Source: Mobula hypostoma (Eukaryota). From it: DNA of 64,000 bases. This document shows positions 1 through 64,000 of the stretch, piece by piece. The stretch is from contig NC_086108.1 in NCBI RefSeq assembly GCF_963921235.1, forward strand, positions 54,934,001 to 54,998,000, in the 5' to 3' direction. The translations under genes were made by a program, and so were the position numbers. The stretch's first letter is position 1. Every line of letters begins with the position of its first letter. The notes beneath the pieces are model-generated. The model was not told where the DNA came from, made no database searches, and worked only from the letters and a program-made list of their open reading frames with translations.

Positions 1-2723
1 AACCAGATGCAACATAGTTATTTAGCTTCACTGCCGCAGCCCTTGCTTCCACAAGATAACTTCTTTTTCATCCTTATTGCAGACTATGGATGAGATTTCA
101 TATAAACTATATTCAATGTCTAATCTGCACAAAGGGATTAAAATCTTGATTACAAGACAAAGAAGCAATTTTCTTCCCCCAATGTTGAACACTTCCATGT
201 GAGTTGTTGAAAAGATCCAGACCCTACCCAGTATGTTTTTTGGCATTAATTTCATGATGATAATTTTGTGAAATCCTGGAAAATTAAAAAAAACACTTTA
301 ATTTTGTTATGTGGAATTAATTCTTCCAGCCGCATTGGCTGTGGTTTAACCTCCAAATATTGATGGACTCTGCCAAGTTTAAAGCTGATTTTAGCTAATT
401 AAGAGCTGTTTAAATGGTTGCTCATATTTCCAAAATGATGATGTGAACCAGAGGGTAGAAGAAATAATATAAGTAAATTATTTTAGGGTTAATTTTCACA
501 AAGAGTAGGAGTCAAGATAAGTTGAGCTATAAGAAAGAAAAAATAGACCTGGGAAGGTGGGAGGAATTTGGATAACTTGGCAAGCACAATTTATGTTTTT
601 GCTTTGTGAAATTAGAGTAATCGTTTAAAAAATACAAAAGAAGCTGAAATATTGTGACCCAATTTTATTTTTCAATTTGTGATCAAGGGACAGCAATTGA
701 TGTTAATTTTAATTAAAGATTTCAATAAAAATAATGGACAGTTTTCAACCCAAAATATTGACATTCAACCGCCACCCCCCCCCCACACACATTCTACTGT
801 GTTCCACCTGATTGTTTGTTGCTCCCGATTTCAGTACCTGTAGTCTCTTGAGTCTGTAAACAAAAATTAAGCTGTAGCGTGTTGGTCCTGATTATCTCGC
901 TGTTACTTGTTCATGTACTTCTCTGCTCATGTGCATGCACCTGTGCATGCCTTTCTTGCTGGCCTGCAACATTATTGCCTCCAGTGGCAAAGTCAGAATC
1001 ATAAAGTGGATTCTGCACTGTTGGAGAGAGCTAGCAGTTCAGCAGGTATGTACGGAATTTAAGGTACATATGATATAAATGTAAAGGAACAAAGGAGGGG
1101 GAAGGGCAGGATTGGGTAGGCACTGAGAAAGAGAATGCCCTAGAAAAGTCAAGAATAAAATCTGTGAGCTTTGTGCCCAGTCCACTTCCCCAATAGGCAA
1201 GACTTCACATGTATCACACTCAAATAAATCAGGCATAAATAACTTCATATTTTAGGCAAAGAGGGCTCTGAGTAAAATGCACTCTAATCCAGCAACTAAT
1301 CCTAGATGCTTCACGCACACAGCATTTTTAGTGCATGCAGGTAGGCACAACGAAAGGGCTGTTTCCAACGAAGCATTTTCAATAAGGTTGCATGTCTAAA
1401 TAAATATTTATCAAGTACTTGTAAAAATGGGATTTAATTGCAAGTGAAATTATTATTTTCTTTCACATGTATATTTACGTATATTTTATTGTATATAAAT
1501 ATTATAAAAATTCACCACACAAGGAACTCTTCAGACTTTGGAGATTTTGGTTGTTTGGGTTTTCACAATTCTGTCTGTCAAGTTGTGTGAAGTGTGAGCT
1601 GATAATGGGTGCAGGTATGGCAATAAGTTTGTCATTTGATCAGCATTGAGAAATACTCATACGAAAGTGTAAATGGGAGTGAGTTAATATCAAGTCTAAG
1701 TTCAAAGTAGATTTATTATCAAAGTACATATATGATACCATATCCAACCCTAAGATTTGTTTACTTGTGGGCATACACAATAAATCTATAGAATAATAAC
1801 CATAACAGAATCAATTTAAGACCGTTCAACTAGAGTGTTCGACCAGAGTGCAGAAGACAACAAACTGTGCAAATACAAAAAGAAGAAACAACAATAATAA
1901 ATAAATAAGCAATAAATATCACAAATATAAGATGAAGATTCCTTGAAAGGGAATCCATTTGTTGTGGGAGCATTTGAATGATGGAGTAAATGAAGTTGAG
2001 TGAAGTTATTACTTTTGGTTTAAGATCCTGACGGCTGAGAGGTAGTAACTGTTTCTGAACCTAATTGTGTGAGTCCTGAGGCTCTTGTACCTTCTTTCTA
2101 GATAGATAGATAGATACATATACTTTATTGATCCCGAGGGAAATTGGGTTTCGTTACAGCCGCACCAACCAAGAAAAGAGCATAAATATAGCAATACAAA
2201 AACCTCAAACAATCAAACAACAAAATGCAAACTATGCTAGATGGAAATAAGTTTCTAATGGCAGCAGTGAGAAGAGAGCATGTCCTGGTGGTTGGGGTCC
2301 CTGATGATGGATGCTGCTTTCCTGTGACAGTGTTTCATGTAGATGTGCTCAGTGGTTGGGGGGGTGTCACCGTGATGGACTGGGTTGTGTCCGCTACTTT
2401 TTGTAGGATTTTTCATTCAAGGGCATTGGTGTTTCCATTCCCAGGCTGTGATGGACTCTCCACTGCACATCTATGGAAGATTGACAGTCCTAGATGTCAT
2501 GCTGAATTTTCGCAAACTCCTTGGGAAGTCGAGATGCTGCTGTACTTTCTTCATAATTGCACTTACATGCTGGGCTGCCCAGGACGGGTCCTCTGAAATA
2601 ATAAAACCTAGGAACTTAAAATTACTGACCCTCTCCACCTCTGATCCTCCAATGAGGACTGGCTGATGAATCTCTGGTTTTCCTCTCCTGAAATACATAA
2701 TCAGCTCCTTGTCTTGGTGATAT

Positions 2724-2940
2724 TGTATGGCAATGTAATTTTGGTGGAAACATACGTAACTCACAACCGCTGGCATTGAGTTGGGGTTCACTTTAAGCAG
2801 CTGGTCTGACATGAAAACATAATTATGTAAAGGACTTTTACTGCGCTGTGTGTTCAGTTTCTTGGAGTTTAGTAAATGAGCTGTTGTGGTTTTTCTTAAG
2901 TATTAAATGCCTCACATCATTTTGTGTGTGAAAACCTACA
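2724..2940 (+). mobile_element. Short solo LTR (217 bp) with termini similar to the LTRs at 43188 and 47124
   Basis: TGTATGGCAATGTAAT...AAAACCTACA. Flanks atat/acat fit a 4-bp TSD with one mismatch. Interrupts the Rex1 RT frame. Confidence 0.65.
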
Positions 2941-3474
2941 ACATTGAGTAAGAGGTTATTGTTATGACACCACTCAGCCAGGTTTTCAATCTCCTTCCTA
3001 TATGCTGATTCAGCACCACCTTTGACATGGTCTATAGCAGTAGTGTCATCAGCAGTCTTGAATATGGCATTGGAGCTGTGCTTAGCCACACAGTCATCGG
3101 TGTAAAGTGAGTAGAGCAGGGGGCTTAGCACACAGCCTTGTGTGGCACCTGTGCTGATGAAGATCCAAGGAGGAGACACTGTTGCTAATCCAAACTGACT
3201 GGGGTTTGCAAGTGAAGAAGTCAAGGATCCGATTGCACAAGGAAGTATTGAGGCCAAGGTCTTGAAGCTTATTGATTAGTTTTGAGAGATTGACGGTATT
3301 AAATGCTGAGCTGTAGTCGACAAATACATCCTGATGTATACATTGTTGCTGTTCAAATGTTCCAGGGTTGAGAGAAGAGCTAATGGTATAGGATCTGCTG
3401 CGGTAGAGAAGTCGGAGTGGATCTACATCTCTCCTCAGGCAGTAACTGATATGTTGGCATGATGGTAGGGGTAG

Positions 3475-5400
3475 GCATTTGTGGCTGACAAAGGGAGTTA
3501 AGGACTGCATAAAAACCAAGAAAAGGGCATATAAAGTAGAAAAAGTGAGGGGGAAGTTGGAAGATTGGGAAGCTTATAAAATCCAACAAAAGGCAACTAA
3601 CAATGCTATAAGAAGCAGAAAGATGGAATATGAGGGCAAACTAGACAAAATATCAAGTTTTCTCAGTTATATACAGAGTAAAAGTGAGGCCAGAGTTGAT
3701 ATTGGACCACTGGAAAGTGATGCTGGTGAGGTAGTAATTGCGGACAAAGAAATGGCTGATGAACTTAATGGGTACTTTGCATCTGTCTTCACTGCCAGAA
3801 GTCTGTGAGTGTCAGTGAGTAGGAGTGAGTGCCATTGCTGTTACAAAGGAAAAAGTGCTAGGCAAACTCAAAGGTCTTAAGGAGGATAAGTCACCTGGAC
3901 CAGATGGACTACATCCCAGAGTCCTCAAAGATGTTGGAGAAGAGATAATAGATGTACTCATCATGATATTTCAAGAATCAGTCCCAGAGGACTCTTTAAG
4001 AAGGGAAGAAGGCAAAAGAAAGGAAATTATAGGTCAGTTAGTTTAAACTCAGTGGATTAGAAAGTGTTGGAGTCTGTTATTAAGGATGAGGTTTCAGGAT
4101 ACTTGGAGACTAATGAGAAAATAAGTCAAAGTCGGCATGGTTTCTGTAAAGGGAAATCTTGCCTGACAAATCTGTTAGGTTCCTCAAGGAAGTAACAAGC
4201 AGAGTGGACAAAGGAGAGGCAGAGGATTTTCAGAAGGCACTTGATAAGATGCCACACATGAGGTTGTTTAACAAGATAAAATCCTATGGCATTACAGGAA
4301 AGATACTGGTATGGATAGAGGAATGGCTGACAGGCTGGAGGCAGCGAGTGGGATTAAAGGAAGCTATTTCTGGTTGGCTACCAGTGACTAGTGGTGTTCC
4401 TCAGGTGTCAGTATTAGCACCACTACTTCTGAAATAGTTTGTCAGTGATTTTCATAATGGAACTGATGGCTTTGTGGCAAAGGTTGCAGATGATACGAAG
4501 ATAGGTGGAGGGGTATGTAGTGCTGAGGAAGCAATGTGATTGGAGCAGGACTTAGACAAATTGGAAGAATGGACAAAAAATGGTAAAAAGAATACAGTGT
4601 TGGGAAATGTATGATAATACATTTGGTAAAAGAAAAAATAGTGTGGACTATTATCTAAATGGGGAGAAGGTTCAAACATCAGGGGTGCAGAGGGACTTAG
4701 GAGTCCTTGTGCAAGACTCTCAGAAGGTTAAATTACAGGTTGAGTCTGTGGTAAAGAAGGCAAATAAAATGTTGGCAATTATTTGAAGGGGAATAGAATA
4801 TAAAAACAAGGAGATAATGCTGAGGTTTTATAAGACATGAGTCAGGCCACATTTGGAGTACTGTCTGCAGTTTTGGGCTCCGTATCTCAGAAAGGATGTG
4901 TTGTCATTGGAAAGTGTCCAGAGGAGATTCACGAGGATGATTCTGGGAATTAAGCAGTTAACATATGAGTCACGTTTGGCAGCTTTGGACCTGCACTCAC
5001 TGGAATTTAGAAGAATACTTGAGGATCTCATTGAAATCTACTGAATGTTGAAAGGACTAGATGGGGTGGATGTGGAGAGGATATTTCCTATGGTAGCGGT
5101 ATCCAGAACTAGAAGGCACAGCCGCAAAATTGAGGGGTGACCTTTTAGAACAGAGCTAAGGAGGAATTTTTTTAGCTGGAGAGTAGTAAATCTGTGGAAT
5201 GCTCTGTCACAGACGGTGGCGGAGGCCAAGTCCGTGGGTATATTTAAGACGGAGTTGATTGTTTCCTGATTGGTCAGGGCATCAAAAGATATGGCGAGAA
5301 GTCAGGCGTATGGTGAGTGGGATCCAGCAGCAGCCATGATGTAATGGCGGATCAGACTCGATGGGGTGAAGGGCCTAATTCTGCTCTTATGGTCTTGTGG
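3475..5400 (+). mobile_element. 5'-truncated, decayed CR1 LINE (ORF2 RT region and 3' UTR)
   Basis: KSPGPDGLHPRVLK, DFQKALDK, SGVPQVSVL, EYCLQFWAPY motifs across frameshifted ORFs; ends in a CR1-type tail ctcttatggtcttgtgg. Confidence 0.85.
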
Positions 5401-7681
5401 TTTGATGTTTCATCTCTAACCTCTTAAAACACTTAATCACTGTGGACGTAAGTGCTGCTGGGTGATAGTTAGTGAAACAGATCACCAAACTCTTCTTGGC
5501 CACCAGTGTGATTGAAGACTGTTTGGAGCAGGTGGATACCACACACTGCTGAAGCAGGACGTGAAAGATCTCAGTGAACACACCAGCTGGTTGATCAGCA
5601 CACATCTTTAGTACTTGGCCAGGTGTCCCATCTGGGCCGGATGCTTTTTGTGGGTTCACCTTCCTGAAGGCTTCTTGCACATCAGCTCTAGAGACTGAAA
5701 TCATTGATTATCGGGGAACATGGGTTTGTGACATGTTTTGACAGTCAATGGGTATTAAACTCACCTGGAAGCAAAGCCCGGTTGTCCCCATGTCCTTTGA
5801 TTTAACTTTGTAAGAGGTGATAGTATTCAAGCCCTGCCACAACTGTTGAGCATCCTTCATTAATTTAAGTTTGGTCTGAAGTTTCCACTTTGCCCATGAG
5901 ATGGCTTTCTGGTGACAGTACCTGAACCTCTTGTAACTTTCATCTTCACCAGACTTGAATCAGATGCGGTGAAAGCTAAAGAGAAATAATTGTTTAAGTA
6001 AAAGAGTAAAACACTACATAAGTGAAAAATATATATTTTAAAATCTATTGTACAACAGCAATTAATGGCTAAAGGAATAAGCCTTCACAATTAGATATTT
6101 AATTTTTAGTGAACAAGCTGTTGATTGCCAGTAATTAATAATCATCTCTTTATTAAAAGATGCTTTCGTGCAGTGAGTTTTGTTCATATGCACAATATTC
6201 TATGTGTTCCCACAACAAGATGAATGAGGGATTGTTTCAAGGAGGTAATTTTGGAATAATGCAATTTGATTAGTACATATTGGCACTTCACCACGTCAGT
6301 CTGTGCTCTTCAGCTGAAGGTGGTGTGCAAATTTTTCCACACATTTTGAAGAGTGCTGTTGGTCCTATTGGTTTCTTAGCAACAAACCCCGACTGTGCTA
6401 AAACAATCAATGGAACACATACCTTCCAGCCTCAACAGATCTTTGCATATGATTTATGAATGTGATAACTAGTGGAGCTTTGTACTAAACTATGTGAGGA
6501 ATATGGAAAGCAGTATATGCAGAATTCTTTCAAGGGGTAATGAAAAATGGAAAATGCTGGGAGCATCCGGAAAGTTAGGCAGCACCCATGGAAGGAGAAA
6601 TGGAATTAATGTTTTGGATTGAAAGCCCTTCATCAGAACTGAACAGAATTTCTGATTTAGTTTTAGATTTCTAGAATCTGCTGTTTTTATTTAATTCTTT
6701 AATCCTTTTGAAGGATGTTGGAAGGGGAAAGGTGGATAGGTGTAGAAAACATATTTTACTACTGTGCACATTCTGTTCTAATTTAAAACTAACTCATGTT
6801 ATCAGGCAGATAGAAGATTATTCATCCAATTATTCAATGCAAGATTGTGCGCATATCAGTGTACCTAAAATGCTCAAGTATCATTCCATAAACACAACGA
6901 TCAATGGAAAAGCAAAACCATTGATAGGTGTTGGTAAAATTAAACTTGGTATTGTTACTGAGACACGAGAGACAGCAAATGCTGGAGCCTGGAGAAAATA
7001 AAACAAGCTACTCCAACTCAGCGTGTTGAATAGAATCTGTGGAGGCAAAGAGGTGGTCGACATCTTGGGTCAAGACCTAGCATCAGTGTTGGGTGTTATT
7101 GTCGGACTTAATATGGTTATGGTATGCAAAGATAGGAAATGAGTGAGAATTTTCAGCAGAATATTTTAGTTTCACATTTCCCATATCAGCATATTTTCCT
7201 TCCATTGCCTTCCAAGACTAAGGTGGCTTAACTATTTTAACAACTGATTTTATTCCTGCTGGGACAAATCTGTCGACAATATTCATATTTTTCTAGCTTT
7301 CTTCCTAATTCATTTGCCGAGTTCCATGGCATAGAAAATTCACTTGTCTTCCAATTTTGAGTTTTGATGAAGAATCTACTCCTGCAAACTTCAATATACC
7401 TTCTCATACTCATAGTGGCAGCTGATGTCTATTCCTAGCAGTTTGTTTTCCTTTACTTTTGCAATATACACAGTTTTATTTACTTGAATGTATTTTGAAT
7501 TAAGACCAGGAAAGTTGTTAACACATTGAGTAAATCCTCCCTTTGATCTCTGAAGGAAGGCAACATCTGACAGAGGATATTTTGATCAGATTTAAAATAT
7601 GTAAGCAGATGCTGCATCTGTCACTCACTTACCCTGTCTCTGGGCCCAAATGCCATGAATACCACTGGCTGAAAAGTGGAC

Positions 7682-8766
7682 TGTCATGAGGGAGGGGTGC
7701 TGGGACCGGACCAAAATGCAAGACACAGACACTGAGGTACAAGGAACAGGACTAGGTGTGTCAAGAAAGCCAGGAAAGTGGGGAAGAAATGACGCTGGAC
7801 ATGACACAGGCCCTGGATGAGACAAGGATTCAGGATCTGGGCTAGGGCTTGGACTAGAGACACGGGACCTGCATGTGGAACTAGGAGCGGGGAGCCTGGA
7901 CTAGGACCCTGTGCCAAAGACTGGACAGGGGCCCAGAACCTGGGTCTTGACTCAGCTCAGGACCCAGATTTAGGTGAGGACAAGACGTGGCTACAGGATG
8001 AGATGAAAGACTCCTGGACAGGATGAGGGGGCTTCAGCCCAGGACGAGGGATCTCCAGCACCAGGCTGGGTGAGGTACTCCTGGGCTGGGCAAGGCACAA
8101 GGACAGGACAAAGCCTAGACTTGGTCGAGGGAGACAGGAATGCAGAGCACAGAGCCTTGGTCTTGGGAGACGGGAACGCAGAACACAGAGCCTCGGTGGT
8201 CTTGGGAGATGGGGACATGGAACACAAAGCCAGGACTCCTCCTTGGGAACAGGCCCTAGGGCCAGGACTCATACACGGAATGCTGAACTGAACATGACAG
8301 TTCCCAACACAAGGTAGCGGCAAACAGCCAGACCTACCTAGTGAAGACATGGACACAGAGACAGTTCCCAACACAAGTTGGCGGCAAACAGCCAGACCTA
8401 ACTAGCAAAGGCTTAGACACAGAGGCAGTTCCAAACAGCAAAAAGACAGTTCCTTATCTAGACACAGCAAGGCTCCGGACTTGCTCTGGTAGTAGAACTT
8501 GACAGCAAGCATAGGCGAGGACGCAGACAAGGCTTCAGGCAAAAGGTAGCAGGCGAAGCTTCAGCCAAGGGAAGGGAGGAGAAGGGAAGGGAACAGTCCA
8601 GCACTGAAGCTCAACCCAGGAGCTGTTTATGTAGCCAGCCCAAAATGAGAATCATGTGCCTCAATTAAGGCACCAACAGAACAAGGAAAAGTTGGAAAAC
8701 CTGGAATAAGGATCGATGGACTGGTCCGTGAACCAGAATGGGGACTTCACGGACCAGACCATGACA
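7682..8766 (-). mobile_element. Solo LTR (~1.08 kb), family A
   Basis: TGTCATG...CATGACA termini; reverse-complement homologue of 9025-10207. Flanks TGGAC/CAGAC are consistent with a CpG-decayed CGGAC 5-bp TSD. Strand is inferred. Confidence 0.75.
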
Positions 8767-9470
8767 CAGACAGGCTAAGACTGACTTTTCAAATAGTGGA
8801 TGTTTTCTCCTCCAATAGTTTCTAAGGGTTGTTGGCATTTATTGTTACATAGACATGATTAATTTTCACTTTAAGGAGAAAATATTTGTGATTATCAAAT
8901 AGAGTGAAAGATTGTTGTGGTGAACAGAGAGCACATTACCCTTAAGTAATGATGGTTTAAGCAACTGCATGGTGGGTTGATGTTTCTTCATTACTTCAAA
9001 TTACACCTTAGTTATGTTTATATCTGTCATGGACCGGTCCATGAAGTCCATATTCTGGTTCACGGTCTGGTCCATAGTTCCTTATTCCAGGGTTTCTGGT
9101 TTTCCCCCGTTTCTGTTGTAGGCACATGATTCTCGTTTTGGGGCTGAGACATAAACACCTCTGCAAACCAGGGATTCTCTGCTGGACTGTCTGTTCCCCT
9201 CTTTGTCTTTCCCCCCTCGCCTGACTCTCTGCCTGCTCACCTAGCCTGGATACCCCACCTGTATCGCTGAAGTTTTACTGCTGGAGCAAGACCAGAGCCT
9301 TGTTAGGTCAAGATAAGGAACTGTCTTTCGTTGTGTGGAATCGTCTCTCTGTGTCCACGCCTTTGCTACGTAGGTCCGGCCGTTTGCCGCTACCTTGTGT
9401 TGGGATCTGTCTCTTCATGTTCAGCATTCTGTGTATGAGTCCCGGCCCTATGTCCTGTTCCCAAGGAGGG

Positions 9471-9594
9471 GTCCCGTCTCTTCTAGTCCAAGGCTCCGTG
9501 CTCCCGTCTCTTCTAGTCCAAGACTCTGTGCTCCCGTCTCTTCTAGTCCAAGACTCCATGCTCCCGTCTCTTCTAGTCCAAGGCTCCATGCTCC
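9471..9594 (+). repeat. 30-bp minisatellite x4 inside the LTR
   Basis: Unit ctcccgtctcttctagtccaag(g/a)ctc(c/t)(g/a)tg repeated four times. Confidence 0.9.
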
Positions 9595-9800
9595 TGAAGG
9601 CCCTCATCCGGTCCGTGCCTAGTCCAGTCCTATCCGAGTCTTGTCCATGTGCCTTTACCTGTCCTTGTGTCTCGCCCTACCCAGGAGTGCCTCACCCAAG
9701 CCATGTCCAGTCCTGTAGCCTCGTCTTGTCCTCACCTAGTTCTGGAGTCCGAGCCCCAGGTTTTGGGTCCTTGCCCAGTCTCTGGCTTGGAGTCCATACC

Positions 9801-9956
9801 CAAGCCTCGAAGTACCCAAGACCCAAGACCCCAAGCCTCAAGCCTCAAGACCCCAAGCCAGTCTCCAAGCCTCAAGCCTCAACCCCCCAAGCCTGTCTCC
9901 AAGCCTCAAGCCTCAAGCCTCAAGACCCTAAGCCTCAAGCCTCTAAACCCCAGCCT
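9801..9956 (+). repeat. Degenerate 7-bp tandem array (caagcct/caagacc) inside the LTR
   Basis: Repeats visible directly in the sequence. Confidence 0.85.
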
Positions 9957-10889
9957 CCAGTCCTGCAGTCATGTCATGTCCTTGCCTGGTTCTGGAGCCC
10001 GAGCCCGAGGCAAGAGCCAGGTTCTGGGTCCTTGTCCAGTCTCTGGCTCAGGGTTCAAGCCCAGGCTCCTAGTTTATAGTTCCTTGTTCGGTTTCCCTGT
10101 TTCTTGTCCATGTCCTTGCCCAGGTCCTGCATCCTTGTCCTGTTCTCAGTACTTCAGTGCCTGTGTCTTGCACTTGGGTCCGTTTCCCAATGTCCCCCAT
10201 TGTGACAATATCACATGCTTACTGAGAAGCAGCAGTGACTTAAAATATATAAAAGCTTTTTGTAAAATGATTACATTCTGTATTTAGAACGTAGTATAAA
10301 TCACTTAGCCAATGCCATGAGCGTCTCATGTTTCTGCCAAGTCTGTTTCTCCAAACAGTAAAGAAACTTGTCTTGATATTGCTGTTTACATGTTATTCTC
10401 TTACTCGCCCTCGGCCACTGAGATGGGCATCAGAATATCGATTGCTGTTAAATGTGATAGATGAGGGCTTGAGGAGGGCTCACAGGGTTAATTGGAATGA
10501 TGAGGCTCAATTGAATGGCGCTGTGTTCTCTGGAATGTGGAAGAGATAATTAGTTTCGCACAACCTTGAATTTCATTTCAGAGCCTGGTTTGCTGGTCTC
10601 TTTATTTTGTTAGGCCAGTGCCTCTCATGCACTTTTCTGGATCCAGGTAACTTAACCTTACAAGCATACATCACACTGGGATTATTTTGAGTGCTTTTAA
10701 AATGTAAGCTTTAGCATTAATTTTTTTTTTAGATTTGCTCAGCCAACATATCTGACCACATGGATATACTGTACTTAATAGACATTAATTGAAAAGGTAC
10801 TCTGGAATGAATGTTCTGCAACACATTTTTAGAACCTTCTTTTAGATTTCAGTTCGTTCACATTTATTTTAGCATCTTTAGTCTTCTAT

Positions 10890-11932
10890 CACAGACACAA
10901 GAGAAACTGCAGATTCTGGAAATCTTGAGCAACGCACAAAATTGCTGGAGGAACTCAGCAGGTCAGGCAGCATCTATAGAGGGAAATAAACTACTGAGGT
11001 TTTGGTCCGTGACCCTTCATTAGGACTGGATAGGAAGCGGCAGAAGCCACAATAAGGTGGGGGGAGGGGGAGTACAAGGCAGCAGGTGTTAGATGAGACC
11101 ATCCCTCCCTGCTGGTCTGTTCTGGCACTTAACCCTGCAAATGGGACAAGTGCTACATCTGCCCATAAACCTCCTCCCTGATCACCATTCAGAGCCCCAA
11201 ACAGTCCCTCCAGGAGAGGCAACGCTTCACCTGTGAGCCTGTCAGTCACCTATTGTATCCAGTGCTCCTGTGCGGACTCCTCTGTCAGTGAGACCCAATG
11301 TAGGTTGGGAGCGAATTTGCGCTGTCTATCAGAAACTGCAGGATTTCAATTTGACTTCCCATTCTCATGCTGACATGTCTGTCTATGTCCACTGCCATGA
11401 TGAGGCCAAACTCAGGTTGGAAGAGAAACACATGATATTCCATACCTGTAGCTTCCAATCTGATGGCATAAGCATCAATTTCTCGAACTTCTAGTAGCTT
11501 CTCCCTGCCTCCCCCCCACCCATTGCTTTCTTTCTCAATTCCCCATTCTGGTTACCCTCTCTGCCCTTTTCTTCTCCTCCCCCACTCTCATGAACTGCAC
11601 ATCACCTCTCTCTGGTTCCTTCCTACTTCCCTTCAGTCCTTGGTCAATTTTCCTCTCCTATTAAATTTCTCCTTCAGCCCTTTACCTCTTACACCTATCA
11701 CCTCCCAGTTTCTTTACTTCACCCCCCTCTTCCACCCACCCACCTTCCCCCTCACCTGGTCTCACCTATCCATCTGCTAGCTTGTACTCGACCACCCCCA
11801 TCCCATATTTTAATTCTGGCTTCTCTCCCTTCCTTTCCAATTCTGATGAAGAACTTTGGCCTGAAACCTCAACTGTTTATTTTCTTCCATGGATGCTTCA
11901 TGACCTGCCAAGTTCCTCCAGCATTGTGTGTT
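10890..11932 (+). mobile_element. Penelope-like element 3' fragment with inverted terminal repeats
   Basis: GIY-YIG C-terminal remnant (RLEEKHMIFHTCSFQSDGISINFSNF). An inverted repeat copy on the left (gctggaggaactcagcagg) and a direct copy on the right both carry degenerate hammerhead cores. Confidence 0.75.
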
Positions 11933-12154
11933 TATTGGTCTTTTATCAGATTTGCTAAATCGGTCATATTTAGATCATAAGCATATGAGCAGAATTAGGT
12001 CATTTGAGCCACTAAGTCTGCTCCACCAATTGGTAATGGCTGATTTAATCTCAATCATATTCTCCTGCCTTATAACTATATAACCATATAACAATTACAG
12101 CACGGAAACAGGCCATCTCAGCCCTTCTAGTCCGTGCCGAACTCTTACTCTCAC

Positions 12155-14920
12155 CTAGTCCCACCGACCTGCACTCAGCCCATAACCCTCCATTCCTTTC
12201 CTGTCCGTATATCTATCCAATTTAACTTTAAATGACAATATTGAACCTGCCTCAACCACTTCTGCTGGAAGCTCGTTCCACACAGCTACCACCCTCTGAG
12301 TAAAGAAGTTCCCCCTCATGTTATCCTCAAACTTTTGCCCTTTAGCTCTCAACTCATATCCTCTTGTTTGAATCTCCCCTACTCTCAATGGAAAAAAGCC
12401 TGTTCACGTCAACTCTATCTATCCCCCTCATAATTTTAAATACCTCTATCAAGTCCCCCCTCAACCTTCTATGTTCCAAAGAATAAAGACCCAACTTGTT
12501 CAACCTTTCTCTGTAACTTAGGTAATAAAATGAAGGTAACATTCCAGTAAATCTTCTCTGTACTCTCTCTATTTTGTTGACATCTTTCCTATAATTCGGT
12601 GACCAGAACTGTACATAGTACTCCAAATTTGGCCTCACCAATGCCTTGTACCATTTCAACATTACATCCCAACTCCTGTACTCAATGCTCTGATTATAAA
12701 GGCCAGCATACCAAAAGCTTTCTTCACCACCCTATCCACATGAGATTCCACCTTCAGGGAACTATGCACCATTATTCCTATATCCCTCTGTTCTACTGCA
12801 TTCTTCAATGTCCTACCATTTACTATGTATATCCTATTTTGATCAGTCCTACTAAAATGTAGCACCTCACATTTTTCAGCATTAAACTCCATCTGCCATC
12901 TTTCAGCCCACTCTTCTAACTGGCCTAAATCTCCCTGCAAGCTTTGAAAACCTACTTCATTGTCCACAGCTCCACCTATCTTAGTATCATCTGTATACTC
13001 ACTCATCCAATTTACCACCCCATCATCCAGATCGTTAATGTATATGACAAATAACATTGGACCCAGTACAGATCCCTGAGGCACACCACTAGTCACCGGC
13101 CTCCAATCTGACAAACAGATATCCACCACCACTCTCTGGCATCTCCCATCCAGCCAATGCTGAATCCATTTTACTACTTCAATATTAATACCTAATGACT
13201 GAACCTTCCTAACCAACCTTCTGTGTGGGACCTTGTCAAAGGCCTTACTGAAGTCCATATAGACAACATCTACCGCTTTACCCTCGTCAACTTTCCTAGT
13301 AACCTCTTCAAAAAATTCAGTAAGATTTGTCAAACATGACCTACCATGCACAAATCCATGTTGACTGTTCCTAAGCAGACCCTGTCTATCCAGATAATTA
13401 TATATACCATCCCTAAGAATACTTTCCATCAATTTACCCACTACTGATGTCAAACTCGCAGGCCGATAATTTCTAGGTTTCCTCTTAGGACCCTTTTTAA
13501 ACAATGGAACAACATAAGCAATATGCCAATCCTCCAGCACTATCCCCGTTTCTAATGATATTTGACATATTTCTGTCAGAGCCCCTGCTATTTCCACACT
13601 AACTTCCCTCAAGGTCCCAGGGAATATCCTGTCAAAACCTGGAGACTTATCCAATTTTATATTCCTTAAAAGCTCCAGTACTTCCTCTTCTTTAATCATC
13701 ATAGTTTCCATAACTTCCCTGCCTGTTTCCCTTATCTTACACAATTCAATATCCTTCTCCTTAGTGAATACCAAAAAAAAGAAATTGTTCAGAATCTCCC
13801 CAATCTCTTTTGGCTCCATACATAGCTGTCCACTCTGATTCTCAAAGGGACCAATTTTATCCCTCACTATCCTTTTGCTATTAATATAACGGTAGAAACC
13901 CTTGGGATTTATTTTCACCTTACTTGCCAAAGCAACCTCATATCTTCTTTTAGCTTTTCTAATTTCTTTCTTAAGATTCTTTTTACATACTTTATATTCC
14001 TCAAGCACCTCAGTTATTCCATGCTGCCTATATTTATTGTAGATATCTCTCTTTTTCCGAACCAATTTTCCAATATCCCTTGAAAACCATGGCTCTCTCA
14101 AACTTTTAACCTTTCCTTTCAACCTAACAGGAACATAAAGATTCTGTACTCTCAAAATTTCACCTTTAAATGACCTCCATTTCTCTATTACATCCTTCCC
14201 ATAAAACAAATTGCCCCAATCCACTCCTTCTAAATCCTTTCGCATCTCCTCAAAGTTAGACTTTCTCCAATCAAAAATCTCAACCCTGGGTCCAGACCTA
14301 TCCTTCTCCATAATTATATTGAAACTAATAGCATTGTGATCACTGGACCCGAAGTGCTCCCCAACACAATCCTCTGTCACCTGACCTATCTTATTCCCTA
14401 ACAGGAGATCCAACACTGTCCCTTCTCTAGTTGCTACCTCTATGTATTGCTGCAAAAAACTATCCTGCACACATTTTACAAACTCCAAACCATCCAGCCC
14501 TTTTACAGAATGGGTTTTCCGGTCTATGTGTGGAAAATTAGAATCTCCCACAATCACAACCTTGTGCTTACTACAAATATCTGCTATCTCCTTACAAATT
14601 TGCTCCTCCAATTCTCGCTCCCCATTTGGTGGTCTATAATACACCCCCATAAGTGTTACTACACCTTTCCCATTCCTCAATTCCACCCAAATAGCCTCCC
14701 TAGACAAGCCCTCTAATCTATCCTGCCAGAGCACCGCTGTAATATTCTCTCTGACAAGCAATGCAACACCTCCCCCTCTTGTCCCTCCGATTCTATCACA
14801 CCTGAAGCAATTAAATCCAGGAATATTTAGTTGCCAATCACACCCCTCCTGTAACCATGTTTCACTAATAGCTACCACATCATACTTCCAGGTATCAATC
14901 CATGCTTTAAGCTCATCCAC
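12155..14920 (-). pseudogene. CR1 ORF2 (AP endonuclease + reverse transcriptase), frameshifted near 12660 and 12380
   Basis: 752-aa ORF with ISETW, GVYYRPP, GDSNFP, SDH (APE) and DFSKAFDKV, GVPQGSVLGP, YTDD (RT; normally F/YADD). C-terminus continues in ORFs 12354-12662 and 12155-12388. Confidence 0.9.
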
Positions 14921-15082
14921 CTTTCTTATAATGCTCCTGGCATTAAAACAAATTCATTTAAGAAATTTTCCACCTTATACACTCTGCTTATCACTAACAG
15001 TGCAAACAACTTTACTATTTTATTTTTCTTCCTTCTTCCCTACATCTGTTCCTACACGCTTGTTCCCCTCCCCCCCCCGTAT

Positions 15083-16010
15083 CTAGTTTAAATCCACCGA
15101 AGCCTCTAGAGCAAACCTACCTGCAAGAATATTTGTCCCCCTCCAGTTCAGATGTAGACCGTCCTGCTGGAACAGATCCCACGTTCCCTGGAAAATTGCC
15201 CAATTATCTATAAATCTGAAGCCCTCCCTCCTGCACCATGTCTTCAGCCACTTGTTGATCTGTGCTATCTTACTATTTCTAAACCTACCTGCATGTGGCA
15301 CTGGTAGCAATCCTGAGACTGCTATCCTGCAGGTCCTGTCCTTTAATTTGGTGCCTAACTCCCTAAACTGACCTTTCAGAACCTCTTCACTCTTCCTACC
15401 CACGTCATTGGTCCCTACATGAACCACGACATCCAGCTGCTCACCCTCCCTCTTGAGGATACTGAGAACTCGATCCGAGATATCACGGACCTTGGCACCA
15501 GGGAGGGAACAGACCATCCGAGATTCTCCATTTCTTCCACAGAACTTCTTATCTGTTCCCTTAACTATTGAATCCCCTATCACTACTGCTCTCCTCTTTT
15601 CCCTCCTTCCCTTCTGAGTTGAGGGTCCCATGTTGGTGCCCGAGACTCAACCACTGCAACTTGTCCCTGGTAGGTCATCCTCATCAACAGTATCCAAAAC
15701 AATGTATTATTGGTGGGAACAGCCACAGGGGTGCTCTGCTCATTCTGTCTATTCCCCTTCCTTCTCCTGACAGTCACCCAGCTACCTGTCTCCTGACTCT
15801 TAGGGGTGACAATCTCCCTGTAACTCCCATGTATTTCTGCCTCTGCTTCCAGAATGATCCAAAGTTCATCCAGCTCCAGCTCCAGTTTCCTCACTGGGTT
15901 TGTCAGGAGCTGCAGCTGGATGCTCCTTTCGCAGGTGTAGTTATCAGGGATGATTGTGCTCGCCCTGACTTCCCACATCCTACAAATGGAGCACTCAACT
16001 GCCCTAACTG
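15083..16010 (-). pseudogene. CR1 ORF1 (Zn-finger/coiled-coil + SGNH esterase), one frameshift near 15700
   Basis: ECSIC/YTCER Zn-finger remnant; GDS, GTND and DGLH esterase blocks in ORF 15083-15631. Confidence 0.88.
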
Positions 16011-17779
16011 CTCTTAAGGTAATTAGATTTATTAGAGGAACTTACCCAACTTTACCTCACTTGGAGTGAAGCTCTTCCTCAGCTTCTGCTCGCCGAAGCT
16101 TCTACCAGTAGTTTTTGACACCCAGACTAATAAGGAACCTAGCTACCTCCACTTTAGATATACTCAATGACTAGGCCTCCATAGCCATTACTGGCAATGA
16201 TTTCCACAGATTCACTACCCATTGACTGAAGAAATTTCTCTTTATCTCTGTTCTGAATGTATATCCCTCTGATGTGAGGCTGTGTCCTCTGGTCCTAGAC
16301 TCACTCATTATAGGAAACATCCTCTCGGCATCCACTCTATTTGGCCTTTCAATATTTGATAGGTTACAGTGAGCTCCCTGCTCTCGTTTTTCTCCCTATT
16401 TATAAAATAGTCCACACCTTTATTCCTTCTACCAAAGTGTGTGACCATACACCTTCCTACATTAAATTCCATCAGGCACATCTTTGCCCATTCTTCCAAT
16501 CTTCCCAAGCCTTTCCAAGACTTTGACCTATATTATCATGGTCCTCTAATGCCCTGAAACTTAATCCTTAATAATGGACTCCATCATCTTCCCAGCCACT
16601 GAAGCCAGGCTAACTGGCCTGTAATTTCCTTTCTTTTGCCTCCCTCTCTTCTTAAAGAATGGAGTGACATTTACAATTTTCCAATCCTCCAGAATCATTT
16701 GAGAATTTAGTGATTCTTGAAAGATCATTATTAATGTCTCCATGATCTCTTCAGCTACCTTCTTCAGAACACTGAGGTGTAGTCCATCTGGTCCAGGTGA
16801 CCCATCTACCTTCAGACCTCTCAGTTTCCCAAGCACCTTTTCCTTCGTAATGTCAACTACACTAACATCTGTCCTTTGACACTTCCGAATTTCAAGAATA
16901 ATGTTTGTAATTTCCATCGTGAAGAGAGTCACAAAATACTTATTAAGTTCATCTCTCATTTCTTTGTCCCTGTTACTACCTCTCCAGCATCTCGTTCCAG
17001 CTGTCTGATATCTACTCTCCTTTCTTTTTTACTCTTTATATATCTGGAAAAAAACTTGATATCATTCTTTTACATTATTGGGTAGCTTGCTTTCATATTT
17101 CATCTCTTCCCTCCTTATGGCTTTTTTAGTTGCCTTCTGTTGGTTGTTAGATGCTTCCCAATCTTTTAATTTCCCACTAATGTTTGCTATATTATATGCA
17201 CTCTCTTTTGCTTTTATGCTGTCTTTGACTTTTCCTTGTCAGCCATGGTTGCCTCATCCTATCTTAAGTATGCTTCTTTATCTTTAGGGTGTACTTATTC
17301 TGCACCTTTCAAATTACCTATAGAAATTCCAGCCTTTGCTGTTCTGCCATTATGCCTGCTAGTGTCCCCTTCTAATCAACTTTGGCCAGCTCTACTCTTG
17401 TGCCTTTGTAATTCCCTTTACTCCACTGTAATACCAATACATCTGACTTTATCCTCTCTCTCTGAAAATGCAAGGTGTATTCTATCATATTATGATCACT
17501 GCCTCCCAAGGGTTCCTTTACCTTAAACCTCCTATCAAATCTGGTTCATTACACGACAGCCAATCCAAAATTGCCTTTCTCCTAGTGGGCTCAATCACAC
17601 TGCTGTAAAAAGCTATCTTTTAGGCATTCTGCAAATTCCCTCCCTTGGGATCTAGCACCAACCTAATTTTCCAGGTCTATCGGCATATTGAAATCCCCCA
17701 TGACTATCGTAACATTGCCAGTTTTACAAACCTTTTTTAGTTCCCATTATAATTTGTAGCCCACATTCAGGCTATTGTT

Positions 17780-18042
17780 AACACAAAATAATCTGCAGAT
17801 GCTGGGGTCAAAGCAGCACTCACAATACGCTGGAGGAACTCAATAGGTCGGGCAGCATCTGTGGAGACGATCAGTCAACGTTTCGGGCCGGAACCCTTCG
17901 TCAGGACTGAAAAGAGAAGGTGCCGGGCTGCCCCTTCCCTCTTCAGTCCTGACGAATGGTTCCGGCCCAAAACATTGACTGATCGTTTCCACAGATGCTG
18001 CCCGACCTGCTGAGTTCCTCCAGCGTGTTGTGAGTGTTGTTT
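17780..18042. mobile_element. Penelope-derived non-coding foldback mini-element
   Basis: ~108-bp inverted arms with a ~12-nt loop; 11-bp TSD AGGCTATTGTT (17769-17779, 18043-18053). Confidence 0.85.
17871..17910 (-). ncRNA. Minimal type I hammerhead ribozyme motif
   Basis: UCAGUC-CUGACGA-AGGGUUCCGGCCC-GAAAC-GUU-GACUGA: 6-bp stem I, intact core, palindromic ACGU stem III. Confidence 0.75.
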
Positions 18043-20933
18043 AGGCTATTGTTGGAGGCCTGTACATAACTCCCAACAGGGTCTTTTTACCCTTGCAGTT
18101 TCTTCATTCTACCCGCAAGGATTCCACATCTTCTGATCCTATGTCATCTCTTTCTAAGGATTTGATTTTATTTTTCACTGAAAGCCACTGCACCCCCTCT
18201 GCCTACCTGTCTGTCCTTTTGATACAATGTGTATCCTTGGGTGCTAAGCTCCCAACTATGATCTTCTTTCAACCACGGCTCAGTGATGCCCACAATGTTG
18301 TACTTGCCAATCTCTAACTATGTTACAATATCATTGACCTTATTCCGTACATTGCGTACATTCAAATATAACTCCTTCGGTCCCATATTCATCAGCATTT
18401 TTGATTTTGCCCCCACGTTGCACTTCAACCCATCCCACTGACTGCAAGTTTGCCCTATCATGTGCCTGTCCTTCCTTACAGACTTACCCACAAGGATATT
18501 GATCATCCTCGGGTTCAGCTATAACCCACCCTTTTTGCACAGGTCGTACTTGCCTCAGAAGAGATCGCAAACAGTCTGAAATCTGAAATCCTGTCCCTTG
18601 CACTACTTCCTCGACCATACATCATCTGCCAAGTCATCCTATTCTCACCTCTGCTAGCACATGGCACCAGCAGCAATCCAGAGATGACTAAACCTGGGGG
18701 TGCTGCTTTCCAGTTTTCTACCTAACTCCCTATATTCTCTTTTCTACTTATGTCATTACTACCAACATGTACCATGACTTTTGGCTGCTCGCTCCAGCAC
18801 CCTTAGAATACTGTGGACCCAATCCAAAATATCCCTGACCCTGCATCTGTGATGCAAAATACCGTCCGAGTGACTTTTTCACATCCACAGAATCTCCTGT
18901 TTGCTTCTCTAACTGAGGGAAGGGTGATATCTCTCTTCCAAATGAACATGATATGAATTTTATTTCTTCAGAACTATTTCTAATCTATCTGGAATTCAAA
19001 AGCAACAGAAGTTATTGGTTTAATACCCTGCTCTCGTCCAACACTACATCACTCTGCTTCTCTTTCCTTCCCTTCTGAGCCACAGAGCCAGACTCGCTGC
19101 CGAAGACCCTATTGCAGCGCTTCCTCTGATAGATCATATCCAAAGTGGTATACTTAATTTCGAGGGGAATAGCCACAGGGTACTCTGGACTGGCTGCCTA
19201 TTTCCTTACCTTCCCTGGCAGTCACCCACGTATCTGCCTCCGGAAGCTTCGGGGTGACTGCCTCTCTGTAGCTCCTATCCTCACCTTCTCATTTTCTCTT
19301 ATGACCTGAAGGTCATCGAGCTGCAGCTCCAGTTCCTTAACACAGTCTCTAATGAGCTGCATCTAGATGCACTTTGTGCAGGTGTAGTTATCAGGGAAAC
19401 TGGAGGTCTCTCAGAGTCCTGACATCGCAGACGAAGAACATACCATTAACTCAGGACCCATTCTCCATGCACTGTGTAACAATAGATGGTGGGGGGGAAG
19501 AAAATGTACTTGAATTTTACTTTGAACCTCCATCTGTGCTGCCTAAGCCTGTTCTCGCTAAAGCCTCCCTCTCTACCACTGTCCCATTCCAACAATGACC
19601 GCTCTGCTTTCACCTCCCTTCTTTTTATTGGCTCAAATAAAACTCTCTCCCAAGTGAAGGAGGTTAAAATGAGTCAAATCTTGTGAATTGAATTTTACTA
19701 TTTGTGAGTCAGGCTTAGGTGTATTTATGATCTGTAAATTCTTAAATATAATCAACCTTTGTTAATAAATGCATCCCATCTGCCCATCATGAACATTCTT
19801 CTTACACTTGTTACCCTTCCCACCTCCCTGTCTTTATGCCATGCTCCCCATTTTCTCCTGTCAGATTTCAACATTGTCAGCACTTTGTTGCTTCTACCTG
19901 GCCCTCCCAAGTTCTGGCATCATTCTCATTTTCTCCCGTCCCCGTCTGTTCACCACCCATGCTCCTAATCCAGATCCAACTATCACCTCCCAACTCTTGA
20001 TCCATGCCTTCACCTTATATACTGGCTATCTACCCTCTGCCTTTCACTCCAAATGACCCTAAACATTGTCCATTTCCCCCCACAAGTGCTGCCTGATCCA
20101 CTGAGTTCGTTTTGTGTTGCCCCAGATTCCAGCATCTGCAGTCTCGTGTCTCCATTGATCCTAACCTGTTCCTTTTCAAAAATAGTTTCCTCACTCCCAG
20201 TGTTTTTGGAGGTAGGTTGTTTGTTAATCTTTTTGGACCAAGAAAAGTAATGGATACAATGGATAAAAGTCATTGGGTATATTTAAGGCAGAGCTTTATA
20301 GATTTGTGATTAGTTAGGGCATGACAGGATATAGGGAGAAAATGGGAGATTGAGGCTGAGAGGGAAATGGATCTGCCATGATAAAATGGTGGAACAGACT
20401 CAAAGGGCCAAATGGCCTAATCCTGCTCTTATATCTTATGGTTTTATGGATTTATGGATATTGATTTTCATGAAAGAATTACCATGGAGCTATATTTCAA
20501 TCAAAATAGAAATTTAAGAAGATGCCCATCAAAAGTAGAAAGCTTTGCCCTGGTCTAATAAGAAGTATTCTGAACTGTATTCACCAAGATAATGAAAATA
20601 CAACAACTCTGCCTATTAAGTAAGAATCAGATACATCATGTGCTTAGTCAGGAACATGAAACACCTAGAATACTGGAGACTGTTTGTTGCAATAGATTTT
20701 GAGTGAACTGTAAGGTGTCTTCATCATTGCTCCGTACATTAACAGAAGCATATTTGATGTTAGACTTTCATCATATCAGTCATGTTACTCCCTTAGGGGA
20801 AGGTGATTGATGTCACCAGCAGATGCCCTTTGTGCACATGTTAGCATTGTACTGTATATGAGTGAAATTTTATAACTTCATTGGAGATGGTTCCCACTGA
20901 GGGAATCCAGCTAATGGTGGAAATAGGAAGTTA

Positions 20934-21676
20934 CACTCAGAGGCCACTTTATTAGGTATGTCCTGTACGTTCGTGGTCTTCTGCTGCTGTAGCCTATCCT
21001 TTCAGGGTTCGACGTGTTGTGTGCTCGGAGATACTCTTCTGCACACCACTGTTGTAATGCATGGTTATTTGAGTTACTGTCAGTTTCTGACCATTCTCCT
21101 CTGACCTCTCTGATTAACAAGGCACTTTCGTCCACAGAACTGCTGCTCACTGGGTGCTCTTTTCTGCTTTTAACACCATTCTCCACAAACTAGTGTGTAA
21201 AAATCCCAGGAGATCAGCAGATTTTTCACACAGAGGGTTGTGGTTCTGTGGAATGCTCTGCCTCAGAAGGCAGTGGAGGCCAATTCTCTGGATTTTCTCA
21301 AGAAAGAGTTAGATAGAGCTCTTAAAGATAGTGGAGTCAAGGGATTTGGGGAGAAGGCAGGAACAGGTTACTGATTGTGGATGATCAGCCATGATCACAG
21401 TGAATGGCGGTGCTGGCTCAAAGGGCCGAATGGCCTACTCCTGCACCTATTGTCTATTGTTTTGAGATATTCAAATTACCCTGTCTGGCACCAACAATCA
21501 TTCCACTGTCAAAGTCAATTAGATCACATTTCTTCCCCATTCCAATGTTGAAACGGGATCTCTTGATCATGTCTGCAAGCTTTTACACATTAAGTAGCTG
21601 CCACATAATTGGCTGATTAGATATTTACAATTACAAGCAGGTGTATAAATGTATCTAATAAAGTAGCCACTGAGTG
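20934..21676 (-). mobile_element. Non-autonomous Tc1/mariner element containing a CR1 3' fragment (21221-21460, +)
   Basis: TA|CACTCAGAGGCCACTTTATTAG ... CTAATAAAGTAGCCACTGAGTG TIRs; transposase HTH remnant (GYSSRRP). Confidence 0.8.
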
Positions 21677-23254
21677 TCAATCTACTCCGACCCCATGACA
21701 GATTATCCCCCACTTTCTGAGCACATTCAAATACATGTGATCTGTATCTAAACTCTCATTCTCCCACTTGCATCTCATCCTGTCCTGGCACCCTTTACCA
21801 ATGCACTGCCAGTCCAGCAGTATCACTATTTTAGAATGTGTATCCACTTTTCAGAGCTGCCAATGAATTGCTTGGACCATGCTAGTTAACATGAAGTGAC
21901 AGCTCTTCAAAATCTCTACATTGCTTCCATTCGCTACCCACCTCAGCTCCCATAACTGTATCATCTGTAAGCTCTGCCCTCAATATTTCTTTCCCTAAAC
22001 ACCTCAGTTTCTTCTCTTTCAAATATTCTTTGAAGCTTGAGTCTTAGAAGCCATAGGTCCTTATGAATGAGAAGCCACTTCAGCCCGTCAAGTCCATGCT
22101 GTCTCACAGACCAATCCCATTCTCTATTAATTTTCCCCATAATCAGTTCTCTCAAGTTTATAGTACAGTCTTTGCTGCTGTATCAATCTGCAGCAAAGTA
22201 GACACAGTAGTACAAATGACATGGAGTGAAACTATAATTCGGTAGTGCTGGCAGGTGCATAACAAATAAATATATTTTAATCAGAATATTTCTTCTCAGG
22301 TATACAGTGGAGTAATTCTTTGAGATGAACGCTTTCGATCGCATATGCGCTGATCTTATCAGCTTTGCAGATTATTCCCCTTTCATGATATTATTCTCCT
22401 TGAGGGTATGTCTCTTTCCACTGTTCACGTTTATGGAGGACTCCTACTTTAATGATGTTAAACACGACAACATCTTGAGAGTCTGACGTTACTTTATTTG
22501 TTTTTGATATGTTATCCTTGCTTCAACATGTTTCAATCTCTAAATTTTATGGATTGCTCAGAGGGCATTTGGTCTATATTTGCTTGGGATATTGCCTGTG
22601 GAAAATTTATGCCACTATCATTTTGTTCAGTATAGCATTGCCTGAAAGAAAATGACATTGGGTTGTAAATGGTACCATATAAATGTAAGACTTTTCATTA
22701 TTATACATTACATGTGGATTCCTACATTAGCAAAAATCCTTACTTTCAGTGGAAGAAGACAGAAAAGTGTTGAGTTGAAGAAAATCTGGAGAGAAAAGAA
22801 TACAGTAGTTAAGAATTGGATTTCTTCTGAATATTTCTGACAAAATGTTAAGCGTGATTATGACTTTTAAAATTTATATGTTCCTTAGGAACCTTGAAAC
22901 TAAGATAGGTATAGATTCGACAGAATGGGATAACATAAGTTGAAGCCCTGAAAAGATGATGGCTAATTCAAGTTTGATTCTTCAAGGGTAAATAATAACA
23001 ATGCAATTTGTTTGGAGTCAGACATGAATCATTGTTCTTAATTGAGCTGAAGATATAATAGAGATTCACAGATAGCAATGTGGAAACTATTTCTCAAAAA
23101 CCCCTTCCAATCATTAAATTAATATATTCTGCCTGTTTTCCAGAAACTCAAGGATCTTTTACCTTGTGTGTTTCAATGTGTTGATCAGTGCTCTTTCACT
23201 TTTAAAGTGCCTTTCCACAAGGACTTCACCTGCCTTCATTTAGTCGGTAGTATA

Positions 23255-23780
23255 TAGGTGACAGAACAGTATACCACAGGAACAGGTAATTCAGCTCTCC
23301 ATGTCTATGTCAACGTACTGTCAATTTAAACTCATCCTGCCTGCTTACATAGTGTCTGCTCCCCTCCCCCATTCATTCCCGGTCATGTGTCTGTCTAAAT
23401 GCTTCTTAAATATAACTATCATATCTACTTCTACTTCATCTCCTTCAGCACTCTGTATGTTTAAAACAAAACCTTGCACTTCTCCTTTAAACTTTCCAAC
23501 TCTTGCCTTGAAACTATGCTCTCTATTATTTAACCTTTCCACCCTGGGGGTAAAAAAGACCCTGACTGTTTATCTTTCTCTGCCTTTCCTCATTTTATTT
23601 ACTCCTATTAGGCTGCCCCTCAGTCTCCATTGCTCCAGAAGACACAAGTTTGTCCGATCTCTCCTTATAATTAATGCACTCCAATCTAAGCAACACTGTG
23701 GTGAATCCCTTCTGCACCTTCTCTAAAGCTTCCATGTCCTTTAACTAGACAACTCATTCCTATAACAGGTCTGGCATCAC
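23255..23780 (-). mobile_element. Old CR1 3' fragment
   Basis: REHSFKARVGKFK..FKKHLDRHM ORF2 C-terminal remnant. Confidence 0.65.
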
Positions 23781-24487
23781 TATTGATAGATCTTTTTTTG
23801 TTGTATTCATCCCTCCATAATCTTCTCTGTGATTTAAAAAAATGGCACTTTATCTCTCTTTCCAACTTTTGATAAAGGATCTGAAAAATATGAAATGTCA
23901 ATCCTGTTACTTTTTTCATAAATGCTGCCTCATCTGTTAAGTGTTTCTAAAATGTTCTGCTTTTACTTCGCATTTCCAGCATTTGCATTGTATTGTATTT
24001 TGTTTAATGATGTTTGGTTGCTCTGAAGCAATTACCGTTCTCTTGAAGTATAGGGGCAGTTATGATATGGGAAACACCATGGCCAGGTTGTGCTCAGCAC
24101 AGTCTCACAAACAGCAGTGGGTCTTTGAAAAATAAATATTACATTTATAAACAACATATTGGATTTTTAATAGTAAGAAGAGGAGTATAAAAGCTAGGAT
24201 GATATGGTAAACAGGATATGATATGAAAGGTTTTGGCCTGAAATGTCAACTGTACTTTTTTCCATAGATGTTGCCTGGCCTGGTGAGTTCCTCCAGCATT
24301 TTGTGTGTGTTGCTCGGATTTCCAGCATCTACAGATTATCTTTTGTTGATGATATGGTAAATCTTTCTAAGCACTGGTTAAGTCTAAATTGTATTCAATT
24401 GTGAACATCACAGTTTTGGAAAGAAGGATGTCAAAGACTGGGAGAAGGAACAGAGAGGATTTACTATATGGTATCAGGGTATGAAAT

Positions 24488-24900
24488 AGAACATAGAGCA
24501 TAGAATAGTACAGCACAGTACAGGCCCTTTGGCCCACAATGTTGTGCCGACCCTTAAACCCTACCTCCCATATAACCCCCCACCTTAAATTCCTCCATAT
24601 ACCTGTCTAGCAGTCTCTTAAATTTCACTAGTGTATCTGCCTCCACCACTGACTCAGGCAGTGCATTCCACGCACCAACCACTCTCTGAGTAAAAATCCT
24701 TCCTCTAATATCCCCCTTGAACTTCACACCTTAAAGCCATGTCCTCTTGTACTGAGCAGTGGTGCCCTGGGGAAGAGGCACTGGCTGTCCACTCTATCTA
24801 TTCCTCTTAATGTCTTGTATACCTCTATCACATCTCCTCTCATACTCCCTCTCTCCAAAGAGTAAAGCCCTAGCTCCCTCAATCTCTGACCATAATGCAT
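24488..24900 (-). mobile_element. CR1 3' fragment
   Basis: Tail aacatagagcatagaatag and 3' UTR/ORF2 end similar to 12072-12530. Confidence 0.75.
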
Positions 24901-26449
24901 ACAAATAATCCTCAGGTGGAGAGATCAAACAAACAGTGGTTGTTATTCTTAAAATGGAAAAAGTTGAAAGGCGCTCAAATCATGAATCGGATTATTAAAA
25001 CAAGAAGAATCTCTTTCCAGTGGCAGAATTCTTGGTAGCCAAAAGACACAATCGTACAGTCTTTTCATTTAAATGCAGTAGTGTGGTTTTGTATGCTTTA
25101 CCTAAAAGGCTGTTGAAAACATCTTCATTATTAACATTCAAAACAGAATCAGACAAATAGTTCACAGGGAAAACACATGCAGTGCTGTGGGAGAAAGCGG
25201 GGTAGTGGGATTTAGTGGGTAATGGCTCTTTTACATAATAGGCACAATGGCCTTCTTTTGTGCCTATATCATTTTGTAATTCCATGGCATTGTACCAGCT
25301 AAGGGGGGGGGGTGCCCATTTCCCCTTTCCTAATAACTAAAATTGCTTTGAAACCCTTGCTTGAAATTAGCCAGAAGGTGCCCATTTTCTTATACTCCTG
25401 AAACTTGCCAATGCTAGCTCCTTTCTGTGTAGTATTAAACATATAGGTTTAGTAATGTGATTGTGAGAGCTTTACAGAATGCTATCTACAAAAGCTGTAC
25501 TATTCCCATGTCTTGGGGAAGAATACCAATGTGAAAATTGCAAATCATAGTGGAAAAAAAGTTTATGTAATTGTAATCAGATGTGTGTTCGTTATAACAC
25601 GAACATTCCGTAATCTGCTTACAGTTAAAAACAACATTTATCAAACTAGTTTTTTTTTAATATAACAGGTAGGCCTAATTAATATAAAGAAAATATATTG
25701 CAAAATAAAATTTTCCCTGGAAACAATGGTGGAAACGTTGTTCACATACTCGCTTTTAAAGGCGAAATTAATATAAATTCGGAAAAGGCATTGTCGTTAA
25801 AATTATCGACAAAACTTATAAGCTTTCTTTGAAACTGCTCAAAACTCCTGATTAGAATTTTGCATAATCTTCTGATCCGTTGTGTAGCTATGAATATTGC
25901 TCCCAATCCAAGCTATAAATGATTGATATGGGGCTTTTCCGATCCTTTCTATGGATGCTTATTAACCAACTCATTCGCAGGGATATTTGCTACCTTTTGG
26001 TCGTGCACCTGCAATTGTTCATACTTCCGTACTATGTACAGCACATACTATGTATTACACTTCACTGCCTAATTTCATTCTTTTTATTGCAGTTTCCCCC
26101 TATTATTGAATTGATTATGGATCGGGTTAAATTCCTAGTCATGTGTGCCCAACTGATGCCTACGCTCGTCTCTTACAGATCTGTTTCCTTTCCACGTTAT
26201 TGAACGGCTTCAGATGACTGACTTGTTTTTTTTTCCCTTCTCGACCTTCTCCTGAAGTGTAAATTTGCCGCAATTGATCCTGATAATACCAATCATTTCT
26301 CAGTTCCTTTGCTTTCTGCACGGTGATAGCTTAATCCCGACCTGTCAGTGTCCTTGTCCTAAACCCTCCATCGCCCATATGTTTGTGTTCATCATACCTC
26401 CTCTTAGGTATTCGACTCATGCAATTGCCCACCTCTTGCCCTCTCGGAT

Positions 26450-27450
26450 CTGTGTCTGACGCAGTCACTACCCACTTCCTCGCTATATTACTCAGCGCTC
26501 ATCTCTGATCCATGTCGACACAGAGTTGTTGTAACCTACTCTGATCAGTGCCCGGAATGAGGTGCGGTAGCCACGTGTGAATTAACGTCAGTGAAGCAGG
26601 AGCCAGGCTCGGGGCAGCCAGTCACGGGCTCTGCGCGGCCGCTCTCCTGCCGTGAGGCTCGCTGCATTCTCATCTGTCTGTGTCGCGGTAACGTCCATTA
26701 CCCAACCCGACTGTTAGTTGCCGTACCGGCATGGGCTCTTATCACAGTTACCATGATGTTCGCAGAATGATTCTTGCAGTGAGGGAGCCTGTGAGTCTTT
26801 GACAGGAGTTGGGATAAGGGCTGCGGCATGTAAGTTTTAAAAGACTGTTTTCGTTTACTTTTAGAGAGAGCTGTCAGCGGGGAGCGTATTTTAGATGTCA
26901 GACATATGAAATACCGTTTGCAGGGCGCTCAGATCTTGCAGGAAAAGTGAAATATAAAAGTTTATGTGAAACGAAACTTGCTGGGATTAAATTTATCTGA
27001 TTTAATTTGGTGAAGAATCTAGTTTGGTCTTTCAAAGATCTGCTTTACTTTCTATCCGTTAATACCAAATAGAGAATGATGAGTGATTAGAGACGTTTGC
27101 ATTTCGAGGAATACAGATTCGTGGAATGGGTGGCATGACCCTCTTGTTTTTGAGTGTAAGAAAGGGCCAAACCCTCTGCGCATCAGTACTGGACCGTCAG
27201 CGGTATCGGGCTTTTTGCATAGCTCCGTGCTAGTTACGCTATTCTACGTCGGCAGGTAAAAGTTTTGCCGAAAACTTCTTTTAAAGACCACGCCTTGCTT
27301 TACATTGTAACATTTTAACAGAGTATAATTGTAAATACAAACAAACAGAAGATCACCGAATGCAAATCGGATTCCGAAAGGAGACGAAACCGCCCGCCGA
27401 AGATATATGCCAACTCTGAACACAGGGAAAAGTTGAGCAAATGTTTCCAA
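26450..27450 (+). promoter_or_regulatory. CpG-rich island; candidate lepr promoter and 5' exon
   Basis: CpG-dense, non-repeat sequence in a CpG-depleted window. CCGGAA at 26552, CACGTG at 26572, TAACGTCA at 26583. Donor-like GTGAGT at 26791 and GTAAGT at 26830. Lies ~13.5 kb upstream of the lepr ATG exon. Confidence 0.6.
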
Positions 27451-28184
27451 ACAACTTGATAAGTCGGCTGGCTTTCACAATGGATTAATAGCTTTGGGTA
27501 TGTTTAAGCAAGCGAAATTGGTTTTTACTGTTGTCACTTTGTTGAGCAAACATTGGCATTAGTATTTAGTTAAAGTTATTGTCAGATCCAAAGTCATCAG
27601 CTGCCAAATATCTAGATTCCCACTTGTGATAGGTATCGGGCAATAATTCCTTTGCTGAAAGATTGAAATTGAGTGGATTAATCTGTCACTGTCACCTTCG
27701 GTGGGGCAGATGGATCTCTCCTTGCAGTATTTTGTATTTCTAATCGCTGTGCCACTGGCTACTGTTAGCCCCGGGCTTCCCTCCTGTCTCCCAACCTCTC
27801 TTATATGTATCCCCCAACAGATGGATCTACGTCGACTGGTTTAGACAGGGGTTCGCTAAATCTTCGAATGGGTATGACCATCTATGATTTATTTTGGTAT
27901 GTTAATGTGGTCTGATTTTATATTCCAGTAAGCTTTGCGCTGTCTGAAGTATTCCTGACCACAGTGATGCCCTGATGCTGCTTCTCATTTATGCATGCAT
28001 TTCTTACCAACATTTCTTCCTTAGTATTGGAGGATAATCTGTGAGAACTTGAAGATGCGGTTTATTTTAACAGTAATCCAGTGTGTGAGATTAATTATAT
28101 TAAAATCAATTTTGATATTTGTGCAGTTTTAACTTTCTTGCAAACAATTATGAAGATGTATTTCTACCAGTAACAGGAGATGGT

Positions 28185-29410
28185 CTACACACACTAACTG
28201 CTGGAGGAACTCAGCAGGCCAGGCAGCATCTACGAAAATGAGTAAACAGTCCATGTTTCAGGCTGAGACCCTTCATCAGGACTGGAAAGGAACTGGCAAG
28301 ATGCCTGAATAAAAAGGCAGGTGGGGAGGAGAGGGAGAGAGGACAAACTCAGGTGGATGGGAAAGGTAAAGGGCTGGAGAAGAAGGATTCTGATAGGAGA
28401 GGTGAGTGGACCATGGGAGAAAGGGCAGGAGGAGGAGCACCAGGGGAAGTGATAGGCAGGTGAGGAGAAGGGAAGAGGTAAGAAGCCATAGAGGGGAATA
28501 GAAGAAGAGGGAAGGGGAAGGAAATTTTTAGCGAAAGGAGAAATCAATGTTCATGCTATCAGGTTGGCGGCTACCCAGATGGACAATGATGTATCGCTCC
28601 TCCACCCTGAGAGTAGCCTCATCATGGCAAAAAGGGAGGCCATAGACCGACATGTCAAAATAGGAATAGGAACAAGAATTAAAATGGTTGGCCACCAGGA
28701 AATTCCGCTTTTGGTGAATGAAGCGGAGGTGTACCACAAAGCGGTCTCCCAATTTACATCAAGTCTCACCAATATAGAAGGGGCCACAGCAAGAGCACCA
28801 GGTATGATAGACAACCCCAAAAGGTTTGCAGGTGAAGTGTTGCCTCACCTGGAAGGACAGTCTGGGGCTCTGAATGGAGGTGTAGGAGCACGTGAATGGC
28901 TGGAGTAGCATTCTGTCGCTGGGGGGGGGGGGTTAAGTGCTAGGAGGAAGACTCATGGGGAGGGATGAATGGACAAGGGAATCACAGAGGGGGCGATCCC
29001 TGTGGAGAGTGAGGGGAAGTAAAGATGTGCTTGGTGGCAGGATCTCTTTGAAGGTGGGGGAGGTTGCGGAGAATGTGTTGGATGTGGAGACTCTGGGGTG
29101 GTAGGTGAGGACAAGAGAAAGTCTATCTTTGTTAAGGCAACGGGAAGATGGGGTGAGCACGGATGTCCAGGAAATGGAGGAGATGCAGGTGAGGGCAGCA
29201 TCAATAGTGAAGGAAGGGAAACCCCATTCTTTGAAGATGCAGGAATTCTCTGATGTCCTGGAAAGGCGAGCATCATCCAGGGAACAAATGCGATGGAGAT
29301 GAAGAAACTGAAAGAAGGGAATAGCATTATTACAGGACAGCAGCGATTTCTCCTCCCAGAGAAGTGTGTGTTGCTCTGGATTTCTAGCATCTGCAGTATC
29401 TTTTGTGTTT
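28185..29410 (-). mobile_element. Penelope-like element 3' part (GIY-YIG endonuclease remnant)
   Basis: DRLSLVLTYHP, GDRFVVHL and GSRQPDSMNIDFS fragments. Terminal repeat with hammerhead core CTGATGA..GAAAC at 28246-28285 (cleavage triplet mutated). Confidence 0.8.
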
Positions 29411-30394
29411 TTAGGAGATGATCTAATGTTTGTGGTGAGTCAATGTGTATTTGAAATATATTATTTAAGTTCTGAAATTAAACTTGCTAATAATAGAATC
29501 ATTCAAAACAATCTTATTGTTAGCACACAATCTTCCCCCACTACTTTTACGCAATTCTACTTCCACATAAATAATGATAAATTTTGTGGTTTTTCTTGTT
29601 CTTGATTTCCACTTGAGTGCATAAAAGCATTGCATCTGTTTTTTTTTATTGTTCTTATCTCTGAAAATACTTAAGTTGAATGCTATTTGTTTTTTTTAAA
29701 ACACCACAGGAAGGTTGCTTAAAGTATATCAAGTCAATTGCTCTCCAGTTTCTTACGACTTTGTCTTCTGAAGGATCCTTGTTTTCTCTGTGCTGCCAGT
29801 AAAACCTCTCTCTCCCTCCTCTCTTCTAATATCTTAAGTATTAAACAAGATGTGAGCCTTTTCCTCAAGATCTAAATAGGTTCCTTCAATACTCTTTTCT
29901 CCCTATTCAGCAAATGAAACAGACTCTGCAGTAATAACTCCTCACTTTATATTGCCCTTATTCTTTTGTTAAGTTAATTCTTGCAGGCTTTGAAGTCCCA
30001 TCCTAAATGCTGCTCTCAACTTACTTTTTTATTTGCCGCCCATCCTAAATTAAGGGCTAGCATACTCTGCTCTTTCTTTCCATACCCTGCTCCTTTGGTT
30101 ATACTACAACTCCTCCTCTTCAGGTAACTAACTACATGCATAATTTATTGTAGCTGGACATTCTTCCTCTGTGTCACTCTTTCCTCCTCCAATCTACAGG
30201 CTTTTGAATCGCAGATGGACATTATCCAGCCATTAATTCTAATTACCCATCTCATTTTCAACTTTTGAGAATAGTCTGAACAAATGAACCCTTAATTTCC
30301 ATTTCTGAGGAAATTCTGTATACATTTTTCCATCTGAAGCTTTATACAGTTGACTCTTGTCTTGCGTCCTTATTAATGTGCCTGACTATTTTGT

Positions 30395-30738
30395 TGTTAT
30401 TGCCCCATTACCTTGTAGATTCAGCCCAGGGAATAATTGTCAAACGTAGTTTACTTAAAAGTACATACTGTTTATTAGCAAGCTTGCATCACACAGTTGA
30501 CAAAATAGAGTAGCCACTCACAGAGCCCGGGAAAATCTGCAATTAAGTGAGCACTGTGTGGGACAGCTGTTATACATTTGTTATCACATACATACTCTGA
30601 TTGTTGTTAGGCATCCTTGGTCACTTTCCCATGGAACAAACTCTTCCGTGTTCATTAGTTATCTTTGCAACATTATTAGCCAAGCTGCAAATAAGTCAGT
30701 TAGGTCTTAGCCCTTTTAATTCTGCATAGAATTCCTCA
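30395..30738 (-). repeat. ERV 3' LTR; PPT aacaggagggaa (minus strand) at 30739-30750
   Basis: Direct repeat of 37856-38200. The PPT abuts TGAGGAAT on the minus strand. The left boundary is uncertain (30395 or 30414). Confidence 0.85.
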
Positions 30739-30949
30739 TTCCCTCCTGTTATCATTCCATGACAACTAGGATTGTCAATGTCGTACAATGTTGTACATCT
30801 TAATTTTCATTTTCGTGTAAGTAGGGTGCATAGTAACCCTTGGGATAAGCCGAAGGGCTTTCCGTGTCATCATAGTCTCCATTCTCATCATTTGTACCTC
30901 GGTCTCTCTGTGGTCCCCTTCCTTCTAGGGGGACTCTTTGTATAAATAT

Positions 30950-32166
30950 CTCTGTGGGTGTAGGGCAAAAGTACCGGCTGACAAGGGGCTGGAAACATTG
31001 GAAAAGTTCAATAAGTATGAATACTCCTGTGATGACTATAGCATTATGTAGCAGTACACTGCTCCATCCTGCGAAGATGCCGCTGACCGCTACATTCCTC
31101 CTTTTGAGCTAAAGCCATGTAGGTTGGCCCTGATTTTCCGGATTTTATTTACATCGTTTTGAATGTGAACAAAGAGAGAGGTAATGTTCTCTGATTCATC
31201 TGGGATGTAGGTGCAGCACTCTTGTCCTATAATGGCACATGCACCTCCTTTTTCAGCCAGAACAAAATCGAGGGCCATTCGGTTCTGCAGAACCATCTTG
31301 CGTAGCGCCATTGCCATCATTTCAGTGGTGATGGCCCTCACCTGATGCTGGACACCATTCATGGCCTTAGCGGTACTATTGGCCATCTCCTCCAAAACTG
31401 GGGCCAGGTTAATGATTTCTCTTGAATTGCAGCCGCCCCATAGGAGGGGAAAGCTGTCATCCAGAAGCGCTCCAGTTGTGAGATTCCTCGCTTTTGCTGT
31501 AGGAGGGAAAGGTGCTGGTCCAAGGTTTTCAGCATTCGCGTGTGGGATACAAGGTAAGCAAGGAAGCAGCATCCCATCCAATTCTTCTCTCTTGTTGCGT
31601 GTTCCATCGGCTAGCTGTCTCTCCTGGGAGCCATAAGTAGGCCCTTTCCCCATAAACCCATTAAGTTCTGTTCAGGGGGTGTGGTGATCTGGCCCTTGTA
31701 TAAATGGCATGGGTGTATTGCCCAGAAAGTAAATCCCCTTACCTTTGAAATTACAGTAGCAGATAGTATTCGTTGGTTGGACAGATCTGACAATGGTGGA
31801 GGGCCATGATGTCTGACCTCCCCATCAGATGGCTTTTTTTCTGGAGGGGATGGGGAAACAAATGTACCAATCATCAAAGCAGTGGCATTCACAGTCTCCC
31901 ATCGCATCACCGGTGCAATTTCGGGCCTCTCTAGTCTGAGTGTCATTAGAAAAGGCCCAGACTGACCATTGTTCACTGCTGTTCAGCCAAATGGCTATTA
32001 GGGGAATCCTTATATTCCCATGGGGAGGAATCACTGCACACACCCAGCAGGCAGATGAGTTAGTTTTCCCAGCATAACCATAGCAAAGCAACAGGAAGCT
32101 GTTTAGCTTGGCTACTACAATACAAGTGCTTAAGATTAGAAGTATAGACAGTAATAGCTTAGTCAT
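30950..32166 (-). pseudogene. env: ERV env, gamma-type, frameshifted
   Basis: Signal peptide MTKLLLSILLIL, SU CWVC, QQKR|GISQLERFWMTAFPSYG cleavage/fusion region, ISD LQNRMALDFVLAEKGG, CX6CC (CAIIGQECC), hydrophobic anchor near 31000-31060. Confidence 0.9.
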
Positions 32167-33406
32167 GAATGCACACGTTTGATGTGTCCTAGATATGTCT
32201 ATTTTGGAAGTCCTTGTACTGCCTTTGGAGTGGTCAGTAACACTTGGTGGGGTCCTTTCCAGTGAGGGTCAAGCCTCTTTCTAAGATGGTTCTTTACAAG
32301 AACGAAGTCTCCTGGGTGAACTCGATGTTCATCTTCCAGTTCCTCTCCTTCTCGGTGGGCCTTCTTCACCTGTGAATGCAAGACCTGGAGAGATTTGGTT
32401 AGTGCCAGGGTATAACCTATAATTTCATTCAACATTTGATTCAGGTCCATCTCAGGTAATTTTCGGGTCGGCAAACCAGCCTTCCAGGGGATTCTTACAG
32501 TCTGCCATATACTATTTTGGCTGCCGACAGACCATGTTTGTTCTGATAATGAGTTCTCATCTGGAACAAGACTATCGGCAGCACTTTGAGCTAATTTTGA
32601 CTGATTTCTTGTCCTAGTTTAGCCAATTTGTTTTTCAGTGTCCCATTAGCCCTTTCAATTAGGCCAACAGCCTGCGGTGTGCGGGGGCAATGGAATGTCT
32701 GTTTAATACCCAGAGCCTGGCATAGTTGGCGATTAATCTCACCCACAAAATGAGGGCCATTGTCAGAAACAACTTGCTCCAGTACCCCAAATCTGGGAAT
32801 GATTTCTTTCAACAAAATACGCACCACGGTATCGGCTTTGTTACCTGTGGTGGGATATGCTTCAATCCATCTACTAAAAACATCAAGAATTACAAAACCG
32901 TACTTATAGGTGTGGTAATTCGATAAAATCGAGTTGTAGTTGGCAGAAAGGGTGTCTTAGCAACGGGGCATATCCCTTTGGGCATGAGTTGCCTTTTCCT
33001 GGATTATGTTCTTGGCATATCAGACATCGTCTAGCAACATTCTCTACTACCTTCTTCAGGTCCCGGCTCCACACATTGCCTTACCATTCCCTCCTTGCCA
33101 AGGTGAGTTCTGGTTTGTACAAAATCTACAATATGGCCCAGTATAGTTTCGGCACGTAGACCTGACGGGCAGGAGTAAGCCCGAGGCCCTCGGACGGTGG
33201 GTAAAAACATCCAGCCGATTCCCAGGTGGCTTTCTATTTTCCAGAGGTGTCCCTCTGTAAAACACGCTCATCCTTAATTCCAGGCACACCCTTTGATTTG
33301 GAAACGGGGGATTCATTTTTACCCCGGCGATTCGTCATTTGGGGAACAATCAGTGCTCTAGTAAGGGCAGCTTGTTTCACAGCCGAGTCAGTTCTGTTGT
33401 TTCCAC

Positions 33407-34241
33407 TGTTACGTACCCCGTAACTGGGTTGCCAAACCAGCAGAAATGGACCACTTAGTTGGAGCCTGGATTACTGGAACTAAGGAAGTTTTATTAAAGA
33501 AATAAGCAACACAGTACTCTAATAGTAAGGATATAAATGCAATGGGGTAGCAATGAATAAACACACACGTACACAGAACTAGGATAATAGGATCAATCAA
33601 GCTCTATTGCAGTCTAGGGGTAAAATGATCAGTCACAAGTGACACAGAGTTCAGTTCAGTTTCAGTTCGCAGTAATCGCCGTCGTGCCGTTGGGGAGAGA
33701 AAGAGAACGAATGAATATGCAAATAGGATTCCAAACAGACCTTTGATATTCCTCGCAGTTAGCTTTCGGGCGAGCCTTTTGTAATGTCTTCTGAGGTCAC
33801 CGACTGTGACCCCTCCGTTCCAGATATGATCGTTCTTCTGCGGTGAACCCGGCACCCAAGCAAGGGCGGACACACAAACCGGGTACCCGTCCGACCGCAC
33901 CTTTCCACCCTGTGCGTTTATGGCTGGTTTCGTGATCAGACCTCCAAAACTCCCACCAACTTGTGGGGGCACACCGCTTCCAGGGTCTCGTTACCTCGTG
34001 GTGTCATGTGTCTGTTGCCTTAGCGAACCTGTCCTGTTTTATCCCCCTGCTGGGGTATCGCCTGTCCATCAAACTTCAAACAGTTCAGGTTCAAAGCAAA
34101 CCGGTCTCTGACAATACTCGGAACTGTGTCTCCTTTTCGTTAATCCCTCTCGTCTCTCTCTCTCTCTCATTAGCATTTTCAATGTTCCCCCATTGTCCTC
34201 TTATCAGCATCAATCTTCTGATAATTTGGTCTGTTGTTACA
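33407..34241 (-). mobile_element. Solo LTR (835 bp), family B, inserted in the ERV RNase H
   Basis: TGTTAC...GTTACA termini; perfect 4-bp TSD CCAC. Removing it restores AHTGETDRGNNRTDS. Confidence 0.9.
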
Positions 34242-34791
34242 CCACGGTCAGTCTCTCCAGTGTGTGCAGAGCGTTTAATAATGGCCAGTTGTGCAGGAAG
34301 ACAGATGGTTGTCGATGTAAATTTTATTAGTCATGGGCATGCCAGAGGAGGTGACATAACACCTAGCTTTCCAAAGTTGGCTGAAGTCATGAATCCCTAG
34401 CTTTCTAAAGTTGGTGACTCCAAAGGCATATCTCGAGTCTGTAAAAATAATGGCCGATTTTCCAATGGCTAGGATGCAGCTCTAATGCGTGCAAAGAGTT
34501 CAGCTTGCTGCGCCGAGTGAGGAGAAAGAAAGGAAGCAGACTCTGCGGTTTCTATGTCGGAAACAGCAGCATAGCCTGCATGGCGCTGGCCCTGGTTGTC
34601 TATAAAGGAGATCCCATCTACATAGAAGACTAAATCCGGGTTAGCGATGGGGACGTCAGTCATGTCAGGTCGGACTTCTGTCAATTGGTGATTTATTGTT
34701 ACACAATCATGGGGCGGTGAATCTAGACGTTCAGGTAGGCATATTAAAAAGGTGGCTGGGTTCACAGAAGAATGGGAAAAAATGGAGAAGG

Positions 34792-35608
34792 GGATTCTTT
34801 AGGAATCTGTTTAATACAGACAAGTGTGAGGTATTGCACCATAACCAATGTAGAACATACAGGGTTAATGGTAAGGCAATAAGGAGAGCAGTGGAACAGA
34901 GGGATCTGGGAATACAGATACAAAATTCCCTAAAAGTGGCGTCACAGGTAGATAGGGTCGTAAAGAGAGCTTTTGGTACATTGGCCTTTATTAATCAAAG
35001 TATTGAGAATAAGAGCTGCAATGTTATGATGAGGTTGTATAAGGCATTGGTGAGGCCGAATCTGGAGTATTGTGTTCAGTTTTGGTCACCAAATTACAGG
35101 AAGGATATTAATAAGGTTGAAAGAGTGCAGAGAAGGTTTACAAGGATGTTGCCGGGACTTGAGAAACTCAGTTACAGAGAAAGGTTGAATAGATTAGGAC
35201 TTTATTCCCTGGAGCGTAGAAGAATGAGGGGAGATTTGATAGAGGTATATAAAATTATGATGGGTATAGATAGAGTGAATGCAAGCAGGCTTTTTCCACT
35301 GAGGCAAGGGGAGAAAAAAACCAGAGGACATGGGTTAAGGGTGAGGGTGGAAAAACTTTAAAGGGAACATTAGGGGGGGGGGCTTCTTCACACAGAGAGT
35401 GGTGGGAGTGTGGAATGAGCTGCCAGATGAGGTGGTAAATGCGGGTTCTTTTTTAACATTTAAGAATAAATTGGACAGATACATGGATGGGAGGTGTATG
35501 GAGGGATATGGTCCGTGTGCAGGTCAGTGGGACTAGGCAGAAAATGGTTCGGCACAGCCAAGAAGGGCCAAAAGGCCTGTTTCTGTGCTGTAGTTTCTAT
35601 GGTTTTCT
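34792..35608 (+). mobile_element. Young 5'-truncated CR1 inserted in ERV pol
   Basis: Largely open ORF2 C-terminus (RPNLEYCVQFWSP), tail ttctatggttttct, 10-bp TSD ATGGAGAAGG (34782-34791, 35609-35618). Confidence 0.9.
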
Positions 35609-35759
35609 ATGGAGAAGGACCTCATATCTAGTGTGGTGGGAATTGACAAGGCCCAGGAATTTACGCATCTGAGTTAGCGTAGTGTATTAACAATGGGGGT
35701 TAATTAGCACAAGTCGGGGGCTAAATCTGGCACCTTCTGGTCTATTACGATCTGTACTA

Positions 35760-37536
35760 CATTGGTGCCACACTTGAAAACTAAACAAATAAATCTTTCT
35801 TTCTGACAAACTAACACACTAGATTTTTTTCAAAAAAATGTATAATGTAGTGTGCTTATATTCAGAATTGGACAAAATCAAAAATCAACCTTTCCTCACA
35901 AGGAAAGAAAACAAATATTAAAATATAGTGGATTGCTCCAGCACTGAAAATTTGAATGAACGTTTTTCCCTTTAGATGGCCTCTGTGGTTTGCTTTGAAA
36001 AACTGAACTAGACATTTCTTTCTGACAAGGCCACAGATTGTTAATACAGCTACAATGGTAAATAATGAACGTCTTTATCGGATTTACAGCTTTCCTAGAA
36101 ATGCTTTGTCTTTGTGATCTACTAACTCGTTTTAAATGGCATTCTGAAGCTTGAGTGGATTCTAACCAGTTCATATTGTTGACTCTAACTTTGTCGGCCA
36201 CCTTGCCGGGCAGGGCTCGGAGGAGAGCACAGTACTGTGGGGACTGGTTCCCGGCTACGTAGAGCGGACCTCCCGATCGTGCAGAATAAACAGCGTTAAA
36301 GCATTCTGGAAATCATCAGGGGTCTCACCTTTCCTGGGTTTACACTCTAAGTTACGTTTATGGAGGGGACCAAACGTGGGACAAGGCGTCCAATATATTT
36401 TCAATTATCCGCGGTTTGGTTTGGCAGGTCGCGCTTAACTGGTCGTAGTTGCCATGTCCGAGCCAAGTGGCGAATCGTGTCTGATCAATAGGAGTAAAGG
36501 CGGCCATAGCCGGGGGCGGGATCTCGGGAGTTAGCGGAATAGTCAGGACAGTTCTTAAATAACTACAGAACCCTTGGGGTCGACCTTTTTTGTCAGGGGC
36601 TGCATTCAGTAACCACAGAGCTCGGAAGGGATCCAGGGCTTATGGATCTGCATAGTAGGTGCTTGTCCCGCCACTCCGGCTTCTGGGTTAGGAACGGTCC
36701 TCATGGGCAATTGATACAGAGTTTGTATCGGTCCCGGTGAAACCAATGGCCCTTGTTCGGGGGTCCAGTCCGGGAAAGATCCAGTCTGACTGCATGTGTG
36801 GGCAGAAACGGGTACTGGGCTTCCCAGCCGTTTTGGAGGAACTACATCGGTCGGTGGCGATGCGATGACTGTGGAGTTGGCGCCTGGGACACCAGGGCGA
36901 GAACCATATGGGGGTGGGGAACCTGACCGTGGTAAAGCAGGCGCCGATACAATTGTGGGTAGTACGGAGGGATTATTAGGTCACTTTAGCCATTCCCAGT
37001 CATCATCAGTATCGTTTGGGGAATCGGTCGGTATGTCTGGATAGAGGCGGGGTACCCCAGAATTATTTTTATTTTCTGTTTCCCTTTCCCATTTATTCTT
37101 TCTTCCATGGCCAGTATGTTTTGTCTCTGATACAATTTCTTTCTCCGTCCCCTTTGTCTGTTTCTATCCCTTACACCATTCTTCACAAATCGCTCTCAAC
37201 TCTTGCCATCTCCACGTACGTCTAACCCTCTTCGCTTGGCATTATCGGCCCAACAATTTAATTTATGTCTTTCTTCTTTTATTTTAGCCTCTTGTCGCCA
37301 TAGGCCAATCAGGCGACCATACCCTTTCCCTGCCTTCCCTTTCCATAGCCCCTTTTCCGCCTACCGTATTACAATTAAATCAAATGTATCCTCCTGCAGG
37401 CCAATTGTCTTTCCCCATATGTTCAGACAATTCAAATGACATTTGTCTCAGTTTCCTTTCATTGTCTGGATACTTGTATATTATCTTCTGTAACGAACTA
37501 CTCCCCCACCCCCTCTTTGTCTAAGTGCGCACCCAT
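35760..37536 (-). pseudogene. gag: ERV gag (disrupted)
   Basis: MGAHLDK start at 37536, matrix WPAGGtF-like motif near 37400, PPPY late domain at 36906-36917, MHR-like ECKPRKGETPDDF near 36310-36350. Confidence 0.75.
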
Positions 37537-37831
37537 CGTATTCCGGGGGATTTAGGAGAAGACTGGAATTTCTCAATTATTCCGGGGGATTCGAACCGCC
37601 CGTCTCCTTTTTCCGGGGGACTCAAACCGCCCGTCTCCTCTTTATTCCCTTTGGGCCCCATCAGTGGATTTTCCCCTGCCAAAATGAGGGAACAAACAGA
37701 GTCGTCGGAGAGCGGAGAGGAACCAAGGTTAAAGCTTACTTTGTGGGCCCGTTCGTCTCTGATTTACCCCAACGGCCCGTTCGTCCGCTTACAGTATTCA
37801 GTTTTGGCGAGGGGGGTCTACCACATATTGG

Positions 37832-37852
37832 GACCTGCTCGCTGCTGCGCCA
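37832..37852 (-). promoter_or_regulatory. ERV primer-binding site, tRNA-Ser(UGA) type
   Basis: TGGCGCAGCAGCGAGCAGGTC versus TGGCGCAGCGAGCAGGGT expected from the vertebrate tRNA-Ser(UGA) 3' end (recalled); carries one extra GCA triplet. Confidence 0.7.
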
Positions 37853-37855
37853 AGA

Positions 37856-38200
37856 CGTCCATCTGCCTCTCTACCAGAGGACTTTAGATTCAGACCCAGG
37901 AAATAATTGTCAAACACACTTTATTTAAAAGTACATACTGTTTATTAGCAAGCTTGCGTCGCTCAGTTGACAAAACAGAGTCGCCGATCACAGAGCCTGG
38001 GAAAATCTGCAATCAAGTGAGCACCCCGAGTACTGTGTGGGGCTGCTGTTAACACATTCATACTCTGATTGTTGCTAGGCATCCTTGGCAGCTTTCCCAT
38101 GTAACAATCCCTTCATTAGTTATCTTTGCAACATTATTAGCCAAGCTGCAAATAAGTCAGATAAGTTTTAGCCCTTTTAATTCTGCATATTATTCCTCCA
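37856..38200 (-). repeat. ERV 5' LTR
   Basis: Homologous to 30395-30738; AATAAA on the minus strand; adjacent to the PBS. Confidence 0.85.
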
Positions 38201-40302
38201 CTGGAAGTAATGTTTTAAAAAGTCTCAAGAGCAGCGATTGTTAAATGTTCAGAGAGCGCAATAAAGAACCAGAAAAAATAAAGTGCACGTGGACTTGTAA
38301 TTTATTGGCTTCAACATCTAGTCGTTGAGTTCCAGTGATTTCAGTATTAGTAGTAGTCGTATACAGTGTGGGCTGCTCAATGTCAAACTTCGAATATTAC
38401 TCAGCGTAAATCGGGAGCGAACTTTGTTAAAATTTTGCTTATGATTGTACCTCTATATGGCAGGAGAAGCAGAGTTTGTTAGTTTGGATCATGAGCTCCA
38501 TTACGCTCAAGAAATAACATTTGGGGATGTTTTATAGTTACAAAAGACTATGTGAGAAAACAATGCAGCAGAATGCCAATGAGTCACAATGTTTTTGTTT
38601 TTCTGTTTCATTTTATGTTCTTTTACCAGTTACAAATTTCTCATATAGATTACCTTATAACTGACTACATGTGAATTTATCTGCACTCAGACAGTGGAAG
38701 ACACTAACGCACCAGAACTTAAACCAACATAAATCATAGCTTCCTCACTGATTTTTGTAGTCACTCTCAAATAAAACGATCTTAAAGCTCCTTTAAGAAT
38801 AGTTTTAACAACAGGCTTCCAAGGGTCTACTCTGGGCAATTGAAAGTTAGAGGTTCAACTGTATTAGACACAGGACAATTTCTACATTGATCAATAGAGT
38901 GTTTAAGGTTGATTCAACAGCCAGACAGTGTGTGACTAAAATAATTTGTACAAAGCATTAAGTGGTGTTGGTGATGCTGCTTTGCTGGCAATTCAGATGG
39001 TACAACTATGCAGTTTATTTCGGGTGATAATTTCTGAGCAATGTAATATGAGACCAGAATATTTGTTGGAGAATTGTATGGCCAAAGTTTGATAATTTGA
39101 CAGAAAGGACTATTAATTCCACTTATATCAAATTGGGGTCCAATTTTTAGTGTTGTTTGGTTATGTATTTACAGGTTATCAGCAATCTCTAATTGCACTC
39201 TCTAAACCTATGATAATAGCATAGAAAAAAGCAGATGTGTTGTAAACCAGAAAAGGGAAATTTTTGAACTTGTGTCCAGTTACTACATGCAAATGTACTA
39301 TTGTGAATCTTGTTTTAAAAAACGTGTGGGGCATTAATAAAATTCTTTATCAGACCCCTTCTTTTTGACTGAGAAGCCTGGCTCCAGTCCATGATGTTTC
39401 CCTGTGATGCCGTCCATGCAAAGGATAAAAACTCAGTAAAGTGCTCCTGTGGTAGGGAGTTATTGTGCTGGATATAATCTATCGATTTCAGTTCTGTAAT
39501 GTTACACTGGGGTGACGTACCGTCGTTAGACAGACCCATTTCATGACTTATGATTATGGCTCGCAGACCTCCACCACCTATTTTAGATTGCACACTGAAC
39601 AAAACTTGTTTTTAGAATCACTATAGATAATTGGGGGAAAATTATTTATTTGTCAACAGAAATTGCAGTAAAAGCTATGGAACTAGTGGGAATCATGGAT
39701 AATCAGAGTTTTCCATTGCCACATGTAACTAGAAATAAGGCAGAGAGAATTATATGCTAATAATTGATCTCCGCAATTTTTAAGTCATTCAGTGGAAAAT
39801 CTCTCAGCAGTATTTCTGACCTAATTTTTCTTATAATAAGGATTGAGAGAATTCCCCTTTGATTATTTTAAAATAGCAAGATGCTGGTAAGAATATTAAG
39901 GCATTGCCATTAATACTGGATCTGCAGACTCATTTTGACGAGTGGGAGCTTAAATCTTTGGCCATAGATTTCAATATCAAAGCTATACCAATCAAAATAT
40001 TTCAGCAAAAATTGTGAGGATATTGATGTTGTGTGCAAAACAAGCACCATAGCAAATTGGTCAATGGCCAGAAGGGAAAAGTGTGTGAATCTTTTGAATG
40101 AATTAGTTCACTGAAGTTGCTGGTGTTTTCCAAATTTAAAAATTTAAATTTTGCAGGATTTTTTCTTTGTAGAAATTATTCTCACTCCATTAGATTATGT
40201 TCTGCTGCAAATTAATTTAAACAATTTTTTACATGAATGGCAATATGCAACTTGGATGTCTTTATTTCATTTTGTACATTTCAGGTTCCCTTCAGCTAAG
40301 AA

Positions 40303-40342
40303 ATGATGTTACTGGAACTTGTGACTGCAACCTTGTGCCTGG
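40303..40342 (+). CDS. lepr: Leptin receptor, first coding exon (signal peptide MMLLELVTATLCL-G); exon 40285-40342
   Basis: Pyrimidine-rich acceptor ...tacatttcAG|40285 and donor G|GTAAGT at 40343. The 40 coding nt (13 codons + 1) match the first coding exon of human LEPR as I recall it. Joins in phase 1 to the exon at 55865 to give a hydrophobic leader. Confidence 0.85.
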
Positions 40343-40681
40343 GTAAGTCAAAGGTTAAACCTCTTACAGTATCCCTTTGAAATATGGGTGATTAGTCTAC
40401 AAATAGACTACAGACATTTCTATTCTTGGCTCCTATGTCAACAAAATGGACAGCTGTGATGGCAAGGAAGCAACTGGGCCTGTGATGATATCCACGCCAG
40501 TTTGTTATTCAAGTCACCTACAGCAGGAACATAGAATTTTATTTTTTAGTGATTCTTTTGATGAAAGTTGTTCGTTTTCTCCTTCAATGAAAGGAAAATT
40601 GTTAATTTATTTTTCAAACCACTTTTGGAAGAATATACAAATTTGCTCGATTGCATTTTATGTAGCAGCATGGCAGTTATA

Positions 40682-41231
40682 CACTCAATGGCCTCTTTAT
40701 TAGTTGACTGCTGTACCTATAAAGTGGTCACTGAGTGCGTGTTTGTGGTTTTCTGCTGCTGAGGCCATGCACTTCAAGTTTTGACACATTGTGTATTCAG
40801 GTATACTCTTCTGCACATCACTGTTGTAAATGTGGTTATTTGAGTTACTATCACCTTCATATCAGCTTGAACCACTCTGGCTCTTCTCCTCTGACCCCTC
40901 TCATTAACAAAACAATTTTTGCCCACAGAAGTGCTGCGCACTGGCTGCTTTTTGTTTCTTTCACCATTTGCCGTAAACGCTAAACTGTTATGCACGAAAA
41001 TCTCAGGAGATCAGCAGTCTCTAAGATACTCAAACCACCCTGTCTGGTATCTACAATCATTCCACAGTCAATTACTTAATCACATTTCTTTCCCATTCTG
41101 ATGTCTGAACGAACCTCATGACCATGTCTGCATGCTTTTATGGATTGAGTTGCTGTCCCATGATTGCCTGATTAGATATTTGCATGAATGTGCAGGTGTG
41201 CATGCGTACCAAATAAAGTGGACACCAGGTG
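40682..41231 (-). mobile_element. Non-autonomous Tc1/mariner element, same family as 20934
   Basis: TA|CACTCAATGGCCTCTTTATTAG left TIR, degenerate right TIR, internal sequence shared with 20934-21676. Confidence 0.75.
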
Positions 41232-43187
41232 TCTATCTATTAGCTGGCTGTTGGCTTTATTGATCAATTCAAGAGTTAAGAGGTCTACCATCTGCAGGAA
41301 GCCCTTGGTTTGAGTTAGTGGCTCAAATGCAAGTAGCACAATGGTTATTGCAAAATGGAAGCAACATTAAAGCTGCAAGGACACAGGACCTGAACATATA
41401 GTCACACAGTGGACAGACATTGAGGAAGTGCTGCTGGGCAGCTGAGTAAACATGTGACAAGAAATGGAAGCACTCCACCCGTGGAGGAGCCTGCCATCAC
41501 CACAAAGCACAGGGTGTAGTCAGGTCTCCCTCAATAGGGGGCACAATTGACTACATCCTTGCACCAGTGAATGACAAACCGCTAGATACAGCAACAGTCT
41601 GCAGCTTCAGACTGCTGGATGCCAGATGTATAGAAGATAATGTCCAGCATTTCCCTGAAAGCAAATGGCACAGTTGTCCTCATCGTGCTCACCTGGATGT
41701 AACTATTAGATTTTACTGAGAACCTCCTGCTGGACTGCAGATCCTCAAAGCTTAGACTTCCCAAGCAACTTTGGTGGATGTGGCCAACTGCTGGGAGTTC
41801 TGCCTTCCTACTATCCTCTACCCCCTCTTCCTCCCAACAACTTTTTCTAATCTGCATTGTATCTGTTAATATTATCTGTGCTGATCAGTTATCATGTTAC
41901 CTTTACGATCAGGAGAATCTTCACTAACACACTCATGTTTGGGGTAAATTAGATCATGCCGGAACTCTGAAGTCAAGACAAAAACCTTCGGTGCTAGGCA
42001 CACTACTTGCTCGAGACATTGACCCCTGTAAGGTAAACCTTAGAACAATCTAAACACTTGCTGATTTGGAGCAAATAACCTGTAATTAATTCATTACTTT
42101 AAACAGCAGTGGCAGGATTGGAGTTTGGGGATCCTTCCTAAACACAGAGATGTTTTGAGTTGTGTGAGTTCAAGTGAGCTCATTAGTGGAAACATCGGAC
42201 TCCGGTTTTACGGTGCTGGCATTGACTCAGCATTGGATGCTGAGTTACTTAATGATCTGCCATTCTAAGTATCTCTGGCAGCCGTTGGCTCACCTTAGCA
42301 ACGTGGCACCAGGTGTAACTTGTGCCACAAATATGCATGGCACATTGATCAACATATTGGAATTAATTTGATAACCATGGGCCCAAAAAAAGAGAAAACT
42401 TGGGAGCCACATGTTGCAGTCACAGAATTCTTTAAGTATTTTTCTTTTGAATAGATGTAAATTTTACATTTTAGTGTACGGGGAAAATAATTTTTACATT
42501 CCTTTGGTGTTAGTATAATATTGCTGTTATAAAATGTACATTGTCAGTGTCATATAAAGGTTGGAAAAAAGTCTTGTGTACAATGTTATGTAAAAAGAAA
42601 CATGTTGAAGATTGTGCTGTGATAAGATAATGGTGGGAAAGTGATAGTTTCTACCATTTACTGTAATCTCTCCTCTCACACATCTCTTTTGATGAAGTTG
42701 TTGACATGTGGTTTGTCACTTTTCACTTAAACATTGGCATATTCAGAATTCTGTCTTGCATAAGACCACAAGCTTTATCAGGGAAGGAGAAAAATAGTTG
42801 ACGTTTTAATATTTTGTTTTTGCAAGCCAATTTTTCCATCTGTACATGATCAACTATTTGGAGATTCTACTATTGGAGTAATGTTCTCTCTACCCTCCCC
42901 CTCTCCATTATATTCATTGTATCCGTGAGTTTTATCCTCGGATTTTCACCATTCTCCACTTTGTTTTTAAATTATGAGCCCTTTAGCTTTTAATCTACAG
43001 TCATTTTTCCCACATACGATGGCCACCAGCCTGTCAAAATGCTAGTTACTTTGAATAAGAGTACTTGTCTAAACTGTCAGCAATGTGTTTTCTCCACACA
43101 TGTTGAAAGACCGTGTTTCCAGCACTTTCTATCTTTGTTGCCTATTGGTTTGTGCGAGGATTCTATTTGTCAGTATAGGGATAGTTA

Positions 43188-46100
43188 TGTGGGGTAATGT
43201 AATGACAGTTTTTTCAAGATAGAATCTGTTCTATATAATTCACAAACACCATCACTGAGGTGTTGTGTTCAGTTTAAGAGACGGTGTCTGAAATAATGAC
43301 ATCAGTGCTTTTGGTTTGTCCATAATGGTAACAAAGGGCTGTGGCTTTTGTTAAGCACATCAAATGACTTATGTGTTTTATTCACAAAATCCTACAATGG
43401 TGACTCCGGCGATCTTAGAACCACTAAATGACATGTCAACCAACGCAGTCGCTTCAAAGCTGCCAGAGTTTTTGGAGCAGTTACCGAGTGGTTTGTACAG
43501 GCAGAAGTCCAGTATGCGCTGCAAGAAATCACCATGAACAATACCAAATTTTATGACATTACAATATTGCTAAGTAGTTCCACTGCAGTCAGAGTGGGGT
43601 CTACTAGAAGACCTGCCTGCATGTGATAAGTTTCTCACTCTGAAGACTCACCTATTACGGTTTTTGGACCATCTGAGTCTGAGTGTGCCAAACATTTGCT
43701 GTCCTTGCCCGTCATGGGTGACGCTAGGCCTTCAGAACATGTGTTCTCTCCTGGGCAATCACCATCCTAGTTTTATTTTTAGAGAACTCTTTGTGCAACA
43801 ATTGCCTAATCAAAATTGCACAACCCTCACTAATGCACCCATGAGGACTACAGGGAGCTTGCTCAAATGGCCGATAGTCTACACTCAGCTGGGCCGAGGT
43901 GCATCGTTTCTCCTGCTTTCCCTGTCTCAATAAGCCCTGTCAGCAGAGCCTCCAGCAGACTCACACCCATGGCTGCAAAACAAACAACATCTGGTTTATG
44001 TTTTTTTTACCACACATGCTTTGGCAGGAATGCCAAGAAGTGCCGAATGCGTTGCAGCAAGACATCAAAGGTCTATGAACACTGTGGGTTCCAGCTGCCA
44101 GGGTCATCGACTGTTCATTATGGACACCCTTTCAGGACCATGCTTCCTGTGTGGCACGGATGCTCAGGTGAGTGTGTTGCCATCATTGCCCATTGATTAT
44201 AAGCCAGGCGGCGACAGACCCTTGCTAAAGGCTGCCAGTGGCAGCTGGATCTGGACGTATGGGACACAACACGTGATGCTGTGCTTCAGTGGATGAAACA
44301 ACACATGGGACTTTATCTTGGCTAAAGTTGCTAGACCTCTACCCGGTGCCAAAGGGCTGTTAGTAGATCTTAAGAACTGTCAACTTGTGAACGCAAAAGA
44401 CTTTGGGTCGTTATTCTGTACCCCCAGTAATTTCCCCATGACGACTCTATATAGTGCATGCCTCACTACATGTGATTTCACTCAACTGTTGGGCAAATTC
44501 CCAAGCCTCACCAAGCCCACTTTTTCCAGTACATGGGGTTGAGCATCACAGTCCCACAACTGGCTCGCTGGTCTGTGCCGGTGCGCATAGACTGGACTCA
44601 GAAAAGCTGCTCAGCGCAAAGGCTGAGTTTGCTAACATGGAAATGCTTGGCACTGTACACAACTCGATTAGCCCTTGGCTCTCACCCCTCCACGTGGTCC
44701 CTAAACCCGATGTGCTTACATCCATGCAGCAATTATTGCTGCCTTAATGAGGCCATCACCCCCAATCAGAACCTGGTCCAACATGTTTAGGACTTTCAGC
44801 ACGGTTGGCGGGAAAGATAATCTTTTTCTGAAGTGGACGTAGTCAGGGACTACCATGAGGTGCCTGAGTGCACTGAGGGTGTTCCCAAAACTGCTGTTAC
44901 AACACCATATGGCCTATTTGAGTTTCTGCACACGCTGTTTGGGCTGAAAAATGGAGCACAGACTTTTCAACGGCTGATAGACTCTGTGTAAAGACTTAGA
45001 TTTTCTTTTGTTTTTACCTGGAAGGCATACTTGTCACCAGCACATCCAAAATCAAACACTTATCACATCTCTGCACACATTTCAAGCTCTTAAGCCAATG
45101 TGGGCTGATTAATAACCCCACTAAATGCCGGTTCAGGTCGTCTACTATTGACTTTCTCGGCCAGCACAACTTCTAATAAAGTACGACATGTCTGCTGAAA
45201 AAAGTTACCACGAGTATGACTTTTCCACTGCCCCGCACTACCAAAGCACTGCAAGAGATTTTAGGTATGGTGAATTTCTGTCACTGTTCCATTTCACGAG
45301 CCACTGAACTTATGCTGTCCTTGTATCGTGCTCGTAAGGCAATGCCAAACTCGCATGTTTGATTGGTCAGTAGACATGACCAGAGCATGTGACAACGCCA
45401 AATGAGCCCTTTCAAACGCGATCCTACAGGTGCGCCTGCTGCATGGCAGCAATGCCATCTGTCCTACATTTTGGAAGTCACATACAGCTAATGTGAATTC
45501 ACAAACATCTTCTTACCATGGTGGACGGTGCCACCAGGTGGCTAGAGGTTGTCCCTCTTGTATTGATGGCGGTTGCAGACGTGGCTCGTGCGTTCAACAC
45601 CTGGGTCACTCAGCTCGGCATCCCATCTGATATTTCTTCCAATAGTGGTCCCCAATTCACATCAAACCTCTGAGCTACAATGGTGTTAAATTGCAGCATA
45701 TCACCCGCAGTCCAATGTCCTGTGTGAGCGATTTCACCATTCCTTAAAGGCTGCTCTGAAGGATGAGTGTTGGCACAAACATCCTCTGTGTGTCCTACCA
45801 GGGCTCATATGGCTCCAAAAGAGGACCTGCAGTCCTTCTCATCTGAGTTGGTGTATGGGCAGACATTACAGGTGTTGGGTGATCTTATTCCTGGTCAGTG
45901 GCTCAGCAGTATTCTGCACTCCTTAGTAAACTCAATTCTTTTACACCTTTTCTTACTTTCCATCATGGCACACAGCACTCTTGAGTTTGAGTTGACCTAC
46001 CTTCTGCCTCATCATTTCTATCTGCCATGACACACATCAACATCCCCTTATGACGCATTTTGGAAATGGGCAGAAAAAATATATTGCAGATAGTGTTATG

Positions 46101-47357
46101 TACCCCTAGGGGTCATATCCCTAAAAACTGTGCTTTTAAAAGAGAGAGCGAGAGTTGTACATCACAAACACCTTGTTATTAAGAGAGAGAGAGGTGAAGA
46201 CTACTTTGAGATGGTGTTATGGTTTCTCTGCAGCATGTTTACACTTTTGCAAGCACACTGCCAGCTTCTGTGTTCTTACAGAGAGAGAAGGGAGGAGCTA
46301 CTTGATGGACAGCTGGTGTTCAGCATGGTGAGATAAATAGAAGGTCAGCTGGTAGACAGACAGACGCATGATTTTGGATACTGGATGAACTTTGTAGTGC
46401 CCGCGGAACGGTGGGTTTTTGGAGGATCGATCAGGAGGATCGATCAGTTGCTCTCGCAGTGTGGAAAAGGAGTGACCGGTGGGGAGTTATTAGTGTGTCC
46501 AACCCTCGGCTGGGTTGATAACTCCAGCACAGAAAACGATCCCCTTGTTGTGGTCACATTCGGTGACTTCTAAAGGATTTTGGAGGACAACGGGAAGATC
46601 AACGGCATCAGCTCAGCTGAAGAAATAAACACCACCCTCTCTCTCTCCACCACTACTCAACTCAATACCACGAACTGAACTGAACTTCACTCATCACCAT
46701 AAGACTGTATCCATTTACCCCTAGGCTTGAAGAAGCTTGGTTTTTCTATTTCCACACTTGTATGCATATAATCTTTGCTAACCTGTTTAATATATCTGAA
46801 ATTATATTACTGTATTGCGTAGTTACTAATAAATAGTATTAGTGAATAGCAATACCAGACTCCAAAGTGTTTTCCATTTCTGCTGGTTCTTTAATCCGTC
46901 ACAGGGTACGTGACAATAGGAAGGGTAAACCTGAATGTACTTGCGGAGATTGTTTTAAACCAGCCCACATGAACCTGGATGGTTCCACTACCATACCCCA
47001 TACACCACAACATGACCATGTGTGTGCCAGCATACCCCTGGATGAGGCAGAAGCACTTACTGTTACCCCAGCCTAGCCACATAGGACTCGAGTCAGACAG
47101 ACTCACAAGTCTGGGAGGGCCTGTGTAGGGTAATGTAATGAGTGACAAGATGACACATATTGTTCATCATACAAACTGTTCTATGCAATTCACAAACACC
47201 ATCAGTGAGTTGTTGTGTTCACTTTCAGAGATGGCGTCTGATGTAATGATGTCAATACAGTATAATGCTGTTGGTTTCTTCATAATAGGAGTAAAGAGTT
47301 GCAGTTTTGTTAAGCGCATAAAATGTCCCTCGCATGTTTTATTCACAAAATTCTACA
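43188..47357 (+). mobile_element. Decayed Gypsy LTR retrotransposon, CsRN1-like clade
   Basis: LTRs 43188-43396 and 47124-47357; PBS TGGTGACTCCGGCG (tRNA-Trp-like) at 43398; PPT gggaggg. Gag KLPEF..WFVQAE and CHCC knuckle CFFYH..FG..AKKC...C; protease FLCGTDAQVS; RT SPWLSPLHVVPK and FGLKNGAQTFQR; IN AYHPQSN..ERFH. RNase H largely deleted. Confidence 0.85.
46094..46915 (+). mobile_element. Solo LTR (822 bp) related to family B, inserted in the Gypsy 3' region
   Basis: TGTTATGTACCC...GGGTACGTGACA termini; perfect 4-bp TSD ATAG; AATAAA near 46828. Its 3' end is reverse-complement similar to 33407-33560. Confidence 0.88.
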
Positions 47358-48844
47358 TTAACACAGGAACAAAGGAAGTTGATCTTACACATTCGCAAAA
47401 GTGCTCAGTTGTGAAATGGACTATTATGAGCCAAATCAGGCAAATATTGTAGAATGCAATTGCTGATGCCTCCAAGGAATTTATAATTGGGGTCTCCAAA
47501 TGTTTACACCACAAATGTCAGTGCTAATCTAACCAGCAGAGTAAATGGGAGGAGACAATTGAGAAAGAATTTTCAGTGAGTGGTGAACAGGACTTTATTT
47601 TGGGGCAATTAATTGGGAAACTTCCCTGAAGATTCCACAAGGTTGTAGTGTGAATTGCCGAATGACGCACAGTTGGGAACTGTGGTGGACTAAAGAAACT
47701 TGTAAGGTTGCACAATTCAGTAAAAAGACAAAATATAATTTTTTAAAATATTAGCTTCCATTTTCTCAGGTATGTTGGATCACAATGTGATGGAGGTTGT
47801 CTAACAGTTGCACATAATTCCGGTTCGATGTCATTTGGACTTCTGCATTTAGTTTGGGAATTTCCCCTGCCCTGAGATGCAGTATAGCATAAAATAAGTG
47901 CAGTGCCAGGGCTAGAGAGCTTAAGTTACAGGCAGCAGCACTGACACGTTTTAGTAATTTAATTGAGGAGTTTAGACTGATTATTAATTATTAAAATAAT
48001 TGATATTGCGTAGTTGGGTCATTTTCTCTGACAGTGTAGTTCAGAACAAAGGGATACGGCCTTAAAATCTTACTCTACAGATGCGTGCTTAGAGGAAACA
48101 TACTTTTTAATTTTGTCTCTCCTAGTGAAAAAAAGTTGTTGCATCTTGTGTACCTGAAAAAAATTACATTAGAGATTGATTTTGGAGGCCATTGATTTTA
48201 AGGGCTGTTAAAATATGTATGTGTCCTTTGTATTAATTTAATAGCGTACAGGTTTAGGTGTCTGGATTGGCCAGCCTGTTACAGTACTATCGAAACAACT
48301 AATTGATTCAGTCTCTCCGGGTTAAGATATTTTATCTGAAATATATTTCTTATACTATTGGACAGGCAGCAGAATCTATTGATCATTTAGTTTAGAAAAT
48401 GGTCAAACAAGCTTAGTCACCTGCAGTTTTCCGAATTCCTCAGTACTTCAAACCAGCAGTTAGTGAACAACCGGAAAAAAATGTCCATGGCGATATTTTG
48501 TTTCTTTAAGTTTCTACCAATCTCCTGAAGTTGTAGCAAGTGATTGAGTGATCTTCCCTGCAAATTGTACATAACTATTTCATGAATTGCTGTATAAAAT
48601 GTTGATTGGCTATTTTCATTGCATCTGTCTGACACTCATTTGGAATTAATTAAGAGAAGTACAAATAAATTATTGATACTGAGGGACTGTTGTTGGATTT
48701 TAGAGGCTTATGTAATTTAACACAAGTCTTTGATTCTCTGAGACAATCAGAAAAGTATTTCTACTTCAAGCATCAAAGTAAAACATTTACAACTATTATG
48801 TTCAAAGGCTAAATCTGAATGTTATGCAAAAAAGAAACTAACAG

Positions 48845-49625
48845 GTGAATTGGTTTATTACTATAACACGTGCAGAGGTACAGTGAAAAACTTGTCTTGT
48901 ATATCATTCAAACAGAACAATGCATTACCAGTCAATGAATTACAACAGTACATTGGGGTAGCACAAGGTAAAACAATTACATGGAGCAGAATGAAGTGTT
49001 ACTGTTACAGACAAAGTGCAATGCAGGTAGACAATAAGTGCAGTCATTTCAGAGTTGACTGTGAAGTCAAGAGACTATCTTAATGTACTAGGGAACTGTT
49101 CAATAATCTCATACCAGCAGGATAGATGCTGTCCTTGAGCCTAGTAGTATGTGTTCAGGCATTTGTATCCCCTACCTAATTGGGTGGGGGCGGGTGGTTG
49201 GGAGAAGAGACAATCCTCAAGTTGAGTGGAGTCTTTGATTATTCTGGATATTTTACTAAGGAGGTGAGAAGTGTAGTCAGACTCCATAGAAAGGAGACTG
49301 ATTTCCATGATGTGCTATGTTGTGTCCACAACTCTCTACAGTCTCTTGTAGTTGTGGGTAGAGCAGTTACCATACCTGGCTATGATGCATCAATTAAAAA
49401 TTGTTGAGGATTATAGGGGACATGCTGAATTTCTTTCGGCTCCTGGGGAAGTAGAAGTGCTGGTGAGCTGTCTTGGCTGTGATGTCAGCATGGCAGGACT
49501 AGGCTATAGGTGATGTTCACTCCGTGAAACTTGAAGGTCTCAACTCTCTTGACCTCAGCGCTGTTGATGAATGCTTCAATGATCAGCTTTTTGTTTTGTT
49601 GATACTGAGGGAAAGGTTGTTGATA
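48845..49625 (-). mobile_element. Old Rex1/Babar-like 3' fragment
   Basis: Nucleotide similarity by eye to 1990-2720 (gaaacttgaaggtctcaactctc; tcctggggaagtagaagtgctg). Confidence 0.55.
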
Positions 49626-50499
49626 GGTCACTAGGTGTCACAAAATCAAATTCTGTTGTCTCTAAGTTAAATTTCGCTACAAAGGTTCAATTGAATTGAA
49701 TCAAAGATTTATTATCCAAAGAAAATAAATCTAATTCTCTTGTAAGTAATCCAGAATTTAAGAAATCTAATCTTTCAGCAAAGTTCCACAGCATTATTTT
49801 TCCCATAACTTAAATTCCTGATTCCTAAACCATCTTCTTGGGTTGTTTCTTTACCTTGAAATAAGACTATGAAAAAGAATACTTTTTAAAATTTACATTT
49901 GCAACTGGTTCTATATATGATTCGATTCTAAATTTTTTCTGTTTCCCAGTTTTTTGTGGATTGACTTCAGTGGACTTGTGTCTAAATGTAACACAGTTTT
50001 ACTGATTTATGAAATAACCTGCTGTGAATAGCCAGTTGTATTTGAGCTCTGTTTCCTCTGAAAGTTGGTACAATAAGTGATAAATCGTGATGAGTTACGC
50101 ACAGTTACAGCAGAATATGTCAGTGCTACAAGGGTTTTGTAGTTCACTGAAGCTTGAGCTTATGAATAACTTGTTTTAAGAAACTTTGTCTGAAAATATG
50201 TCAGTTAGGAAGTTGGAGGTTACTTGGATTAATTTGTTATCTTTACCTTTTTGTGCCGTGTGATTCAGACTTGGTGTGTATGAAGCTTGTCGAGGCAGAG
50301 CAATGTTGTGTTAATGATGTCAATGACATGGTGTGTTGTGGTGCAGTGCAGTATATGATCGTCCTCTTTAGCCAGTGGTCCCCAACCTCCGGGCCGTGGA
50401 CCGATACATTGCCGCGAAGAATACAGCGGTACAACAGTAGCCAGAACACACCCAGCACATATTTAAGAAAAAGGCCGAAATAAACAAGCTAATTAATTA

Positions 50500-50977
50500 C
50501 CTTATATTCCATCTGGGTAGCCTCCAACCTGATGGCATGAACATTGACTTCTCTAACTTCCATTAATGCCCCACCTCTCCTTCGTACCCCATCCCTTATT
50601 TATTTTTTATTATTATGATTTTTTTCTTTTCCCTTTTTTTCTCTCTTTTTTCTCCCTCTGTCCCTCTCACATCCTTTCCCATCCTCTGGGTTCCCCCCTC
50701 CCCCTTTCTCTCTCCCTAGGCCTCCTGTCCCATGATCCTCTCCCTTCTCCAGCCTTGTATCCCTTTTGCCAATCAACTTTCCAGCTCTTAGCACCATCCC
50801 TCCCCCCTTGTCTTCTCCTATCACTTTGAATCTCCCCTTCCCCTCCCACTTTCAAATCTCTTACTATCTCTTCTTTCTGTTAGTCCTGACGAAGGATCTC
50901 GACCTGAAACGTCAACTGTACCTCTTCCTATAGATGCTGCCTGGCCTGCTGCGATCACCAGCGTTTTTTATGTGTGT
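50500..50977 (+). mobile_element. Penelope 3' end
   Basis: LIFHLGSLQPDGMNIDFSNF C-terminus, pyrimidine-rich UTR, terminal repeat; TSD TAATTAATTA (50490-50499, 50978-50987). Confidence 0.85.
50881..50918 (+). ncRNA. Minimal hammerhead ribozyme motif
   Basis: UAGUC-CUGACGA-AGGAUCUCGACCU-GAAAC-GUC-AACUG: intact core and GUC triplet; one stem I mismatch. Confidence 0.7.
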
Positions 50978-53109
50978 TAATTAATTAGGTGCTGCCCAGC
51001 ATGTAAATGTTGGCCCAGATCAGGTTGCGTCGCCTCTGATCTGGGCCGACATTTACGTGCCAGGCGGCACCTAATTTATTAGCTTGTTTATTTCGGCTTT
51101 TTTTCTTAAATACATGCTGGGTGCATTCCAACTACTGCTGCACCATTGCATTCTTCGCGGCAATGTATCGGTCCGCGGCCCGGAGGTTGGGGACCACTGT
51201 CTTTACCTAATAGTGCTTGTAGTCAGAAACAATCTGGTAGAATGGCAACTCTTTTATAAATGATTCAATAAATAAATGCTGCTTGGAAGGCTGCTTGAAA
51301 ACTCATGGTATTCTGCCTGACAGGCACAGATCTTTAGACTGCAAATATAAATGGGTATATTTTTATGAATAGTGGAAGACTGAATGATGCTGATATTCAG
51401 ATGTCCTTGTGCACAAATCACTAAGTTTACATGCTGGGTCTGCAAACAATTCAGAAGGCAAATAAGATGTAAGAGGATTTGCATATCAGAATTGAGGACT
51501 TCTTGGAGTTATGCAAGACCTTTTTGAGTCTGCACTTGGAATGTTCTATACAGATATTGGGGACTAATTGTACGAGGAGAAATTAAATAGACATTGAATC
51601 TAGATTATTTTGCATTTAGAGTTTCTCATTTAAACACACTGAATTATTAAAGGCATGACAGAATTCTCCTGGCTAGAGCTTGTAGAACCAGGGGCCTCAA
51701 TATCAAAATAAGGGCTTGGCAAGTTGGGACTGGGATAAAAAGAAATTTATTTACACAGTATGTAGTGAAATAGGAATTCTCCGTCAGCCAGTGCTGTCAA
51801 AGGATCAAATGGCCTGTTCTGCTTCTGTTTCTGAAATTCTCAGCGAGCTGATCAAAAGGCAAAGAGAAAGGTATTCTTGTTCACTTAAATTTAATGTTTC
51901 TTTTAACAAATCAATTTTTTTTTTCATTGTAAAATTATTTCAAAGTTTAAAAGCTCCTATCAGGTTTGTTTTGTTTTGGTCAGTACCTCTGCAATCAGCT
52001 TTTCTTCACTGGTCCATGTTGCTGAATTCTAGTGGTGGAAACACAATCTGCTTCAGGCCCAGATGGGTGTAGCACTGCTTCAGGGTGTTCCAGTATGATC
52101 CAGCCTATTAAGTGCACCAAGCAATACGATTGCTAAATGTTTCACATCAGGTATAAACACAGGGCGAGCTTAGTAATATACAATTGCCACAGGTTCCCCC
52201 AAATCATTTACCTCAATGTTCCACTTCCACAGGCAGTCTTTCCCAATATACTTGTGCTGAAAAAAATAATTTTAATTTCAGTATTGAATGCTGTGTCAAT
52301 CAATATTAGTTATGTAATCAACATTGATTTTTAGTTCATTGAAATCCACATGTACCACTGAAGGAACCCGTGATCCCATATCCATTGAGTTTCTAGTTGA
52401 ACCATGTTTCTATGGAGGTATTATTGCTTGCTTGCTTTGCATGATGAATGATGGCCAGGTTCCAAGTTACTTGATTGCTAAAATGCGGGAAGAGTTAGAA
52501 AACAAAACATTTACATCAGTGCTACACACTACATTCAGATTGGTTCTCAGTTGAAGCTCTGCCATTAATAATGGAGAGATAAGGTTCACGTAGTCTCTGA
52601 GATTTACTGCCTACATGTTCATTCGTTATGTGCCTTGTCATATGAAGTGAGTGATCTTGGTCTTTCCATGAACATGACTGGTCTTGGCAAATTAATCTAC
52701 AGAAGTCCCATTGCCTTCTTCTGAGCAGTGTCTTTACAAGATGGGTGACCCTAGCCATTATCAATACTCTTCACAGGTTGTCTACCTGGCATAACCATGA
52801 CTTGTGACATCCACCACCTGCTCCCATGGCTCATATGACCATGATTGAGAGGCTAAGCAAGTGCTACCTCTTGCTCAAGGGTGACCCGTAGGCTAGAGGA
52901 GAGAAGGAACACCTTATACTTTCTTTGATAGACACATACTTCCACTCCGCCATCCAAACTGTCCACTAATATACCATTTAATGCAAAACATAAGATACAT
53001 TATATTACACGGCTTCTTCTGTGAAAATAAAAGTGAAACTGGAAATACATTTGTGTGTCACTTTATACTTGAATTTTGTAAATGCATTTGAAAGGAGAAA
53101 ATTTTATCT

Positions 53110-53725
53110 GAAGGCTAAAGGTAGACAGGGTCATAAAGAAAGCTCGTGGCCTTCATAAGTATTGAGTACAGGAGTTGGAATGTTATGCTGAAGTTGTATA
53201 AGACATTGGTGAGGTCTAATTGGAAGTATTGTGTGCAGTTCTGGTTACCTATCTACAGGAAAGATATCAATAAGTTTGAAAGAGGGTGGAGAAAATCACA
53301 GGGAAAGTTACAGGGAAAGGTTGAACAGATTAGGACCTTATTTCCTAGAGTGTAGGAGAATGAGGGGACTTTTGAGAAAGGTAATCAAATTTATCCAACT
53401 TTGTTATGAAGGTACAGATAGGGTAAATGCAAGCAGGTGTTTCCCACTGAGTTTGGGTGAGACTACACTAGAGGTTGTGGGTGAAAGGTGAAATGTTTAA
53501 GGGGAACTTCTTTTCTCAGAGGATAGTGAGAGTGTGGGACGAGCTGTTGCCCGTGGGTTCTATTTCAACACTTAAGAGAAATTTGGGTAAGTACGCAGAT
53601 GGGAGGGGTATGGAGGGCTATGGTCCGGTTCAGGTCGATGGGTCTAGGCAGATTGATAACTTGGCATAAACTAGATAGGCTGAAAAGCATGTTTCTGTGC
53701 TGTAGTGTTCTATGACTCTGTGACT
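53110..53725 (+). mobile_element. CR1 3' fragment
   Basis: KLYKTLVRSNWKYCVQFW remnant; tail ttctatgactctgtgac. Confidence 0.8.
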
Positions 53726-53777
53726 TTTAACTGAATCCATTAATCTTATTGGTAAAACCATCTGATTTATCTTATTG

Positions 53778-53856
53778 CAGGTGTTCCCAACCTTTTTTAT
53801 ACCGGGGACCCCTACAATTAACCAAGGGGTCCATAGATCCCAGGTTGTTTACCCCG
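53778..53856. mobile_element. 79-bp hAT-type MITE
   Basis: CAGGTGTTCCCAACC...GGTTGTTTACCCCG imperfect TIRs; 8-bp TSD TCTTATTG/TCTTATTT. Confidence 0.7.
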
Positions 53857-54234
53857 TCTTATTTGAAAATGTAATGCACTTCCTACAAAGGAAAGTTTTA
53901 AGAAGTAAGTTCAGAGGGTAACTCACATGACTTAGTAATGACAAAGTAATTTATTGTAATCTCATACTTTATTTCTGAAATAATTGATATTGTTTTGAAC
54001 CTGTGTATTTGGTCAAGTGTGTCAGTGTTGTTCCTCTCCAGCGTATAATAGCGCCTTAGGAAAAGCAATTGCTTACTAAGTGCCACCAACTCACAATTGA
54101 CATATCAGACATGTATAATTTGTTTTAGCTCACTGCACACCACTTCCTCCCTCTGTCCTGAGGGATCTGTGTACTCACTGGAACCTTTGCCATGGATTAA
54201 TTGATTGATTAGAGATGAGGGATCTTAGTGCAAA

Positions 54235-54460
54235 GAATTCACACCGCGGTCTGTAAGGAGCTTGTGCATTCTCCCCGTGACCACGTGGGTTTCCTGTGGC
54301 GTCTCCGGTTTCCTCCCACACTCCATACTGGTTGATAGATTAATTGGTCACTGTAAGTTGTCCCGTGATTAGGCAAGGGTTAAATTGGGGATTGCTGGGT
54401 GGCATGGCTGGAAGGGCCAGGAGGGCCTATCCTGCACTATATCTTGATCAATCAATAAGT
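54235..54460 (+). mobile_element. V-SINE (HE1-like), 5' part eroded
   Basis: V-domain ttctccccgtgaccacgtgggtttcc..tccggtttcctcccaca..ttaattggtcactgtaagttgtcc followed by a CR1-like tail. Confidence 0.7.
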
Positions 54461-54682
54461 AAAACTGGGCAGAGTGCCAGCATGACACTTTTGAAAGGCC
54501 TTATATGCACCATTCATACATTGGAGCCAATACAAGAGGAACGTTCTGGGAACCACTCAGAACAATAACATAGGCAAAGTTATGTTGCAAAAAGGTGAGG
54601 AAACAACTGCTACTGAGTGTTTAAAACTTTTTCTATTCTTATTGTGATAAGGTAGGATTGGTTGGGGAGAAGGTTTGTGTTT

Positions 54683-54955
54683 AAGTTCAAAGTAAATTTA
54701 TTACCAATGAACATATATCATATACAATCCTGAGCATTTTCTTGTGGGCATACTCAATAAATCTATAGATAATAGCTATACAAAATCAATGAAAAACAGC
54801 CCAGCTAGGGTGTTCAACCAGAGTGCAGAAGATAACAAGTTGTGCAAATACGAAAAGAAGAAATAATAATAATAAAAATAAATAAGCAATAAATATTGAG
54901 AACATCAGATGAAGAATCTTTGAAAGTGAGTCCATTGGTTGTGGGAGCAATAACC
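54683..54955 (-). mobile_element. Rex1/Babar-type 3' UTR fragment
   Basis: Near-copy of 1697-1975 (aagttcaaagtaaatttatt...tccattggttgtggga). Confidence 0.75.
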
Positions 54956-55864
54956 CCATCCACCCAGACAAATCTTCAGCATAGTCATAACTCTAAACCT
55001 TAAGATCCCAATAAAGGCAAGTAGTATTGAACTAGGTTAATGAAGGCATGGACCAGATCAAAGTTGCAGAGTCAAGTGACACTTACGCTCCAGTAACAAG
55101 ATCAAGAAACACAAGAGGGATAGTTTTTCCACAGCCTCTGTGTGTGTGTGGGGGGGGGGGAGGGGGGGCAGGGAAGGGTGGGGTTGGGCCAGTGTTTGTG
55201 GGGAAGTAGGGGTTAGAGTTGAGGATAAGGGTAGGGTTGGGGAATGGAAGTGAGAGGCCAGAGGAGAAAGGGGTGTGGAGTTTAGGGTTAGCGGCAGGGT
55301 TGGAAGATGGAGATTAGAGCCTGGCGGGGAGAGAGCTCAGGTTTGGGGGTGTGTAAGCAAGGATTTGTGGTAGTGTGTGGTCTAGGGTTTGTAGGAATGT
55401 GTGGGCCAGGGTTGTGGGGGTGTCTGGGCCAGGTTTTGTGGGAACAATCCTATTGTCAGAGCTCTAATTTTATAGGTACAATCAGTATTTAAAGGCCTAG
55501 TTATTAGGCTTAGTTTTGACCAGTTGAAGAGTAGGTATTGTTTTTCTGCATAGTTATTAGATTTCATTTCAAAGAAGACATAGCTTCCCTACTTTGTGTC
55601 GTTTTTTTGTGATCTCTTTTGTAACTGGGTGCGTGGGGGGTGGTGGAAGGAGGGTAGTTTTCCCAGCATTACATTAACGGAGAATAGTCCTGCTCCCTTT
55701 GGGGAGTAGGTTTTGTTTTTTGGTCTAGTTCTTAGGCTTCATTAAAAAGAAGACATAACTTCCCCACTTTGTGTAGTTTTCGGTGATCCCTTTTGTATCT
55801 GGGTGTGGCGGTGTATTGACTGTCCTGAATAATTTCAACTTTTTGTTCTCTCCTTTCATTGCAG

Positions 55865-56146
55865 GAGCATCTGTTTTAGTTAACGCACATGATCCAGAAA
55901 AAGCCTTTGAGATTCCACCATGGAATTTTACGATGTTTTGCACACTGCAGAAGCACGGAGCTACTGAAAAACACAGAAGCTGGCAGACCCAGTTGTACAG
56001 GAATTCAAGCTGTCTCCATTCTTCGCTTAGTGAGTATATGCGAATTGCAAATACATCACGTTCAACGGACCAAGATGGCTTTAGCTGCTGTCTCTGGAAA
56101 GAGGCTGATGCGCATTGCCCTGCACAGTTCATCAAACAAGAGAAAA
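55865..56146 (+). CDS. lepr: Leptin receptor, second coding exon (N-terminal extracellular domain)
   Basis: Acceptor ttctctcctttcattgcAG, donor A|GTAAGA, 282 nt, phase 1-1. Translation ASVLVNAHDPEKAFEIPPWNFTMFC...DGFSCCLWKEADAHCP resembles human LEPR ITPWRFKLSC...FHCCFRSEQDRNCS (recalled sequence). Confidence 0.85.
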
Positions 56147-58224
56147 GTAAGAATCTATTTTCATCGGTTGCGTTGTGTTTGTAAGTGGTTTTTTTTATTT
56201 TAAAAGAACCTTAAAAATCCACAGCTTGTGTAAACATATTGAAGGAAATCCATGTATAAAAGTCACTGAGGATTAAGTCCAAATGTGGTAAAACTAACTG
56301 ATAACAGATGTGTTTAGCCATGGAATTATAATTTGCTTGATGGTAACATTGTTAACTGGTGGATTTTGTAAAAGAATTGGCAAATTCTAGCAGAACTCTG
56401 TTGAAATGGAGATCTGTTTGCAAAGGATTGATTTAACACAAAAAGCTTTTATTTATTATTCACTTGAATAATGGATCAGCCCTTTTACTTTTTGAACGTA
56501 ATCCAGCCCACAGAGGTCTATAGGAAAGTTCTGATCTCTGGCACTGCAAGTGACCTTTCTCAAATTAAAATCTGGTGGCCATAAACTCAAAGGATAAAAT
56601 TGGCACGAGTAGGTATAGATTGGCACCAAGCTCTAACTTTTGCTTGGACAGCTGAATTCCTGTAGACACAACAGGAACTTGGTGGGGGTGGGGAGAAATT
56701 GCCAGGACAAAAATATTAGCATTGCAGTTTATTCAAATTGTGTTAATCTGATTGGCAAGGTCCTTAGTGTGACTAGAATGGCGTGTCCAACATCAAATAT
56801 GCTCCATTGTCTAGTCTTAACACCTCTAGCCGAAATTAAAATTTTAAAATGTAATCTTATATCTTTTAAAAAATTAGTTTACTTAAGAGTCTTATTTATA
56901 AATCTGAGATCAATTGCAAAATTGTTCCACAGGCCATTTCCTGGTTTTGACGGCCCAATTTATGGATACTTGTACCTATGAATGACCTCCAAAATGCTGT
57001 TAAATTCAGATGTCCACACACACTGTACATATATCTGATCCTCTGGATGTCAGACTCATTTCCTCTTTCTCTCCACGTTTAGCATATGTTCTCTCTTATT
57101 GTTGTTCTCTGATTTTGATAATTATTCTACTCAAAACTGCAGAATATGGTTACCACATTGAGAGATTTTTGTGTATTTTATGGCTTATGGACAAAATTGA
57201 CATGGACATCTGTAAAAACGGATCCTGTTCTTTACCCCTGGGATGCTTTGTATTAGTCAGACTGGGAAGTTCAGAAGAAGTCAGTTCACATCTGGCAACA
57301 TGGTGGTCTTCAGCAAACAAGGAAGATAGAGGTGAGGGTCTTGGGGAGAAGGTACCTCGTGGCTGGGAAGGGTGGGAAGATAGTGGCCAGGTTTGTAGGA
57401 TTGGGTGTTTGGCCATGAAGGATGGTGTGTGTGGAGAGTGATAGTGAAGCAGGTCATCTAGAGGAGTGACACTCACTGGGAGTATAATGAACTGTTAGAA
57501 ATGGTGGTGGTGCTTGGAATGTGTGGAAATTTGTGTTCATTGACAGAATGGGTGCGGCAAGATGCAGGACGAATATTCTCAGAAGGAAAACTTGTTAAGG
57601 TTGAGTGTGCAGGATAGGTAATAGGATTTAAGAACTCAGTAGGGGATTGGTGTCCGGCAGCACCCTGAATTTGCCCTTCATGGGTTTTGTTCTGCTCTTG
57701 GGCAGGTACAGCTGATCAGAATTTGTGCATGTGTCTTTAAGGCCCTCCCTTTAGGTAGCACACAGACCTTGGCAAAAGCCAGGCTTGCCATGAAGGCATC
57801 AACCTGGTTTCTGGCTTCTGATTTTGACATGTAGGCAGAACCTGTGTCAGGCATAGGGCATAGAGCAGTAACAAGCCCATCTAATTAAACTAATTCCTTT
57901 TGCCTACACATAGTCTGTATTTGTTCATTCTCTGCCTGTTCATGTGTCTGTTTTAGAATCTTTTCACCAACACACCTAGCCTCACGTTCCACTTCTGAAT
58001 CAAATGAGTATGTTTCCTCACTGCTTTAAAGGAGCATTGGAGGTTATTGTTTAACTACAGATTATGAGGTATGTGTGGATTTAACTTTCCTCCAATGTTC
58101 TCAAAGTTTATTTGATCTACTGGGATACAGTAGGATATCTGAGAGCACTCCACAAAATTTAAACACGTATGAAATTGTTGATTCACCAGTCACCAAAGTA
58201 ACTGACCAATTCTCACAGATATCA

Positions 58225-59229
58225 TGACTTCACCCCAGCTTCCTGCCACCCTAACAGAGATAGAGTTCCTCTTGTCTCTATCTTCCTTCCACATGAGCCT
58301 GTGAATCGTGCTCTTCATTGTCTGTGACTTCTGCCATCTTCAACAAGATCCTACCACCAAAAAATGTTTAGCTCCCTCCCCCAACTCTCTAGTTTTCATA
58401 GGGATCGCTCTCTCCATGTTCACCTTGTATATTTGTCCCTCCCCACTACTCTGCTTCCTGGCACTTACCCCTGCAAGTGAAAGAAGTGCTATACCTGTAT
58501 CTATCCGTTCACCTCCTCCCTCCTCCATTCAGGGCCCCAAACAGTCCTTCCAGGTGAGGCAACACTTCAGTTGCAAATCTGTTGGGGTTGTGTATGGTAT
58601 TGAGTGCGTTCGGTGTGGCCTGCTCGACATTGGTGAGACCCAATGTAGATTGGGGGACCGCTTCATCGAGCACCTTCGATCCATCTGCAACAAGCAGGAT
58701 TTGCCGATGGCTAATCATTTTAATTCCAGTCCCCACTCCCATTCCAACATGGCGGTTCATGGCTTCCTCTACTGCTCTGATGAGGCAACTGTCTGGTTGG
58801 AAGAGCAACACCTCATATTCCATATGGGTAGCCTCCAACCTGATGGCATGGGTATTGATTTCTCTAACTTCTGGTAAGTTTTCCCTTTCCTCTTCCATTC
58901 CCTACTCTGGCTCCCCTGTTTTCTCTTTTCTTCTCATCTGCCTATCACCCACCCCCCCCTCCCAGCTGCTCCTCCTCCTTCCTCTTCTCCCATGGACCAC
59001 TCTTCTCACCTCCAGTCCTTTACCTTTTCCACCTATCACCTCACAGCTTTTCACTTCATTCCCCTCCCTCACCCACCAGGCTTCACCTATTACCTTTGAT
59101 CTTGCACTCCTTCCACTCTTCTCACCTTTTTATTCTGGCTGCTTCCCCGTTCCTTTCCAGTTCCCGGCCTGATACATGGACTGTTTATTCCTCTCCATGG
59201 AGGCTGCCTGGCCTGCTGAGTTGCTCCAG

Positions 59230-59260
<31 letters not shown>

Positions 59261-59262
59261 TG
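58225..59262 (+). mobile_element. Penelope-like element 3' part with open GIY-YIG domain
   Basis: ORF 58308-58877: VVYGIEC..CGLLDIGET..RLGDRFIEHL..GSLQPDGMGIDFSNF. Terminal repeat has the hammerhead core deleted and ends in (TG)n. Confidence 0.85.
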
Positions 59263-60375
59263 CTAAAGAAACTTTTCCTTGACGCAGGAGTTAAGTTTGA
59301 ATTTTACCTTCATCTAAAGATGTTAGTGCTGGATAAAGCAACATTTTAATTTTAGATGTGCAATGCCACTTTCAAGTTGCAGTAAATGCTTTGAGCTGCA
59401 GAGGAATAAATTTTTTTCTTCGACAGCCTCCAAATGTTGTAACACTGATCACTTCTTTTCCAGACTTTGTACCTTTCTGACCAATTTCCACTTCTGCACC
59501 CTGCATTGGAAATTTGGTCACACACTGATTTTTAATGAACTTGTAAAGTGTGCTTTTTGGCATTGAGTTTGGCTTTAAGGCCCTTGTTTTGAATGTTAAA
59601 TATTTTTAAATTCACAGTAAAGTGTGAGTTGCCAGTGGGTACCTTTACCTGGACCTCTTAGCCAATGAACAGACATTTGGTATGACATAGAGAGGCACAA
59701 AACACTGCAGATTTCAGAATCCAGAGCAACAAGTAATCTGTGGAGGAACTTAGCAGGTCACACAGTGTCTGGTAGGGTGTGAGGAAGCTGGTAAGGAGGA
59801 ATTCTCGAAGTTTCAGGTCAATACTCTGCATCATTTGCGCAAGCATGTTATGATTTGGCTTGTACGTGCAGTAAAAGAGTTTTGAGATATAGATTAAATG
59901 TGCATAACCATTTCTTGAAAATATGCTGAAAATCAAAAATTGGAGAAATTCTAGTTGATGTATTTTATTGTCTGATTATCTGGGAAGGCAGTGCATTGAA
60001 ATTATAGACTCCTTACTGCAAACAGAAGATATAGTATTGCAAAGAGGTAGGATGATACTTTGTCCTTAATACATGTCCAAGTTACAGATTTTGTCATTAT
60101 AGTTTAATCCTTTTAGCGTTGGCATCATTCTGATGTATCTGCACTGCAGGACTTAGGCACTGAGGAAATGCTCCAGTAGGGTGGGTGGCATGCCTGGAGG
60201 AAGAAATCAAGCTTGTTTCAGGTTAGTAATCTTTAATGAGAAAAGTAAGCAAGAAAGCCAGCTTTAAGTTCCAGAAACAGGAGGGATGAAATCGGGTGGA
60301 AAGCAGGAGAGAGTGAGTGATAAAAAAATGAGGAAGTGGTAATGGAATAACAGTTGGGAAAAGATGGATCTAATG

Positions 60376-60850
60376 GATGTGGACCTTCCAAGAGGAGCAC
60401 AACCTTGTTGTGGCTTGGAGGCACGTGTGCCTCAATGACCCAGGGACTTCTGTTGTCTGGAGTCAGAGATTTGTGGTTAGGCTGTCGGTAGGGTCACCAA
60501 TGCCAAACAGGTCAAAGGATAGAAGCCAGACTAGGAATGGTCTACCGGTCCTCCAGGTTTGGGTATTGAAGACGAGGCTAGCAACCCTGACTGGTAAAAC
60601 AAAATTGCTACGGAAACAGCAATGGAGAATTCTTCTCCGTCTGTGTGTGACAGTACTCCTGAATCTCCACCCAGAACTTGCATGACTGTGAGTAGTGAAA
60701 ACTGAGCCACTGACATGATGAAGAAAGCCCTGAACACCACCAGAGATGGAGGACCTTCATTACTGTCCAAAATGCTAGTGGTGTTACGGAGAGTAGAGAG
60801 AGACTGGATGTGAATAAAATCTGAAATGAGGAAAGAAGTTGCTGGAAATA
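60376..60850 (+). mobile_element. Probable RTE-clade-derived non-autonomous element (5'-UTR-like)
   Basis: aaccttgttgtggcttggaggcacgtgtgcctcaatga..ggtagggtcacc resembles recalled RTE/Expander 5' ends; no ORF. Confidence 0.4.
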
Positions 60851-62128
60851 TGGGGACATGAGAGACTGCAGATTCTGGAAGCGAGAGCAATAAATAAACT
60901 GCTGGAAAAACAGCAGATCGGGCAGCATCTGTGAAGCAAAATGAGCAGTCTACATCCTTCATCTGGACTGATTCAGAGTTCTGATGAAGATCATAAGACA
61001 TAGGAGCAGAAATAGGCTATTCTCCTCATCTCTGTTCTGGACATCCCTCAATTCTGAAACAAATAGTGAAAACTGACACAAAATACTTATTAAGTTCATC
61101 CACCATTTCTTTGTCCCAGTGGTCTGATTTCCACTCTTGTCTCTCTTTTACTTTTTTTTTATGAAGGGACCTGACCTGAAATATTGACTGTCCATTTTGC
61201 TCCATGAATGCTGCCTGATCCACTGAGTTGCACAAGCACTTTGCTTGTTGATGGAAAAATGACCTGTAACATCTAGTTGTCAGTTTTGCTGTTAGCTGTG
61301 GCCAGATTCAATTGGAGCAGAGCATTGTGCAGGTGTACTATATGTCTTTCAGTCTCAGTAGCCAACTTTCCATTAGCTTTTTTTTGATCTCCTTACAGTT
61401 ATTTATGTGCTTGAGCTTCTCAAGGAAGAATTCTTCAAAATTAAGAATGTAGGATCTCAATACTATTTAAGGGAATGAGAAAAAAAACAGAAGGTAACCA
61501 TTTCACTTTGGCTGTGTTGCAGTTTGGCAAAAGTATGATGCAAATTATTTGTCCAAAAGAACTGACTATTTTTTGGTAGTAACTTGGTTGGAAAGTTGCC
61601 ACTGTATTAACTTATTAGGAATGAGAAAATGTCTTGTTTTTAATCAGTTTTGCAAACATTTAAGGACTAGGCAATGCATGCTTTTATGATCATTGCTGAA
61701 TTTCCAGAAATGCCGTGCACTTTAGATGTTAGTATCTTATTTAGGTTTGTGGGTGAAATTAAGGTGATTGATGAAAAGTCATAAAGGAACTGTTGATGAG
61801 AGGAAGATATTGCACCATCTGATAATACTTAAGTACACTGGATTGATCTGCAAGCTCAGTGGAACAAAGCTTCAATCACCTGAAAACAGTGGGGCATGAT
61901 TTCTAATGTACTCTTGGTCCAAGACTTGTTCCACTTGTGAATTGCTGTTACTACAAATAAATTCACAATATTGTAAAGGACAGAATCTTCAAAGGCAAGA
62001 GTTATCTCATCATCTGATAGTTGTTCCAGAATATAAAATATTGAATATAGTTCCAAATACTGTATTTGACATAAAGCACAATAAGCAGTATTGCTACAAT
62101 TTAGTAAAATTCACTAAAAACTCATTCG

Positions 62129-62582
62129 AAGTTCAAAGTAAAATTTATCATCAGAGTACATACATGTCACCATATACAACCCTGATATTCTTTTTCCTGT
62201 GGCATACTCAGCAAATCTATAGAATAGTAACTGTAAACTGGATCTATGAAATAGCAAGAGCATAGACAACAACAAACTGTTGAAGTGCAACTACTAATAA
62301 AATAACAATAAATAACCAGAATATGAAATAACAAGGTAAAGAATCCTTAAAGTGAGATCATTGGTTGTGGGAACACGGCAACAGATGAGTGTAATTATCC
62401 TCTTTTGTTCAAGAGCCTGATGGGTGAGGGGTAGTAACTGTTCTTGAACCTGGTGGTGCAAGTCCTGAGGACCTTCTACCTGATGGCAGCAGCAGGAAAT
62501 GAGTATGGCCTGAGTGGAGATGCTGCTTTCCTACGACAGTGTTTCATGTAGATGTGCTCAGTGTTTGGGAGGGATTTACCCA
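62129..62582 (-). mobile_element. Rex1/Babar-type 3' fragment
   Basis: Homologous to 1697-2370. Confidence 0.75.
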
Positions 62583-64000
62583 TTTCACCAACAACCATGA
62601 AAACACCTGAATGTATGACTGACTGGTTCCATCAGCACTGTTTTATCACTTTTATGTTGTGAACATGTTCCAGGGTTGTAATTATTTTAATACCAAATGA
62701 AATGGTTTATTAGCTTCATTGTAGTAATTATGAACACTGTTTCCTCTAAACTCGGCAGTTGTGTAGCCGTGCAGTAACTGAAATAGCCTTTGTTGCCGTA
62801 TAGCTGGAATTGTCTCTTATATAATGTTAATATAATTTTGAAATCTGTTATTTATTTGTGAACTACCTTATAATTAATTATGTGTTAGTGAATCCATAAA
62901 TTTTCTAAATAATAAATGTACCACAACTTTTACTTTGAAATATTTTAGAGCTTCAACGTATTTCAAATTATCGCACTGTTACAAATTGTAACAATAAACA
63001 CAGAATGGAAGTCAGTAGCTCATTGTTAATTAACTCCCAACCAGCTGAATGCCATTGCTATAATATGCCCATTACAAAAAAAGCATTTAAGGTGCTGCAC
63101 ACTTTTCAGGCTGTGTAAAAAATTTCCTGTTCAGAGTAATGGTTGGTCTGTGTAGCCGCGAAAAAAAATTAGAAGGAATGTTGATTATGAATTACAATTC
63201 CCTATAAAAATCAGAAAGTTTGTTGGAAATTACAACTTATCCCAAACTAGTTGATCAGTTGATAGCTATAGATGGCACTATTGCAACGTTGTAATTGTTT
63301 CTTAGCTACTCAGTGTAACTTGATAATTTAATGCTGGCAATTTTTTAATTCATCTAGAATGATCTTAGGCAGCAAGAATGTAATTTACTAACATTGAATT
63401 TTGGAACATTTGCTGAAATTTGCTTAAATTCTTATTAATTGAAACAAATGAATGATAAAGTCATACAATAAAAGTAATTGAAAAATACTTGTTTAAAATT
63501 AAAGAAGATGTAAAATTGGGTAAATGTTACAAGATTTAATTATCAAAAAGTAATTTAAATATTTGGAGCTGTAATTTTAAGATTGGAATATGATGTAGTT
63601 GCACTTTTAAATGCATTCATTGTCCTTCTCTCTGAACCTTTGGTTGTGTCACAACAGCTGTTACATTTTAACCTGGTTTAACAACCACCACCCCATCCAT
63701 TCCATTACTTACACTATGTTTAAAGAAATATTTCTTAACATGAGCCATTAATTTCAGTATTGCTGGTATGTTCTATATGATTTTTTTCTTGTAGTATAAT
63801 ATTTTAATACATTTCTAAATTTAAGTTTCTGATGAGTCTCCTAAGGTTATTTTTATTTGTCTGTTGTTAAATTTGAAGTGCTGGTTAACACTGACATTTG
63901 CTTCAGGACTGAAGTTGATGTGTTGTGGTATGATGGTAATGGTGGTAATTATGGAACACAAAGTAATACAGTTTAATCCATAGTATCTGCTTCGCTACAG

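Follow-up and report, generated by a model that had tools for sequence, protein, structure and literature searches.

A small palindromic insert in Mobula hypostoma that reads as two head-to-head truncated copies of a hammerhead-bearing Penelope-like element

A 263-nt insert within a 64,000-nt stretch of Mobula hypostoma DNA (contig NC_086108.1; hereafter the window) most probably consists of two head-to-head, 5′-truncated copies of the 3′ end of a hammerhead-bearing Penelope-like element (PLE), enclosed by a target site duplication (TSD). The copies were likely joined in one insertion into a CR1-like LINE and have likely been decaying since as an inert fossil. We place the probability of this reading at about 85%; both the order of events and the uniqueness of the junction are what we infer. 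The features, in window coordinates, are as follows.

16398-18365, minus strand: host, a decayed CR1-like LINE ORF2 running from APE endonuclease to reverse transcriptase (RT), assigned by homology.
17769-17779, no strand: left TSD, an exact 11-nt direct repeat (or a 14-nt one starting at 17766, with a single mismatch).
17780-17810, minus strand: PLE 'tail', a 3′ extension that only the left arm has, 31 nt long (34 nt with a 14-nt TSD) and ending at the family's long 3′ end; from end comparison and PMC3846280, PMC8557442 and PMC11167929.
17811-17923, minus strand: left arm, a 5′-truncated copy of the PLE terminal repeat (pLTR) with its sense on the minus strand, from arm and family alignment.
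17872-17909, minus strand: intact minimal type I hammerhead motif, from core and stems with features according to PMC4209133 (stem I 17909-17905/17876-17872, core 17904-17898, extra A 17897, stem II 17896-17885, G12 at 17884, predicted cleavage after 17877).
17924-17929, no strand: head-to-head junction, a loop of 6 nt that lies 14-20 nt upstream of stem I of the hammerhead and is perhaps partly right-arm sequence.
17930-18042, plus strand: right arm, an inverted 5′-truncated pLTR copy with the family's short 3′ end and no tail (reaching only 18039 with a 14-nt TSD).
17944-17981, plus strand: broken hammerhead motif, with G10.1>U (17957), G12>A (17969, CpG) and G16.2>A (17974, CpG).
18043-18053, no strand: right TSD.

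The first-pass annotation of this DNA had described a 263-bp, non-coding unit with an 11-bp TSD, and the exact direct repeat confirms it: the rough probability that an exact 11-mer repeat would fall by chance no more than 5 nt from each end is ~4e-5, and an alternative 14-nt register with one mismatch (17766-79/18040-53) fits equally well. There is no ORF of at least 90 aa over the insert, which is a truncated copy and not an autonomous element with its own RT and endonuclease, and no tandem array is present at the locus. Inverted arms are present as had been proposed, but each is 113 nt long instead of ~108 bp. They are complementary at 101 of 113 positions; both carry independent substitutions, and 10 of their 12 differences are transitions. 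With the window's paralogues as reference, the direction of change was ambiguous for roughly half of these 12 sites.

The palindrome is asymmetric. The left arm is separated from its TSD by 31 nt that have no counterpart on the right, giving a tailed arm of ~144 nt and a tail-less arm of 113 nt. The insert thus lacks terminal inverted repeats adjacent to the TSD at both ends, as the left arm begins 31 nt inside it. The tail of 31 or 34 nt falls within the range of 30-40 bp given for one-sided tails of PLE insertions in PMC8557442, and PMC3846280 describes a 31-bp tail on one side only. This one-sided tail, and 11 further copies of the PLE in the window, had been overlooked in the first-pass annotation.

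Those copies emerged from an nhmmer search with the arm, which yielded 13 matches in the window including the two arms themselves. Four of the 11 have PLE protein remnants upstream on the same strand (tblastn with protein P0001, E 2e-10 to 3e-70), corresponding to the PLE endonuclease region. P0001 is 73% identical to an ORF in the window and carries YIDD, the CxxxxCxxC linker and PF26215; its GIY-YIG match (E 4.6e-4, 20.9 bits) lies below the 22.6 cut-off. The window's stop-free PLE remnants matched no Pfam family. Over the core the two arms are 93% alike, against 58-82% for their likeness to the other copies, which bears out the proposal that both derive from one hammerhead-bearing template. 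By sequence, the arms correspond to the 3′ terminus of a PLE that is abundant; for this stub the link to the PLE ORF is indirect and runs through paralogues of 58-82% likeness, the stub itself being without a coding remnant. The family looks Neptune- or Nematis-like. A 20-nt family motif was also sought elsewhere and found at no locus in viral contigs, at seven loci in metagenomes and at two in prokaryote genomes; all nine of these matches span only 20-25 nt and were dismissed as chance.

Six 3′ ends defined by a TSD, with offsets measured against the left arm as reference, fall into two classes: three lie at the tail end (0, 0 and +2 nt) and three stop short of it, by 31-34, 35 and 38 nt. Two copies of this family are also inserted head to head at 10892-11934. 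That insertion has a tail on one arm and a TSD matching at 12 of 14 positions; its arms are unequal (~210 and ~830 nt) and its junction is unlike that of the 17769-18053 unit.

How the two arms came to be joined may be explained by two-ended priming by the PLE protein, a mechanism we infer and hold to be somewhat better than an even bet. The protein would nick the target on both strands, with 11-14 nt separating the nicks. The first would prime cDNA synthesis at the long start site and give rise to the tailed arm, and the other would prime at the short start site, which lies 31-34 nt further in, to produce the tail-less arm. Both cDNAs would end 14-19 nt upstream of the hammerhead and then be joined end to end. 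The two classes of 3′ end match the anole PLE, for which PMC11167929 describes two RT start sites and cleavage and extension on two strands. The anole mechanism comes from work in vitro on the Poseidon clade, while the family of the stub looks Neptune- or Nematis-like, which counts against transfer of the mechanism. A variant that we regard as possible but rather doubtful is that a single cDNA snapped back and copied itself up to the short end. The starting points of the arms are nearly symmetric, within about 5 nt; this is unexpected from two independent truncations unless there is a preferred stop or a palindromic join, and therefore favours snap-back or a discrete short template.

The first-pass annotation had instead proposed that the unit may be a ribozyme-bearing hairpin family, which our results do not support. 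In one form of this idea a palindromic master would have been copied whole by PLE machinery in trans, and the locus would be one member of a non-autonomous foldback family. The clean TSD around the whole unit would fit, as would the presence of both PLE 3′ ends, which are cis signals, and arms that are 11% apart beside an exact TSD. An exact TSD beside diverged arms is indeed also expected from a re-mobilized older hairpin; the chance of an exact 11-nt TSD at the divergence of the arms (12/113) is ~29%. PLE pLTRs can mobilize unrelated sequence in trans according to PMC3846280, and non-autonomous PLE derivatives exist according to PMC8557442. However, a one-sided tail with an inverted truncated partner is the ordinary PLE signature, and the same anatomy arose anew, with another junction, at 10892-11934. 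The 60-nt junction matches only the locus itself at up to three mismatches in the window, which is a small sample. Among the records listed in one contig comparison (X11), 26 match from 17928 onward and continue upstream into other, non-inverted sequence (agreement 0.82) instead of the inverted arm. With a fold energy near -206 kcal/mol, a 113-bp hairpin would, in addition, presumably be a poor RT template. We thus find it improbable that the palindrome belongs to a MITE-like, non-autonomous PLE family, mobilized as a unit in trans by two outward-facing ends with hammerheads that silence each other in the hairpin.

The insertion site also speaks for the PLE reading. The insertion point lies in the endonuclease domain of the CR1-like LINE, directly after the YRPP motif, and the CR1 endonuclease homology becomes collinear once the insert and one TSD are removed. 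Contigs were compared in four of 24 related runs (X1, X3, X9 and X11) at 85% likeness. CR1-like contigs that bridge the empty site by joining 17766 to 18052 number six in X1, one in X3, one in X9 and none in X11 among the joints listed, and X3 also holds, among those listed, a joint of 17779 to 18056 with three letters between. Because they were taken at 85% likeness, these joints represent paralogous LINE copies and do not prove an orthologous empty allele. One X1 record over 17690-17800, with two differences, hints at a close relative that shares the insertion, with only 21 nt lying inside the insert, below the 31-nt rule. None of the listed pieces and joints in the four runs crosses 17923/17930, an observation that carries no weight as evidence. 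Read depth dips at the bin of the loop; the dip is no measure of copy number.

The arms carry the hammerhead motifs for which the locus was first singled out. A strict hammerhead core pattern has two matches in the window, against 0.03 expected. On the minus-strand arm CUGACGA/GAAAC/GUU is found at 17904-17877, as the first-pass annotation had stated, and this motif conforms to the minimal hammerhead of PLEs: a CUGANGA...GAAA...UH core, an extra base after A9, a G10.1-C11.1 pair and a palindromic 15.2-16.2. The right-arm motif departs from the same pattern, with G10.1, G12 and G16.2 all changed; the annotation had rightly noted the two CpG changes at 17969 and 17974 but missed the third lesion at 17957. 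The hammerhead was recognized by its core and stems and not by an Rfam model: Rfam hammerhead models returned no match at gathering score over the whole window, nor at E<=10 over 17500-18300.

A working, retrozyme-like element that self-cleaves, with one hammerhead per strand, has little to commend it beyond the arm that keeps every core position and is predicted to fold as a minimal hammerhead in isolation, and we would give such an element almost no credence. The fold of the insert has z-scores against shuffles of -23 (plus strand) and -21 (minus strand). With the arm by itself, the hammerhead stems are predicted to pair at 0.97-1.0; this pairing drops to 0.0 in the full or nascent minus-strand transcript, where forcing the hammerhead fold would cost 60.5 and 54.2 kcal/mol, respectively. 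Since the antisense arm is made first in either transcript, the intact hammerhead is predicted to stay unfolded, its motif buried by the hairpin. The two motifs lie ~34 nt apart and pair with each other; being on opposite strands, they cannot form a dimer in cis. Retrozymes, by contrast, need tandem hammerheads on the same strand (PMC7229834; bioRxiv 10.64898/2026.07.22.740005). A single minimal hammerhead gave no cleavage in vitro (PMC4209133), the anole hammerhead required protein (PMC11167929), and the second copy here is without G12.

The same hairpin, very stable on both strands, could be imagined to have been retained as a source of siRNAs or miRNAs that silence the PLE family, as the first-pass annotation had suggested. 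The family to be targeted is abundant, and inverted repeats of Penelope yielded matching siRNAs in transgenic Drosophila melanogaster (PMC3681739). Against such a role, the G-U-tolerant mismatches number five on the plus strand, five on the minus strand and two on neither, without strand bias in this small sample, and derived changes occur on both arms with none compensatory. No Rfam family was matched at gathering score, and the 14 matches to miRNA models at E<=10, all far below that score, reflect the long stem only; the locus, moreover, sits inside a decayed LINE. We therefore judge a retained small-RNA source to be highly improbable. A-to-I editing as the source of the arm differences was rejected, since each of the two arms shows changes in either direction.

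As read here, as a truncated PLE insertion, the unit is a clean small example of a known signature and in itself matters little. It does contribute a data point to the open question of how PLEs build inverted ends, as it has one arm for each known 3′ end class, both stopping 14-19 nt upstream of the hammerhead. If the junction were to prove multi-copy, it would instead mark a foldback retroelement family of which we found no published description in the literature.

MITEs and foldback DNA transposons are likewise short, non-coding elements with long inverted repeats and a TSD. The stub resembles them in these features, but its inverted repeat stops 31 nt before the left end, and its arms are retroelement sequence as opposed to transposase-type terminal repeats. 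Animal non-LTR retrozymes (Cervera and De la Pena, 2020, PMC7229834; Li et al., 2026, bioRxiv 10.64898/2026.07.22.740005) are also small, non-coding, PLE-related and hammerhead-bearing, with a similar unit size; they consist of direct repeats in tandem, and their hammerheads, which share a strand, release monomers and circles, whereas the stub is inverted with one hammerhead per strand. With the minimal type I hammerheads of metazoan PLEs (Cervera and De la Pena, 2014, PMC4209133) the intact motif shares its core, the extra base between 9 and 10.1, G10.1-C11.1, the palindromic 15.2-16.2, the lack of helix III and a stem I of 5-6 bp, and its earlier assignment to this type is upheld. Dual motifs on opposite strands are known from Schistosoma, where they are 100-700 bp apart and stem II has 7-8 bp (PMC4209133), in contrast to the short stem II here of three Watson-Crick pairs plus U-G.

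The closest match is to EN+ PLE insertions with an inverted pLTR (Arkhipova et al., 2013, PMC3846280; Craig et al., 2021, PMC8557442, Fig. 2; Frangieh et al., 2024, PMC11167929), which have in common with the stub the head-to-head 5′-truncated copies, the 31-34-nt tail at one end and the hammerhead in the terminal repeat. The TSD is similar as well, at 8-10 bp in the rotifer PLE paper and 11-14 here. This architecture is already in print, and the stub is probably an ordinary fossil of it. The copies described there are longer and come from rotifers, flies, invertebrates and a lizard, whereas this family belongs to a cartilaginous fish and the stub is far more truncated (~144 + 113 nt, no ORF), so that the whole insert is a near-symmetric palindrome.

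The insert occupies positions 17780-18042 (263 nt) and is flanked by exact 11-nt direct repeats (17769-79 and 18043-53). An alternative target-site duplication (TSD) register of 14 nt with one mismatch fits equally well, a single C>T change being needed with either. The inverted arms (17811-17923 and 17930-18042) are 113 nt each, rather than the ~108 bp noted by the first-pass annotation, and are complementary at 101 of 113 positions around a 6-nt loop. These repeats and this complementarity confirm its description of a 263-bp insert with an 11-bp TSD and two inverted arms. A 9-nt palindrome lies at the junction of the arms (17925-17933), which is 14-19 nt away from hammerhead stem I on its upstream side, and the predicted fold is about -206 to -210 kcal/mol on both strands (z = -21 to -23). 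The annotation overlooked the asymmetry of the palindrome: the left arm carries 31 nt extra before the TSD (34 with the longer TSD), and the right arm has no extension. The minus-strand arm does hold the intact minimal hammerhead that had been described (17909-17872), whose stems I and II have predicted pairing probabilities of 0.97-1.0 when the arm is folded in isolation. The plus-strand copy has the two reported CpG changes, G12 and G16.2, and a third lesion, G10.1>U, that had been missed.

When the left arm was used as an nhmmer query, 13 matches were found in the window, comprising the two arms and 11 further copies. Upstream of one of these copies, a stop-free ORF (58536-58874) is 73% identical to P0001, a Mobula hypostoma protein with PF26215; the search gave three matches among 13 candidates. 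P0001 contains YIDD, a CxxxxCxxC linker and a GIY-YIG region (Pfam E 4.6e-4, slightly under the curated cut-off). A tblastn search placed P0001-like remnants at four positions, each lying 5′ of one of these further copies and sharing its strand, and therefore the arm repeat is, judged from sequence, the 3′ terminus (pLTR) of a Penelope-like element (PLE) of the kind that carries an endonuclease. The zinc-finger-like linker, a clade criterion in PMC8557442, suggests Neptune or Nematis. Likeness over the core is 93% between the two arms versus 58-82% to other window copies, and both arms have two states (17850/18003 and 17860/17993) that are missing from much of the family depth in the run contigs; both derive from a single template.

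On both sides of the insert lies a decayed minus-strand ORF2 of CR1-like type. The window holds a better-kept relative:

12082-16041, minus strand: well-kept CR1-like LINE; ORF1 includes a GDSL esterase domain; ORF2 keeps an open stretch of 763 aa (APE endonuclease and RT)

Compared with this ORF2 (Pfam APE and RT), residues 3-65 lie right of the insert and 122-308 left, and translation over the rejoined site is readable from the YRPP motif onward with a one-base frame shift. Contigs were compared at 85% likeness in four of 24 listed sequencing runs of related DNA (28,564-62,352 contigs per run). Among the joints listed, 17766>18052 joins flank to flank in 6, 1, 1 and 0 contigs of X1, X3, X9 and X11, and a second joint, 17779>18056, occurs in X3 with three letters between. 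At that likeness the joining contigs are paralogous LINE copies, and they suffice to establish the insert as secondary. In X11, 26 of the records listed share the right arm starting from 17928 and run upstream into other sequence (agreement 0.82), as would be expected for a linear parent element. Elsewhere the window carries broken endogenous retrovirus remnants (31093-32956, minus; separate short ORFs match an envelope, an integrase core and an MLV-type integrase C-terminus) and an imperfect inverted repeat of ~2.5 kb (7702-10187) enclosing several tandem arrays.

One-sided extensions are familiar in PLEs. In the account of Arkhipova et al. (PMC3846280), one pLTR of an inverted pair bears a 'characteristic 31-bp extension, or tail', and the standard drawing of Craig et al. 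(PMC8557442) shows an inverted 5′-truncated copy with a one-sided 30-40-bp tail. The anole PLE protein cuts and extends both target strands, and its reverse transcription begins at two sites bounding the tail (Frangieh et al., PMC11167929). Besides the insert, three insertions in the window have TSD-defined ends:

24198-24361 (end at 24347): tailed single-arm PLE stub; exact 14-nt TSD, start close to the hammerhead core
50500-50977: tail-less PLE stub; exact 10-nt AT-only TSD, containing the second of the window's two matches to the strict hammerhead core (50886)
10892-11934 (10878-11948 with TSD): another head-to-head insertion from this family; 12-of-14 TSD, left arm tailed

These four insertions, which take in four of the 11 further copies, supply six 3′ ends. 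Three coincide with the tail end and the rest stop 31-38 nt before it, matching the two published start-site classes. The tail-less stub interrupts a palindromic MITE-like element with inverted ends (50370-51202). The arms of the foldback at 10892-11934 are unequal, measuring about 210 and 830 nt, and the longer contains a GIY-YIG-region remnant; its junction differs from that of the 263-nt insert, and the family therefore builds head-to-head insertions at more than one locus, each with a junction of its own.

The most likely route to the insert, at a probability of about 0.55, is priming from both ends of staggered nicks followed by end joining. Each nick would prime its own cDNA, the two beginning at different start sites; synthesis of both would halt at a point 14-19 nt upstream of stem I, and the free ends would then be joined head to head. 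The near-symmetry of the arms runs against expectation for two free truncations and is better explained if one cDNA snapped back on itself, a self-priming step proposed in PMC3846280 from palindromes at junctions. Snap-back accounts less well for the halt at the short 3′ end, and for the other foldback having arms of unequal length, and we consider it the less likely route; the 9-nt palindrome fits either route. That same near-symmetry, together with a TSD that is exact while the arms differ by 11%, is why we retain, as a very improbable reading, an older hairpin recopied as a unit by a mobilised foldback family. In searches of the open literature (Repbase and most subscription journals being outside this scope) we found neither a mobilised foldback PLE derivative nor a paper on this cartilaginous-fish family.

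Read-through RNA of the insert might be diced, because Penelope inverted repeats can yield siRNAs (PMC3681739), but nothing at the locus suggests selection for small-RNA output. The proposal of a miRNA/siRNA-like hairpin source gained no support at the locus: the 12 arm mismatches show no strand bias (G-U tolerant at five on plus, five on minus and two on neither), derived changes fall on both arms with none compensatory, and Rfam miRNA-model matches at the locus are all sub-threshold.

The head-to-head arrangement means that in either transcript the antisense arm is made ahead of the sense hammerhead. For the full-length minus transcript, and equally for a nascent RNA that stops immediately past stem I, the predicted pairing of the hammerhead stems is 0.0, and forcing them would cost 60.5 and 54.2 kcal/mol respectively. 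Minimal hammerheads are thought to work as dimers, a lone motif showing no cleavage in vitro (PMC4209133). That there was a hammerhead on each strand is true, but this arose as a by-product when a PLE end bearing a hammerhead was inverted. The 263-nt insert is real and is a kind of PLE insertion already known. It differs from retrozymes, which are tandem arrays with hammerheads on the same strand (PMC7229834; bioRxiv 10.64898/2026.07.22.740005), in that its two motifs lie on opposite strands and never occur in one transcript.
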